From Mustelus asterias (taxonomy: Eukaryota): a DNA stretch of 64,000 nucleotides. Positions 1-64,000 of the stretch are shown here, piece by piece. The stretch is taken from NCBI RefSeq assembly GCF_964213995.1, contig NC_135811.1, positions 101,928,001-101,992,000 of the forward strand, read 5' to 3'. The translations under genes were made by a program, and so were the position numbers. Numbering within the stretch: position 1 is the stretch's first letter; the number at the start of each line of letters is the position of its first letter. The notes under the pieces were generated by a model. It saw nothing but the letters and a program-made list of their open reading frames with translations, was not told the DNA's origin and made no database searches.

Positions 1-764
1 TGACCAGGGTCCTATACAGCTGCAGCATTATCTCCCGATTTCTAAACTCAATTCCTCTATTGATGAAGGCCAGTATTCCATACTCCTTCTTAACCACAGC
101 CTCCACCTGCGACGCTGCTTTGAGCGTCTTATGAACCCGGACCCCAAGATCCTTCTGATCTTCCACACTGCCAAGCGTCTTGCCCTTAATATTATATTCT
201 TTCATCCTATTCGACCTGCCAAAATGAACCACCACACACTTATCTGGGTTGAAGTCCATCTGCCACTTCTCCGCCCAGTCTTGCATCTTATCTATGTCTC
301 GTTGCAACTGCTGACATCCCTCTACACTATCCACAACACCACCAACGTTTGTGTCATCAGCAAACTTGCCAACCCATTCTTCCACTTCCTCATCCAGGTC
401 ATTTATAAAAATCACAAAGAGCAAGGATTCCAGAACAGATCCCTGGGGCACTCCACTGGTGACCGACCTCCATGCTGAAAAAGACCCATACTTGTAAAAC
501 TCTTCTAAATTCGCTCCACTGCATTCACATCCTTTCTATAGGATGGCACCCACATCTGTCCACAGTACCCTAGCTGAGGTCTAACTAGCATTTTGTATGA
601 TTTCGGCATAACTTTCTTGCTCTTGCAGTCTGTGCCCCTATTATTAAAGTTGGGATACTGCATGCTTTATTAAGTGCTCTCTCCACCTGTTCTGCCACCT
701 TCAATGATCAATGCACATATACATCCAGGTTCTTCTGCTCTTCACCTGGTGAGAATTGTACTCG

Positions 765-903
765 TATTAAAAGCAACATACCGGGGATACTGGCAATCTG
801 AAATACAACCAGTAATGCTGGAAAAGCTCAGAAGGTCTGGCTGCATCTGCGAAGAGAGAAACAGAATTAAACTTCTGAGTCCAAATGACTCCTCTTCAGA
901 ACT
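765..903 (-). mobile_element. PLE-type terminal fragment (family 2) with degenerate hammerhead
   Basis: Similar to 62802-63059; minus strand AGTT-CTGAAGA-GGAGTC-atttg-GACTC, with the GAAA degraded. Confidence 0.6.
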
Positions 904-962
904 GAATTGTTTAATATTGTCTTCATGTTCTTCCTACCAAAATGAACCACCTTGCACTTCTT

Positions 963-1248
963 AAAGTTTAAAGTTTATTTATTAACATCACAAGTAGGCT
1001 TACATTAACACTGCAGTGAAGTTGCTGTGAAAATCCCCCAATTGTCACACTCTGGCGCCTGTTCGGGTACACTGAGGGAGTATTTAGCATGGCCAATGCA
1101 CCCAACCAGCACGTCTTTTGGACTGTTGGAGGAAACCCACATAGACACGGGGAGAACATGCAGACTCTGCACAGGTAGTGACCCAAGCCAGGAATCGAAC
1201 CAAGGTCCCTGGCGCAGTGAGGCAGCAGTGTTGACCACTGTGCTGCCC
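963..1248 (-). mobile_element. HE1-like V-SINE, tail type B
   Basis: tRNA-like head (A box TGGTCAACAC, B box GGTTCGATTCC), V-domain, TTCACAGCAACTTCACTGCAGTGTTAATG tail. Confidence 0.9.
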
Positions 1249-1749
1249 CTCTGCATTGAACTTCATCTGCCCACTCTACCAACTTGCCTATGTTCTTTTA
1301 AAGTTCCACATTCTTCTTCCAAATGTTCTGTCATCTGTAACCCTTGAAATTGTCCCCTGCATGCCAAAATCTAGGTCATTAATATGTATCAGGAAAAGCA
1401 AGAGCCCTAATACCAACCCCTGAGGAACTCCATTACAAACCTTCCTCCAACCCAAAAAATAGCCATTGAACATTGACTCAGCCAATTTTGTATCCACTTT
1501 GCTACTATCCCTTTCATTCCATGAGCTATATGTTTTCTATGGGGTCTGTTGTGTGGCACTGTATTAAATGCCTTTTGAAAGTCTATGTACATTACACCAA
1601 CACCATTACCCTCAAAGACCCTTTCTGTTATCTCCTCAAAATTCCAGTTAGTTGAATTTCCCCTTTTGAAGTCTATGCTGGCTCTTCCTAATCAACCCAC
1701 ATTTTATGTAGATTTTATTTGAATGTATAACCTACACTGATTCTTCACT

Positions 1750-2075
1750 ATGTTACTGAGGGAATGCTAAATTTTTAGAAATGGACGTGACTTTGAAAAG
1801 GCAGACAAAGAAAAAAAATGGTTCAGGTGAGCATTAACGATCGAGGTTAGCAAGAAGTTCTCCTGCTATCCTGACCAACATTCCTCCCTCTAACAGCATT
1901 ATGCAATCATAGATTAACCAACTAGTAATCATATTTCTGTTTGCAAGTCTTGCTGTGTGCAAATTAACTGCGAGCAGTAGTGACTGAATTCTGAAAGTAA
2001 TTAATTGTATGTGAAGCGCTTTGGGGCCTTGTGACAGATGGGATAAGGTGATAAATGTATGTTCATTTTTTCTTG
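1750..2075 (+). mobile_element. Old Deu-domain-like SINE remnant
   Basis: Similar to 9215-9430 and 39850-40240 (...TTGCTGTGTGCAAATT... then TGAAGCGCTTTGGG). Confidence 0.5.
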
Positions 2076-2349
2076 ACTATAAATAGACTATAAATGGATC
2101 TTTAGTTACATCACAGAGGAACATTTTGTGCTATTTGGGCATCTATTTTTAAAAAAGAATTGTGCTGCAGGAGATTCAGATGAGAATTGGGGCTGTGAGC
2201 CATGAGGAGATTCGGGTGAACTTGCTGTTTCGTAGAGAAATATATCAGTCCTATTATGGAAGTCTTTAAGATACTGAGAGGAATAAATAATGTCGACAAA
2301 CTTGAATGTGGAACTTGAGATGAGAACAATTTCCCCGAAAAAGCTCTGG

Positions 2350-2680
2350 ATATATCTGAAAGGAGTCCAGCAAAGCAATTAACATTGCAAATCCAAATTA
2401 ATGACTTGGATTAAGGGGCTGAAGCTAATTTCACCAAATTTGCTGGCATTGCAAAGATGGGTGGGAAAGCAAGTTGTGAGGAGAACAGTCCATAAAGGAA
2501 TCAGAATAGGTTAAGTGAACCTATGATTCTGAGTGGGTGAAAATTTGGCTAATGGAGAATATGGGGAAAATGTGAGATTATGTTGTTGGTAGGAAGATTA
2601 GGACAGCAGAATATTTATTTTAATAGAGAGAGACTGGAGAATGGTGTGGTACAAAGGCATCCAAGTGTCCTTGTATATGA
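2350..2680 (+). mobile_element. Degenerate CR1 RT fragment
   Basis: Remnants of NDLD...KFA...KxGG and CEIM...GR motifs. Confidence 0.65.
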
Positions 2681-2794
2681 AACAAAATTAGTGCGCAGAG
2701 AGACCAAAAAATTGGGAAGGAAACTTCCAAACCCACGACCGCTACCACCTAGAAGAACAAGAGCAGCTGATACCTGGGAACACAGCACCTGATA

Positions 2795-3090
2795 TTTGAT
2801 TTATTGTCACATGTATTAACATACATTGAAAAGTATTGTTTCTTGAGTGTTATACAGACAAAGTATACCATTCATAGAGAAGGAAAGGAGAGAATACAGA
2901 ATGTAGTGTTACAGTCATAGCTAGGGTGTAGAGAAAGATCCTCACCACATGCAACTTAATGCAAGGTAGGTCCGTTCAAAAGTCTGGCAGCAGGGAAGAA
3001 GCTTTTCTTGAGTCACTTGGTACGTGTCCTCAGACTTTTGTATCTTTTTCCCTGACGGAAGAAGGTAGAAGAGAAAATGCCCAGGATGCT
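2795..3090 (-). mobile_element. Rex1/Babar-like LINE 3' end
   Basis: Minus-strand GKRYKSLRTRT motif typical of the Rex1/Babar C-terminus, followed by a CATGTGACAATAAATCAAA tail; second tail copy at 53125-53245. Confidence 0.7.
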
Positions 3091-3142
3091 CCTGGTGTCT
3101 CCAGAAATTGAAGATTGAACTCCAGGATTGCTCACAGCTGTA

Positions 3143-3488
3143 TAGAATAGAATCATAGAAACCCTACAGTGCAGAAAGAGGCCATCTGGCCCATCGAGTC
3201 TGCACCGACCACAATCCCACCCAGGCTCTACCCCCATATCCCTACACATTTACCCGCTAATCCCTCTAACCTACGCATCTCAGGACACTAAGGGCCCATT
3301 TTAGCATGGCCAATCAACCTAACCCGCACATCTTTGGACTGTGGGAGGAAACCGGAGCACCCGGAGGAAACCCACACAGACACGGGGAGAATGTGCAAAC
3401 TCCACATAGACAGTGACCCAAGCCGGGAATCGAACCCGGGTCCCTGGAGCTGTGAAGCGGCAGTGCTAACCACTGTGCTACCGTGCCG
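3143..3488 (-). mobile_element. HE1-like V-SINE, tail type A (young)
   Basis: Full head, core and CR1-like tail ending in (TTCTA)n; near-identical to 57174-57543. Confidence 0.95.
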
Positions 3489-4126
3489 TATCGGAGAGAA
3501 AATGCACTGGGGCATTAAACATTAGTGTGTTTTTTTTTTCTTTGAATGCTTAGGCTTATTGATTACAAAAAACTACTGGAGATGGGTAAAAGAGTTGATT
3601 TGAAGTTGAGAAAAATCTAAATGGATAATAGAATCTGTTCACTTTTCAATTGTCTTGAAAAGCTGGTGCACTGTGAGGATGCACTGTGAGGATGCACATG
3701 TTGATAGTCCAGTGGTGGAGGCAGGGCAGTGGCATACAGCAGGTCGTGTTTTGAAGTCTCCAAGAATACATCCAAACAGAGGTAAGCCTAGGCAGGAAGA
3801 GAATGAGGGCCAGGTCTGGAACTCTACTGCGTACAGTGCCAAGCTAATACCTTGTTTTTTATCGTGTGTCCTAGTAACTGTTACAGCCACTGGCAAACAT
3901 TTGCTGCTTCTGCAATTCAAAGTATTTGAAAAGGCATGTTGAGCTGATGACACAGGGAGCAAATATGTAGGCTTGCCTGGGAGAGGTTTGCTGATGACTT
4001 GCATTTGTATATTTAAAAAAAAACATCCCTTTGTGTTTCTGAGAGATGCAATAAAAAAAATTCAAAATATTGGTGAGGTGACCAAAAGCTTGGTCTGTTG
4101 GGTTTTGAAGAACGTTAAAAGACCAT

Positions 4127-4438
4127 GGGCGGCAAGGTGGCACAGTGGTTAGCACTGCTGTCTCTTAGAGCCAGGGACCTGGGTTCGATTCCAGCCTTGG
4201 GTCACTGTCTTTGCGGAGTCTGCCTGTTCTTCCCATGTCTGCGTGGGTTTCCTCCGTTTTCCTCCCACAGTCCAAAGATGTGCGGATTAGGTTGACTGGC
4301 CATGGTAAATTGATCCTTAGCGTCAGAGGGATTTGCGGGGTAAATATGTGGGTTTACAGGGATAGGGCCTGGGTGGGATTGTTGTCAGTTCAGGCTTGAT
4401 GGGCTGAATGGCCTCCTTCTGCACTGTAGGGATCTTAT
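4127..4438 (+). mobile_element. HE1-like V-SINE, tail A
   Basis: GGGCGGCAAGGTGGCACAGTGGTTAGC head to CTGCACTGTAGGGAT tail. Confidence 0.92.
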
Positions 4439-4689
4439 AAGAGGAAGGTTGAAAGGCAGCAAGGTTAAAAGGGTAATTCCAGATCATGCCGCTCAGGCGG
4501 TTGAAGGCACAGCAATAAATAGAAGGGCAAAAGAAGATGGCATTCACTCTCAGAAGTGGGATTTCAATGCGAGGAACTGTTGTAGGATTGGAGTAGGTTA
4601 CAGACAAAGAAAAGGGAAAGTGAAAGGTCACAGCCATGAAAAGATTTAAACATGAGGAGACATCAAGGAACTAACAGATGAGGAATAAT

Positions 4690-5310
4690 TAGTGAGCCCA
4701 TCCCTAATTTCCCTTGCACTGAGTGACTTGCTGGGCCATTTCTGGGAGCAGTTAAACGTCAACCACATTCATAGAATCTCTACAGTACAGAAGGAGGCCA
4801 TTCAGCCCATCGAGTCTGCACCGACTACAATCCAACCAGGCCCTACTCCCGTAACCCCACATATTACCCTTGCTAGTCCCCCTGACACCAAGGGCCAATC
4901 CACTTAACTCTCATCTTTGGACTGTGGGAGGAAACCAGAGCACCCGGAGGAAACCCACTAGGACACTGGTGCAAACTCCACAAACACACAGACCTGAGGC
5001 CGGAATTAAATGTGGGTCCCTGGTGCTGAGAGGCAGCAGTGCTAACCACGGTGCCACCATGCCACCCATATTGATCTGGATCTGGAATTGCATGTAGGCC
5101 AGACCCGGTAAAGATGGCAGGTTTCCTTCCCTAAAGGGCATTAGTGGAACCAGAAGGGTTTTTACGGCATTGATGATAGTTGCCACTGTCACACTTACTG
5201 AGACTAACTTTCAATTCCAGATTGTATTAACTGAATTTAAATTACACCAGCTTTGCCCAGAACATTAGCCTGAGCCTCTGGATTACCTGTCTAGTGCCAT
5301 TACCATGACG
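4690..5310 (-). mobile_element. Unassigned tRNA-headed SINE (family C) split by an HE1 SINE (4770-5067, minus)
   Basis: Reverse complement matches 50808-51420 (GGTTCCACTAATGCCCTTTAGGGAAGGAAACCTGCC); HE1 copy nested inside. Confidence 0.75.
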
Positions 5311-7404
5311 CTAACATCTCCCTATTGAGAGATAGGACACTGGCACCAGAGCTTTGGTTTATCTTGGGTTTAGAGAGTTTACTTAATTTTTTCCCGGCTG
5401 TTTCTCTGGTATCTGTCTCACTTTTGTCCAAGGAAGATTTGTGCTCAGATTGTTGATAAAATACTTTAAAAATTAATTTAAGAAATGTAATTACTGCTCG
5501 GGTTAAGAGCTCAGGCCTGAGCTCACTCATTGTTTAACAGCCTGTCTAGTGAAACAGCTGAAGTAGTTCTTGTGCAAAAATTGTTTTTCTCCCCCAGCCA
5601 TCCACTCACTCTTGTTCATATTTTGTGTCAACACTCCAGATGCTAGTATTCCCTGTCCCAGTTAATGATGTTTACACTCGTAATGGGTTCTAATGAGTTG
5701 GGAGTAGTTGTAGAGGTGAAATTTCAAATATTATCTTTTCCTTGAGAGATATTGGAGTCTGGTAAAAATCACATGAGGACATATGACTTGGTCCATATTT
5801 AAAAGGAGCAAGGAACCACAACTGAAATCTTTATTGTAAATAAAACCTATATAAGGAAAGTTAGAGAGGTGTGTGTAGAATGTTGTGGAGGAGTATTTTC
5901 CATTCAAAGTACTTTCTCAATGCATCTCTCAATGTGTCTCACTTTTATTCAAGTTTTGAAGAGTACTGATGACTTGAACACTTGTACCTTTCTGTGTTAG
6001 CGATGATGGCAGAGCCTTCGGGTCATCTCAACCTAATTTTTGGAATTCCATACCTAAATCGTGCGCATGCTCTCTCTCTCTCCCCCTTTAAAAGCTTCAT
6101 TCAGTGCCATCCCTTCAGTGGAGCTGTTGATCACATTTTTATAAATTTCTATTCAAAGGTTTTGCCACCTTTTTCCTTTTTAAAAAGTAGTTTGTTATTC
6201 CACCTTGTGTAAATTTGTGGGCCTGTTAGCATTTTAAAAATGGTCTGTTTCAAAACTTCCTTGAGTATTTTGCTTGAAACAGAATTCCAGTTTAAATTGA
6301 AGCGATGTTTTTTTTCGCTCCTGGTGAAGGCAGGAACTGATTTGGACTGAGCCTCATTTCTAAAAATAAATCGTTCCCAGAACTGCTGCGATTTTATTAT
6401 TCCCCTTTTGGACATCTTTCGCCATGTTAAATTTCTTGTGAATTCTTATTCCAAGGTTGAACATATTCCACATAACTTACTGCTGTTGGGTGCAGACCTT
6501 GCCAGCTCTTGCCTGGATTCCTGCGATGAAATCTTTTGCTGCCTTAATATCTTGGTGTACCAAATCGGGCAACAGTACTTGTCATCCATTTTTGTGAATC
6601 CTAAACACAAAGACTCTTATTTCTAAAATTGAAAAAGTTTGTTGACAAAATGATTGGACATCTGAAATCCCTTAAGCAATTTGGATCAGTAGAGAAGGGC
6701 AAAGTCTGCTGACCCTTTACTGTAGTGATATTTCAGGTAATGTAATCTGATTAGTTCAGGGATTCCAGCTATTAGAAATAAGCATCAAGGTGATCCCATT
6801 GTGAGGTCTTCCTGATTCCTTGCTGATCAGAGCAACGTTCTCTTGTGTAGAAATGCACTGGTCACAAAATTATTGAGTTAATTGCGATTCATGCCGGCAT
6901 GATTTTTGTCAGAAAATGCCAACAAATGGATGCTGACAAATCCTTGAAGTTCTCCCATCAAATTTGGATTTAATTGGGCTGTGGTTGGCATGAGTTGCTG
7001 GTGGTGTGAGCTTGGTGGTTATAGCATCTGCTGTTCAGACTTTTGTGTATGCAGGGAGATGCAAGAAACCTCAGAGTTGCTCCCTGAATCAGCACTACTG
7101 TTTTTAAAAGTTGCTTTTAATGCATTGAAGAATTGGTTGTGGTCATTCATTAATTCCACTTGAAAGCTTATACATCATTGCACTGAACTCAGCTACCATG
7201 ACTCCTGATATGAAATCAATGTTTTCTGATTGACCCGATTACTTGGCTTGACGATCCAGTTCATTTAAGTTTCCAGATGTTGATTAAAAGTGAACCCGCA
7301 TTTTTTAAAATACAAATTAATGATCTACGCATCATATTAAGAAAATTCACCACAACATTTCTTTAATTAACCCTTCAATTTTTCACAATAATTAGCCTTA
7401 CAGA

Positions 7405-7610
7405 TTCGCACATTCTCCTCGTGTCTGGTTGCATTTCCTCCGGGTGCTCCGATTTTCTCCCACAGTCTGAAAGACCTGCTGCATTGGCCAAGCTAAATTC
7501 TCCCTCAGTGTACCCGAACAGGCGACGGAGTGTGGCGGCTAGGGGATTTTCACAGTAACTTCATTGCAGTGTTAACGTAAGCTTGCTTGTGATGCGCATA
7601 AATAAATAAG
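7405..7610 (+). mobile_element. 5'-truncated V-SINE, tail B
   Basis: Core plus GGGATTTTCACAGTAACTTCATTGCAGTG tail. Confidence 0.85.
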
Positions 7611-7970
7611 ACTTGATAGAGACATTCAGAGCCATGAGGGCAGAGCAGATGGATAGAAGCTGCTCCCATTGGTGGAAGAGTCAAAAAGCAGAGGACACAA
7701 AGTTGATTGGCAAAAAAACCAAGGTGGTATGAGGGAGAATATATTTACGTCATGAGTGGTCACAGTCTCGAGGCACTGCCTAAAAGGGGAATAGCAGCAG
7801 ATTCAATTGTGGCTGCCTTAATGGCAATGGGACAAGCACTTGAAAGGCATATGTTATCAGAACTACAGGGAAAGGGCACAGAAGTGAAATTAGCTAAATC
7901 GCTCTTGGAGAGCTGGCACAGACTCCCAGGAGTCAAATGACCTCCTTCTGTGCTGTAGACGTTCCATGTT
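7611..7970 (+). mobile_element. Degenerate CR1 3' end
   Basis: SKSRGHK-like remnant and CCTCCTTCTGTGCTGTA tail. Confidence 0.65.
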
Positions 7971-8817
7971 CTTGTGATTGATCCAACAGAATAAAAGGAA
8001 AGACATCCATTCATGTCATATCACTGCTTAAAAACGTCGTGGCACTTCTTATACAGGAGAGCTCCCTGTTTCCCTTCGAAGGATTGATGTTAAGTCTAAT
8101 CAAAAATGTAGTCTTCAATGGTGCAGGGACTTTATTGCATGAGCACACTCCCTCAGAGGAGGTGGGTCTCATTAAAAGTATGATGTATTTTCAATTCCTT
8201 TAGGTCATTTGTGGAGTGGGGAAGCATTTCCCTACTGGGGAGCAAAATAATCAGAATTGTCAACCTTTCAGATCTGGCCTTGTGGTGAGACATTAGCAAA
8301 AGCCTGGGAACAGGCTTTCTGGTTTTTCCCTCGATGGTAGAATTGTGGAAACATGAAGTGAGAAAAATCATTCAAATTACAGGGAGGAAGGTTGGAAGCG
8401 GGGGCGGTGGGGGGAGTTAGTAGTGTGGGAGAGCTGCTGTTTTGTTAGACTTGCATTGTGTGCAGATATGGACATATCAGAACTAGATTAGTGAGATCAT
8501 TCTTTGTATCAGCTTGATTCTCTGAGATAGCTTCATGGGTTTTTCTTTGCTATAATAAAACATTGATAAATGTGATGACATCAGGCAAAATATGATAGTA
8601 AATCTTTATAAATGTCTTGGCCTTTTGTTATTTTGCTAACAATCGATTGAGTGCACTAGCACTCAATGAGCTACAGAAGAGTAGTCCAGTGTAGATTTGT
8701 TCTTTCTATTCTTCAAGTAGTTAGGTTTTCCTTTGTATGCCTGAAGGAACTGTTTATCACGGGTTAGTTATTTGGGCTGGACTCCTGCACTGGTGGTAAG
8801 ATGGTTCTGCTTTTGTA

Positions 8818-8981
8818 ATGATGTGGAGATGCCGGCGTTGGACTGGGGTAAACACAGTAAGAAGTCTAATAACACCAGGTTAAAGTCCAACAGGTTTATT
8901 TGGTAGCAAAAGCCACTCTTTTTTGCTTTTGCTACCAAATAAACCTGTTGGACTTTAACCTGGTGTTGTTAGACTTCTTAC
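8818..8981. mobile_element. Penelope-type fold-back insertion, family 1
   Basis: About 55-bp inverted arms; 12-bp TSD TCTGCTTTTGTA at 8806-8817 and 8982-8993. Confidence 0.85.
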
Positions 8982-9214
8982 TCTGCTTTTGTATCCATGT
9001 CTCAGAGTATTTCCAAAATTACCTGTGCTGCTGTCCTGTCCGATTTGTTGACTGCTTCCGGTCTCTGCCTAAGGCAGCTCCAAAGTTAAAGGCCTTTTTT
9101 CACTGACATGATTCCGGTTGTTCTGTACACATGGGATTGTCATTGCATCACATCGGAAAGCAGCATCTCGGGTATCTTTTGGATGTATCATCTGCCTTCT
9201 TCACTGGTTGTAAG

Positions 9215-9430
9215 CAATGCCATTGCACTACTTGAAGACTGAGCAGGGGAACTCCTGGATGTCGTGGCCAGTATTTATCCCTCAATCGGTACTATTAAAA
9301 CAGATTATCTGGTCAATTGCCTTTTGTGGGAGCGTATTCCGTGCAAATAGGCTGTTATGTTTTCCCCATGTTCCCCACAGCGACTATTCAAATACCTTTT
9401 TTTTGACTATAAAACACTTTGCAACATAAG
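9215..9430 (+). mobile_element. Deu-domain SINE remnant (SacSINE1/AmnSINE1-like)
   Basis: GAGCAGGGGAACTCC...GGCCAGTATTTATCCCTCAA...AACAGATTATCTGGTCA resembles the recalled Deu-domain consensus. Confidence 0.65.
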
Positions 9431-10172
9431 ATAGTGACTGGCAAGTTCTTTTTCTGATGTACTGAACTAAAAAGGCACATCTCAGCTGGCCATTGGGGAA
9501 ATTATAATTTTGCTGACCCGCTGCCAGTTTGGTGACGTTTACCAACCACTGTTGACTGAGACCTACTCACCGGACGACTACCTGTTTCTGAAGGTATAAA
9601 TTACTTACGATGACAGTGCTCTGAAAGCGGATCACCCTGCTTCCCAACCCAAAGAGATTGAAGCCAACAAACTGGGTATTGACCTGGAGAGCATTGAGGA
9701 GAGGAGGAAAATGTGTTCTTTTGTTCATAGCAATAGATTAGTCATATCTATCCGCTTATCTGGATGGGCCACTTCCATGCCTCGTTTGCCAATTATTTGA
9801 GTATAGCCAATGCAAGTTTACTGTAAATTTCTCCAGTGTTGTAAATATAAACCCACACCTTTCTGGATGAGTACAGCTTTTATACCACAATGCAGTTTAT
9901 GCAGATTACTCTTAAAGAGCTCCTGTGCGTTTAGAACTTTCTTTGTCAAAAAAATTGCATTTGTTTCACTGAGTCTTGTCCTGCCAATATCCTCATTATG
10001 ATATTGGAACAGTAAAAGTTAAAAATAGCAGTTTCACCTCAAGACAGCCAGTTGCCAAATGCATCATCTGGGTGAGCAAATATCAAATGAAAAGTGGCAA
10101 TATAAGAGGTCCACTGCAGATCAAGCGGTATCAACCCAAAGCTGTTGAGGCCAACAAACTGGCTATTGACTC

Positions 10173-10363
10173 TGATGTGGAGATGCCGGCATTGGACTGG
10201 GGTAAGCACAGTAAGAAGTCTCACAACACCAGGTTAAAGTCCAACAGGTTTATTTGGTAGCAAATACCATTGTTGGTAGCAAATATCATGGTATTTGCTA
10301 CCAACAATGGTATTTGCTACCAAATAAACCTGTTGGACTTTAACCTGGTGTTGTGAGACTTCT
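10173..10363. mobile_element. Penelope-type fold-back insertion, family 1
   Basis: Near-perfect palindrome with an internally duplicated centre; 9-bp TSD TATTGACTC at 10164-10172 and 10364-10372. Confidence 0.85.
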
Positions 10364-10934
10364 TATTGACTCAGACAGCTCTGCTTGGCACAACTGCTTA
10401 ACCAGCTCAAATATTCGGAATCTATGGCAATGAATTTAAACTGAATACAAATGTAACCTTTACAATGGATGCCGCACTATCTCAGGGCCAACTATGGTTT
10501 CCATAATTTGTGATTAGTGATGGTCTTGGTGATCTAATTGCAGGAAAATCTGTTCAGTAACAAACTGGGAATCCAATGTGGCCCCGGTAGAACTAGCCAG
10601 ATGACTTGATGCCTTGGCTGCTGTGTTAGATATTGGTGCTACTTGGAAGAAAAAATCATCAAAATGGAGCAAGCATGTGTTCCTCAGGAAAGCTGTCGTA
10701 TGTAGATGTTGAGATACATATCTGTATATGAAATTTTTTTAGAATATGCACTTCCTGTCTGCACGTCTGGCTTCTTGTCATGACTTTTGTCATAGTTTTG
10801 GTCAACATTGATCTTACATTGCTTTGTCAGCATTACTCAGTTTTTCACTGCCAGCTATTATAAGGTAATTTCAGGCTCTTGTCACTAGATTATCCGATAG
10901 ATCGCACTACTTAATTGTGTCTCTGCACTATCAT

Positions 10935-11620
10935 AAGATATAGGAACAGAATTAGGCCATTCGGCCCATCGAGTCCACTCCGCCATTCGATCATGGCTGA
11001 TATGTTCCTCATCCCCATTTTCCTGCCTTCTCCCCATAACCTTTCAACCCATTACCAATTAAAAATCTGTCTAGCTCCTCCTCAAATTTACCCGCTGACC
11101 CAGCATCCACCGCACTTTGGGGGAGCGAATTCCACAGATTCACAACCCTTTGGGAGAAGTAGTTTATCATAGAGTCATAGATGTTCACAGCACGGAAACA
11201 GGCCCTTCGGCCCAACTTGTCCATGCCGCTCTTTTTTTAAAAACCCCTAAGCTAATCCCAATTGCCCGCATTTGGCCCATATTTCTCTATATCCATCTTA
11301 CCCATGTAACTATCTAAATGCTTTTTAAAAGACAACATTGTACCCGCCTTTACTATTACCTCTGGCAGCTTGTTCCAGACACTCACCACCCTCTGTGTGA
11401 AAAAATTGCCCCTCTGGACCCTTTTGTATCGCTCCCCTCTCACCTTAAACCTATGTCCTCTAGTTTTAGACACTCCTACTTTTGGGAAACGATATTGACT
11501 ATTTAGCTGATCTGTGCTTCTCCTCAACTCTGTTTTTAAATTTGCTACCCCTTTTCCTAAGACTATGACCTCTCGTCCTAGAATGCCCCACTAGCTGAAG
11601 CATCCGCTCCACGTCTAGCG
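10935..11620 (-). mobile_element. CR1 3' end with a second CR1 3' end nested at about 11165-11517
   Basis: FSQRVVNLWNSLP and FFTQRVVSVWNKLP peptides; two separate microsatellite tails; host resumes at 11518. Confidence 0.88.
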
Positions 11621-13735
11621 ATCAGTTTTCATATTAAAGGAAGCCTTATTCATCAATTGGCCGTGAACTAGCAAAGATTATTATAGGAACAAATTAAGGT
11701 TCGACAGACAGCAGTGAGATGAAGAATTTGTTTCTTGTGGTGGTAAGGACATCACCTGGTGCATGGAAAATTTCCTATTCGTATAGCAACATGTCTACTT
11801 GTTCAGGTGAAAATCACTTGGCTATGTTTGAATATCTTATCTGAGAGGCCCTTGTTCTTTGCATGCTCCTCTCCATCCTGGACTGAAGTTTCAGTTTGGG
11901 TGGTGTTTATATATAGGATCATGCTCCGAGCTCAATTCACCAAAGAGTTTGATGTGATGAGTTGCGTTTATCCTTCGATCACTATCCTTTTAACGATTTG
12001 TAGACTATATGGTGTGAAATCCAATTTGTCAGTATAATTTGGCTTGTGCTGGAATTAGTTGGAATGATAAAATCTAATTAGTTGTTTAACAGCAGCAATT
12101 GCAGTGATCAGAAAAGGCAGGCTTTACGACTTAAAACTTCTAAATCAATTTGTAATCAACTTTATGCAAGTCATACCCAAATATAGTGGCAATACCAGCA
12201 ACCTGAGTTTTAAAGTGATTCTATTCCTACAAAATGAGGCAGTACTTCACTAAGAACAAAGAAAATTACAGCACAGGAACAGGCCCTTCGGCCCTCCAAG
12301 CCTGCACCGATCATGCTGCCCGACTTAACTAAAACCCCCAACCCTTCCGGGGACCATATCCCTCTATTCCCATCTCATTCATGTATTTGTCAAGACGCCC
12401 CTTAAAAGTCACTACCGCTTCCGCTACTGCTACCTCCCCCGGCAACGAGTTCCAGGCACCCACCACTCTGTGTAAAAAAAAAAAATCTGCCTCGTGCATC
12501 TCTTTTAAACCTTGCCCCTCGCACCTTAAACCTATGCCCCCTAGTAATTGACTCTTCCACCCTGGGAAAAAGCTTCTGACTATCCACTCTGTCCATACCT
12601 CTCATAATCTTGTAGACTTCTATCAGGTCGCCCCTCAACCTCCGTCGCTCCAGTGAGAACAAACCAAGTTTCTCCAACCTCTCCTCATAGCTAATGCCCT
12701 CCATTCCAGGCAGCATCCTGGTAAATCTTTTCTGTACCCTCTCCAAAGCCTCCACATCCTTCTGGTAGTGTGGCGACCAGAATTGAACACTATATTCCCA
12801 GTGCGGCCTAACTAAGGTTCTATAAAGCGTCAACATGACTTGCTAATTTTTAAACTCAATACCCCGGCCGATGAAGGCAATCATACCGTATGCCTTCTTG
12901 ACTACCTTCTCCACCTGCATTGCCACTTTCAGTGACCTCTGTACCTGTACACCCAGATCCCTTTACCTATCAATACTCTTAAGGGTTCTGTCATTTACGG
13001 TATATTTCCTATCTGTATTAGACATTCCAAAATGCATTACCTTACATTTGTCCGGATTAAACTCCATCTGCTATCTTTCCGCCCAAGTCGCCAACTGATC
13101 TATATCCTGCTGTATCCTCTGATGGTCCTCATCGCTATGTGCAAATCCACCAACCTTTGTGTCGTCCGCAAACTTACTAATTAATCCAGTTGCATTTTCC
13201 TCCAAATCATTTTTAAAATATATATATATAATTACAAACAGCAAAGATCCCAGCACTGATTCCTGAGGAACACCACTTGTCACAGCCCTCCGTTCAGAAA
13301 CGCATCCTTCCACTGCTACCCTCTGTCTTCTTTGACTGAGTCAGTTTTGTATCCACCTTATCAGCTCACCTCTAATCCCATGCGACTTCACCTTCAGCAC
13401 CAGTCTGCCATGAGGGACCTTGTTAAAGGCCTTACTCAAGTCCATGCAGACAACATCCACTGCCCTACCCTCATCAATCATCATCATCACTTCCTCGAAA
13501 AACTCGATCAAGTTTGTGAGACACAACCACCCCTTCACAAAACTATGTTGCCTCTCACTAATATGTCTACTTATTTCCAAGTGGGAATAAATCCTGTCTC
13601 GAAGAATCCTCCCCAATAATTTCCCGACCACTGATGTAAAGCTCACTGGCCTGTAATTACCTGGATTATTCTTGCTACCCTTCTTAAACAAAGGAACAAC
13701 ATTGGCTACTCTCCAATCCTCTGGGACCTCCCCTG

Positions 13736-13976
13736 TTTTGATGTGGAGATGCCGGCGTTGGACTGGGGTAAACACTAAGAGTTTTAACAACAGGTTAAAG
13801 TCCAACAGGTTTATTCGGTAGCAAATGCCATTAGCTTTTGGAGCGCTGCTCCTTCGTCAGATGGAGTGGATATCCACTCCATCTGACGAAGGAGCAGTGC
13901 TCCGAAAGCTAATGGCATTTGCTACCAAATAAACCTGTTGGACTTTAACCTGGTGTTGTTAAAACTCTTACTGTGT
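13736..13976. mobile_element. Penelope-type fold-back insertion, family 1, with hammerhead motifs in both arms
   Basis: About 100-bp arms centred on GGATATCC (13868-13875); 11-bp TSD GACCTCCCCTG at 13725-13735 and 13977-13987. Confidence 0.9.
13879..13915 (+). ncRNA. Putative minimal type I hammerhead ribozyme
   Basis: CCAT-CTGACGA-A-GGAGC-agt-GCTCC-GAAA-GC-TA-ATGG: intact core, 5-bp stem II, 4-bp stem I, palindromic AGCT stem III. Confidence 0.7.
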
Positions 13977-14606
13977 GACCTCCCCTGCAGCCAATGAGAA
14001 TATAAAGATACTACTTCCTCCATGATTGATTAAATGTAGTGATGGGATAGATGGGAAGTTATGCAGATCGGAAAGGTTCTCCAGTGTCCATGCTGAGTTA
14101 AGTGATCTCGACTTGGGGTTTTTCAAGGCTGCTTCAATTTCCCTCGAGCTGGGGTGGGTGGAGAGCGGTGGGTGGTTCCTGCACTTGATCACTATCCAGT
14201 GATTTGTGTGAAAAGTATATGTATGCAGAAATCAAGTGATTTGGCTTGGGTGTGAGCTTCCTATGTACAAATAGCTTCCTGACACTTGCTGTCTTGGTAT
14301 ATGTTGAAGGAGGACCATTTGGATGATGCACTCTTTTCGGAAAGGAGTGCAGAAATGAGCTGCAGTGGATTATTTAAACAATGGCTGAGTAACCAGATCA
14401 CAGATGGTATAGGGTTCATTTGGATGATGCCTTGAGCAGTAATGCGCCAAGTAGTTTTTGTTTATCTGAAACATGAGATTTGTTTGTTTTTAAACCATGG
14501 TGGGTTGTTTTCTGCACAATGGTTGAGGAATCCTATGTGCATTTAATAATCATCTTGAATTTACCTGTGGGTTTACAGGTGTGTGCTGCTTAAAGTCGTG
14601 CACACC

Positions 14607-14831
14607 ATGTCTAATAAAGATAATAAAACATGTCCTTATCAACAATAATTGAAATTGAAAGAAGAATGAAGTTACCTAAACTTCAAAACAATTTCAAAAC
14701 GCATTTTATTTCCATTTGTACAAGCTGAGTTTTGAAATTGTTTTGAAGTTTAGGTAACTTCATTCTTCTTTCAATTTCATTATTGTTGATAAGGACATGT
14801 TTTATTATCTTTAATTCGCTTTATTAGACAT
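14607..14831. repeat. Long AT-rich inverted repeat (hairpin)
   Basis: Arms 14607-14700 and 14729-14831, near-perfect apart from small indels; 28-nt loop. Confidence 0.9.
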
Positions 14832-15039
14832 TTGCACAAACTATTTTCAGGCTTGGAGTAATCAGGTTGGTGAAGGTACTTAATTTACCTTCCCTGTGTA
14901 TGAGGGCACATATTGGGAGTCTTTCTGTTCAGTATTATGTTTGTTTGCATTGTGGGACCGACAGACACAGATTATAAATACTTGGTTATATTCCGCATCT
15001 GCCGGTAATGACACTCTGAAAAAATCATTCGGAGCTAAC

Positions 15040-15330
15040 ATAGAAAAATACAAATTAGAAGCAGGAGTAAGTCACTCGGCCCTTGAGTCTGCTCCATCAT
15101 TTGATAAGTTCATGGCTGATCTGATTGTAACCGTAACCCCACATTCCGTCCTACCCTGCCCCGCACACCGCCAATAAACTTTCAACCCTTGTTACTCAAG
15201 AATCTGCCTCAAGAATATTCAAAGGCTCTGCTTTCACTGCCTCTTGAAGTGTTCCAAAGAAACTACCCTCTGAGAAAAGATTTTTCCTCATTGCTGTCTG
15301 AACTGCGTGATCCTTTATTTTTAAGTAGTG
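15040..15330 (-). mobile_element. Degenerate CR1 3' end
   Basis: AGAAGCAGGAGTAAGTCACTCGGCCCTTGAGTCTGCTCC resembles the CR1 tail at 10935. Confidence 0.7.
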
Positions 15331-15849
15331 AACTGTTTGTCGTTTAACCTTTTTACCACCTACTGGTTCCATTTTTTAAAAAAAACATTGTGGCTTTGTA
15401 CAGTACTCTGTGAACAGTGACCTAAACAAGTCTGGCAGCGTTGCTTGAGTAAAGGTTTCCCTCCCAGGGCACAAACATAAAGCCTTGTTTCTCAGGAATC
15501 TCCCTTTGTAAACAAAACATTGATTGTCAGTCCAGATGATCTGCTGAGGTTGACCATGGTTATACAGCACCTGCCTATGTTAGTGCTTACGTGTTCGTGG
15601 AATAATTGTTGCTGCAATGCTCATTGGAATTGTCCAAGTTTTTTGTCTTTGCAAGCTGCTTTGATGTTTTCCATGGATAACTTTGGGGCAGAGGGAGGCA
15701 GAATAGGTTGAAATCCGCATTCTTAATGATTTTATAATTTGTTAATACGACAACAGCAACAAAACAATGTGGAACCATAGAATCCCACAATGCAGAAGGA
15801 GGCCATTTTGGATGAGTTCATCCAAAGCCCTGTGGTCTGTATCCCAGCA

Positions 15850-16170
15850 TCCACCAAGTCCCATTCACACATTTTCCCCCATGTTTGATGACCTCTGCAC
15901 CAAAGAATCAAACTTTAAATTCTCATCCTTTTGATTAAATCCCTCCTTACCGTTCCACTTCCTATCTGTGTAATCCCCTATAGTCTTGCTGTAAAACTCC
16001 GAAAACTCTTCCTCCAATTCTGGTCTCTTGTGCATTCCTTGCATACTTCACCCCACCATTGGCAGCTGCGCCCTCAGCCATCTAGGCCCAAAGCTCTGGC
16101 ATTCTATCTCTTAAGTTCGCACGCTCTTGCACACACTTCTGTTAAAACAGAGGAGACTTGGCCTTATTAA
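15850..16170 (+). mobile_element. L2 LINE 3' fragment
   Basis: SHSHI-P...L-DL and FKFLIL-like remnants; degenerate. Confidence 0.5.
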
Positions 16171-16784
16171 TTTTATCTAATTCCTGTGGAGGGTCTTGAC
16201 AATGTTTCCTATTTAATGGTGCTCTTTAAGTGCAAGCTGTTGTTGAGAGTGTGTTTCAGACCGATGACTGTTTGTCAGAACCTAGAGCATGTTGAACTGT
16301 TGGCTGGTGAAGTAAATACAATATTAGTTTGAGAGCTAAGTTTTATTGCTAGCCTTGTCATTTTGTCTGATGTTGACTGTCAGTGAGTAGCCAGTTAAAC
16401 TGCGTGCAGATTCTGCTTGAAATAGAAGCCTTTTAATTGTGCTGTTTAAAAGGGGCCTCCAACCTTTTGTAGAGGTAAGGTCAAACAAACTTGACAATAG
16501 CAGCAATGATATTTGAGAGTGATTCTTCTGGGCTAGAATTAGAGTGCATTGATTTATTTTACTTCTGAATAATCCCCCTTGCTTGTTTAATGTATAAAAA
16601 GGAAATACAAATCATTAATCTAACATTATGATGATTGACATTGCAGTGCCATTTGCAGGACCAGAAAGACAAGTCTTTTCTATTCACTATCCATCAACTG
16701 GCACCCTTTTCTTTTCTTGGGGGCTAGCCTATGGCAGGTGTACATTTCTCCCCCTCTCAGCTACATCCTAAACTTGACATTCAA

Positions 16785-17066
16785 GGGTAGCACCATGGTT
16801 AGCACTGTTGCCTCTGTCAGGGATCCGGGTTCAATTTTGGCCTTGGGTGACTGTCTGTCTGTCTGTCTGTGTGGAGTTTGCATTTTCTCCGTGTTTCCCT
16901 CGGGTGCTCTGCTTTCCTCCCACAGGTTAGGTGGATTGGCCCTTAATGTTAGGGCGATTAGCCAGGGTAAATATGCGTGTTTACGGGGATAGGGCCTGGG
17001 TGGGATTGTTGTCGGTGCAGGATTGATGGGCCGAATGGCCGCCTCCTGCACTGTAGGGATTCTATG
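16785..17066 (+). mobile_element. HE1-like V-SINE, tail A
   Basis: Head, core and GATGGGCCGAATGGCC tail. Confidence 0.9.
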
Positions 17067-17932
17067 GAAACGCAACATCAATGACCCTCCAAAATGGGGA
17101 GCCCTATGGCCTGTGCATTGGCTGGGGATTGGCCTATCAATCCGATGTGGAATTTAGCTTTTGTTTTTCTAACATGTATGTGGCTCATAGTCTCTAAATG
17201 CTCAGTGCAGTACATGATTGTGTAATTCTCCACAGTCTGTCTGATATGCTGTAAAAAGAGGAGGATGTGTTTGTGAGGTGAAAATAGTTCCAATAGATAA
17301 TCTGAAATTTACCCCATCTTCAAAGTAGGAGTTACACTTGTGTGTATTTTTAGATACTGCGTGTATATGCTTTTACAATATTCTGATTTAGAACAAAAGG
17401 AGATTGCAGGGTGATTTGATCTGGTGGTAAAAGGAAAGGGGAATAAAGAATGTTGGGACAGCCAGCAAATAGGATTAGGAATGCTGCTTCTGTGGGGAAT
17501 AAACGGTAATTGGGACTGGTTGGTAGAAGGGCCAGTTTCTTTGTTGTAATTTCTCCGTGACTGTACAGGGACCATTCTGCAGTGATTGACCTGCTCTCTC
17601 AGCAGAGTCAGACCAGCGGTGCAAACAGTTACTGGTGATGGCAACATCTGTCTTTTTCTCTGGCAACTATGATCCTGAGTACTTATTATCTGATCTCTAG
17701 AAAGCCCACAACCTGAAATGACTTTCTTTCGACTATGTTCATGTAAGTGGGAACAGATACTTCACCACTGGAAATCTCTCATGCAATCACCCTCAATAGA
17801 AGGATTCTGTTAGAAAGTTAGGAATATAAATTGCTGTTAACTGTGTGCCATGCATATTTTTTATTGTTGGTGTATTAATGACTGTTCCTACCCTTGGCTA
17901 TGTTCAGACAAGTTTTTTTTCTTTTCCTACAG

Positions 17933-17987
17933 AATATTCTCCTTTCTGGATGTGGTCACCTTGTGTCGCTGTGCTCAGGTTTCCAGG
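17933..17987 (+). CDS. FBXL20: FBXL20 coding exon (F-box): (R)IFSFLDVVTLCRCAQVSR
   Basis: Polypyrimidine tract + AG at 17931-32, GTAAGG donor at 17988; 55 nt, phase 2 to 0; DVVT/QVSR residues fit FBXL20 rather than FBXL2 (recalled sequences). Confidence 0.95.
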
Positions 17988-18477
17988 GTAAGGTTTCTCC
18001 AAATACTTTCTTCACTTTTTTTTCTTAAGTACTAATCTAGATTGCCACAATTGTTCAACTAACCAAAGAAGTGAAAACGCAGGCCAATAACGATTTAGGT
18101 TGTTATCCCTGGTCTAGTGTTAAATCAGCTCACATCAGACAGGGCAGTGATACAGGTGCCTCCACATTAGAAACGAGAAAGTTGACAAGGTTCCTGCTCC
18201 TGGTCAGGATACTTGGGTGGTGCATGCTGGCAAGGGATTGATGCTTTCTGGAGGGGAGAGGAAACATTAGCATGGAAAAAATAGGGGCAAAAAAAACTGA
18301 GCCAGATTCACTTGCTATAAAATAACTCAAACTATATTAATCAAGAATTAACCTGATCAGTACGATGATGCTTTTACAATGAATCATCTGCTTTGGTTTC
18401 TTTACAAAATGTTCGTTCTTGCGTCAAGTCGCCATTGTCCCAGATGGCCATAGACATGACTGGTGGAGATTTAACCT

Positions 18478-19180
18478 GAGAAAGTTGGTATGCAGGTGCA
18501 GCATGCAATAAAAAAAAGCAAATGGGATGTTGGCATTTATTTCAAAGGGACTGGAGTGTAAAAGTAGAGAAGCGTTGTTGCAATTGTATAGGGTGTTGGT
18601 GAGACCACATCCGGAGTATTGTGTCCCGTTTTGGTCTCAGTTGAGGAAGGATTGCACGGCCAATTTGGGCATTGGAAGCAGTTCAGAGGAGGTTCACCAG
18701 ATTGATTCCGGGGATGAAAGGGTTGATGTGTGAGAGATGAACAGTTTGGGTTCATACTCGCTGGAGTTGAGAAGGATGAGAGGGGATCTGATCGAAGTAT
18801 ATAAAATTTTAAGAAATTGTTAAAGTAAATGTGGACCGTATGTTTCCCCTTGTGGGGCAATCTAGAACAAGAGGTCACAGGTATAGGCTGAGAGGTGGTA
18901 GATTTAAAACTGAAATGAGGAGGAACTACTTCTCGCAGAGGGTGGTGAATTTGTGGAACTCACTGCCCCATAGCACGGTGGAGTCTGAATCGTCGAATGG
19001 TTTCAAGAAGGAGATGGGTATATTCCTAATTTTAAAAAAAGCGATAAAGGGATATGGGGAATAGGTGGGGAGGTGGATATGAGACTGGGGAGAGATCAGC
19101 CATGATCTGATTGAATGGCAGAACAGGCTCGAAGGGCTGAATTTGCCTACTTCTGCTCCTAATTCCTATGTTACTATGAT
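18478..19180 (+). mobile_element. CR1 3' portion
   Basis: LYRVLVRPHPEYC, FSQRVVNLWNSLP; ends in CCTATGTTACTATG. Confidence 0.92.
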
Positions 19181-19289
19181 CATGACACCTTAGGCAGAAT
19201 GGGAATTGAATCCATGTTGTTGGTGTTGCTTTGCATCGCTAACTAGCTGTCTGGCTAACTGAGCTAAACTGAGCCCTCTTGCATATACA

Positions 19290-19556
19290 TGCCGGCACAG
19301 TGGTTAGCAATGCTGCCTCACAGCGCCAGGGACCTGGGTTCAATTCCGGCCTTGGGTCACTGTGTGGAGTTTGCACATTCTCCCCGTGTCTGCGTGGGTT
19401 TCCTCCGGGTTAGGTTGATTAGCCATGCAAAATTGCCCCTTTGTGTCGGGGATTTTCAGGGTAAACACTTGGTTACGAGGATAGGGCCTGGGTGGGATTG
19501 TTGTCAGTGCAGCCTCGATGGGCTAAATGGCGGCATCCTGCACTGTAGGGATTCTG
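19290..19556 (+). mobile_element. HE1-like V-SINE, tail A
   Basis: Head and tail present, with an internal deletion. Confidence 0.88.
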
Positions 19557-19559
19557 AGA

Positions 19560-19975
19560 TGCATGCAGTGAATGGGTGTGGGACGTTTGACCTTTTGAAC
19601 TTGCTCCACATTCAAAAGATTGTGGCTAACCTGATCTTGGCCTCAACTCCAAGTTCCTGCCTGACTCCATATCACCCTTGACTCCCTTGTAAATTTAAAA
19701 ATCTGTCTGACTTGACTTTTGAATATATTCAATGACCCAGCCTCCCCTCTTCTCTCGGTCACTCCATGACCCTCGGAGAAGAAATTCCTCCTTGTTGCCA
19801 TCTCAAATGGGAGACCCCTTATTCTGAACTGTGTCCCCATGAGGACAAACATCCTTTTAGCGTCTACCCTTTCAAGCCCCTTCAGAGTAGTGTGTTTCAA
19901 GAAGATCACTTGTTCTTCTAAACACCAATGAGTATAGGCCTAAGCTGCTCGAGCTTTCCTCCAAAGACATTCTTA
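19560..19975 (-). mobile_element. Degenerate CR1 3' end
   Basis: LKGLERVD...RRNFFSE peptide. Confidence 0.75.
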
Positions 19976-20952
19976 GTCTCCCCCCTTGTTGAAACCATGT
20001 TGCACAGTTTAATGGATTTCAAGCACTCTCGGAGCCTGACCGTTATTTGTATGTGATCTCAGTTTTATGCTCAATTGCATTTATCTACATTCCTAGCAAG
20101 GGCTACTGAAAGATGGTTGTGAGATGGAACTTTGGCTAATCCGGTCCAGGCGTACTGAACCTAATTCTTGTGCTCTTCTCTCCACCTCAGCCGAGGTTAG
20201 CTCATGCAGCACAGAGCAAGGATTACATTTGACACTATTCGGACTCTAATTGTTTTATCTACACAGACAGTATGCCCTGTGCCAATGGGGAATCCCCATA
20301 ATGGGTAATAACAATGGTGCTGTAAAGTATGATCCAGTCAGGGACCTATTGTAGAAGGTGTGTTTCTGCATTGATGAGATAGCCATGGCCTTGCTTGAGA
20401 AAGGGTGACAGCTTCAGCCAAATAAGAAAAATCATGGAATATTAGTGCTAGGTTATTAACTATGTTTAAACCTTTCTGGTGAATGCAACTGGTGTCAAAA
20501 CCATGCAGTACTGGATGAATCTTCAGCACATTTAACCTTATTCTGTTTGTCATTCAGAAGGCCATGACATTTTAACTATCATGGGCATTTTAACACTTGA
20601 TGGAATATTTAACACATTGTGAAGGATTCAGATTTTTAAAATATGGTGATTTTGGGACTCCAGTTCTGTCAACCTATTGTCCAAGCTCAGCTCATCTTTG
20701 GAGAAAGTGATGGAGAGAAGGCATGATCTAGTTCATCAAGATACTCTGAAATTTCATTTTTACCTAGATGTCTCATCATTTTACACTGAGATCTCAAGAC
20801 CAGATTTTCGAGTACTGGCAAGAATTCCTTTCTCCTTCCAGCTCCCAAACTAAGGCTGCACTTGTTAGAACTTGTCAAAAGAAGCTAGTGCCAAACTCCT
20901 TTTTAAAGATCAATATGGAGTCCAAAGTAGATATAGGCACACAAATATAGTT

Positions 20953-22290
20953 AGAAACAAAGAAAAGTACAGCACTGGAACAGGCCCTTTGGCCCTCCAG
21001 CCTGTGCCAATCATGATGCCCTAACTAAACTAAAAAAACATTAGCTATTCTCCAGTCCTCTGGAACCTCGCCTGTGGTCAAAGAGGATATGAAGATATCT
21101 GTTAAGGCCCCAGCGATTTCTTCCTTTGCCGTCCGCGGGACTTGTCTACTTGAATGCAATTTAAGATGCTCAGCACTTCTCCTTAGAAATATTGGCATTC
21201 TCTAGAGCGTTCACGCACCTATCCCTAACCTCAACATTCTCCTTGGTGAATACTGATACAAAGTACTCATTAAGGATCTCACCCACTTCCTGTGGCTCCA
21301 CACACAACTTCCTCCATTGTCCTTGAGTAAGCCTACTCTTTCTCTTGCTCCTAATATATGCATAAAAAGCCCTGGGATTCTCCCTGACCCTGTTTGCTAA
21401 AGACATTTCGTCGCCCCTTTTAGCCCTCCTAATTCCACGTTCAAGTTCCTTCCTACTTTCACTATACCCCTCCAGAGCTTTGTCAGCTTTTAGATGCCTA
21501 GACCTATCATATACTTTTTTCTTTTGACTAAGCTTACAATTTCCCTTGTCATCCATGGTTCCCGAATCCTGCCATTTCTTTCCTTCATTTTTACAGGGAC
21601 ATGCCTGTAAACGAACTGGCCTTTAAAAGCTTCCCACACGGCTGATGTGGATTTGCCGTCAGATAGCTGCTCCCAATCCACATTCCCCAGTTCCTGTCTA
21701 ATTTGGATGTAATTGGTCCTCGCCCAATTAAGAACCCTCACCCGGGTACCACTCTTGTCCTTATCCGTGACTACCCGAAATCCTGTGGCATTATGGTCAC
21801 TAAACCCAAAATGCTGGCCCACTGAAACATCGATCACCTGGCCTGGCTCATTCCCAACACCAAGTCTAGAATGGTCCAATATATAAAAGCAAAAAGCTCT
21901 GACGAAGGGTCATCTAGATTTAAAATGTTGGCTCTCTTCTCTCCCCACAGATGATGTCAGACCTACTGAGATTTTCTGGCATTTTCTGTTCTAGTATGGC
22001 CCCTCCCTGGTTGGATTGTCAACATACTGCATCAAAAAGCCCTCCTGGACACATCTAACAAATTGCTTCCCATCCGAGGCCCTGGCTAAGGGAGTCCCAG
22101 TCAATATGGGGGAAAGTTAAAGTCACCCAGCACAATGATCCTGCCTTTTTCACACCTTTTCAGTGTCTGGCTACACAACTGCTCCTCTGTCTCCTGCGGG
22201 CTGTTGGAAGGTCTATACTACACTCCCAACATTGTAATTTCGCTCTCCCTATTCCTGAGCTCCACCCAGAACCTTGTGCATCTGATCCTA
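20953..22290 (-). mobile_element. Internally deleted CR1 (3' tail joined to endonuclease/linker region)
   Basis: GFSDHN endonuclease end and ENPRAFYAY linker; tail at 20953-21040; RT core missing. Confidence 0.85.
21878..21989 (+). mobile_element. PLE-type fragment, family 2, with hammerhead-like core
   Basis: AGCT-CTGACGA-AGGGTC at 21895-21911; imperfect 13-bp TSD at 21865-77 and 21990-22002. Confidence 0.7.
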
Positions 22291-22382
22291 TTAAACCATG
22301 AAAAGACAGGCTGGTCAATGTTAAAATAATGTAAATTGTAATGTTCAGTTGATGCACTGAAATTTTGGGTGACAGTAATCTT

Positions 22383-22673
22383 TCATAGAATCGTAGAAAC
22401 CCTACAGTGCAGAAGGAGGCCATCGAATCTGCACCAACAACAATCCCACCCAGACCCCATCCCCGTATATTTACCCCACTAATCCCGCTAACCTACGCAT
22501 CCTGGGACAGTAAGAGGCAATTTAGCATAGCCAGTCAACCTAACCTGCACATCTTTGGACTGTGGGAGGAAACAGGAGGGAGACACGGGGAGAACGACAA
22601 TCCGTGACCCCAGCCGGGAATCGAACCTCATCCCTAGAGCTGAAAGACAGCAGTGCTAACCACAGTGCTGCCC
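22383..22673 (-). mobile_element. HE1-like V-SINE, tail A
   Basis: Reverse complement of head, core and tail. Confidence 0.9.
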
Positions 22674-23139
22674 ATCTTGGGTAACAGCAATTTTAATTTG
22701 TAGTTTGGGGATCAACCGCTGGTGCTTTGCATGCCTGAGGAGACTAATTAAATTGAAAGGAGTCTCTGATGACATTATATACTTCGTACATTGGCAAATT
22801 TGCTGGATATGGGTTTAATGAGAAATGTAGCCTTTTCTCTCAATGTTTTTCTATTAATTTGTGAGTGTCTGGGTGTAAAACGGGAAAGGAATCTAAATTA
22901 CATTCAATAGATAGTGGAATAAGGGTAAGGTCATTCCGCTCACGTCTACCCTAACTTTCCCAAATCACTTTCCAAATGTGTTTTAAGCAATGCTAATGGG
23001 GGTTTTTCTATCCTGTTTTTTGGATGAATTTCAAACATTTGTCACTGTTTGAGTTAACTCGTTTGAAGTTGCTGATCAAAGTTTTATATTCTCTGATGCT
23101 ACTTTTCTGTCTTGCATTGAAGTCCATGGGATTAAAGGA

Positions 23140-23445
23140 ACCAAGAACAATGCAGCACAGGAACCCTTCGACCCACCAAGTGTGCACCGATACGTAGTTT
23201 CTATCCCTCTGTTTGCCTCCCATTTATGTGTCTATCAAGATGCACCTTGAACGTTGCTAATGTGCCTGCTTCCACTACCTCCACTGGCAGTGTGTTCTGG
23301 GCACCCACCAGCCTCTGTGAAAAACTTTCCACCCACATCTCCCTTAAACTTGCCATCCCTCAACTTAAACCTGTGCTCCCTTGTGGTCGATCCTTCCACC
23401 CTGGGAAAAAGCCTCTGACCATCCACCTATCTATCCCCCTCACGA
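23140..23445 (-). mobile_element. CR1 3' end
   Basis: RLFPRVEGSTTREHRFK peptide. Confidence 0.85.
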
Positions 23446-23545
23446 AAAGGAGAGTGGCTGTATGGTAATGAAATAATCTGTTAACAAGCGGAGACTATTG
23501 GGGAATAGTTGTTTCTCAGACTGAAGGGATACTTAAGTGGTGTCT

Positions 23546-23600
23546 ACACAGTAAGAAGTCTCACAACATCAGGTTCCAAGTCCAACAGGTTTGAACACCA
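23546..23600. mobile_element. 55-bp family-1 PLE fragment
   Basis: Matches the arms of 8818-8981; 12-bp TSD TAAGTGGTGTCT at 23534-45 and 23601-12. Confidence 0.8.
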
Positions 23601-23895
23601 TAAGTGGTGTCTCCCAGGATCACTGCTCTTTAAATGACCTGGACTTTTGTTATAGAGGGATCATTTTGGTGTTTGCACTTGAAACAAAACTTATTGCATC
23701 AATGAGGAGGATAGACTTCAGGATGACGTAAGCAGATACAAGACACCCAACAGATGAAATTTAATATGTCCAATTCTGGACATCACACTTGAGGAAAGAT
23801 GTCAAGGCGCACAGGAGATTACCAAAATGGCATCATGGATGAAGTGCATCATTTATGTGGAAAGGCAAGAGAAGATGGGATTGTTCCCAAGGTTA

Positions 23896-24628
23896 AACAT
23901 AAAACATAAACATAGAACAGTACAGCACAGTACAGGCCCTTCGGCCCTCGATGTTGTGCTGAGCTTTGTCCGAAATCAAGATCAAGCTATCCCACTCCCT
24001 ATCATCCTGGTGTGCTCCATGTGCCTATCCAATAACCGCTTGAAAGTTCCTAAAGTGTCCGACTCCACTATCACAGCAGGCAGTCTATTCCACACCCCAA
24101 CCACTCTCTGAGTAAAGAACCTTCCTCGGACACCCTTCCTGTATCTCCCACCATGAACCTTATAGTTATGCCCCCTAGTAACAGCTACATCCACCCGAGG
24201 AAATAGTCTCTGAACGTCCACTCTATCTATCCCCCTCATCATCTTAAAAACCTCTATTAAGTCGCCTCTCATCCTCCTCCGCTCTAAAGAGAAAAGCCCT
24301 AGCTCCCTCAACCTTTCCTCATAAGACCTACCCTCCAAACCAGGCAGCATCCTGGTAAATCCCCTTTGCACTCTTTCCAATGCTTCCACATCCTTCTTAT
24401 AGTGAGGTGACCAGAACTGCACACACTATTCCAAATGTGGTCTCACCAACTGTACAGTTGTAGCATAACCCCACGGGGCTCTTAAACTCAAACCCCCTGT
24501 TAATAAACGCTAACACATTATAGGCCTTCTTCACGGCTCTATCCACTTGAGTGGCAACCTTCAGAGATCTGTGGATATGAACCCCAAGATCTCTCTGTTC
24601 CTCCACATTCCTCAGAACCCTGCCGTTA
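23896..24628 (-). mobile_element. Young CR1 3' portion
   Basis: ORF 23982-24422; close to 25018-25750 in sequence. Confidence 0.95.
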
Positions 24629-25017
24629 AGGGATGTTTAATAAAGGTATTTAAATTATGAAGGGCTGTTATAGAGCAAATTTAAAAAAACAGATTAACGG
24701 CCAGATTAACCAGAGGAGACTGGAACTAACTGGCAAAAGGACCAAAGGGGAGATGAGGAGGATTTTTAAATGCAGCATGTTGTCATGATCTGGAATGCAC
24801 TGTCTGGAAGGGTGATGGAAGCAGCTTCATTAGTAACTTTCAAAAAACTTGAACAGGGCGAGTTTGCAGTGCTATGGGAAAATACTGGGAGAATGCGACC
24901 AATTGGATAGCTCTTTCAGGAGGCTAACACAGGTACAAAGGCTTCCAGTGCTGTATGATAAATAATATTCTAGGCTCCCCATAACTCACCGAACATAACA
25001 TGGGTGGCACAGTGGTT

Positions 25018-26560
25018 AGAACATAGAACATAGAACATAGAACATTACAGCACAGAACAGGCCCTTCGGCCCACGATGTTGTGCCGACCTTCATCTGAAA
25101 CCAAGATCAAGCTATCCCACTCCCTACCATCCTGGTGTGCTCCATGTGCCTATCCAATAACCGCTTAAATGTTCCTAAAGTGTCTGACTCCACTATCACT
25201 GCAGGCAGTCCATTCCACACCCCAACCACTCTCTGCGTGAAGAACCTACCTCTGATATCCTTCCTATATCTCCCACCATGAACCCTATAGTTATGCCCCC
25301 TTGTAATAGCTCCATCCACCCGAGGAAATAGACTTTGAACGTTCACTCGATCTATCCCCTTCATCATTTTATAAACCTCTATTAAGTCTCCCCTCAATCT
25401 CCTCCGCTCCAGAGAGAACAGCCCCAGCTCCCTCAACCTTTCCTCATAAGACCGACACTCCAAACCAGGCAGCATCCTGGTAAATCTCCTCTGCACTCTT
25501 TCCAGCGCTTCCACATCCTTCTTATAGTGAGGATGACCAGAACTGCACGCAATATTCCAAATGCGGTCTCACCAAGGTCCTGTACAGTTGCAGCATAACC
25601 CCACAGCTCTTAAACTCCAACCCCCTGTTAATAAAAGCTAACACACTATAGGCCTTCTTCACAGCTCTATCCACTTGAGTGGCAACCTTTAGAGATCTGT
25701 GGATATGGACCCCAAGATCTCTCCGTTCCTCCACAGTCTTCAGAACCCTACCTTTGACCCTGTAATCCACATTTAAATTAGTCCTACCAAAATGAATCAC
25801 CTCACATTTATCAGGGTTAAACTCCATTTGCCATTTTTCAGCCCAGCTTTGCATCCTATCTATGTCTCTTTGCAGCCTACAACAGCCCTCCACCTCATCC
25901 ACTACTCCACCAATCTTGGTGTCATCAGCAAATTTACTGATCCACCCTTCAGCCCCCTCCTCTAAGTCATTAATAAAAATCACAAAGAGCAGAGGACCAA
26001 GCACCGATCCCTGCGGCACTCCGCTAGCAACCTGCCTCCAGTCCGAAAATTTTCCATCCACCACCACCCTCTGTCTTCGATCAGATAGCCAGTTACCTAT
26101 CCAATCGGCCAACTTTCCCTCTATCCCACACCTCCTTACTTTCATCATAAGCCGACCATGGGGGACCTTATCAAACGCCTTACTAAAATCCATGTATATG
26201 ACATCAACCGCCCTACCTTCATCAACACACCTAGTTACCTCCTCAAAAAATTCTATCAAATTTGTGAGGCACGATTTGCCCTTCACAAATCCGTGCTGAC
26301 TATCCCGGATTAATCCGCATCTTTCTAAATGGTCGTAAATCCCATCCCTAAGGACCTTTTCCATCAATTTACCAACCACCGAAGTCAGACTAACCGGTCT
26401 ATAATTACCAGGTAAGGAGGAGAGCGGGAGGGCAATAGTTATTGGGGACTCGTTAGTTAGAGGGATAGATAGGAGGTTCTGTCTAGCGGATGCCAGGGTC
26501 CGTGACGTCTCGGACCGTGTTTTCCGGATTCTTAAGGGGGAGGGGAAACAGTCACAAGTT
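25018..26560 (-). mobile_element. Young CR1 (RT) with an inverted ORF1 fragment at its 5' end
   Basis: ORFs 25522-26379 and 25107-25514 separated by a 1-nt frameshift; 26411-26560 encodes AIVIGDSLVRGIDRRFC on the + strand. Confidence 0.92.
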
Positions 26561-27119
26561 TATTTCAAATAAATGCTAGACTTCGTGTCTACCATTTGGA
26601 GTTTTTAAAAATTCCTGTTTTTGTGGAAGCAATGATGATGCAAAATAATAGATTCTTAAAATTGCAATGACATATTTCTATTTAATCAAGTAGGAACTCT
26701 CTTTTTCCACTTCAGAAAATCAATGTCACGGTAAGTATTGTTGCAAATCTCCCCATTACCCTTCATTTCAAACATGTAACTGGGGCTAATGCAGAGACCC
26801 TCACCACAACCTTGCAACTAATCACCACAAGTTGTTACTAGGCCCCAGGGAGGCCAGGGGCACTTAACAGACATCAAAGTAGACTTCAGGGGTAATTGAT
26901 GTTCATCCTGGCACCTCAGCAATCTTCTCCTCTGCAGCCAATCAATGTCTGTTTTTCTCTACTCACAGTCACTTGGCAAGTTGCCTGAGTGATTTCAGAT
27001 TGCCACGCGTATTGGTTGAATTAGGGTTGTCTACTTAAAATGGCTCTAGTCACGGAATGAGGAACTTGGGTGGCTGGATTGTGTTGCTCACTCTAAACTG
27101 ACTGTGATGTGAATAATCC

Positions 27120-27680
27120 CCTAGTTACCACACTCATGTTTGGGTACACAGAGGGAGAATTTAGCATAGCCAATGCACCTAACCAACATGGGTATACGCG
27201 TGTTCATGCATAGATTTAGCCTGTGAGGAAAGGCAGTAAATGTCTCTCTCAACTTACCGAATGCAAAATACTCAAGCCCTGAATTGGGTAATAAGGAAAT
27301 TAAAGCAGCAAAACACCCAAGAAGCAATATTAATAACATAAAATGTAGAATTTTTTAGGAAAGCAAGTTACACAAGTTTCTTTTGTACAAAAGAACTTAC
27401 TACAGGCCACAACTGCTCATTATCCCATACATTGCACGCTAACAATCAACTCAGATTTTTACAACAGGAAATTTTGCAGTTTTTAAGTTCAACAAACCAT
27501 GTCATCAAAGCAGCGTATCTTCCACGTGCTCTGGTTTTGGACTGTGGGAGGAAACCGGAGCACCTGGAAGATACCCATGCAGAAAGGGGAGAACGTGCAG
27601 ACTTTGCACAGACAGTGATCCAAGCTAAGAATCAAACCCGGGTCCCTGGTGCTGTGAGGCAGCAATGCTAACCACTGTAC
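27120..27680 (-). mobile_element. Two V-SINE fragments (27120-27190 tail B part, 27535-27680 head/core)
   Basis: Matches to other SINE copies, separated by AT-rich sequence. Confidence 0.75.
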
Positions 27681-27759
27681 CAGCTGTGATAGTCACCTCA
27701 CTGACCATCCATCCTGATCTGGCCCCATTTCTTACTCATTAGGTGTTGATACATATTCA

Positions 27760-27876
27760 TCAGAATTCTACCGCCCTGCCAGCCACGGATTCGGAGGGGG
27801 CGGACAACGGAAATGTATTGACTTTGGGACGGGAATTTCTGGTCCCACTCGAGTGAGGTCATAAAATCCCACCCAT
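27760..27876. mobile_element. Short GC-rich MITE-like element
   Basis: Imperfect inverted ends (GAATTCTACCGCC / GGTCATAAAATCC); CpG-rich patch in AT-rich background. Confidence 0.35.
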
Positions 27877-28514
27877 TGAGTTTCTACCATTTCTAACATG
27901 CAGTAAGTTCCTCAGTTCTGAGCTCTCAAACTCAACTCCTGAATTTTATTTTAGAAACCAGAAAAACAGCATTTTAAATGCAAATGCAGGAAACTTGGGC
28001 CTTTTCTCCTCACTCTAGATTCCTTTTAACATTACTGCTCATTTGATTATTTGTATCTCACTTGCTACTTATGGTCAGACTTACCCCCGAACATCATGTT
28101 GCAATACCTGTGAAAGATAGTGTGGCTTGTGCAGGTCAAAAACTGACTTGGCCAAGGCTGACCTATCTTTGTTCATAACCTCACTGATCATTTTGCTATT
28201 GGCAGTATCAAGTGAAAAAAGGGAATGGCAGAGTTAAATCATTCAGACTTCTGGTGAAGGGGTAGGTCAGAGAAAGGTGCCCTGCTTTGAGGCCAAGGTC
28301 ATTGAGTGGCTGTTGCAGGAAGTGCTGTGACCCCCACCATGGGAGGAAAATCTTAAAAAGAAATAGATGCATAAGTGCTGAGAGGCATCTATGGCCATCA
28401 TTAGTAGCAGCTTCATTCCAAAGAACATTTTGAGCTATATTACCAGAAGGGAGAAAATCTTAATGAACCTTGTAAAATTGTTTGTTTGCTTTAGCAACAA
28501 TAGTGTATATCTTA

Positions 28515-28778
28515 TGGTTAGCACTGCTGCTTCACAGCGCCAGGGACCCGGGTTCGATTCCTGGCTTGGGTCACTGTCCGTGTGGAGTTTGCACGTTCTC
28601 CCTGTGTCTGTCTGGATTTCCTCCGGGTGCTCCGGTTTCCTCCCACATTCTGAAAGACGTGCTGGTTAGGGTGCATTGACCCGAGCAGATGCTGGACTCT
28701 GACGACTAGGGGAATTTCACAGTAATCTCATTGCAGTGTTAATGTGAGCCTTACTTGTGACTAATAAATAAACTTTAT
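28515..28778 (+). mobile_element. V-SINE, tail B
   Basis: Head, core, TTGTGACTAATAAATAAACTTT end. Confidence 0.92.
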
Positions 28779-29566
28779 ATTTTATCATGACTTTTGCCCA
28801 TTCTTTTCTTCTGCTTTTCCGTCGCCACTTAATTTTTTCTGCCCTGTCAAACATCCTCACAGCTCACCCCTTGTATTTGATCAGTTTTCTTGCTCTTTGA
28901 AAAGTGCAATTGTAAAATATTCATTTCTCACTAAACCAGCAGTTCTAAAGCTTTTCCTAGCTCTCAAAGTTATATGCACAGGATGTGAACTACTTATTCT
29001 GTGATCAGAACAGACATAGCTTATCAGAATTAATTAGCAGGAAGAAATGTCTTTTCCTGTCCATTTACTAGATATTAATCAACAAAAGAATCTATTCAGA
29101 ATTGAGAGGAGATGAATGCTAACGAAAGATCTAATGAGTCAGTTTAATCTGATCACCAATGAGAGTAAATGTAGATCCATTGTTACACATGCACTGACTT
29201 TCCTTGCTCAGATTAATGACCAGAGGACAACTTAATAAGTGGAGAGCCTGATTTTTTCATAATAAGTTGCTGGAGAATTTTTTAATAATGTGAAATTTAC
29301 ACAGTATCGTTTTCCCTTATTGGAGTCGCTGTTGTATCTGTAATAGGCTGTACCTGATAGAATTACTGGATAAAAAATCATGAAAAATTGCTTGCATCAT
29401 GGAGTTTACCCACATTTAGAGCGCCTCATGGTAGTAAAAGGTTAATGCTGTGACTTCAACAATTCTGAGAGTTTTGGATCATTTTTTAAATCCCCTTACT
29501 CTTCCAAATTTATTACTGGATCAAAATACTGCTTCTCTTTAACTCCCAACAAGAGTTCAAATGTTT

Positions 29567-29814
29567 TCATAGAAACCCTACAGTGCAGAAGGAGGCATTC
29601 GGCCCATCGAGTCTGCACTAACAACAATCCCACCCAGGTCCTATCCCTGCAACCCCACACGTTTGCCCCGCTAATCCCTCTAACCTACGCATCCCAGGGC
29701 ACTAAGGGGCAATTTAGCATGGCCAATGCACTGAACCCACACATCTTTGGACTGTGGGAGGAAACCGGAGCACCCAGAGGAAACCCACGCAGACACTGGG
29801 AGAACGTGCAAACT

Positions 29815-29878
<64 letters not shown>

Positions 29879-29941
29879 ACCCAGGCTGGGAATCAAACCC
29901 TGGTCCCTGGAGCTGTGAGGCAGCAGTGCTAATGACTGTGC
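29567..29941 (-). mobile_element. HE1-like V-SINE, tail A, with internal microsatellite
   Basis: Full SINE; repeat expansion at the TCTGTGTG position of the consensus. Confidence 0.93.
29816..29876. repeat. (CA)~30 microsatellite
   Basis: Perfect dinucleotide run. Confidence 0.98.
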
Positions 29942-31351
29942 CTCGAGTAATTGGACACATGGGTGAGAAACTTTTTACAGTAATGGGTCCATTCATCTTT
30001 TTGCTATTATGAGCAGATATTCCGTTATGTTATTCATGGCCACAGACTTATCTCTTCAGTAACTTTCCCTTTATTGCACACCAGACCCCCTTGCCAGCCT
30101 TAAAGCTCCAATTCCCCTGTGTCCTGTTTTGAGGGTGTACTTTTAAAAATATATATTTAATTCTTCGTCTGGCTGGATTTAAAAGAAACAATAAACTGTA
30201 ATCCTATAAAGACAATGGAGGACTGCCAGTCTGCTTCACTGCACAAACTTATATTCCACCAAGCGGGATGAGAAAGTACTGACATTCAGACCCTTTAGGA
30301 AGTGTGAAAGGCCCATTTCCAGTTCATTTTTACACTATGCTGAAACCTTTCAAAAGTTTTTGAGAAACGAATTATCTGTTCCAAAAAAACAGCAGAGATT
30401 CCTCTGGAATATACAGCCAGCAGGATTTTAAGAGTTGTTTAAGAACTGTTTAGTAAACCATATAGATCAGATATTAGAGATCAGAATGGTATACTAAGCG
30501 GCTGTAAAGGCTCTGGAGTGGCAGGTCTGAGAAAACCTGTCTGACTAATTCTTCATAATCTGAAAGTGTGAATCATGGGACTCCAATATTGGCAAAGTTC
30601 ATCTCTAAATTTACCAACAAAATCTTGTTATGGTCAGACTTGGAATGATAGAATAGGGGAGTAATTTTTTTACCCCCGCAAGTGGCCATAACAGTCCCCT
30701 CTGTCTTTTTATTTGTTTTCTGCTCTTTTCTCCCATTCGCTGTGTGAAGCTCTTATAAACATTTCATTGTGATTTCTGTATTTCCCTGCTTGTCTGGCCC
30801 TTTGGCACAGTGGTTAGCACTGCTGCCTCACAACGCCAGGGACCTGGGTGAGTATACACAGATGATCCAGCTATGCAGTGGCCCAGAAAATGGTGGTTTG
30901 GAGGAAGGCTTTTTCTGCATGGCTTGCTTTGTAATATTGGTTCAGGACTGTGTGGTACTTCTGAAATGAAAAGTTGACTTGTTGACTGGAGATTAAATAT
31001 AGGCTTAGGTGGAGGGTGCGAGTGGCAGGGGCAGAAGGGTGGCCAATTTGCATATGTGGTATTAATTGGTGGGGTGAGAAATTCTTGGAGTCAAGCAAAC
31101 ATTTTTTTTAAGAAATGACTTCTGCAGCTTTTATATACCTATTATGAATGTAATTTTAGCTGTACACGATGTAATGAAAAGGACATGACTGCCACGACAA
31201 ATTTGAAAAATATTTGTGCTGGATGCTGATCAATGGCTTTTCCTCCCTGTTTGTACTTGAGCAAAGGTGCTATGCATTTGAGAAATAATTGTAAGCAACT
31301 GTGGTAAATGCAAGAAGGATAATACCAATTGTTAGGTGTACATTAGGATTT

Positions 31352-31652
31352 GGGTAGCACAGTGGTTAGCACTGCTGTTTCACAGCATCAGGGACCCGCG
31401 TTCAATTCCGGCCTCGGGTTGCTGTCTGTGTGGAGTTTGCACGTTCTCCCCGTGTCTGCGTGGGTTTCCTCCGGGTGCTCCGGTTTCCTCCCACAGTCCA
31501 AAGGTGTGAGAGTTAGATTGATTGGCCATGCTAAATTGACCCTAGTGTCAGGGGCATTAGCAGGGTAAATGTGCCCTGGGTGGGATTATGGTCGGTGCAG
31601 ACTTGATGGGCTGAATGGCCTCTTTCTGCACTGCAGGGATTCTATGATTCTA
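31352..31652 (+). mobile_element. HE1-like V-SINE, tail A
   Basis: Head to GGGATTCTATGATTCTA. Confidence 0.93.
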
Positions 31653-31904
31653 GAATGCAGACATGATATTAGAATATGACATTCCGGCACTTGTACTTGC
31701 CTTATTTCTCACTTTTAAAATGAGATTTGGAAAACATACCTTGCCATACAGGGTTGCTCTGATTGTTACATCCAAGGAACTATTTGGTTATACTGTGGGT
31801 TCCCAGCCTCTGTAGTTATAAATTGAAGCAAACTTGCATGATCCCTATAATAAAACTAGTTGATTCGCCAATGTAACTTGTAACTAATTTGTCAATTTCA
31901 AGGG

Positions 31905-32560
31905 AAATGTTGCCCGTATGTGTCATATCCATAAAAAGCAGGACAGGTCAAACTCTGCCAAATACTGCCCTGTTTACTCTCATTCACCATTAAAGTGATG
32001 GCAGGAGTCAAGTGGTATCAAATAGTATTTATTCACTAGCAACCTTCTTGCTGATGCTTGTTTTCGAGTCCATCAGGGCTGCTCTGATCCAGACATGCAT
32101 ACCAGCTGAATTCTGTTGGTGAGAGTGAGTGCTCTGATCATCAAGGCAGCATTCCCCCCAACTATGGCACTCGAGTCCAAACTAACATCAGTGGAGGTTA
32201 AAAAAAAAACTGTCTACTGGCTGGAACCATAGCTGGCATAAAGGAAGGTGGTGGTGATTGTTGAAGGTCAAACATCTTTGTTCCGTTCTGTTGTTGCAGG
32301 AGTTCTATTGGTGCTTTGTCCTTGAGCCAGTTATCTTTGGCTGTTGCTTAAATGATCTTCCCTCCATCATAAGGACGGAGGTGGGGATGTTTGCTGGTGG
32401 CTGTAAAGTATTCAGCTAAATTCGCAATTCCTCAGATAATTAATCAGCCCATTCCCACATGCAGAAGGCCATCTAGGCTTGATGAGAAGTGGCAAGTAAC
32501 ACAGTTTCAAACAAGTGTCAGACAGCGATCGTCTCCATAAAGAGAGCCTAGTCACCTAAA
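31905..32560 (+). mobile_element. Old CR1-group LINE RT fragment
   Basis: KKQDRSNSAKYCP, GV...G, NDLPSII...VGMFA remnants; same family as 63380-63890. Confidence 0.65.
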
Positions 32561-32577
32561 AAGGACTGTATTAAGTA

Positions 32578-34495
32578 GCTGCAAAATACTGTGGATGCTG
32601 GAATCTGAAGCAAAAACAGAAAAATGTTGGAAAATCTCAGCAGGTCTGACAGCGTCTGCGGAGAGAGGAGACTCAACTTTTTGAGTCTAAATGATCCTTT
32701 GTTAAAGCTGAGGAAGGGTCATCGTACAAAGAACACTACAGCACAGGAATAAGCCTTTCGGGCCTCTAAGCCTGTGCCGATCACGTTTACCTATCTAAAC
32801 CAACCGCTTATATCCCTCTATTCTGCATTTGTTCAAGTGTCTGTCAAGATAAGTCTTAAATGTGGCTAACGTTACTGCCTCAACCATCTCACTTGGCAGT
32901 GCATTCCAGGCCCCCACCGCCCTCTGTTTTAAAAAAAAACTTCTCTGCATATCTCCTGAACCTTTCCACCCTTATCTTGAACTTGTGCCCCCTTGTGATT
33001 GTCATTTCTGCCCTGGGGAAAAGCTTCCGACTGTTCACCCTATCCATACTCCTCATCGTTTTATAAACTTCTATAGGTCGCTCCTCAGCCTCCGTCTCTC
33101 CAGGGAGAACAATCCCAGTTTATTCAATCTCTCCTCATAGCTAATACCCTCCATACCAGGCAACATCCTGGTAAACCTTTTCTGCACTCTCTCCAAAGCC
33201 TCCACGTCGTTCTGGTAGTGTGGTGACCAGAATTGGACACAGTATTCCAAATGTGGCCGAACCAATGTTTTATACAACTGTAACATAATTTGCCAACTTT
33301 TATACTCGATGCCCCATCCGATGAAGGCAAGCATGCCATATACTTTCTTCACCACCTTTTCCACCTGTGCTGCCACTTTTAAGGATCTCTGGACCTGTGC
33401 TCCCAAATCTCTTGGTGTGTCGATGCTCCTGATGGTTCTGCCATCTATTTCACAGCTCTCACCTGAATTGGTTCTACCAAAATGCATCACTTCACATTTG
33501 CCCGGATTAAATTCCATCTACCATTTCTCCATCCAATTTTCCAATCTATCTATATCCTGCTGTATTCTCTGACAATCTTCATCACTATCCACAACTCTGC
33601 CAATCTTAGTATCATCTGTAAACTTGCTAATCAGACCAGCTACGTTTTCTTCCAAGTCACTTATATATATTACAAACAACAGAGGTCCCAGCACTGATCC
33701 CTGCAGACCACTAGTTACAGACCTCCATTCAGAAAAATGCTCTTCCACCACTACTCTGTCTTCTATGGCCAAACTAGTTCTGAATCCATCTAGCTAGTTC
33801 ACCCCTGATCCCGTGAGATTTAATCTTTTGCACCAACCTGCCATGAAGGACCATGTCAAATGCTTTACTAAAGTCCATATAGACAACATCCACAGCCTTT
33901 CCCTCATCAATCATTTTTGTCACCTCAATAAACTCAAATTAAATTTGTGAGACAGGATCTCCCACATACAAAACCATGCTGCCTGTCGCTAACAAGGCCA
34001 TTCAGTTCCAAATGTGTATAGATCCTATTCCTAAGAATCCTCTCCAACAGTTTCACTGTCACTGATGTCAAGCTCACTGACCTATAATTACCCAGGTTAT
34101 CCTTGCTACCCTTGTTAAATAACGGGACAACATTGGCTATTCTCCAATCCTCTGGCACCTCACCAGTGGCTCAGAGGCTCAGCAATTTCATCTCTCGTCT
34201 CCCTCAGTAATCTGGATAGATGCCATCTGGCCCTGGATATTTGTCTAACTTGATGCTTTTTAATTCACCCAACACTTCCTCCCTTGTAATAACTTGTTCT
34301 AAAGGGTTTACACACCCCTCCAAGACACCATCAATCGACGTGACCCTCCTTTGTGAATAGCGATGCAAAGTATTCATTAAGGATCTCACCCACTTGCTTT
34401 GGTTCTATACATCTAGATTCAATGTTGGCTCTGTTCTCTCTCCACAGATGCTGTCAGACCTGCTGAGATTTTCCAGCAATTTCCTGTTTTTGTTG
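32578..34495. mobile_element. Family-2 PLE fold-back (32578-32724 and 34409-34495) split by a CR1 insertion
   Basis: Left arm, then the right arm starts CTGAGGAAGGGTCATC and resumes ATCTAGATTC...CAGATGCTGTCAGACCTGCTGAG after the CR1. Confidence 0.7.
32725..34408 (-). mobile_element. 5'-truncated CR1 LINE (RT)
   Basis: ORFs 33071-33517, 33518-33772, 33934-34158, 34204-34389 with RT motifs. Confidence 0.95.
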
Positions 34496-35197
34496 TCTGT
34501 ATTGGTAGCCTTGTCCTTGGTTGGCACTCCTTATTCTCTGGCTCTGAAGAGAGGATCAAGTGGCAACTCAGAAGCTGTACTGAATGATTTAAACCAGATT
34601 TAAGTGGGATCCACTAAAATGCAGACAGAATACTTATAGCAGGGCATAATGTCATTTCAAATAAATATTGATCTGAGACCTTTGTAATAAAACTGTTAAC
34701 AATCTGTTCGCTAGGCATCAGAACTCAAGCCAACAAATTAAGATCAACTCTGAAACTTAGCCCCATGGGATGTATAATTGAGTGAAATGTGAATTGATTA
34801 TTTTTTTTTACTAAAAGCAACTAATCAATCCTAGTCTGACAAAGCACCAGTTGGTGGTGGTAGATTTGTACAGAACCGACATAGCCTATAACAAAGCTCA
34901 GCATGTAGTAAGTCACTTAATGCATGATGAACTGTTAATGTCGCAATACAAATGATTAATGCCATCCCCAATTCCTTCAGCCATGTTCTAAAAATGGAGA
35001 AAGTGATTTAGAATCTAGTCTGTTTCACGGTGTCCATTAATAATGTTTTAAAGCTGGTATAGAATAAAGGAGACTTTAGCCTACATTACAAATGAAGAGG
35101 CAGTGCCAAATGTTGCTGGCACCCTTGTCCAGTAACCTTGTTCCCCTTGTAACACTGAAGAATTTCCTGCTGGCTGTTTATATAATTGTTCAAAAGC

Positions 35198-35481
35198 GAC
35201 ACGGCGGCACAGTGGTTAGCACTGCTGCCTCACAGCGCCAAAGGTCCGGGTTCAATTCCCGGCCTGGGTCACTGTTTGCGTGGAGTTTGCACATTCTCCC
35301 CGTGTCTGCGTGGGTTTCCTCCCATAGTCCAAAGATGTGCAGGCGAGGTGCATTTGCCATGCTAAATTGCCTCTTTAGTGCCAGGGGGCTAGCTAGGGTA
35401 AATGCATGGGGTTATGGGATTGTGGTTGGTGCAGACTCGATGGGCCGAATGGCCTCCTTCAATACTGTAGGGATTCTATGA
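35198..35481 (+). mobile_element. HE1-like V-SINE, tail A
   Basis: Head, core, tail. Confidence 0.92.
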
Positions 35482-35569
35482 ATTGCTGAGAGAGCACAAA
35501 ACAGAATTTTGTGCGTTTGTGTGGCAACCTCATTATGCTCCATCTGCTAGCTCTTTGCCAATTCCCAAC

Positions 35570-38100
35570 CTTATTTATCTAAATGCCCTGTTATAACGTC
35601 TTATAAACTACTAACATTTTCCCTTGTGACTGATGATCAAACTGGCCCTGTAGTGTCCTGTCTTCTGCTGATCTCCCTTTTTGAATAAAGGAGCTACATT
35701 TGCTATTCTTCAATCTAATGGAGCCTTCCCCAAATCTAATGAATTTTGGAAAATTAAAACATCATATATCTCACTCGCTACTTCCTGTAAGACTGTACGA
35801 TGAAATTCATCAGCACCCAGGGCCCAACAATTTGTTAAGTCCCTGGTTATTGTAATTTTCCTAAGTTCCTTCCTCCCTCCCAATCCCTGATTTACAGCCA
35901 TTTCTGGGGTGTTACTTATATCCTATGTAGTGAAGCCAAATACAAAATACCTGTTTTCACCTACAATTTCATTATTTTCCATTATTAACTTCCCAGACTC
36001 ACTTTCTACTGACCAGTCCTCACTTTGTCAACTCTTTCCTCTTTTAAATACCTACAGAAACTGTCTTTTTATTTCTAGCTAGCTTTCTCTTACATTCTGA
36101 TTTTTCCCTCAATCTTTTAGTCATTGTTTGCTGGTTTTTATATTCTGCCCAATCTTATGATCCACCCATCTTTGCGCAACTATTTGCTTTGTCTTTAAGT
36201 TTGATGCTATCTTCAACTTTTTTTGGTTAACCTCGCATGGTGGATCCTCCCCTTGGAATTTTTCTTATTGCAATGTATCTATTCAGTTTATTCTGTAATA
36301 GCCTCTTAAATATCTGCTAATGCATCTCAATTGACCTATCTTTAACCTAATTTGCCAGTTCACTTGAGCTGGTTCTGCTTTCATGCCCTCATTGCCCTTA
36401 TTTAAGTTTAAAATACTAGCCTTGGATTCATTCTTCTCTCCCTCAAGCTAAAGGTAAAGTTCAATCATATTATGATGACTGCTACCTGCAGAGCACTAGG
36501 GTCTCATAGCACAATACCGCATCTAATGCAGCTTGCTTCCTGCTTGGCTGCAGAACATGCTGATCTAATTATCCCGAAAACATCCTATGAAGTTGATGTT
36601 TACTCTACTTTGCACATCTGAATATTCCAGTCCATATGTGGATTAAAATCCTCCACGATTGCCTTTCTGACAAGTTAACACAATTTTTTGATACTCTGCT
36701 CTGCCTTGTGGTTGCTGCTAAGGGGCCTGTACACTACTCCCTCAAGTGACTTCTTACCGTTTATCATTTCTCATCTATACCCAATCCGTTTCTATATCCT
36801 GCTTTTGTAAACTTGGGCCATCCCCCTCTATTGTGCTCATGCCAGCTTTAATTAACAGAACCATCTTGCCACCTTTTCCTAACTTCCTATCCTTCCTAAA
36901 AGTCACGTACCCTTGAATATTTGGGCCCCAATCTATGCCATCCTGTAGCCATGACTCTAATAGTTATTAGATCATATCTATATTGGCGCATTTGTTTTAA
37001 TTTGAATGCTACGTTCATTCAGATACAAAGCCTTGGGTTTTGTACTTTTATTAGTTTTGTAATCTTTAATCTTATCTCTTGACTTGCTCTTCAGATTTAT
37101 TTCTCTGACCCTTCCTGTGACACTGTTTTATCATTTCCCATATTAGCACCTTCCTCTTTCTAATGCCTACTCTTTGATATACCATGTTTAGTGTCTTACC
37201 CCAACTATTTAGTTTAAAATCCCCTCTACTTCCCTGGTTCGCAAGAACGCTGGTCCCAGCATGGTTCAGGTGTAGACCATCCCAACAGTACAGCCCCAAC
37301 TTTTCCCAGTACTCGTGCCAATACCGCACAAGCCAAAGCACACTTCTCCTAAACCATGCATTTAATTCTCTAATTTTATGCACCCTATGCCGATTTGCAC
37401 GTGGCTCAGATAATCTCGAGATTATAACCTTTTGAGGTACTGCTTTTTAATTTGGTGTCTAGTTCCTCGTACTCCCTATGCAGAACCTCCTTCCTAGTTC
37501 TATCTATGTTGCTGGTACCTACATGGACTATGATGACTGAATCCTCCCCCTCTCTGCAAGTTCCCCTCTAACCCAGAGCAGAAGACCAAACCTTGACGCC
37601 AGGCAAGCAACACAACCCTTGGCACTCTTGCTCTTTATTGCAGAGGACAGTGTTAACCGCCCCCCCACCCCCTCCCTATACTATCCCCGACTACCACTAC
37701 ATCCCTGTTTGCCCCATGCACTTGAATGGCTTCATGTACCACAGTGCCATGGTCAGCTTTCTCATCCAGCTTGCAGCCCCCACTCCAAACAAGCTGAGAA
37801 AACCTCAAACCTGTTTGACACAATTGCAGAGGTTGACATTCCTGGACTCCTGCCCTCTGGGTCCCCTTGCTTGCCTTACTCGAAGTCACACCTCCCTGTC
37901 CTTGACCCTAAGTGATGTGACTGCCCCCTGGTACAAAGCTTCCAGGTAACTTTTCCCCCTCCCTAATGTGTTCAGTGTCTGCAGCTCAGCCTCCAACTCA
38001 GTGACTCTGAACTGATGCGTTTGTCATGGATCACATTGGCATCCAGGAGCATGCACATGCTATAGCCTTGGCACATCACTTGTCCTGCCATCCTTAATGT
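35570..38100 (-). mobile_element. Old CR1 5' part (ORF1 esterase, endonuclease, linker)
   Basis: VVVVGDSI and WDGLHLNHAGTSVLA (SGNH/GDSL esterase motifs of CR1 ORF1); degenerate ORF2 start. Confidence 0.8.
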
Positions 38101-38427
38101 GTTATATTATTCACTCATCTATATTGCTTTTTTTAAGATTAAATTTATCACTAGTTTGCATATCATCTGAAACCTTGGGACTGAACCAGATACTTAACCA
38201 AACTGCTAGCTCCTTTCCCTGTAGTAGGGGTGGGAACTAATTTTTACGGTGTGGAAAAGGTAAAAAAAAGAAAAGAACACCACCTTTTCTCAACCCCATC
38301 CACTTGCTAAATTTATAGGTATGCACTCAGTCCCTCAGCTGCACTTGCTGTTTTACAATTAGAATAATGTGCTGTTTTGCAATGATTGGAAAATCGAACT
38401 ATTAGTATGGTCGGAAGTATGGTCGGC

Positions 38428-39080
38428 AGCTGTGCAGGTTGAGGCTGTGGTTAAGAAGGCGTATGGTGTACTGGCCTTCATCTATCGAGGAATTGAGTTT
38501 AGGAGTCGTGAGATAATGTTGCAGCTATATAAGACCCTGGTCAGACCACACTTGGAGTACTGTGCTCAGTTCTGGTCGCCTCATTCCAGGAAGGATGTGG
38601 AAGCCATAGAAAGGGTGCAGAGGAGATTTACAAGGATGTTGCCTGGTTTGGGGAGCATGCCTTATGAGGATAGGTTGAGTGAGCTCGGCCTTTTCTCCTT
38701 GGAGAGACGAAGGATGAGGGGTGACCTGATAGAGGTGTATAAGATTTTGAGAGGTATTGATCGAGTGGATAGTCGGGCTTTTTCCCAGGGCTGAAATGGT
38801 TGCCACAAGAGGACACCGGTTTAAGGTGCTGGGGAGTAGGTACAGAGGAGATGTCAGGGGTAAGTTTTTCACTCGGAGGGTGGTGGGTGCATGGAATGGG
38901 CTGCCAGCAACGGTGGTGGAGGCGGATTCGATAGGGTCTTTTAAGAGACTTTTAGATAAGTACGTGGAACTTGGTAAGATAGAGGGTTATAGGTAAGCCT
39001 AGTAATCGCTAAGGTAGGGACATATTCGGCACAACTTTGTGGGCTGAAGGGTCTGTATTGTACTGTAGTTTTTCTATGTT
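38428..39080 (+). mobile_element. CR1 3' portion
   Basis: LYKTLVRPHLEYC, FFTRRVVGAWNGLP. Confidence 0.93.
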
Positions 39081-39511
39081 TCTAATAGGAACTCCGACAT
39101 GAACATTTTGAACAGATCCGCTTGCATCTGTTGAATATTGCATGGACTTGTTTCTTCTAAAGTATCAGGTATTGAAGGGGACTGAAAATGTACTGAAAGG
39201 GGAGTGTCCTTGACTGGTAACATTCCAGGCGATGCTAACTTGCTGTCGCAGCTCTTCGAGGAGATTGCCATGCTTCTAACAGATCATTAGACCCTGACAG
39301 AAGCGTCAGTAACAATGCGCTTTTAATTCAGAGCATTAAACTGTTGCATTCAGTTCCTAGAAGATTGGCTTTCTCTACATTGTGCGTACAATTCCGCAAG
39401 GAAAATATTCTTCTGCTCTCAGTTTTCATGTCTTTCCATCTTTAGCAATTTTTTTCATCTCAGTCAGTTTATTTAGATTTTCTCAATTTTTCCATATTCT
39501 TGTGTTTTCAG

Positions 39512-39586
39512 TACTGGAATGTCCTGGCACTGGATGGCAGCAACTGGCAAAGAATTGACTTGTTTGACTTCCAAAGAGATATTGAG
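39512..39586 (+). CDS. FBXL20: FBXL20 coding exon: YWNVLALDGSNWQRIDLFDFQRDIE
   Basis: tttcAG acceptor, GTACTG donor; 75 nt, phase 0 to 0, continues the previous exon in frame. Confidence 0.95.
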
Positions 39587-39849
39587 GTACTGTGCACAGG
39601 ATCTTATTATTGATGGAAAGCTGCGTATTGCGAAAAAAATTAAATGGCTTTATTTGTATTTTACCTACATAATTTCACTCAAGTAGCTTTTGTGTGGTAT
39701 ATTTTGACCATAATTGGGTGGACATAGACATAACTTATGGTTTATGTTTTTTTAAAAAATGGATATATTTCTGAAAATACCACAACAGCATTCAGTTGGA
39801 AAGTCAGCCCTAACCCACATACAAGTCGCAGAAATGAAATGCTTTCTTT

Positions 39850-40240
39850 AGTGTGTTAGCTTGGCTCATTGGTAATGCTCTTGTCTGAGTCAAGTAGTGG
39901 ATTCAAAACCCCATTCTAAATTCGAGGCACTTTAGCATTGCAATAGGTGCTGATCTTCAAAGCTAAGTGCCAGTGGCCCATGTAATAGATCCTCAAGCAC
40001 CTTTAAGAGGAGCAGAGGGTTCCCCCTACACCTTTGTGACCTAATACCTCAGTTAGCTCGTCATTTGTGGAATGTAACTGCACAAAATTTAAGCCTTTAT
40101 GTGACTAATAAATAAACTTTAAAAAATGTCTATATTTTACTTTACCAACAGTGGTTATATCGCAAATACAATTAATTGGTTACAAAATGCTTTGGAGACA
40201 TAAGGTGTGAGCTGGCACAATAAGAGCAAGCTTTTTTCAT
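39850..40240 (+). mobile_element. Old tRNA-headed Deu-like SINE remnant
   Basis: TGGCTCATTGGTA head and GAGGAGCAGAGGGTTCCCC core; carries a short tail-B fragment near 40090-40122. Confidence 0.5.
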
Positions 40241-41604
40241 CTTAGGTGGGCAGTAGCTGAAATGATAAAGGTGTATTTTCCACCATAAATTCTTTATTAT
40301 CACTCTTTTGTCAATATCAAAAATTCTAATTATGTTGATCTTACATGATTTACAGCGAAGGAAATGCATGTTGGTCTTCATTGGGCAACAATAAATGATT
40401 TTCGCCCTTGCGTAGTGTGAAATTTGATTGGATGCATCTTGGTAGATTTCATAAGGTCTACTGTTCAGAGCAAACTGGGGTCTCAAAGGTTGCTGTTATA
40501 GACTGTTCAAATGCTTATTTGTCAAATTAATCCTTTTATGCTAAGAATTTTGCTGTTTCTCCTTGTTCACCCTCTCGTACCCATTAAATAGACTTAGTTG
40601 ACAAAATCAAATAAAGAAAAGCACACAAAACTAAAGCAAGGAAGGAAATGATTGCATTGGTCCAAATAAATGTGCTTTACATCCTCTATTTAATTGGGTA
40701 TAGTGGTATATTCCTTTCTGTCATGCATCCAGGAATAACAGAAGCATTCCGCTTTCTATAAAATGCACTGTTTTCCCACAGAAAATGCTTCAACATTTTT
40801 CTAAAGTGAGTAAGCTTGACTCCCTTTGTGGAAAAGGCTTGGTGGCCTTTGTAGTTTTAATGTCTGGAAGGTGCCTGGTGGTGGGTAGCTGGCAGCTTCC
40901 CAAGAATGTGTGGCTGCCTGATTTCTGTTTAATATCACCTACTACCGTCCCAAAGTTCAGGAATAGGGGGGAAAGCGAGAGCTGCACAACAAAAGAAAAT
41001 AAGAAAGTGATGTGGTCATCGAAAAAGTGTCGTCGCGATAGGTCGGTGAGCTCTAGATTTGACAGTGTGGGGAGTTTTGGATGTTGCGGGCAGTGCTCAA
41101 AGTACCAGGGAACAAAGGGCTCAGGGAGTGCCCAAGTGTTCGTTATGAAAGGGAGAGAGCCTCAACAGAGATGTTAGCCTGTTTCCATCAGAGAAGAACT
41201 TGTTTTTGTTCCTGAAATATTTTGGAGCAGATGAACTGACGACATTACAGTGGATAACTGATTCTCCCTCGCTCATTTTCTATACAGCGTGAGTTTTCGT
41301 TGCAGATAGGGCAAGCCAAAGGGAAAATTCTGTCACAGGTCTCTATGAATTGAGTTGCATCAAGTTACTGTGGGACTTCCTATTTGTCCTATCGATTGCT
41401 CCATACAAGGAATGTTTTGGGGAGGTGCAATTGCCATTATGTCAATAAACCTTGACACCCTGTTGGTGAGACTGTGCCCCTCAATTAATTTCAAACATTC
41501 TTTTGTGTATTTTTCCAGTTGCAATTTTTGTCCTGCCCCTGAGCTGTGAGAAGCTTCTAATCTGGTAAATAAGTCTGCATGGCCGCTGGACACTTGTCAG
41601 TTCA

Positions 41605-42238
41605 GGGGTGGCACGTTGGCACAGTGGTTAGCGCTGCTGCCTCACAGCGCTAGGGACCCGGATTCGATTCCGGCCTCAGGTGACTCTCTGTGTGGAGTTT
41701 ACACGGTTCTCCCTGTATCTGTGTGTGGGTTCCTCTGTGCGCTCCGGTTTCCTCCCACAGTCCAAAGATGTGTAGGTTAGGTTGATTGGCCATGCTAAAT
41801 TGCCCCTTAGTGTCCCACAATGTTAGGTTAGGGGGATTAGCAGGGTAAATATGTGGAGTTATGGAGATAGCGGATGGGTGGGATTGTTGTCAGTGCAGGC
41901 TTGATGGGCTGAATGGCCTCCTTCTGCACTGTAGGGATTCAAAGATGGGTGGCAAAGTAGTTAGCTCTGCCTCACAGCGCCAGGGACCCAGGTTCAATTC
42001 CGGCCTTGGGTGACGTTTTCCCTGTGTCTGCGTGTGTTTCGTCCGGGTGCTCCGGCTTCCTCCCACAGTCCGAAAGATATACAAGTTAGGTTGATTGGCC
42101 ATGCTAAATTGCCTCTTAATGTCAGGGGGATTAGCAGGGTCAATGCATAGGGTTACAGGGACAGGGCCTGGGTGGGATTGTTGTTAGTGCAAGCGCGGTG
42201 GGCCGAATGGCCTCTTTCTGCACTGTAGGGATTCTATG
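41605..42238 (+). mobile_element. Two head-to-tail HE1-like SINEs (41605-41940, 41946-42238)
   Basis: Two heads and two tail-A ends. Confidence 0.92.
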
Positions 42239-43084
42239 AATATCACGTAACTGATGTTTCTCTTTGGGTTTCTTTTCTTCTCAAATCCTACCTTAAGCCA
42301 AACGTGCACATGATTTTGAGAGACCTCGGACTCTGCCAATGCTATTTGTGAACTACCTGTCAGTTATAAAGTTGTGGACTAAATATGTCCAGGATTTGCC
42401 TCTATAGAAATGGCTTCAACTGCATCTAGAGAGAGGGGAAAAGCTGAGCCACTCTGTGCACCTTACCCTAACTGATTGAATTGGGAATCTTGACGTAGTA
42501 GAGACTATGAAAGGAAGAAGGATAAAAGTGAACAAAAAGTGGTCAGTTTGGCACTTTCTTTGTCTGTCTCTCACTGAAAATCCTATGGAGACTTGGTACT
42601 AGCTTTGAAAATACAGAATCAGCTAGTGAATGAGTGCTGTATAACTGTTTCAATGGGTGTGCCATATAGCCTTACTCAAAAGCACAAAGGTGGACAACAT
42701 CTTGTACACCCTACCTGATGATTAGTTCCAATGAACTGAATACCTTGTGTTGTGTTTCGCAGACATTCCCTGCAATTCATGTTTAGTAACAGCTCGGAAG
42801 AATTTCTGTCCCCGATATAGGTTTGAAATAATATATTTTGGGCAGATCATCAATGGTTCAGGTTATTGCAATGATGTAAAAATGAAGGGTGACATTTGGA
42901 AAATTATACCTATCACTGGGTACAAAAAGCCATTGTCTTGCAGTAATTAAATTCACATGATCGGCAGTAACTGCAGAGTGCATTTGCAGGAGCTATTCCA
43001 GCTGGAAGTTATGTTTGTTAGTTGTTGCCTTGGACCCTAATGAAAGTTATCATTCAACTAACACTCTAATCCAATGGCAGGTTA

Positions 43085-43380
43085 TAAAGTTTAAAGTTTA
43101 TTTGTTATTGTCACACACAGGCTTACATTAACACTGCATTGAAGCTCCTGTGAAAATTCCCTAGTCGCCACACTCCGGCACCTGTTCGGGTTCACTGAGG
43201 GGGAATTTAGCATGGCCAATGCACCTGACCAGCACGTCTTTCAGACTGTGGGAGGAGACCGGAACACTGGACGAAACCCACGTAGACATGGGGAGAACAT
43301 GCAGAGTCCGCACAGATAGTGACTCAAGCCAGGAATCGAACCTGTGAGGCAGCATTGCTAACCACTGTGCCACCATGCTG
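43085..43380 (-). mobile_element. V-SINE, tail B
   Basis: Reverse complement of head, core and tail B. Confidence 0.9.
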
Positions 43381-44367
43381 CTGTATAACTGTTATCTCAG
43401 TTATTGAGACCAGTTAAAGGAGTCTGAAGAGAAAATCCTGGGGGGGGGGGGGGGGATTTCCCCCCCCCCCCCTTTGTTCAGTCCTATAAAGGGTGTTGCA
43501 AAGAGACTGCTCCTAAAAATGTGAAACTTTCTCTTTTAAGATGCTGACAGGTTTGCTGTGCGATTCCAACATTTTTCTGCTTTTAAACTGGGTCCAAAGT
43601 TCAGGCTGCCTGGCGTCTATAGTCAGTCCATCTTCCTTGACAGTTGAACCAACCCTAATGCCCAAATTGGCAGCAGTGTGGCATTTCTGCCATTCCATTG
43701 GCTGTTTAAACTACTTTTAATCCCTGAATGTCCTCTGTCGAGCAAATCTTTTTATTGTATAGAATACTTCTGTCGATAATCGGTTTGACCGTACGATGTA
43801 AAATTATATTTAATACTGAGATTATTTTTTAAATGTGTTTTAGTTCTGTAAGGGTATTTTCATGCTAATTCCTGGATCATCTGGGGAACAATTATGTTGG
43901 AAGGATCAAGTTTCTTAACATGGTCTGTGAATTTTTCTGGTGTGAGCCGAGGCGTAGAAATGTAACAGTGTAATTGTAGGTGGGTGTGTTACACCACTGG
44001 TCACTTCCGATGATGGGAGGTTTTGGTGCCAGCTGTATTTGTGTCAGAACACGGACAAATATCTTTTTAAAGGCAGAGACGGCACAGAGGAGGATGATGT
44101 GTGTTGGTCCATTCACTAATCTTAAAGTTTGAATTTTCAGTCTTGTGGCTATGCTTCTCCCTGCTCTACCCCTTCCTCTGGATTCATGTTTGTATATTTG
44201 CCGAGCAGGAAGACAGAAGCTTCATTAGAACACAGTAAACCCAGTTCCGATCAAAGAGCTACACACAAAACATTAACCAGTCTTGTCATCTTTTGAATGT
44301 TGATAGATCTACTGTGCATCTTCAACATTTTCTTTTTTTGTCATTCTGCGTATTCATTTTAGATCAG

Positions 44368-44655
44368 AAGTTTAAAGTTTATTTATTATTAGTCACAAAT
44401 AGGCTTACATTCACACTGCAATCAAGTTACTGTGAAAATCCTCTAGCCCCCACACTCCGTGCCTGTTTGGGTGCACTAAGGGGCAATTGAGCATGGCCAA
44501 TTCACCTAACCTGCACATCTTTGGAGTGTGGGAGGAAACCGGAGCACCCGGAGGAAACCCACGCAGGCATGGGGAGAACGCGCAAACTCCACACAGACAG
44601 TGACCCAAGCCGGGAATCGAATCCGGGTCCCTGGCGCTGTGAGGCAGCAGTGCTG
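44368..44655 (-). mobile_element. V-SINE with A-type core and B-type tail
   Basis: CCAAAGATGTGCAGGTTAGG/TTGCCCCTTAG core joined to tail B. Confidence 0.85.
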
Positions 44656-44829
44656 TGACGTGAAAATTTTCAATTGATATATTCTGGCATGTTTCTATTG
44701 TATTTTGAAAGCTGCAATGGAAGTTATCGTTGAATTTTTAGAGAACATTGAAATCGTAACTTACATATCAAAATTCCATGATGTGTGGATAAAGTCCTTT
44801 CTTAAAAATTATTTTTCTTGATGACACAG

Positions 44830-44924
44830 GGCCGAGTGGTAGAGAATATTTCGAAACGATGTGGTGGATTTTTACGGAAACTTAGCCTGCGAGGGTGCCT
44901 CGGTGTTGGTGATAACTCTTTAAG
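44830..44924 (+). CDS. FBXL20: FBXL20 coding exon: GRVVENISKRCGGFLRKLSLRGCLGVGDNSL(R)
   Basis: cacAG acceptor, GTAAAA donor; 95 nt, phase 0 to 2; first LRR. Confidence 0.95.
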
Positions 44925-45080
44925 GTAAAAACATGCATTATCTTTTAGTGATGGATGATGAAATGGTACTGTTATATACCTATATTTTCCCAAATGGTGA
45001 TGTAGGGCAAGACTTTGAGTGATGGCTAGAGTTTCTAGAACCAGGCGCAATGCAGTTAAACATCTGCAGTTTAAACTGGA

Positions 45081-45378
45081 TCATAGAATCCCTACTGTGC
45101 AGAAGGAGGCCATTCGACCCATCGAGTCTGCACTGACCACAATCCCATCCAGGCCCTATTCCTGTAACCTCCTGCTAATCCCCCTGACACTAGGGCCAAT
45201 TTAGCATGGCCAATCAACCTAACCCACATATCTTTAGACTGTGGGAGGAACCTGGAGCACTCGGAGGAAACCTACGCAGACATGGGGAGAACGCGCAAAC
45301 TCCACACACAGACCCGAGGCTGGAATTGAACCCATGTCCCTGGCACGGTGAGGCAGCAGTGCTAACCACTGTGCCACC
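45081..45378 (-). mobile_element. HE1-like V-SINE, tail A
   Basis: Reverse complement of a full SINE. Confidence 0.92.
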
Positions 45379-46274
45379 TTGATCCATGATGTATATAGTC
45401 TGATTCATTGAGGGATATTGAGATGTGTGCCAAGTTGTTTTAAATGTTGTATATATAGTTGTTGCTTTGACTTCCACATGCCATAAAATAGCTTCTAAGC
45501 CAGTTGTTCCAATTGCTAAAACGAAGGTTATTTCTGTCTGTCTGATTGGAATGTGTTCTAGTCACATGTTGTTGTGGTCAATGCTATGTGGCTGTCTAAG
45601 ATAGGTGAGATACACTTTCTAAAAGGCAATAGAAAGCTGTGCTAACCTGCTTGTTGCAGGGTGTGAAGCCTTGCTATCGTGTGGTAGGTCATGCATAGCA
45701 CAGAGATTTCTGGAATAGCAAGCTGGGTCGTGGTTCTTTGTAGTTTTCTAGAAAAGGCATCCAAAATTCTGAGCATTGGGATATGATCAGATATGTATAA
45801 GTAGGTACCCTCTGATCTGAGCCCCATCAATAATCATTATACTTTTACAAACGGGAGTAAGCTTGGCTAGACCCTTTTCTGCTACTTAATTAGATAATAG
45901 TGTTGCTTCAAGTCACTTCCCATAATTGCCAAGCAGAAAATCCATCTATCTTTGTCCTGAAACCTTAGAGCTGTGAAATGTTGAGACAGTTTGTGCTATT
46001 CTTTGTATGAGGGAGTGTTCTCTGATTTAACTCCTGAATGCTATAGCTCTAATTCTAAGATTATGTTCCCCTATTCTTGATTTCCCCCATCAAAGGTACT
46101 GGCTCCTCCATATCTACCCTATCAAATACTCTGTCAAGAAATCTGAAGCCATCAATGCGAGTATTATATATTTGGCATACTGTGGAGTTCCAAAATATAT
46201 TTGTCAATCTAAACTCTCAAATTCAAACGAACAAAGACTTGAAAGGGGAAAATAATTTTCTTGTTTCATCAAGA

Positions 46275-49130
46275 GGAGTATACACCTTGAGTATAGGGAA
46301 AGTAGGAAGGAACTTAAACGAGGAATTCTGAGGGCTGAAAGGGGACATGAAATGTCTTCAGTAAACAGGGTCAAGGAGAATCCCAAGGCTTTTCATGCAT
46401 ATTCTCGGAGCAAGAGGGTAGCAAGAGAAAGGGTAGGCCCACTCAAGGACAATGGAGGGAAGTTATGCGTGGAGCCACAGGAAGCGGGTGAAATCCTTAA
46501 TGAGTACTTTGTATCGGTATTCACCAAGCAGAAGGACATGACGGATGTTGAGGTCAGGGATAGGTGTATGAACGCTCTAGAGAATGTCAGTATATCAAAG
46601 GAGGAAGCGTTGAGTATCCTAAATTGCATTAAGGTAGACAAGTCCCCAGGGCCAGATGGGATCTATCCCAGGTTACTACGGCAGGTAAGGGAAGAAATAG
46701 CTGGAGTCTTAACAGATATCTTCATATCCTCTTTGACCACAGGTGAGGTTCCAGAGGATTAGAGAATAGCCAATGTTGTTCCCTTGTTTAAGAAAGGAAG
46801 CAGGGATTATAGGCCTGTGAGCCTGGCGTCAGTGGTGGGGAAGCTTTTGATGAAGGTACTGAGGGACAGGGTATGTGCACATTTGGAAGAAAATGGATAG
46901 TTAGTGACAGGCGGCATGGTTTTGTATGGGGAAGGTCATGTCTCACCAACTTGATTGAATTTTTTGAAGAGGTGACAAAGATAATTGATGAGTGAAGGGC
47001 TGTGGATGTAGCATATATGGACTTTAGTAAGGTCTCACATTACTGACTGATGCAAAAACTAAAATCACATGGGATTCGGGGTGAGCTGGCTTGATGGATA
47101 CCGAACTGGCTTGGTTATAGAATATAGAAGACAGAGGTGTAGTGGGTGTTTTTCAGGATGGAGATTTGTAGCTAGTGGTGTTTCGCGGGGATCAGTGCTG
47201 GGACCTCTGTTGTTTGTGGTATATATAAATGATCTGGAAGAAAGTGTGGAGGGTCTGATTAGTAAATTTGCGGATGACACGAAGATTGGTGGAGTTGCTG
47301 ATAGTGCCGGGGATTGTCAGAAGATACAACAGGATATAGATAGATTGGAGACTTGGGCACAGAAATAGCAGATGGAGTTTAATCCAGACAAATGCGAGGT
47401 GATGCATTTTGGAAGATCAAATTTAGGTGTGAATTATAATGTAAATGACAGAACCCTTAGGAACATTAACATACAGAGGGATCTGGGCATGCAGATTCAC
47501 AGTTCCCTAAAAGTGGCAACAGAGGTGGCCAAGATGACTAAGAAAGCATATGGCATGCTTGTCTTCATCAGATGACGGAACTGGGAGCATTCTGGCCAAG
47601 TTTGCCGATGATACAAAGATAGGTGGAGGGGCAGGTAGTATTGAGGAGGTGGGGAGGCTGCAGAAAGATTTAGACAGTTTAGGAGAGTGGTCCAAGAAGT
47701 GGCTGATGAAATTCAACGTGGGCAAGTGCGAGGTCGTACACTTTGGAAAAAAGAATAGAGGCATGGACTATTTTCTAAACGGTGACAAAATTCATAATGC
47801 TAAAGTGCAAAGGGACTTGGGAGTCCTAGTCCAGGATTCTCTAAAGGTAAACTTGCAGGTTGAGTCCGTAATTAAGAAAGCAAATGTAATGTTGTCATTT
47901 ATCTCAAGAGGCTTGGAATACAAAAGCAGGGATGTACTTCTGAGGCTTTATAAAGCACTGGTTAGGCCCCATTTGGAGTACTGTGAGCAATTTTGGGCCC
48001 CACACCTCAGGAAGGACATACTGGCACTGGAGCGGGTCCAGCGGAGATTCACACGGATGATCCCAGGAATGGTAGGCCTGACATACGATGAACGTCTGAG
48101 GATCGTGGGATTATATTCATTGGAGTTTAGGAGGTTGAGGGGAGATCTGATAGAAACTTACAAGATAATGAACGGCTTAGATAGGATGGACGTAGGGAAG
48201 TTGTTTCCATTAACAGGGGAGACTAGGACGCGGGGGCACAGCCTTAGAATAAAAGGGAGTCACTTTAGAACAGAGATGAGGAGAAATTTCTTCAGCCAGA
48301 GAGTGGTGGGTCTGTGGAATTCATTGCCACAGAGGGCTGTGGAGGCCGAGACGTTGAGCGTCTTCAAGACAGAAATTGATAAATTCTTGATTTCTCGAGG
48401 AATTAAGGGCTATGGGGAGAGAGCGGGTAAATGGAGTTGAAATCAACCATGATTGAATGGTGGAGTGGACTCGATGGGCCGAATGGCCTTACTTCCGCTC
48501 CTATGTCTTATGGTCTTATGGTCTTATCAGCCGGGGATTGAGTACAAAGATTGAGAAATCGTGTTGCAGCTATATAAAACCTTGGTTAGGCTGCATTTGG
48601 AGTATTGTGTGCAGTTCTGGTCATCACACTACCAGAAGGACGTGGAAGCTTTGGAGAGAGTGCAAAGAAGGTTCACCAGGATGTTGCCTGGTCTCGAGGG
48701 TGTTGGCGATGAGGAGAGGTTGAATAAACTAGGATTGTTTTCACTGGAAAGACGGAGGCTGAGGGGAGACCTGATAGACGTCAACAAAATAGACAGGGTG
48801 GATAGTTAAGAGGCTTTTTCCCAGTGTGGAACTGTCAATTACAAGGGGGCACAGGTTCAAGGTGAGAGGGGGAAAGTTTTAAGGGAGATGTGCAGGGGTT
48901 GGTTTTTCACACACTGAGTGGTGGGTGCCTGGAATGTGCTGCCCAAAGGTGGTAATGGAAACGGGCAACATTTAAGTGGCATCTGAATGGCTACATGAAT
49001 AAGGAGGGAATAGAAGGATTCAGACCGAATAGGGGCGGAAGGTTTTTAAGTTCAGTTAGGGCATCATGATTGGCACAGGTTTGAAGGGCCGAAAGGCCTG
49101 TTCCTGTGCTGTACTTTTCTTTGTTGTTCA
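46275..49130 (+). mobile_element. CR1 LINE (linker, RT, 3' tail) hosting a nested CR1
   Basis: ENPKAFHAY, KSPGPDGIYP, KFADD; host resumes at 48531. Confidence 0.93.
47572..48525 (+). mobile_element. Young nested CR1 with uninterrupted RT C-terminal ORF
   Basis: ORF 47550-48440 without stops; (ATGGTCTT)n tail; ATCAG duplicated at 47567-71 and 48526-30. Confidence 0.93.
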
Positions 49131-49821
49131 ATCTACTGAAGTGATGTTATTACTCGTGACCTTTGAGCTTTGACATCTGTACCTGGAACCTGAATGTTTT
49201 CCATAAGGGCAGCATATTTGCCTGAAGGAAAACATTTCTACAATTAACCATTCATCAGTTTTTCTTTTGAAAGCATAACTTTCAAACAGAAGATGTAGTA
49301 GATATCCTCAAAAATGAAAAGTAAACTCAAGAATTGGTTGTTTATTGTATAATACTAACAGCAGCAAGAGATCTATTGGATACTGGTAACCTTGAACATG
49401 GATACATTGTTCATAGTGAATCCAGGGAAGTAATTATTAACTTCAGGAAAAAATAAAAGCTTAACTAGCGACAGCTAATTATTACTTTGCCAGTTTGCAG
49501 TCTCCATCCTGCTCTGTCCACAGTTAAAGGTTAATCCAAGAATAATCTGAGTACTGTACTGTGGGCTATGCATAATTTTCATCTTTCATTGATGTGAAAG
49601 ATGGGATGTTTGCCCTACCAATGAAAGAGCTCTCCTCTATTTTTTCATCACTGTGTAGCATAATATTCAGCCAACTAGAAATATCCAGTAGGATCTTGCC
49701 CAGCAATAGTTTTGAACCATGAGGGAAAAGTACCAGTTGAATTAAACTGTAAGGGAAAAGATAGAAGTCCAATCGCGTGTTGTCAAACTTTGTGGGCCTA
49801 TTAGTTTTTTTGTAGTTTTGT

Positions 49822-50098
49822 TTTATTATTGTCACAAGTTGATTTGCATTAACACTGCAATGAAGTTACTGTGAAAATCCCCTAGTCTCCACACTCCGGT
49901 GGCGCCTGTCCAGGTACACCCAGGGAGAATTTACATGGCCATTGCACCCTAACCAGCACGTTTCTTGGACTGTGGGAAGAAACCGGAGCACCCGGAGGAA
50001 ACCCACGCAGACACGGGGAGAACGCGCAGACTCCACACAGACAGTGACCCGAGGCCGGGTCCCTGGCGCTGTGAGGCGGCAGTGCTAACCACTCTGCC
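49822..50098 (-). mobile_element. V-SINE, tail B
   Basis: Reverse complement of head, core and tail B. Confidence 0.9.
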
Positions 50099-50232
50099 AA
50101 ATTAATGCTCTGAACATGACTGACTGTATTTGATAACACTCCTGTGAAGCATTTTGCGACATTTGTTACATAAAGGGTATTTTATAAAAGTTTTTGTTTG
50201 TTATGCATAAAGAAGAATGTTGATTCAGCACC

Positions 50233-50279
50233 TATATATATTATATATATATATATATTATATATATATATATATATAT
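50233..50279. repeat. Interrupted (TA)n microsatellite
   Basis: Direct reading; 77 nt upstream of exon 50356. Confidence 0.95.
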
Positions 50280-50355
50280 GCACTTGGTTGAAATATTCCG
50301 TTTATTCTAAGTGCATTTTACAGTAACTGTTGTCGTTTTTCTTTTGTTTCTCTAG

Positions 50356-50424
50356 GACGTTTGCTCAGAACTGCAGGAATATTGAACAGTTAAATCTGAA
50401 TGGATGTACAAAAATCACAGATGC
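50356..50424 (+). CDS. FBXL20: FBXL20 coding exon: (R)TFAQNCRNIEQLNLNGCTKITD(A)
   Basis: Pyrimidine tract + tAG, GTAAGT donor; 69 nt, phase 2 to 2. Confidence 0.95.
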
Positions 50425-50807
50425 GTAAGTAAGCTGAACGCAGTAATTTGAGAGCGAGCTGTAGCCTTTGCTCCTCACCCAGGTTTGTATTAAAAGAAAA
50501 ACAAAGGTCAAAGTGCAGGAGGCCGCAATGGTTGGAAAGACAAGGAAAGAGGGATAAATTAGGAAGTGATCACTCTCACTGGATGCACTGTTTATTTACG
50601 AAAAACGCTTTACCCCATTTCCCAAACGAAGTGTCCACTGTTTAAGCTGCAAAAATAAATGGAGAGGTGTGAATTTCTGGCAAGCTGTACTGACATCTGG
50701 TTTATGAAGCCGCGTCCATGGTAAAGCACGCGCTTTTCATTGGTATCACAGTTGGTTTCAAGTAGAAACGTTAACAGTTGTCTTTCACTTTGTGCATGTG
50801 AGGGAAG

Positions 50808-51420
50808 GTGATAGCGCAGTGGTACTGTCACTGGACTAGTCATTCAGGGGCCCAGGGTAATCCTCTGGGGATCCAGGTTCGATGGTGAAATTTGAATTTT
50901 TAAAAAAATCTGGAATTCAAGTCCAATGATCATGAAATCATTGTCGATTGATGTCAAAACCCATCTGGTTCACTAATGTCCTTTAGAGAAGGAAATCTGC
51001 CATCCTTACCTGATTTGTATTTTATTAGTGTCACAAATAGGCTTATGTTAACACTGCAATAAAGTTACTATGAAATTCCCCTGGCCGCCACACTCGGGCG
51101 CCTGTTTGGGTTCACTGAGGGAGAATTTAGCACGGCCAATGCATTTAACCAGCACGTCTCTCAGACTGTGGGAAGAAACTGGAGCACTTGGAGGAAACCC
51201 ACGCAGGCACAGGGAGAAGGTGCAGACTCCGCACAGATGGTCACCCAAGCTGGGAATCGAACCTGGGTCCCTGGCGCTGTGAGGCAGCAGTGCTAACCAC
51301 TGTGCCACTATGCTGCCCTTGTCTGGCCTATATGTGACTCCAGACCCACAACGATATGGTTGACTCTTAAATGTCACTCAGTTCAAGGGGCAACTAGGGA
51401 TGGGCAATAAATGCTGGATG
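50808..51420 (+). mobile_element. Family C SINE split by a minus-strand tail-B V-SINE (51018-51318)
   Basis: CATCCTTACCTG | GTCTGGCCTA continuity across the insertion; homologous to 4690-5310 and 58910-59210. Confidence 0.78.
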
Positions 51421-51689
51421 AATTAAAAAAATATATAAGTAGCTTGTGCAATTGTATAGCATCAATACACTCTGACCTTGGCTGAATAGCCTGTTCCCAC
51501 ATGAAGTGGGGCATGAGGTCAACTGGTATCTGTGGGACTATATGTTAGTTAATGGTCTGAAGGGAGAGGAGGAAAATGCAAAGGTATCTGAGTGCTTTTT
51601 TGATGAATTGTAGTCACAGCATAAACAGATTTTCTTTAGCATATTTTGATTAAGCTGGATTACTGATGCTGGGAAACTGGCTTGACAGA

Positions 51690-52743
51690 ATGTAGAAATA
51701 TGGAAACAGCAGTAGGCCATTCAGCCTTTGAGCCTGGTCCACTATTCAATTACATCATGTCTGAGTTACTCACTTGAGTTCCATGTCCATTGATACCCTT
51801 GCCTTTCAAAGTCTAATGACCTTGGTCTTGAAAGCTTCAATTGATCTAGCATCCACAAACCTCTGCGAAGAAACTTGCTAATTTCTCCTGCTATTTGTGT
51901 ACAAAGTACTTCTTGATTTTGCTCTTGAATAATCTTGTTTTGGGTCCCTTGACCTGAAGAAAGTTTTTTTCTTTGTCTGCTTTGTTGAATCTTTTATCAT
52001 TTAATCATATCGATGAGATTCACCCCTAAATCATTTCTACTCGAGAGAATATAAACCAAGTTTTTGCAGCCTGTCCTCGTAGCTTAAACCTTGACCTTGT
52101 CATTCTGGTACATCAGTGCTGCTCTTCCTCCTTGGCTAATTATATCTTTCATGAGATGTAGTGTCCAAAACAGAATGCAGTATTCCAGAAGGGACCTGAC
52201 TAAAGCTGTATGCAGCGGAAGCATAACTTCCTCCCCATTATACTTCAGTCCACTTAAATAAAGGCCTGTATTTCATTTGATTATTCTTTTATATTTGTCC
52301 ACCAGTTTTAAGTGATTTTTGTAAATGGACACACAATTGTTCCTCCAGAGTTTGTTAGCTTTAGTCCATTCGGAAAACACTCTAACTAACCTATCTTTCC
52401 TTGGTCCAAAGTGGATAACTTCACATTTCTCCACATTAAACTCCATTCACCACATTTTTGCCCACTCAATCTATCAATGTTCCTTTGCAACTTTCTGCTT
52501 CTGTATACACTCTTCCCTGAGCCACCTAACTTACTGTCGTCAGCAAACTTGGATATACAACTCTTCCATTTTCTGCAATACATCATTTATAAATATAGCA
52601 AAAAGCACAGATCCCTGGAGTATTACAAGCCACAGGTCACCAGATTACATACTTTTAATAACTATTTTGTTTCCTACCCCTGAAGCAATTTCAAAACCAT
52701 GCCACAAGGTTGTCATGAACTTTGCTTTAATTTTTACTAATAA
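51690..52743 (-). mobile_element. Degenerate CR1
   Basis: ISKFADDSKLGG remnant and CR1 tail near 51700. Confidence 0.78.
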
Positions 52744-53040
52744 TTTAAAGTTTGTTTATTAGTGTCAAAAGTAGGCTTACATTAACACTGCAATGAAGTT
52801 ACTGTGAAAATTCCCTAGTCGTCACGCTCCGGCGCCTGTCTGGGTACACTGAGGGAGAATTCAGCATGGCCAGTGCACCTAACCAGCACGTCTTTCAGAC
52901 TGGTGGGAGGAAATCTGAGCACCCAGAGGAAACCCACACAGACACGGAGAGCATACAGACTCCCCACAAACAGTGACCCAAGGCTGTCATTGAACCCGGG
53001 TTCCTGGCACTGTGGCAGCAGTGCTAACCACTGTGCCACT
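52744..53040 (-). mobile_element. V-SINE, tail B
   Basis: Reverse complement of a full SINE. Confidence 0.92.
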
Positions 53041-53124
53041 TTGGAGAGGAACCTGACAAAATGTCTCTGCTCCTCCATGCAGACAACATAGGCACTTGGG
53101 TTTAGCTTTGTTGGTGACATCCTT

Positions 53125-53245
53125 TAAACACTGCACTCTCTCCTTTCCTTCTCTATGTACGGCATGCTTTGTCTATATAGCGCGCAAGAAACAGTACTTT
53201 TCACTGCATACTAATACATGTGACAAATCAAATGAACAAATTCAA
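53125..53245 (+). mobile_element. Rex1/Babar-like 3' tail
   Basis: Reverse complement of 2795-2900. Confidence 0.7.
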
Positions 53246-53968
53246 TTGGTCAGATGTGACTTTCTCTTCAGAAATCTGAGAAAACTCTGATCAACTCAAA
53301 TGTCCAAGTGCTCAGTCAGATCTGTTCCGAATGCCCAGTTCTACTAACTTCCCACAATTGATGCGAGACTGACAGATCTAACCCTATTTTTTTCTTACCC
53401 TCTTTAAATAATGGAGTGGTATTTGTAATTTTCCAATCCAATTATGCAGCCCGGTGCTGTGGTTAAAATAAATTGGTTTGCACAGTAGAAATTGCAAGAT
53501 TGCTAAAGCATCTAGATTAATTATAATTATAGTTGCTGAAGTTAATTTTGTTCCTTTTCAGTGTCAGGTTCCACACCCCATCTACCCCAGGATCCCTACT
53601 CTCATCAGCACTCTTCAAACAACATTGCAAGACATTAAAATGCTGAACGATCATTTCATTTTACCCGATAAGTTTACTCTTTAACTGGAGCTCAATTAAC
53701 TTAGCTCAGCATGTGAGGCTTTCATGAAAGTAAACCTCGCTGTTAATTAAAACAATGGTTGCAAGGATTTCATTCTCTTGCTGTTACTATTATTGGAAGA
53801 ATGAGACAGTGCTGAAAATATTCAGTAGGTCAGGCAACAACTAATGGAGAGAACAAAGGAAGGTGGAACCTCATCAAAACCATTGGAGAATTACTCTCGG
53901 GTAATAAAATTGGGAGGTGGAATGGGGATGGGCTCCTTGATAACTTACAGGTTGTACTTGTTTTACAG

Positions 53969-54064
53969 AACCTGTACCAGTCTAAGTAAATTCTGCTCCA
54001 AGCTAAGAAGCCTAGACCTAGCTTCATGCACATCAATCACAAACCTTTCTTTGAAAGCTCTGAG
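53969..54064 (+). CDS. FBXL20: FBXL20 coding exon: (A)TCTSLSKFCSKLRSLDLASCTSITNLSLKAL(S)
   Basis: ttttacAG acceptor, GTGAGT donor; 96 nt, phase 2 to 2; cysteine-containing LRR. Confidence 0.95.
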
Positions 54065-55151
54065 GTGAGTTCCAGTGATGAAGAATTTCCATCCGATTTG
54101 TTTTGTGTTTGTTTAACTTGTAGTGTGGCTTAAGACCACTTGGTATTTGTGTGTCTGTAACCCTGAATTTGTGCTTGCAATAGGCATTGACTTTTGGTAA
54201 ATTGCCGAATTATTGATGTTCCACTGATTTAAATGTATAATCGTCATGTAAATATTCTAACAATATTTGGACCATGATAAGGACCGGTATGCCTTTGAAA
54301 AGGGACCTATTTTCCGTACGCCAACAGAAAAGCGATGGGCTGGATTGTCTACTGCCCTGCTGTCTGGTGTGAAGGTGACTGAGGCACATGAAATCCAGTG
54401 GGTGGCCTTCCCACTACCTGCTCCCAACTAGCCTGAAATTTTAGGGGGAAGAGGCGAGGAAGGTGTCGTGTGGCCTGGCCACCATTGGACTTATTGAGGC
54501 CCTTAATTGATGGCCACTTGAGGGCAAACCCATTGCCACCGGTATTTAACCCACAATGGGGTGAGGTCCATGCCACGTGGGAAGCCCCCAGCAGCTTTAG
54601 CTGCACTGGCTGATGTTGGGGAAGTGGTGGATGATGGGGTGGTCCCCCCTGGAACTATTGGATGGTAATTGTCCCTTTAAGGGCAACACAACAGAGTAAG
54701 GGTCAATCACCATATGATAGCTTGCAAAATGGAGGTTAGAAAAGAAGAATGAGGCAACAAAATTCTTGTTAGCTTGGTTACTTCAAATTTGGAGCCAACA
54801 TTTATAAGAATTGGAACACTCAGCTAATGTTCCCTTTCTCATAAACGTTGGCTTTTTGTCACCCCTCCCTCCCCGGAGAGTCATTGGTCATGCAAGTCAC
54901 ATGATCTCTAAGGCAACTGCATAGACTTATCACAGTAAGTGACAACTCAAAATGCTTTCATCTGCCCCTCAATTTGATGCCAGTAACTGTTTGCTCTGAC
55001 CCTGGTGACACACTATTGAAATACTGGCATACAGCAGCTTTAAAAAGTGGGATACTGGTTTGTGTTGAGGGTCTGCACACTATCTCTGTCTGCATCACTA
55101 AGTGCTTATTGTAATGCTGTTCTTCAGGGAGGGCGGGGATATTAGAGACAT

Positions 55152-55469
55152 CTAGAATCCCTACAGTGCTGAATGAGGCCATTCGGCCTATCGAGTCTGC
55201 ACCGACAACAATTCCACCCAGGCCCTATCCCCGTAGCCCCACGTTTACCCCGTTAATCCCTCTAACCTACGGATCCCGGGACACTAAGGGGCAACTCCGC
55301 ATGGCCAATCAACTCAACCCACACATCTTTGGATAGTGGGAGGAAACCCATGCAGATATGGGGAGAACGTGCAAACTCTACACAGACACAGTGACCCAAG
55401 CCGGGAATCGAACCCGGGTCCCTGGAGCTGTGAAGCAGCAGTGCTAACCACTGTGCTACCGTGCCGCCC
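55152..55469 (-). mobile_element. HE1-like V-SINE, tail A (possibly chimeric)
   Basis: Young-type head, more diverged 3' half. Confidence 0.9.
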
Positions 55470-55560
55470 ATGTCAGGTTCATGTCACACTATCTGTAAAC
55501 CCCACGACTTGCCTGGGCTTGCAAAATCTCACTAACTGTCCTGGCTGGAGACAATTCACA

Positions 55561-55763
55561 CCGGTTTCCTCCCACAGTCCAAAGGTGTGCGGGTTAGGTT
55601 GATTGGCCATGCTAAAATTGCCCCTTAATGTCCTGGGATGCGTAGATTAGAGGGATTAGCGGGTAAAATATGTAGGGATATGGGGGTCGGGCCTGGGTGG
55701 GATTGTGGTCGGTGCAGACTCGATGGGCCGAATGGCCTCTTTCTGTACTGTAGGGTTTCTATG
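55561..55763 (+). mobile_element. 3' half of a young HE1-like SINE
   Basis: Begins mid-core at CCGGTTTCCTCCC; near-identical to 57336-57540. Confidence 0.9.
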
Positions 55764-58612
55764 AACCCAAGATCCCAGTTGAGGCCGTCCTCATGTGTGT
55801 GGAACTTGGTTATCCGTCTCTGCTCAGCGATTCTGCGTTGTTGTGTGTTGTGAAGGCCGCCTTGGAGAACGCTTACCCGAAGATCAGAGGCTGAATACCC
55901 GTGACTGCTGAAGTGTTCCCCGATTGGAAGGGAACATTCCTGCCTGGTGATTGTTGAACGGTGTTCATTCATTTGTTGTCGTAGTGTCTGCATGGTCTCA
56001 CCAATGTACCATGCCTCGGGACATCCTTTCCTGCAGCGTATCAGGTAGACAATGTTGGCCAAGTTGCAAGAGTATGTACCATGTACCTGGTGGATGGTGT
56101 TCTCACGTGAGATGATGGCATCCGTGTCGATGATCCGGCACGTCTTGCAGAGGTTGCTGTGGCAGGGTTGTGTGATGTCGTGGTCACTGTTCTCCTGAAG
56201 GCTGGATAGTTTGCTGTGGACAATGGTCTGTTTGAGGTTTTACGGTTGTTTGAAGGCAAGAAGTGAGGGTGTGGGGATGGCCTTGGCAAGATGTTCGTCT
56301 TCATCGATGACATGTTGAAGGCTCCGGAGACGATGTCGTAGTATCTCCGCTCCGGGGAAGTACTGGACAACGAAGGGTACTCTGTCCGCCGTGTCCCTGT
56401 TTGTCTTCTGAGGAGATCGGTATGGTTTTTTGCTGTGGCACGTCGGAACTGTCGATCGATGAGTCGAATGCCATCCTGTTCTTATGAGGGCATCTTTCAG
56501 CGTCTGTTGGTGTCTGTTGCGATCCTCCTCATCCGAGCAGATCCTGTGTATACGGAGGGCTTGTCCGTAGGGGATGGCTTCTTTAATGTATTTAGGGTGG
56601 AAGCTGGAGAAGTGGAGCATCGTGAGGTTATCCGTGGTCTTGCGGTAAAGTGAAGTGCTGAGGTGACCGTCCTTAATGGAGATGCGTGTGTCCAAGAATG
56701 CAACCGATTCCGGAGAGTAGTCCATGGTGAGTCTGATGGTGGGATGGAACTTGTTGATGTCATCGTATAGTTGTTTCAATGATTGTTCACAATGAGTCCA
56801 AAGGAAGAAAATGTCATCGATGCATCTAGTGTATAGCATCGGTTGAAGGTCCTGTGCGGTGAAGAGGTCTTGTTCAAACCTGTGCATAAAGATGTTGCCA
56901 TATTGAGGTGCGAATTTGGTCCCCATGGCTGTTCCGTGTGTCTGGATGAAGAACTGGTTGTTGAAGGTGAAGACGTTGTGGTCCAGGATGAAGCGGATGA
57001 GTTGTGGAATTGCATCTGGAGATTGGCAGTTGTCGGCATTGAGTACTGAGGCAGTTGCAGCAATGCCGTCATCGTGGGGGATGCTGGTGTAGAGTGCCGA
57101 GACATCCATTGTGACGAGGAGTGCTCCTGGTTCAACTGCCCCACATATGCTGAGTTTCTGTAGGAAGTCTGTAGGGCGGCACGGTAGCACAGTGGTAAGG
57201 GCGGCACGGTAGCACAGTGGTTAGCACTGCTGCTTCACAGCTCCAGGGACCTGGGTTCGATTCCCGGCTTGGGTCACTGTCTGTGTGGAGTTTGCACATT
57301 CTCCTCGTGTCTGCGTGGGTTTCCTCCGGGTGCTCCGGTTTCCTCCCACAGTCCAAAGATGTGCGGGTTAGGTTGATTGGCCATGCTAAAAATTGCCCCA
57401 TAGTGTCCTCGGATGCGTAGATTAGAGGGATTAGTGGGTAAAATATGTAGGGATATGGGGGTAAGGCCTGGGTGGGATTGTGGTTGGTGCAGACTCGATG
57501 GGCCGAATGGCCTCCTTCTGTACTGTAGGGTTTCTATGATTTCATCATGACAGAAGCTGGGGGTTCTTTGTACAATGGGTATTGATGCCCTTGACGTAGC
57601 CGGAGAGGTTCTCTCGCAGGGTCCCAGTGCCTGATATGATGGGATGGCCGGGTGTGTTGGCCTTGTGTATCTTCAGGAGGCAGTAGAGATCTCCAATGCG
57701 GGGAGCACGTGGGATGAGAGCAAGGAGGGTGCTCTGAAGGTCCGGATCAAAGGCCTTGATCAGTCTGTTGAGTTGATGGGTGTGTTCTTTGGTCGGATCT
57801 GTGGGTAACTGTCTGTAGTGTTCGTCGTTGTTCAGTTGTCGGTACACTTCTTTGCAGTAATCCGTTCTGTTCAGTATGACGGTGGCCCCTCCTTTGTCTG
57901 CTGGTTTGATGACGATGTTGCGGTTGGTCTTGAGAGCGCGGATGGCGCTGCGTTGTGCTTGGATGACGTTCGGGGCTGTCTTGTGAGTGCGGCTAATGAA
58001 TCTGGCATTGACGCACCTCCTGACGGCTTGGGCATACATGTCGAGTCGAGGGCAGCGGCCTTCCGGAGGAGTCCAATTTGACTCTTTCCTCTTCGGTTGC
58101 TGCACCGCGGATCTCTCTGTTGGCTGTTCCGGTTCATTAGCTGTCTCATTGTGTTCGCTGTTGGCCTCTTGGGGTTTGTGGAAGAACTCCCGCAGCCTCA
58201 TTCACCTGATGAATCCCTCTGTGTCCGCTGCGAGACCGATGGGGTCCGTTTTAGTGGTGGTGCAGAAATTGAGCCATCGGCTGAGAACTTCGATTTCGTC
58301 TAGTTGAAGTGTGTAGTCCAACAAGTTGACAATGGACTTCCCTGCAGTGGTACTGTTTTCTATTGTGGTACTGGGGGAGGCTTGGTTGCTGCTGGTGATG
58401 ATGCAGAGTTTCTCAAGTTTCCTGTTCTTGGTGTGCATGTAGATGGCGTAGTTCCGTTGTTTCGTCTGCTTGGCAATATTTCGCAGCTGGTCTGCGTCCT
58501 GAGCGCAACTTGAGAATATGGATTCTCAATTGGTTTCCAGGTTGCAGCGTTTGCTGTCGAGCTGGTGTATGAGGTGGTTGAGGAGGGTGAGAGAGGTGCG
58601 ACGGCAAAGTCT
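55761..58612 (-). mobile_element. Penelope-like retroelement (RT + GIY-YIG endonuclease), frameshifted
   Basis: IVIKPADKGG, MDVSALYTSIP, GTAMGTKFAP, RCIDD (RT); NIVYLIRC...WYIGET...NEHR (GIY-YIG); several frameshifts and a SINE insertion. Confidence 0.95.
57174..57543 (+). mobile_element. Young HE1-like SINE with duplicated 5' end, inside the Penelope ORF
   Basis: AGGGCGGCACGGTAGCACAGTGGT at 57173-57196 and 57198-57221. Confidence 0.95.
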
Positions 58613-58851
58613 CGTCAAAGAAAGCTCTTAGCTGTTAGAAAATAACCAGGCCCAAGATCAAAGCATGACCTGACCTCACCTGACATAAAATGGGACTTCA
58701 TCTTAATTTCTACATTAAATTTCAGTTGGAGAACATTTTTATTTTGATACAATCATGATTTAAGTAGTAAAGCAGTCTTGTCTCACTGGATTGAGGTCTC
58801 ATTGTACCATCCATGGCCAAGGAGAATGCCTTGGTTTCCCTAGAAAGCGAC

Positions 58852-59210
58852 GCAGTGGTTAGCACAGCTGCCTCACAGCGTCAGGGACTTCTTAGTGTGC
58901 TAGATTAATAACCAGAGGCCATGAGACCAAATCCCACTTGTGCAGTTTGACAATCGTTTGGAGTGACCATGAAGCTGTTGATTTGCCATTTTATCCAAAA
59001 TACAAATGTCTCTGGAGGAAGGACACCAGCCATTCTTACCTGGTCTGGCCTACGTGTGATTTCCGCCACACACCAATGTGGTTGATTCTTCAATGCCCTC
59101 TCAGCCCAGCAAGCTACTTAGTTGTATCAAACGACTAAACAAAATAGCAATTCAAGATGGAGGCTACCCATCTAGCAATGAGGAATGGGCAATATATGCT
59201 GGGCTCATCC
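58852..59210 (+). mobile_element. V-SINE head fragment followed by a family C SINE remnant
   Basis: GCAGTGGTTAGCACAGCTGCC head; CCATTCTTACCTGGTCTGGCCTA motif. Confidence 0.6.
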
Positions 59211-59830
59211 AGTGGTTGTATTAACCCGAGGAAATATGTTACAAGTATGTAATGTAATCAAGCACAGGTTTAGAATTTGTACCATTAACTGTAAACAGCC
59301 TTGTGCGTGTTGGTGATAGCAGCAACTAAACTCTCAGATTAGATTAACCGCAGTCTTGAGCACTTTATAATCTTGTGCATTGATTTTATTTGGGATGAAA
59401 TTGCAGCTTCCGATTCTTTCCATAATTGGAAGGTTCCAATTTTTTGAATATCATGATGCTCCCTGGAGATTCTTATCCTCTTTAATATCTTTGATATCAT
59501 CAGGGAGTCATTTGTAGTAGATTAGTGAGGAAACTGTGTCCCTCTATCAGTGCGGCTGTAAAAGGAAGTTTGATTTTTAAAGCCCTGTGACCACAATAAG
59601 AATGATATATTTACATGTCTGAGCCACAAGGGAAATTAAAGTTGCACTTCTCTCTCTTTTATAATGGATTAACAGATCTTTGGCATTGCTCAGTGAGTTA
59701 ATGGTTGCATTGTGTGAGAGGGAGGGGTGCATAGACTGCAGAAAAGATTTCAAAGGAAGTTTGTGACAGATTGCTCACAGTCAAGTGGCTGCAATTTCCC
59801 AGATCCAATCAACGACAGCTTGTATTTATA

Positions 59831-60286
59831 TCATAGAATTCATACAGTGCAGGAGGAGGCCATTTGGCCCATCGGGTCTGCACCGACACAGTCCGACCCA
59901 GGCCCTATTCCTGTAACCCCACATATTTGCCCTGTTAATCCTCTCGACACTAGGGACAATTTAGCATTTAGGATTAGAATTCGTATCATAAACTGTAAAC
60001 AGCCTTGCACATGTCTTTGATAGCGGCAACTAAACTCTTGAGTCGATTAACCGCAATCTTGAGCACTTTGTAATCTAGTGCACTGATTTTATTTGCAACG
60101 AAATTGCAGCTTCTGATTCTTTTGAACCCTAACCTGCACATCTTTGGACTGTGGGAGGAAACTGGAGCACCCGAGCAGACACTGGGAGAATGCGCAAACT
60201 CCACACACTGACCCAAGGCTGGAATTGAACCCAGGTCCCTGGCGGTGTGAGGCAGCAGTACTAACCACTGTGTCACCATGCCACCC
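59831..60286 (-). mobile_element. HE1-like SINE split by a ~155-bp insert
   Basis: Tail 59831-59968 and head/core 60127-60286. Confidence 0.88.
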
Positions 60287-60299
60287 ATTGTGCCTTAAT

Positions 60300-61071
60300 A
60301 TTATTAAACATCCCCAAGGAGCTTCAAAGGGGTAACAAAAATATGACATTAAGCTAAAAACTTTATCAGAGTTGAATTTGAAGAACTGTCTTAAATGAGG
60401 GCGGTGAAACAAGAGGCAAGGCCTCAAATGGTGGAACGATTAAAATTGGGGGGGGGGGGGGGGACACGAGGTCAGAGTACAGATATGAGGGGATTGTGGG
60501 GCTGTAGGAGATTATGGAGATAGCGAAGGCAAGGTCAGGGAGGGTTTGGAAAACTAGAATGAGAATTTTAAACTAAAGATTTTGCTTAGACAGGGAGCCA
60601 TTGTTGGTCAGTGAGCACAGAGATGAGAGGTGAAATGGGATTTGGGTGTGAGTTTAAGACCAGGGCAGCAGATCTTTAGATGTCGCCCAAGTTTACAGAG
60701 GGTAGAAATGGGAGACCCGCCAGGAGTGCATTGGAGTGATCATGTCTCGAGGTAACAAAGGCATGAATGAGGGTTTCAGCAGCAGGCGAACTGAGACAGC
60801 AGTGAAGTCAGGTGATAATGAGATGGAAAAAGGTGATCTTAGTGCAAATATGTGGTTGGAACTCATCTCTGAGTCAACTGTGACACCAAGGTGGCAAGCA
60901 GACTGAATTGCTCTCAGAATGTTGCCTGGGTAGGGATGTGGTCAGCAGTTGGGGAACAGAGTTCTGGGTGTGGACTGAAATCGGTGTATTCGGTCTTCCA
61001 ATATTTATTCGGAGGAAATTTTTGATCATCTAGTATTGGCCGTCAGATTAGCAATCTAATAATTTGGCAAC
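60300..61071 (-). mobile_element. L2 LINE fragment
   Basis: Minus strand AETLIHAFVTSRHDHSNALLAGLP, a typical L2 C-terminal motif. Confidence 0.82.
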
Positions 61072-61271
61072 NNNNNNNNNNNNNNNNNNNNNNNNNNNNN
61101 NNNNNNNNNNNNNNNNNNNNNNNNNNNNNNNNNNNNNNNNNNNNNNNNNNNNNNNNNNNNNNNNNNNNNNNNNNNNNNNNNNNNNNNNNNNNNNNNNNNN
61201 NNNNNNNNNNNNNNNNNNNNNNNNNNNNNNNNNNNNNNNNNNNNNNNNNNNNNNNNNNNNNNNNNNNNNNN
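61072..61271. other. Assembly gap (200 N, probably a placeholder size)
   Basis: Run of exactly 200 N. Confidence 0.99.
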
Positions 61272-61380
61272 CGACCAGAGAATGTGCTCCTGTCTGCATT
61301 CTGCCTGACAGCTCTTTCATTTGTTGTCCGCAACAGCTGCTGTTTATTCTCTCTGTTGCATCTTTTTCCCATTCGCCCAT

Positions 61381-62449
61381 CTTTTTTTTTCTCCTCCCTC
61401 TTTCTCTCTCTCTCTCTCTTCCCCCCTCTCTCTCATTCTCTTGCCCTTCCCCCCTCTCTCTCTCTCCCCTCTTCCTCTTCCCCCCCTCTCTTCCTCTTCC
61501 CCCTCTTCCTCTTCCCCCACTCTCTCTCTCTTCGCGCCCCTCTCTCTCTTCGCGCCCCTCTCTCTCTTCGCGCCCCTCTCTCCTCTTCGCGCCCCTCCCT
61601 CTCTTCGCGCCCCTCTCTCTCTTCGCGCCCCTCTCTCTCTTCGGCCCCCTCTCTCCTCTTCGGCCCCCTCTCTCCTCTTCGGCCCCCTCTCTCCTCTTCG
61701 GCCCCCTCTCTCCTCTTCGGCCCCCTCTCTCCTCTTCGGCCCCCTCTCTCCTCTTCGGCCCCCTCTCTCCTCTTCGGCCCCCTCTCTCCTCTTCGGCCCC
61801 CTCTCTCCTCTTCGGCCCCCTCTCTCCTCTTCGGCCCCCCTCTCCTCTTCGGCCCCCCTCTCCTCTTCGGCCCCCCTCTCCTCTTCGGCCCCCCCTCTCC
61901 TCTTCGGCCCCCCTCTCCTCTTCGGCCCCCCCTCTCCTCTTCGGCCCCCCCTCTCCTCTTCGGCCCCCCCTCTCCTCTTCGCCCCCCCCTCTCCTCTTCG
62001 GCCCCCCCTCTCCTCTTCGGCCCCCCTCTCCTCTTCGGCCCCCCCCTCTCTCCATCTCGGCCCCCCCCTCTCTCCATCTCGGCCCCCCCCTCTCTCCATC
62101 TCGGCCCCCCCCTCTCTCCATCTCGGCCTCCCCCCTCTCTCCATCTCGGCCCCCCCTCTCTCTCCATCTCGGCCCCCCTCTCTCTCCATCTCGGCCCCCC
62201 CCCTCTCTCCATCTCGGCCCCCCCCCTCTCTCCATCTCGGCCCCCCCCCTCTCTCCATCTCGGCCCCCCCCTCTCTCCATCTCGGCCCCCCCCCTCTCTC
62301 CATCTCGGCCCCCCCCCCTCTCTCCATCTCGGCCCCCCCCCTCTCTCCATCTCGGCCCCCCCCCTCTCTCCATCTCGGCCCCCCCCCCTCTCTCCATCTC
62401 GGCCCCCCCCCCCTCTCTCCATCTCGGCCCCCCCCCTTCCCCCTCTCTC
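61381..62449. repeat. Polypyrimidine minisatellite with 18-23 bp units
   Basis: Units CTCTCTCTCTTCGCGCCC, CTCTCTCCTCTTCGGCCCC, CTCTCTCCATCTCGGCCCCCCC. Confidence 0.97.
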
Positions 62450-62617
62450 AGCAAAATGAAGATTTATTTGGCTCACTTTTTCCTGAAGGGTGGATACGTC
62501 AATCACTAAAGAGACACATGTTATTGTAATTGAATTTTAGTTGACACTGATTCTCTTTTGTTAACAATGGCTGAATTGATTTACTATTTTTTTTGTACCT
62601 CTTTGCTACATATGCAG

Positions 62618-62692
62618 CTCGAAGATGAAGCTCTGAAATACATCGGTGCTCACTGTCCTGAGCTCGTCACACTGAACCTACAGACGTGCTCT
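62618..62692 (+). CDS. FBXL20: FBXL20 coding exon: LEDEALKYIGAHCPELVTLNLQTCS
   Basis: tgcAG acceptor, GTAAGT donor; 75 nt, phase 0 to 0; KYIGAHCPELVT matches FBXL20. Confidence 0.95.
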
Positions 62693-62801
62693 GTAAGTAC
62701 ACCTCATGGAAGACAGGAAACAAATTCAACTTTTGCAAGGAAGTTATGATCTACATTATTAACTCTGTGTTTTCTCGGAGAGCAAAATGTGTCTTGTAAA
62801 C

Positions 62802-63059
62802 CAAAGGAGAAAATGCTGGAAAATCTCAGCAGGTCTGGAAGCATCTGTAAGGAGAGAAAGGAGCTGACGTTTCGAGTCCAGACGACCCTTTGTCAAAGCT
62901 GGTCATCTGGGCTCGAAACGTCAACTCTTTTCTCTCCTTATAGATGCTGCCAGACCCGCTGAGATTTTCCAGCATTTTCTCTTTTCTGGTTTCAGATTCC
63001 AGCATCCGCAGTAATTTGCTTTTATCCAGCGTTTAACTCACTGCCCCTTCTCTTCCAGG
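62802..63059. mobile_element. Penelope-type fold-back insertion, family 2
   Basis: About 80-bp arms (62807-62887, 62901-62981); 16-bp TSD AATGT(G/A)TCTTGTAAAC at 62786-62801 and 63060-63075. Confidence 0.88.
62862..62900 (-). ncRNA. Putative minimal hammerhead ribozyme, U3-A8 variant
   Basis: AGCT-TTGACAA-A-GGGTC-gtctg-GACTC-GAAA-CG-TC-AGCT; GUC cleavage triplet. Confidence 0.6.
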
Positions 63060-63379
63060 AATGTATCTTGTAAACTTCTCTTTCAAAGAAGGCTACCTAG
63101 AAGCAGTGTTTTACTTTTGCTTAAAAATGTTGCATTTTGTCAACTATTAGTCAGATTTCTAATTTCAAATATTCTTTGTGGAATGTTCATACCCAAACTT
63201 AAAATATTTTAACATATGATTTGGATCTGTTTTAACCCTTTAATAACAGTCATGCTGTTAAGTGAGATTAGTGAGACTATCCTTGACATAAATGTCGGAT
63301 TTGACATGAGTCTAACAAAATTAGAGTCATGGGGAATTGAGGCGTCATACCCAATAGAAAGCAAGATGGAGGCCAATAA

Positions 63380-63890
63380 CCTTCGTCCCATACATCGCTG
63401 CAGGAGTGCCCCAGGGTCTCAGGCCGAACTATCTTCACCTTCACCAACGATCATCCCTCCATCATGAGGTCAGAAGTGGGGATGTTCGCTGGTGTATGTC
63501 CACCACTTCTTATGAATCATCAAATACTGAAACAGTCGGTGTCCCTATGCAGCAAGAAATGGATAAAATTCAGGCTTGGAATGACGAGTAGCAAGTGACG
63601 TTCGTGCTACCCGTTGGAGATGGTCTTTGCCTGGCACAAGAGAGTATCTAACCATTGCCTCTTGACAGTCAGTGGGCATTACCATTTCTGACTCCACCCC
63701 GCTCACCAACATCCTTGTGGGGGGGTTACCATTAACCAGAACTGGGCTGTGAGAGCAGGTCAGAGGCTTGGCATTCAGCAGTGAGGTGGCAGACCAGCTG
63801 TCTTGTCTTTTTATCAAATCTGCAGGATCAAGGAGAGACAGAATCCTTGATTTCACTCTCCTCCTGACTCCTCAAAGCCTGTCTGCCATC
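63380..63890 (+). mobile_element. Old CR1-group LINE RT fragment
   Basis: AGVPQG, ND-PSIMRSEVGMFA remnants. Confidence 0.65.
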
Positions 63891-63892
63891 TA

Positions 63893-63980
63893 CAATAAGA
63901 AGTCTCACAACACCAAGTTAAAGTCCAATAGGTTTATTTGGTAGCGCAAGCTTTCGGAGTGTCGCTCCTCCTTCAGGTGA
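63893..63980 (-). mobile_element. Family-1 PLE fragment with degenerate hammerhead
   Basis: Minus strand CAC-CTGAAGG-A-GGAGC-gac-ACTCC-GAAA-GC-TT. Confidence 0.75.
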
Positions 63981-64000
63981 CTTCTCACTGCGCTGAGCCC

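Follow-up and report, generated by a model that had tools for sequence, protein, structure and literature searches.

The legend to Fig 2 of PMC8557442 describes complex insertions of Penelope-like elements (PLEs) that consist of an inverted 5'-truncated copy with a tail of 30–40 bp at one end, and head-to-head copies with palindromic junctions and a target-site duplication (TSD) are described for Pen2a_Av in excerpts of PMC3846280. Dual minimal hammerhead ribozymes on opposite strands have likewise been published for PLEs, and the excerpted text of PMC4209133 reports no cleavage of such minimal hammerheads as monomers and low cleavage as dimers; dimer cleavage is also credited to Lunse et al. 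in a passage of the review PMC6765202. For an anole PLE, sections of PMC11167929 describe two reverse transcriptase (RT) start sites, extension of both strands, and a protein-assisted ribozyme, which cleaves only when the protein is present, is dispensable for insertion in vitro, and in those sections has no RNA-seq ends at its cut site.

The locus analysed here is a 241-base insert (13736–13976) of PLE ends, arranged as a fold-back in intron 2 of an F-box gene, within a 64,000-nt stretch of the genome of the shark Mustelus asterias (the window, to which all positions refer). It resembles the EN+ PLE complex insertions (Fig 2 of PMC8557442; Pen2a_Av in PMC3846280, both in part) in its head-to-head pLTRs, its 33-bp tail on one arm, its 11-bp TSD, its junction palindrome, and its pLTR hammerhead, but its arms are both too truncated for any ORF, the shark family is very abundant, and a rule for the ends has been counted here (52 of 53 pairs, see below). 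With the metazoan PLE minimal hammerheads in the excerpted text of PMC4209133, it shares the short stem I, an unpaired base between positions 9 and 10.1, G10.1-C11.1, the palindromic 15.2–16.2, and the occurrence of dual copies on opposite strands, whereas stem II has 5 bp here against 7–8 bp in the Schistosoma families of that text, and the triplet here is CUA. The Anolis Poseidon element PAc, in the sections of PMC11167929, also has two 3' end classes with a ribozyme ~60–100 nt upstream of them; in contrast to it, the shark family has a CX2-5CxxC linker, and its ORF starts at the long end and not inside stem II. Non-LTR retrozymes (bioRxiv 10.64898/2026.07.22.740005) are, like the insert, PLE-derived, non-coding, and equipped with a type I hammerhead, but the insert is a single inverted pair, not a tandem, with no two same-strand ribozymes to free a monomer or circle. 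Retrozyme identity, which calls for tandem same-strand hammerhead units, was rejected on this ground.

Very probably, the insert consists of two 5'-truncated Penelope-like ends placed head to head, with a single integration event as their likely origin, and its hammerhead is a passenger predicted to be base-paired and idle. The DNA itself carries the family identity, a TSD, a position nested within a LINE, two unlike ends (a long and a short one), and a palindromic junction, and the fold-back is the usual form of the family.

Structure of the insert and its host intron

The inverted repeat has a spacer of zero, with its centre at 13871|13872 within the palindrome GATATC. Its arms (13786–13871 and 13872–13957) are 95% identical and extend beyond a 3-nt gap to 13772 and 13974 (Table 1). 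The right junction of the insertion is also present in contigs from two further samples. The LINE that it splits is presumably CR1-like. In another organism, a contig has position 14226 joined to 22 LINE-like letters, too short a stretch for interpretation.

The host gene is on the plus strand, so the intact hammerhead lies in the sense strand. In addition to the exons in Table 1, an exon at 44833–44925 matches FBXL2 (E 1.4e-14). The initial annotation had placed the motif in an intron of FBXL20; the exons and the FBXL2 match uphold an intron of an FBXL2/FBXL20-family gene, and by diagnostic residues the gene is putatively FBXL20 rather than FBXL2.

Table 1. Features of the insert, its hammerhead, and its host gene (positions in the window unless stated otherwise)
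Feature	Position	Strand	Remarks
Exon 1 of host gene	~63.1 kb before window	+	
Unpaired same-subfamily copy (97%)	35,370–35,256 bases before window, intron 1	sense	intact hammerhead, with TSD
Exon 2 of host gene	ends ~7.4 kb before window	+	splices in frame to 17933–17987
Host LINE reverse transcriptase fragment, split by insert	13344..13735, resumes after 13977	-	RVT_1 E 7.4e-12 (frame 13344–13856)
Target-site duplication, left copy	13725..13735	+	11 bp
Three extra T bases, TSD to start of element homology	13736..13738	+	family-reference homology starts at 13739
Tail of ~33 bp, one arm only	13739..13771	-	long 3' end, ref ~430; stops just before ORF start of longer copies
Inverted 5'-truncated pLTR arm (long end)	13739..13871	-	mirror hammerhead 13864–13828 with G12A and 3-nt deletion
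GATATC palindrome, fold-back centre	13869..13874		junction inside the family's main 5'-end peak, ref 280–295
Sense pLTR arm (short end, ref ~395)	13872..13976	+	99% to reference copy
Minimal type I hammerhead	13879..13915	+	4-bp stem I, 5-bp stem II, A9.1 insertion, AGCT palindrome replacing stem III, CUA triplet
Stem I	13879–82/13912–15	+	
C3–A9	13883–89	+	extra A at 13890
Stem II	13891–95/13899–903	+	loop AGT
G12–A15.1	13904–07	+	GC at 13908–09
U16.1, A17	13910, 13911	+	predicted cut after 13911
Target-site duplication, right copy	13977..13987	+	11 bp
Exon 3, FBXL2/20-family gene	17933..17987	+	closes ~25-kb intron 2, which holds the insert

The hammerhead motif and its conservation

The sense arm had been described as carrying a hammerhead with all core bases, stems I and II, an extra A, and an AGCT palindrome, and rereading the sequence confirmed each of these. 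The intact minimal core spans 13883–13911, with C3 U4 G5 A6 N7 G8 A9, G12 A13 A14 A15.1, and U16.1 H17 all present. The reported change of GAAA to AAAA in the mirror copy is likewise correct; it is a C>T at 13839, at a CpG, which amounts to G12A and occurs in 3 of 116 arms. Recognition of the hammerhead comes from a descriptor and from covariation; an Rfam search of 10000–18000 returned no hammerhead among 21 matches at E ≤ 10, which were all chance matches of the hairpin type. A chance occurrence is ruled out for the 36-nt motif, of which the genome contains 971 exact copies but none of the reversed control.

A descriptor holding the core bases only placed 280 motifs in the retrieved DNA. Among these, 190 have U-A and 49 have C-G at pair 2.1/1.1 of stem I, and the palindromic 15.1–16.1, which would allow a dimer stem III (AGCT here), is GC in 233 and CG in 8. 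The latter 8 belong to a different hammerhead family, with an ACGT palindrome in stem III and at least one inverted pair, found at another genomic locus and at ~136.5 and 173 kb before the window. Across 59 distinct variants, 91.5% of stem cells are paired and 38 cells show double changes, and 0 of 500 shuffles were as high on either value, counts that are not probabilities, since the variants were hand-picked and their relatedness inflates the test; structures slid along the alignment gave 27–46%. The cleavage triplet is CUA in the subfamily of the insert and CUU or CUC in sister subfamilies. Since stem I covaries between subfamilies, selection is indicated for the active master elements and not for the insert itself.

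The expectation of the initial annotation that core positions be conserved over flanking ones holds against the upstream flank and fails against the downstream flank in unselected arms. Over 116 arms, non-CpG core positions differ in 9 of 1041 cases (0.86%) and the upstream flank, with nine polymorphic sites dropped, in 151 of 7706 (1.96%; p = 0.01), and CpG positions in the core vary less than other CpGs (10/232 vs 58/457). In the 36 arms that were not flank-selected, the core (5/324) and the downstream flank (25/1327) show no difference. Altogether, the core is intact in 98 of the 116 arms that span the motif. At the ribozyme CpGs, the C (ref 308, 319, and 324, in positions of the family reference) varies in 12, 19, and 9% and the G (ref 309, 320, and 325) in 6, 4, and 3%, the pattern that a tolerance of active masters for C>U variants would produce. 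The simplest reading would be that the ribozyme is selected in active masters and that the copies decay neutrally. The lower variation of the core is attributed tentatively to subfamily variation at the level of the masters, although it may also include selection after insertion.

Family identity and abundance

Copy numbers were taken as exact pattern matches in the 3.68-Gb genome, with 0 matches for reversed controls. Besides the copies of the 36-nt motif given above, there are 16,385 of a 51-nt downstream flank and 165,414 of a 31-mer common to sister subfamilies. The genome thus holds well over 100,000 leftover ends of one Penelope-like family, among which the insert is ordinary.

In longer copies (L015, L004, and L030), the pLTR is continuous with the end of a GIY-YIG-type endonuclease on its upstream side and with the start of an ORF, and RT, on its downstream side, with RVT_1 at E 4.4e-7 and 1.2e-5 and GIY-YIG at E 3.5e-4, just under Pfam's cut-off. 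Their translations contain a C-x4-C-xx-C linker upstream of GIY-YIG, which is of the CX2-5CxxC form, and a C-xx-C within GIY..YIG that accords with a CCHH motif. In the excerpts of PMC8557442, this linker and the CCHH nuclease motif define the Neptune/Nematis clades and the linker is absent in Penelope/Poseidon, and on that definition the family is of Neptune/Nematis type; the presence of the linker rules out Penelope/Poseidon. Judged by sequence, the insert is a pLTR remnant, the 3' end of an EN+ Neptune/Nematis-type PLE. The continuity into RT and GIY-YIG, together with the core and the AGCT palindrome, supports the earlier view that the insert is a terminal repeat of a Penelope-like element and bears a minimal hammerhead of the dimer type. 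A literature search on hammerhead, Penelope, and shark, supplements aside, found no paper on this shark family, although one may exist. In itself, the insert is a dead stub of an already known class and matters little; the family as a whole has a modest use, owing to its one-long/one-short end rule and its many hammerheads in pre-mRNA (see below).

The fold-back as the usual form

The first 100 matches of a flank probe, chosen irrespective of the ribozyme, gave 90 insertions (two adjacent loci that resemble a local duplication both being counted): 53 divergent pairs, with a limit of 2 kb, and 37 insertions that have no partner in the retrieved flanks. The 3' ends fall into two classes, at about ref 393 and ref 430, and 52 of the 53 pairs have one of each (binomial p 1e-14), with the long end on either side (28 vs 24 pairs). 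A TSD of 9–16 bp (mode 12) is present in 45 of the 53, and both arms span the ribozyme in 34; of these, 24 have two intact cores, 9 have one, and 1 has none. The insert has the inverted 5'-truncated copy, the one-sided tail of 30–40 bp, and the TSD alike. The 5' ends concentrate at ref 280–295, where 27 of the 81 arms at risk terminate (2.1% per base vs 0.26–0.37% elsewhere), and the junction of the insert, at ref 290, lies within this peak. The near-strict end rule and the 5'-end profile together offer a countable genomic read-out for the mechanism of PLE integration.

Palindromes of 230–260 bp with the same centre recur in the family, as they would if a non-autonomous, MITE- or retrozyme-like mini-element replicated as a palindromic unit. 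We consider this quite improbable, given that the 5' junctions and spacers form a continuous range, which reaches kilobases, and that the long end takes either side, variation that is expected from independent truncation of a longer RNA; nor is a tandem array present.

Proposed origin of the pair

By analogy with the anole Poseidon element, the RT/GIY-YIG protein would nick both strands ~11 bp apart, and cDNA would start at two internal sites ~35 nt apart. Both cDNAs would end just 5' of the ribozyme and be joined via the GATATC palindrome or microhomology. The ribozyme, having been selected in active masters, would decay neutrally in the insert, and no effect of the insert on splicing is expected. 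This two-site priming model derives from a Poseidon element and would be carried over here to a Neptune/Nematis-type family.

Snap-back self-priming at GATATC may instead have produced the fold-back, one arm of which the endonuclease would have trimmed to give the short end; this tentative possibility fits the DNA of the insert as well as two-nick priming does. Junctions coincide with self-complementary words (GATATC in the insert and several other copies, ATTTG/CAAAT at ref 332–339), rare variants are common to both arms of a pair, and self-priming as well as EN-mediated resolution of tails have been proposed (excerpts of PMC3846280 and PMC8557442, respectively). In many pairs, however, the 5' ends are very unequal or the arms lie tens to hundreds of bases apart, and in vitro the anole enzyme uses two start sites and extends both strands (PMC11167929, in part). 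Snap-back alters only the route by which the pair formed, not the verdict on the insert, which would still be a passenger stub.

5' ends at the predicted cut site

Since two copies in the window end at the cut site, 5'-end rates were estimated for the whole genome by counting patterns and sampling 30 loci at each position. The apparent 5' ends per base amount to 0.5% at ref 330, to 2.5, 1.6, and 2.6% at ref 332, 333, and 334, and to 1.2% at ref 347 (with one row at ref 347 later re-called untruncated). At ref 337 they reach 2.6–3.5%, a value that has an assumed denominator and is inflated by two degenerate bases. Because ref 337 is as enriched as ref 332–334, or more so, the excess is read as spreading broadly across an imperfect palindrome that favours fold-back joins, and microhomology of such joins would make up most of it. 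When only junctions to unrelated DNA are considered, the rate is 0.72% at ref 332–334 vs 0.20 and 0.19% at ref 330 and 347 (ratio 3.5, interval 1.5–9), and 0.4–0.6% at ref 337, which overlaps ref 332–334.

At most ~7% of arms start within one base of the cut site, and at least 93% of those reaching the region read past it, which is in line with uncleaved RNA as the main template. It is conceivable, if unlikely, that the stubs form a fossil run-off map, in which every fold-back was primed once from each of two start sites, the main 5'-end peak just upstream of the ribozyme marks the RNA 5' end, and a minor peak at the scissile bond marks templates cut in the germline by the hammerhead. If true, this would supply the first evidence for cleavage by a minimal PLE hammerhead in vivo.

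Predicted sequestration of the ribozyme

Equilibrium folding predicts -169.5 kcal/mol for the full hairpin vs -104.5 with the ribozyme fold enforced, and this difference of 65 kcal/mol supports, as a prediction, the earlier proposal that the hairpin sequesters the ribozyme. The ~100-bp hairpin would zip on transcription, and the motif, if open, would still need a dimer partner, probably together with the protein of the element. That the antisense arm is transcribed first, as the initial annotation stressed, is true of the insert but carries no information, since a head-to-head pair presents its antisense arm first on either strand. No special or regulatory meaning of a locked ribozyme found support in the comparison with other copies: no form of the family is commoner than the fold-back, the presence of two intact cores in 24 of 34 pairs marks the one-sided G12A as decay, and an unpaired intact sense copy lies in the same pre-mRNA. 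In view of the pair geometry, the CpG transition, and this unpaired copy, the lock is a by-product and not a device.

A conditional intronic ribozyme, which its antisense arm would keep inactive until unwinding, editing, or pairing in trans let it cut the pre-mRNA, would account for an intact sense core opposite a mutated mirror copy and for a hairpin that is a perfect long duplex, and the sense copy of identical subfamily that this pre-mRNA also carries might in principle serve as dimer partner. This potential partner is nonetheless ~49 kb off, in another intron, and the barrier to be overcome is the predicted 65 kcal/mol. The state itself is common, intact cores being the rule among arms and exactly one core being intact in 9 of 34 pairs, and minimal PLE hammerheads show no cleavage as monomers and low cleavage as dimers (excerpts of PMC4209133) or none without protein (excerpts of PMC11167929). 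We judge a conditional ribozyme to be very improbable and retain the passenger reading.

Neighbouring copies in the host gene

The 264 kb around the host gene contain ~24 core-bearing PLE-type hammerhead motifs, six of them in the sense strand of its first two introns. Five of these are in intron 1, where one is unpaired and intact (Table 1). Such abundance suggests that minimal hammerheads are largely harmless in pre-mRNA. Two other fold-back insertions in intron 2 (8815–8988 and 10173–10368) are without a ribozyme core; they belong to sister subfamilies and have long and short ends and TSDs, and their arms end at ref 332–336, at or just 3' of the cut site. The fold-back at 10173–10368 also holds a nested inner palindrome.

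Elsewhere in the window, a broken and interrupted PLE body of the same family lies on the minus strand (55483–58613), ~91% identical to L015 and L030, which includes RT and GIY-YIG-type regions but lacks an intact pLTR, and two older single pLTR remnants on the same strand (23538–23592 and 63892–63979) are 77–82% identical. A separate AT-rich inverted repeat at 14607–14832 (arms of 35 and 54 nt, 98–100%) is MITE-like and unrelated to PLEs. An assembly gap of 200 N at ~61074–61273 is followed by a long purine/pyrimidine-skewed simple repeat at 61300–62500.
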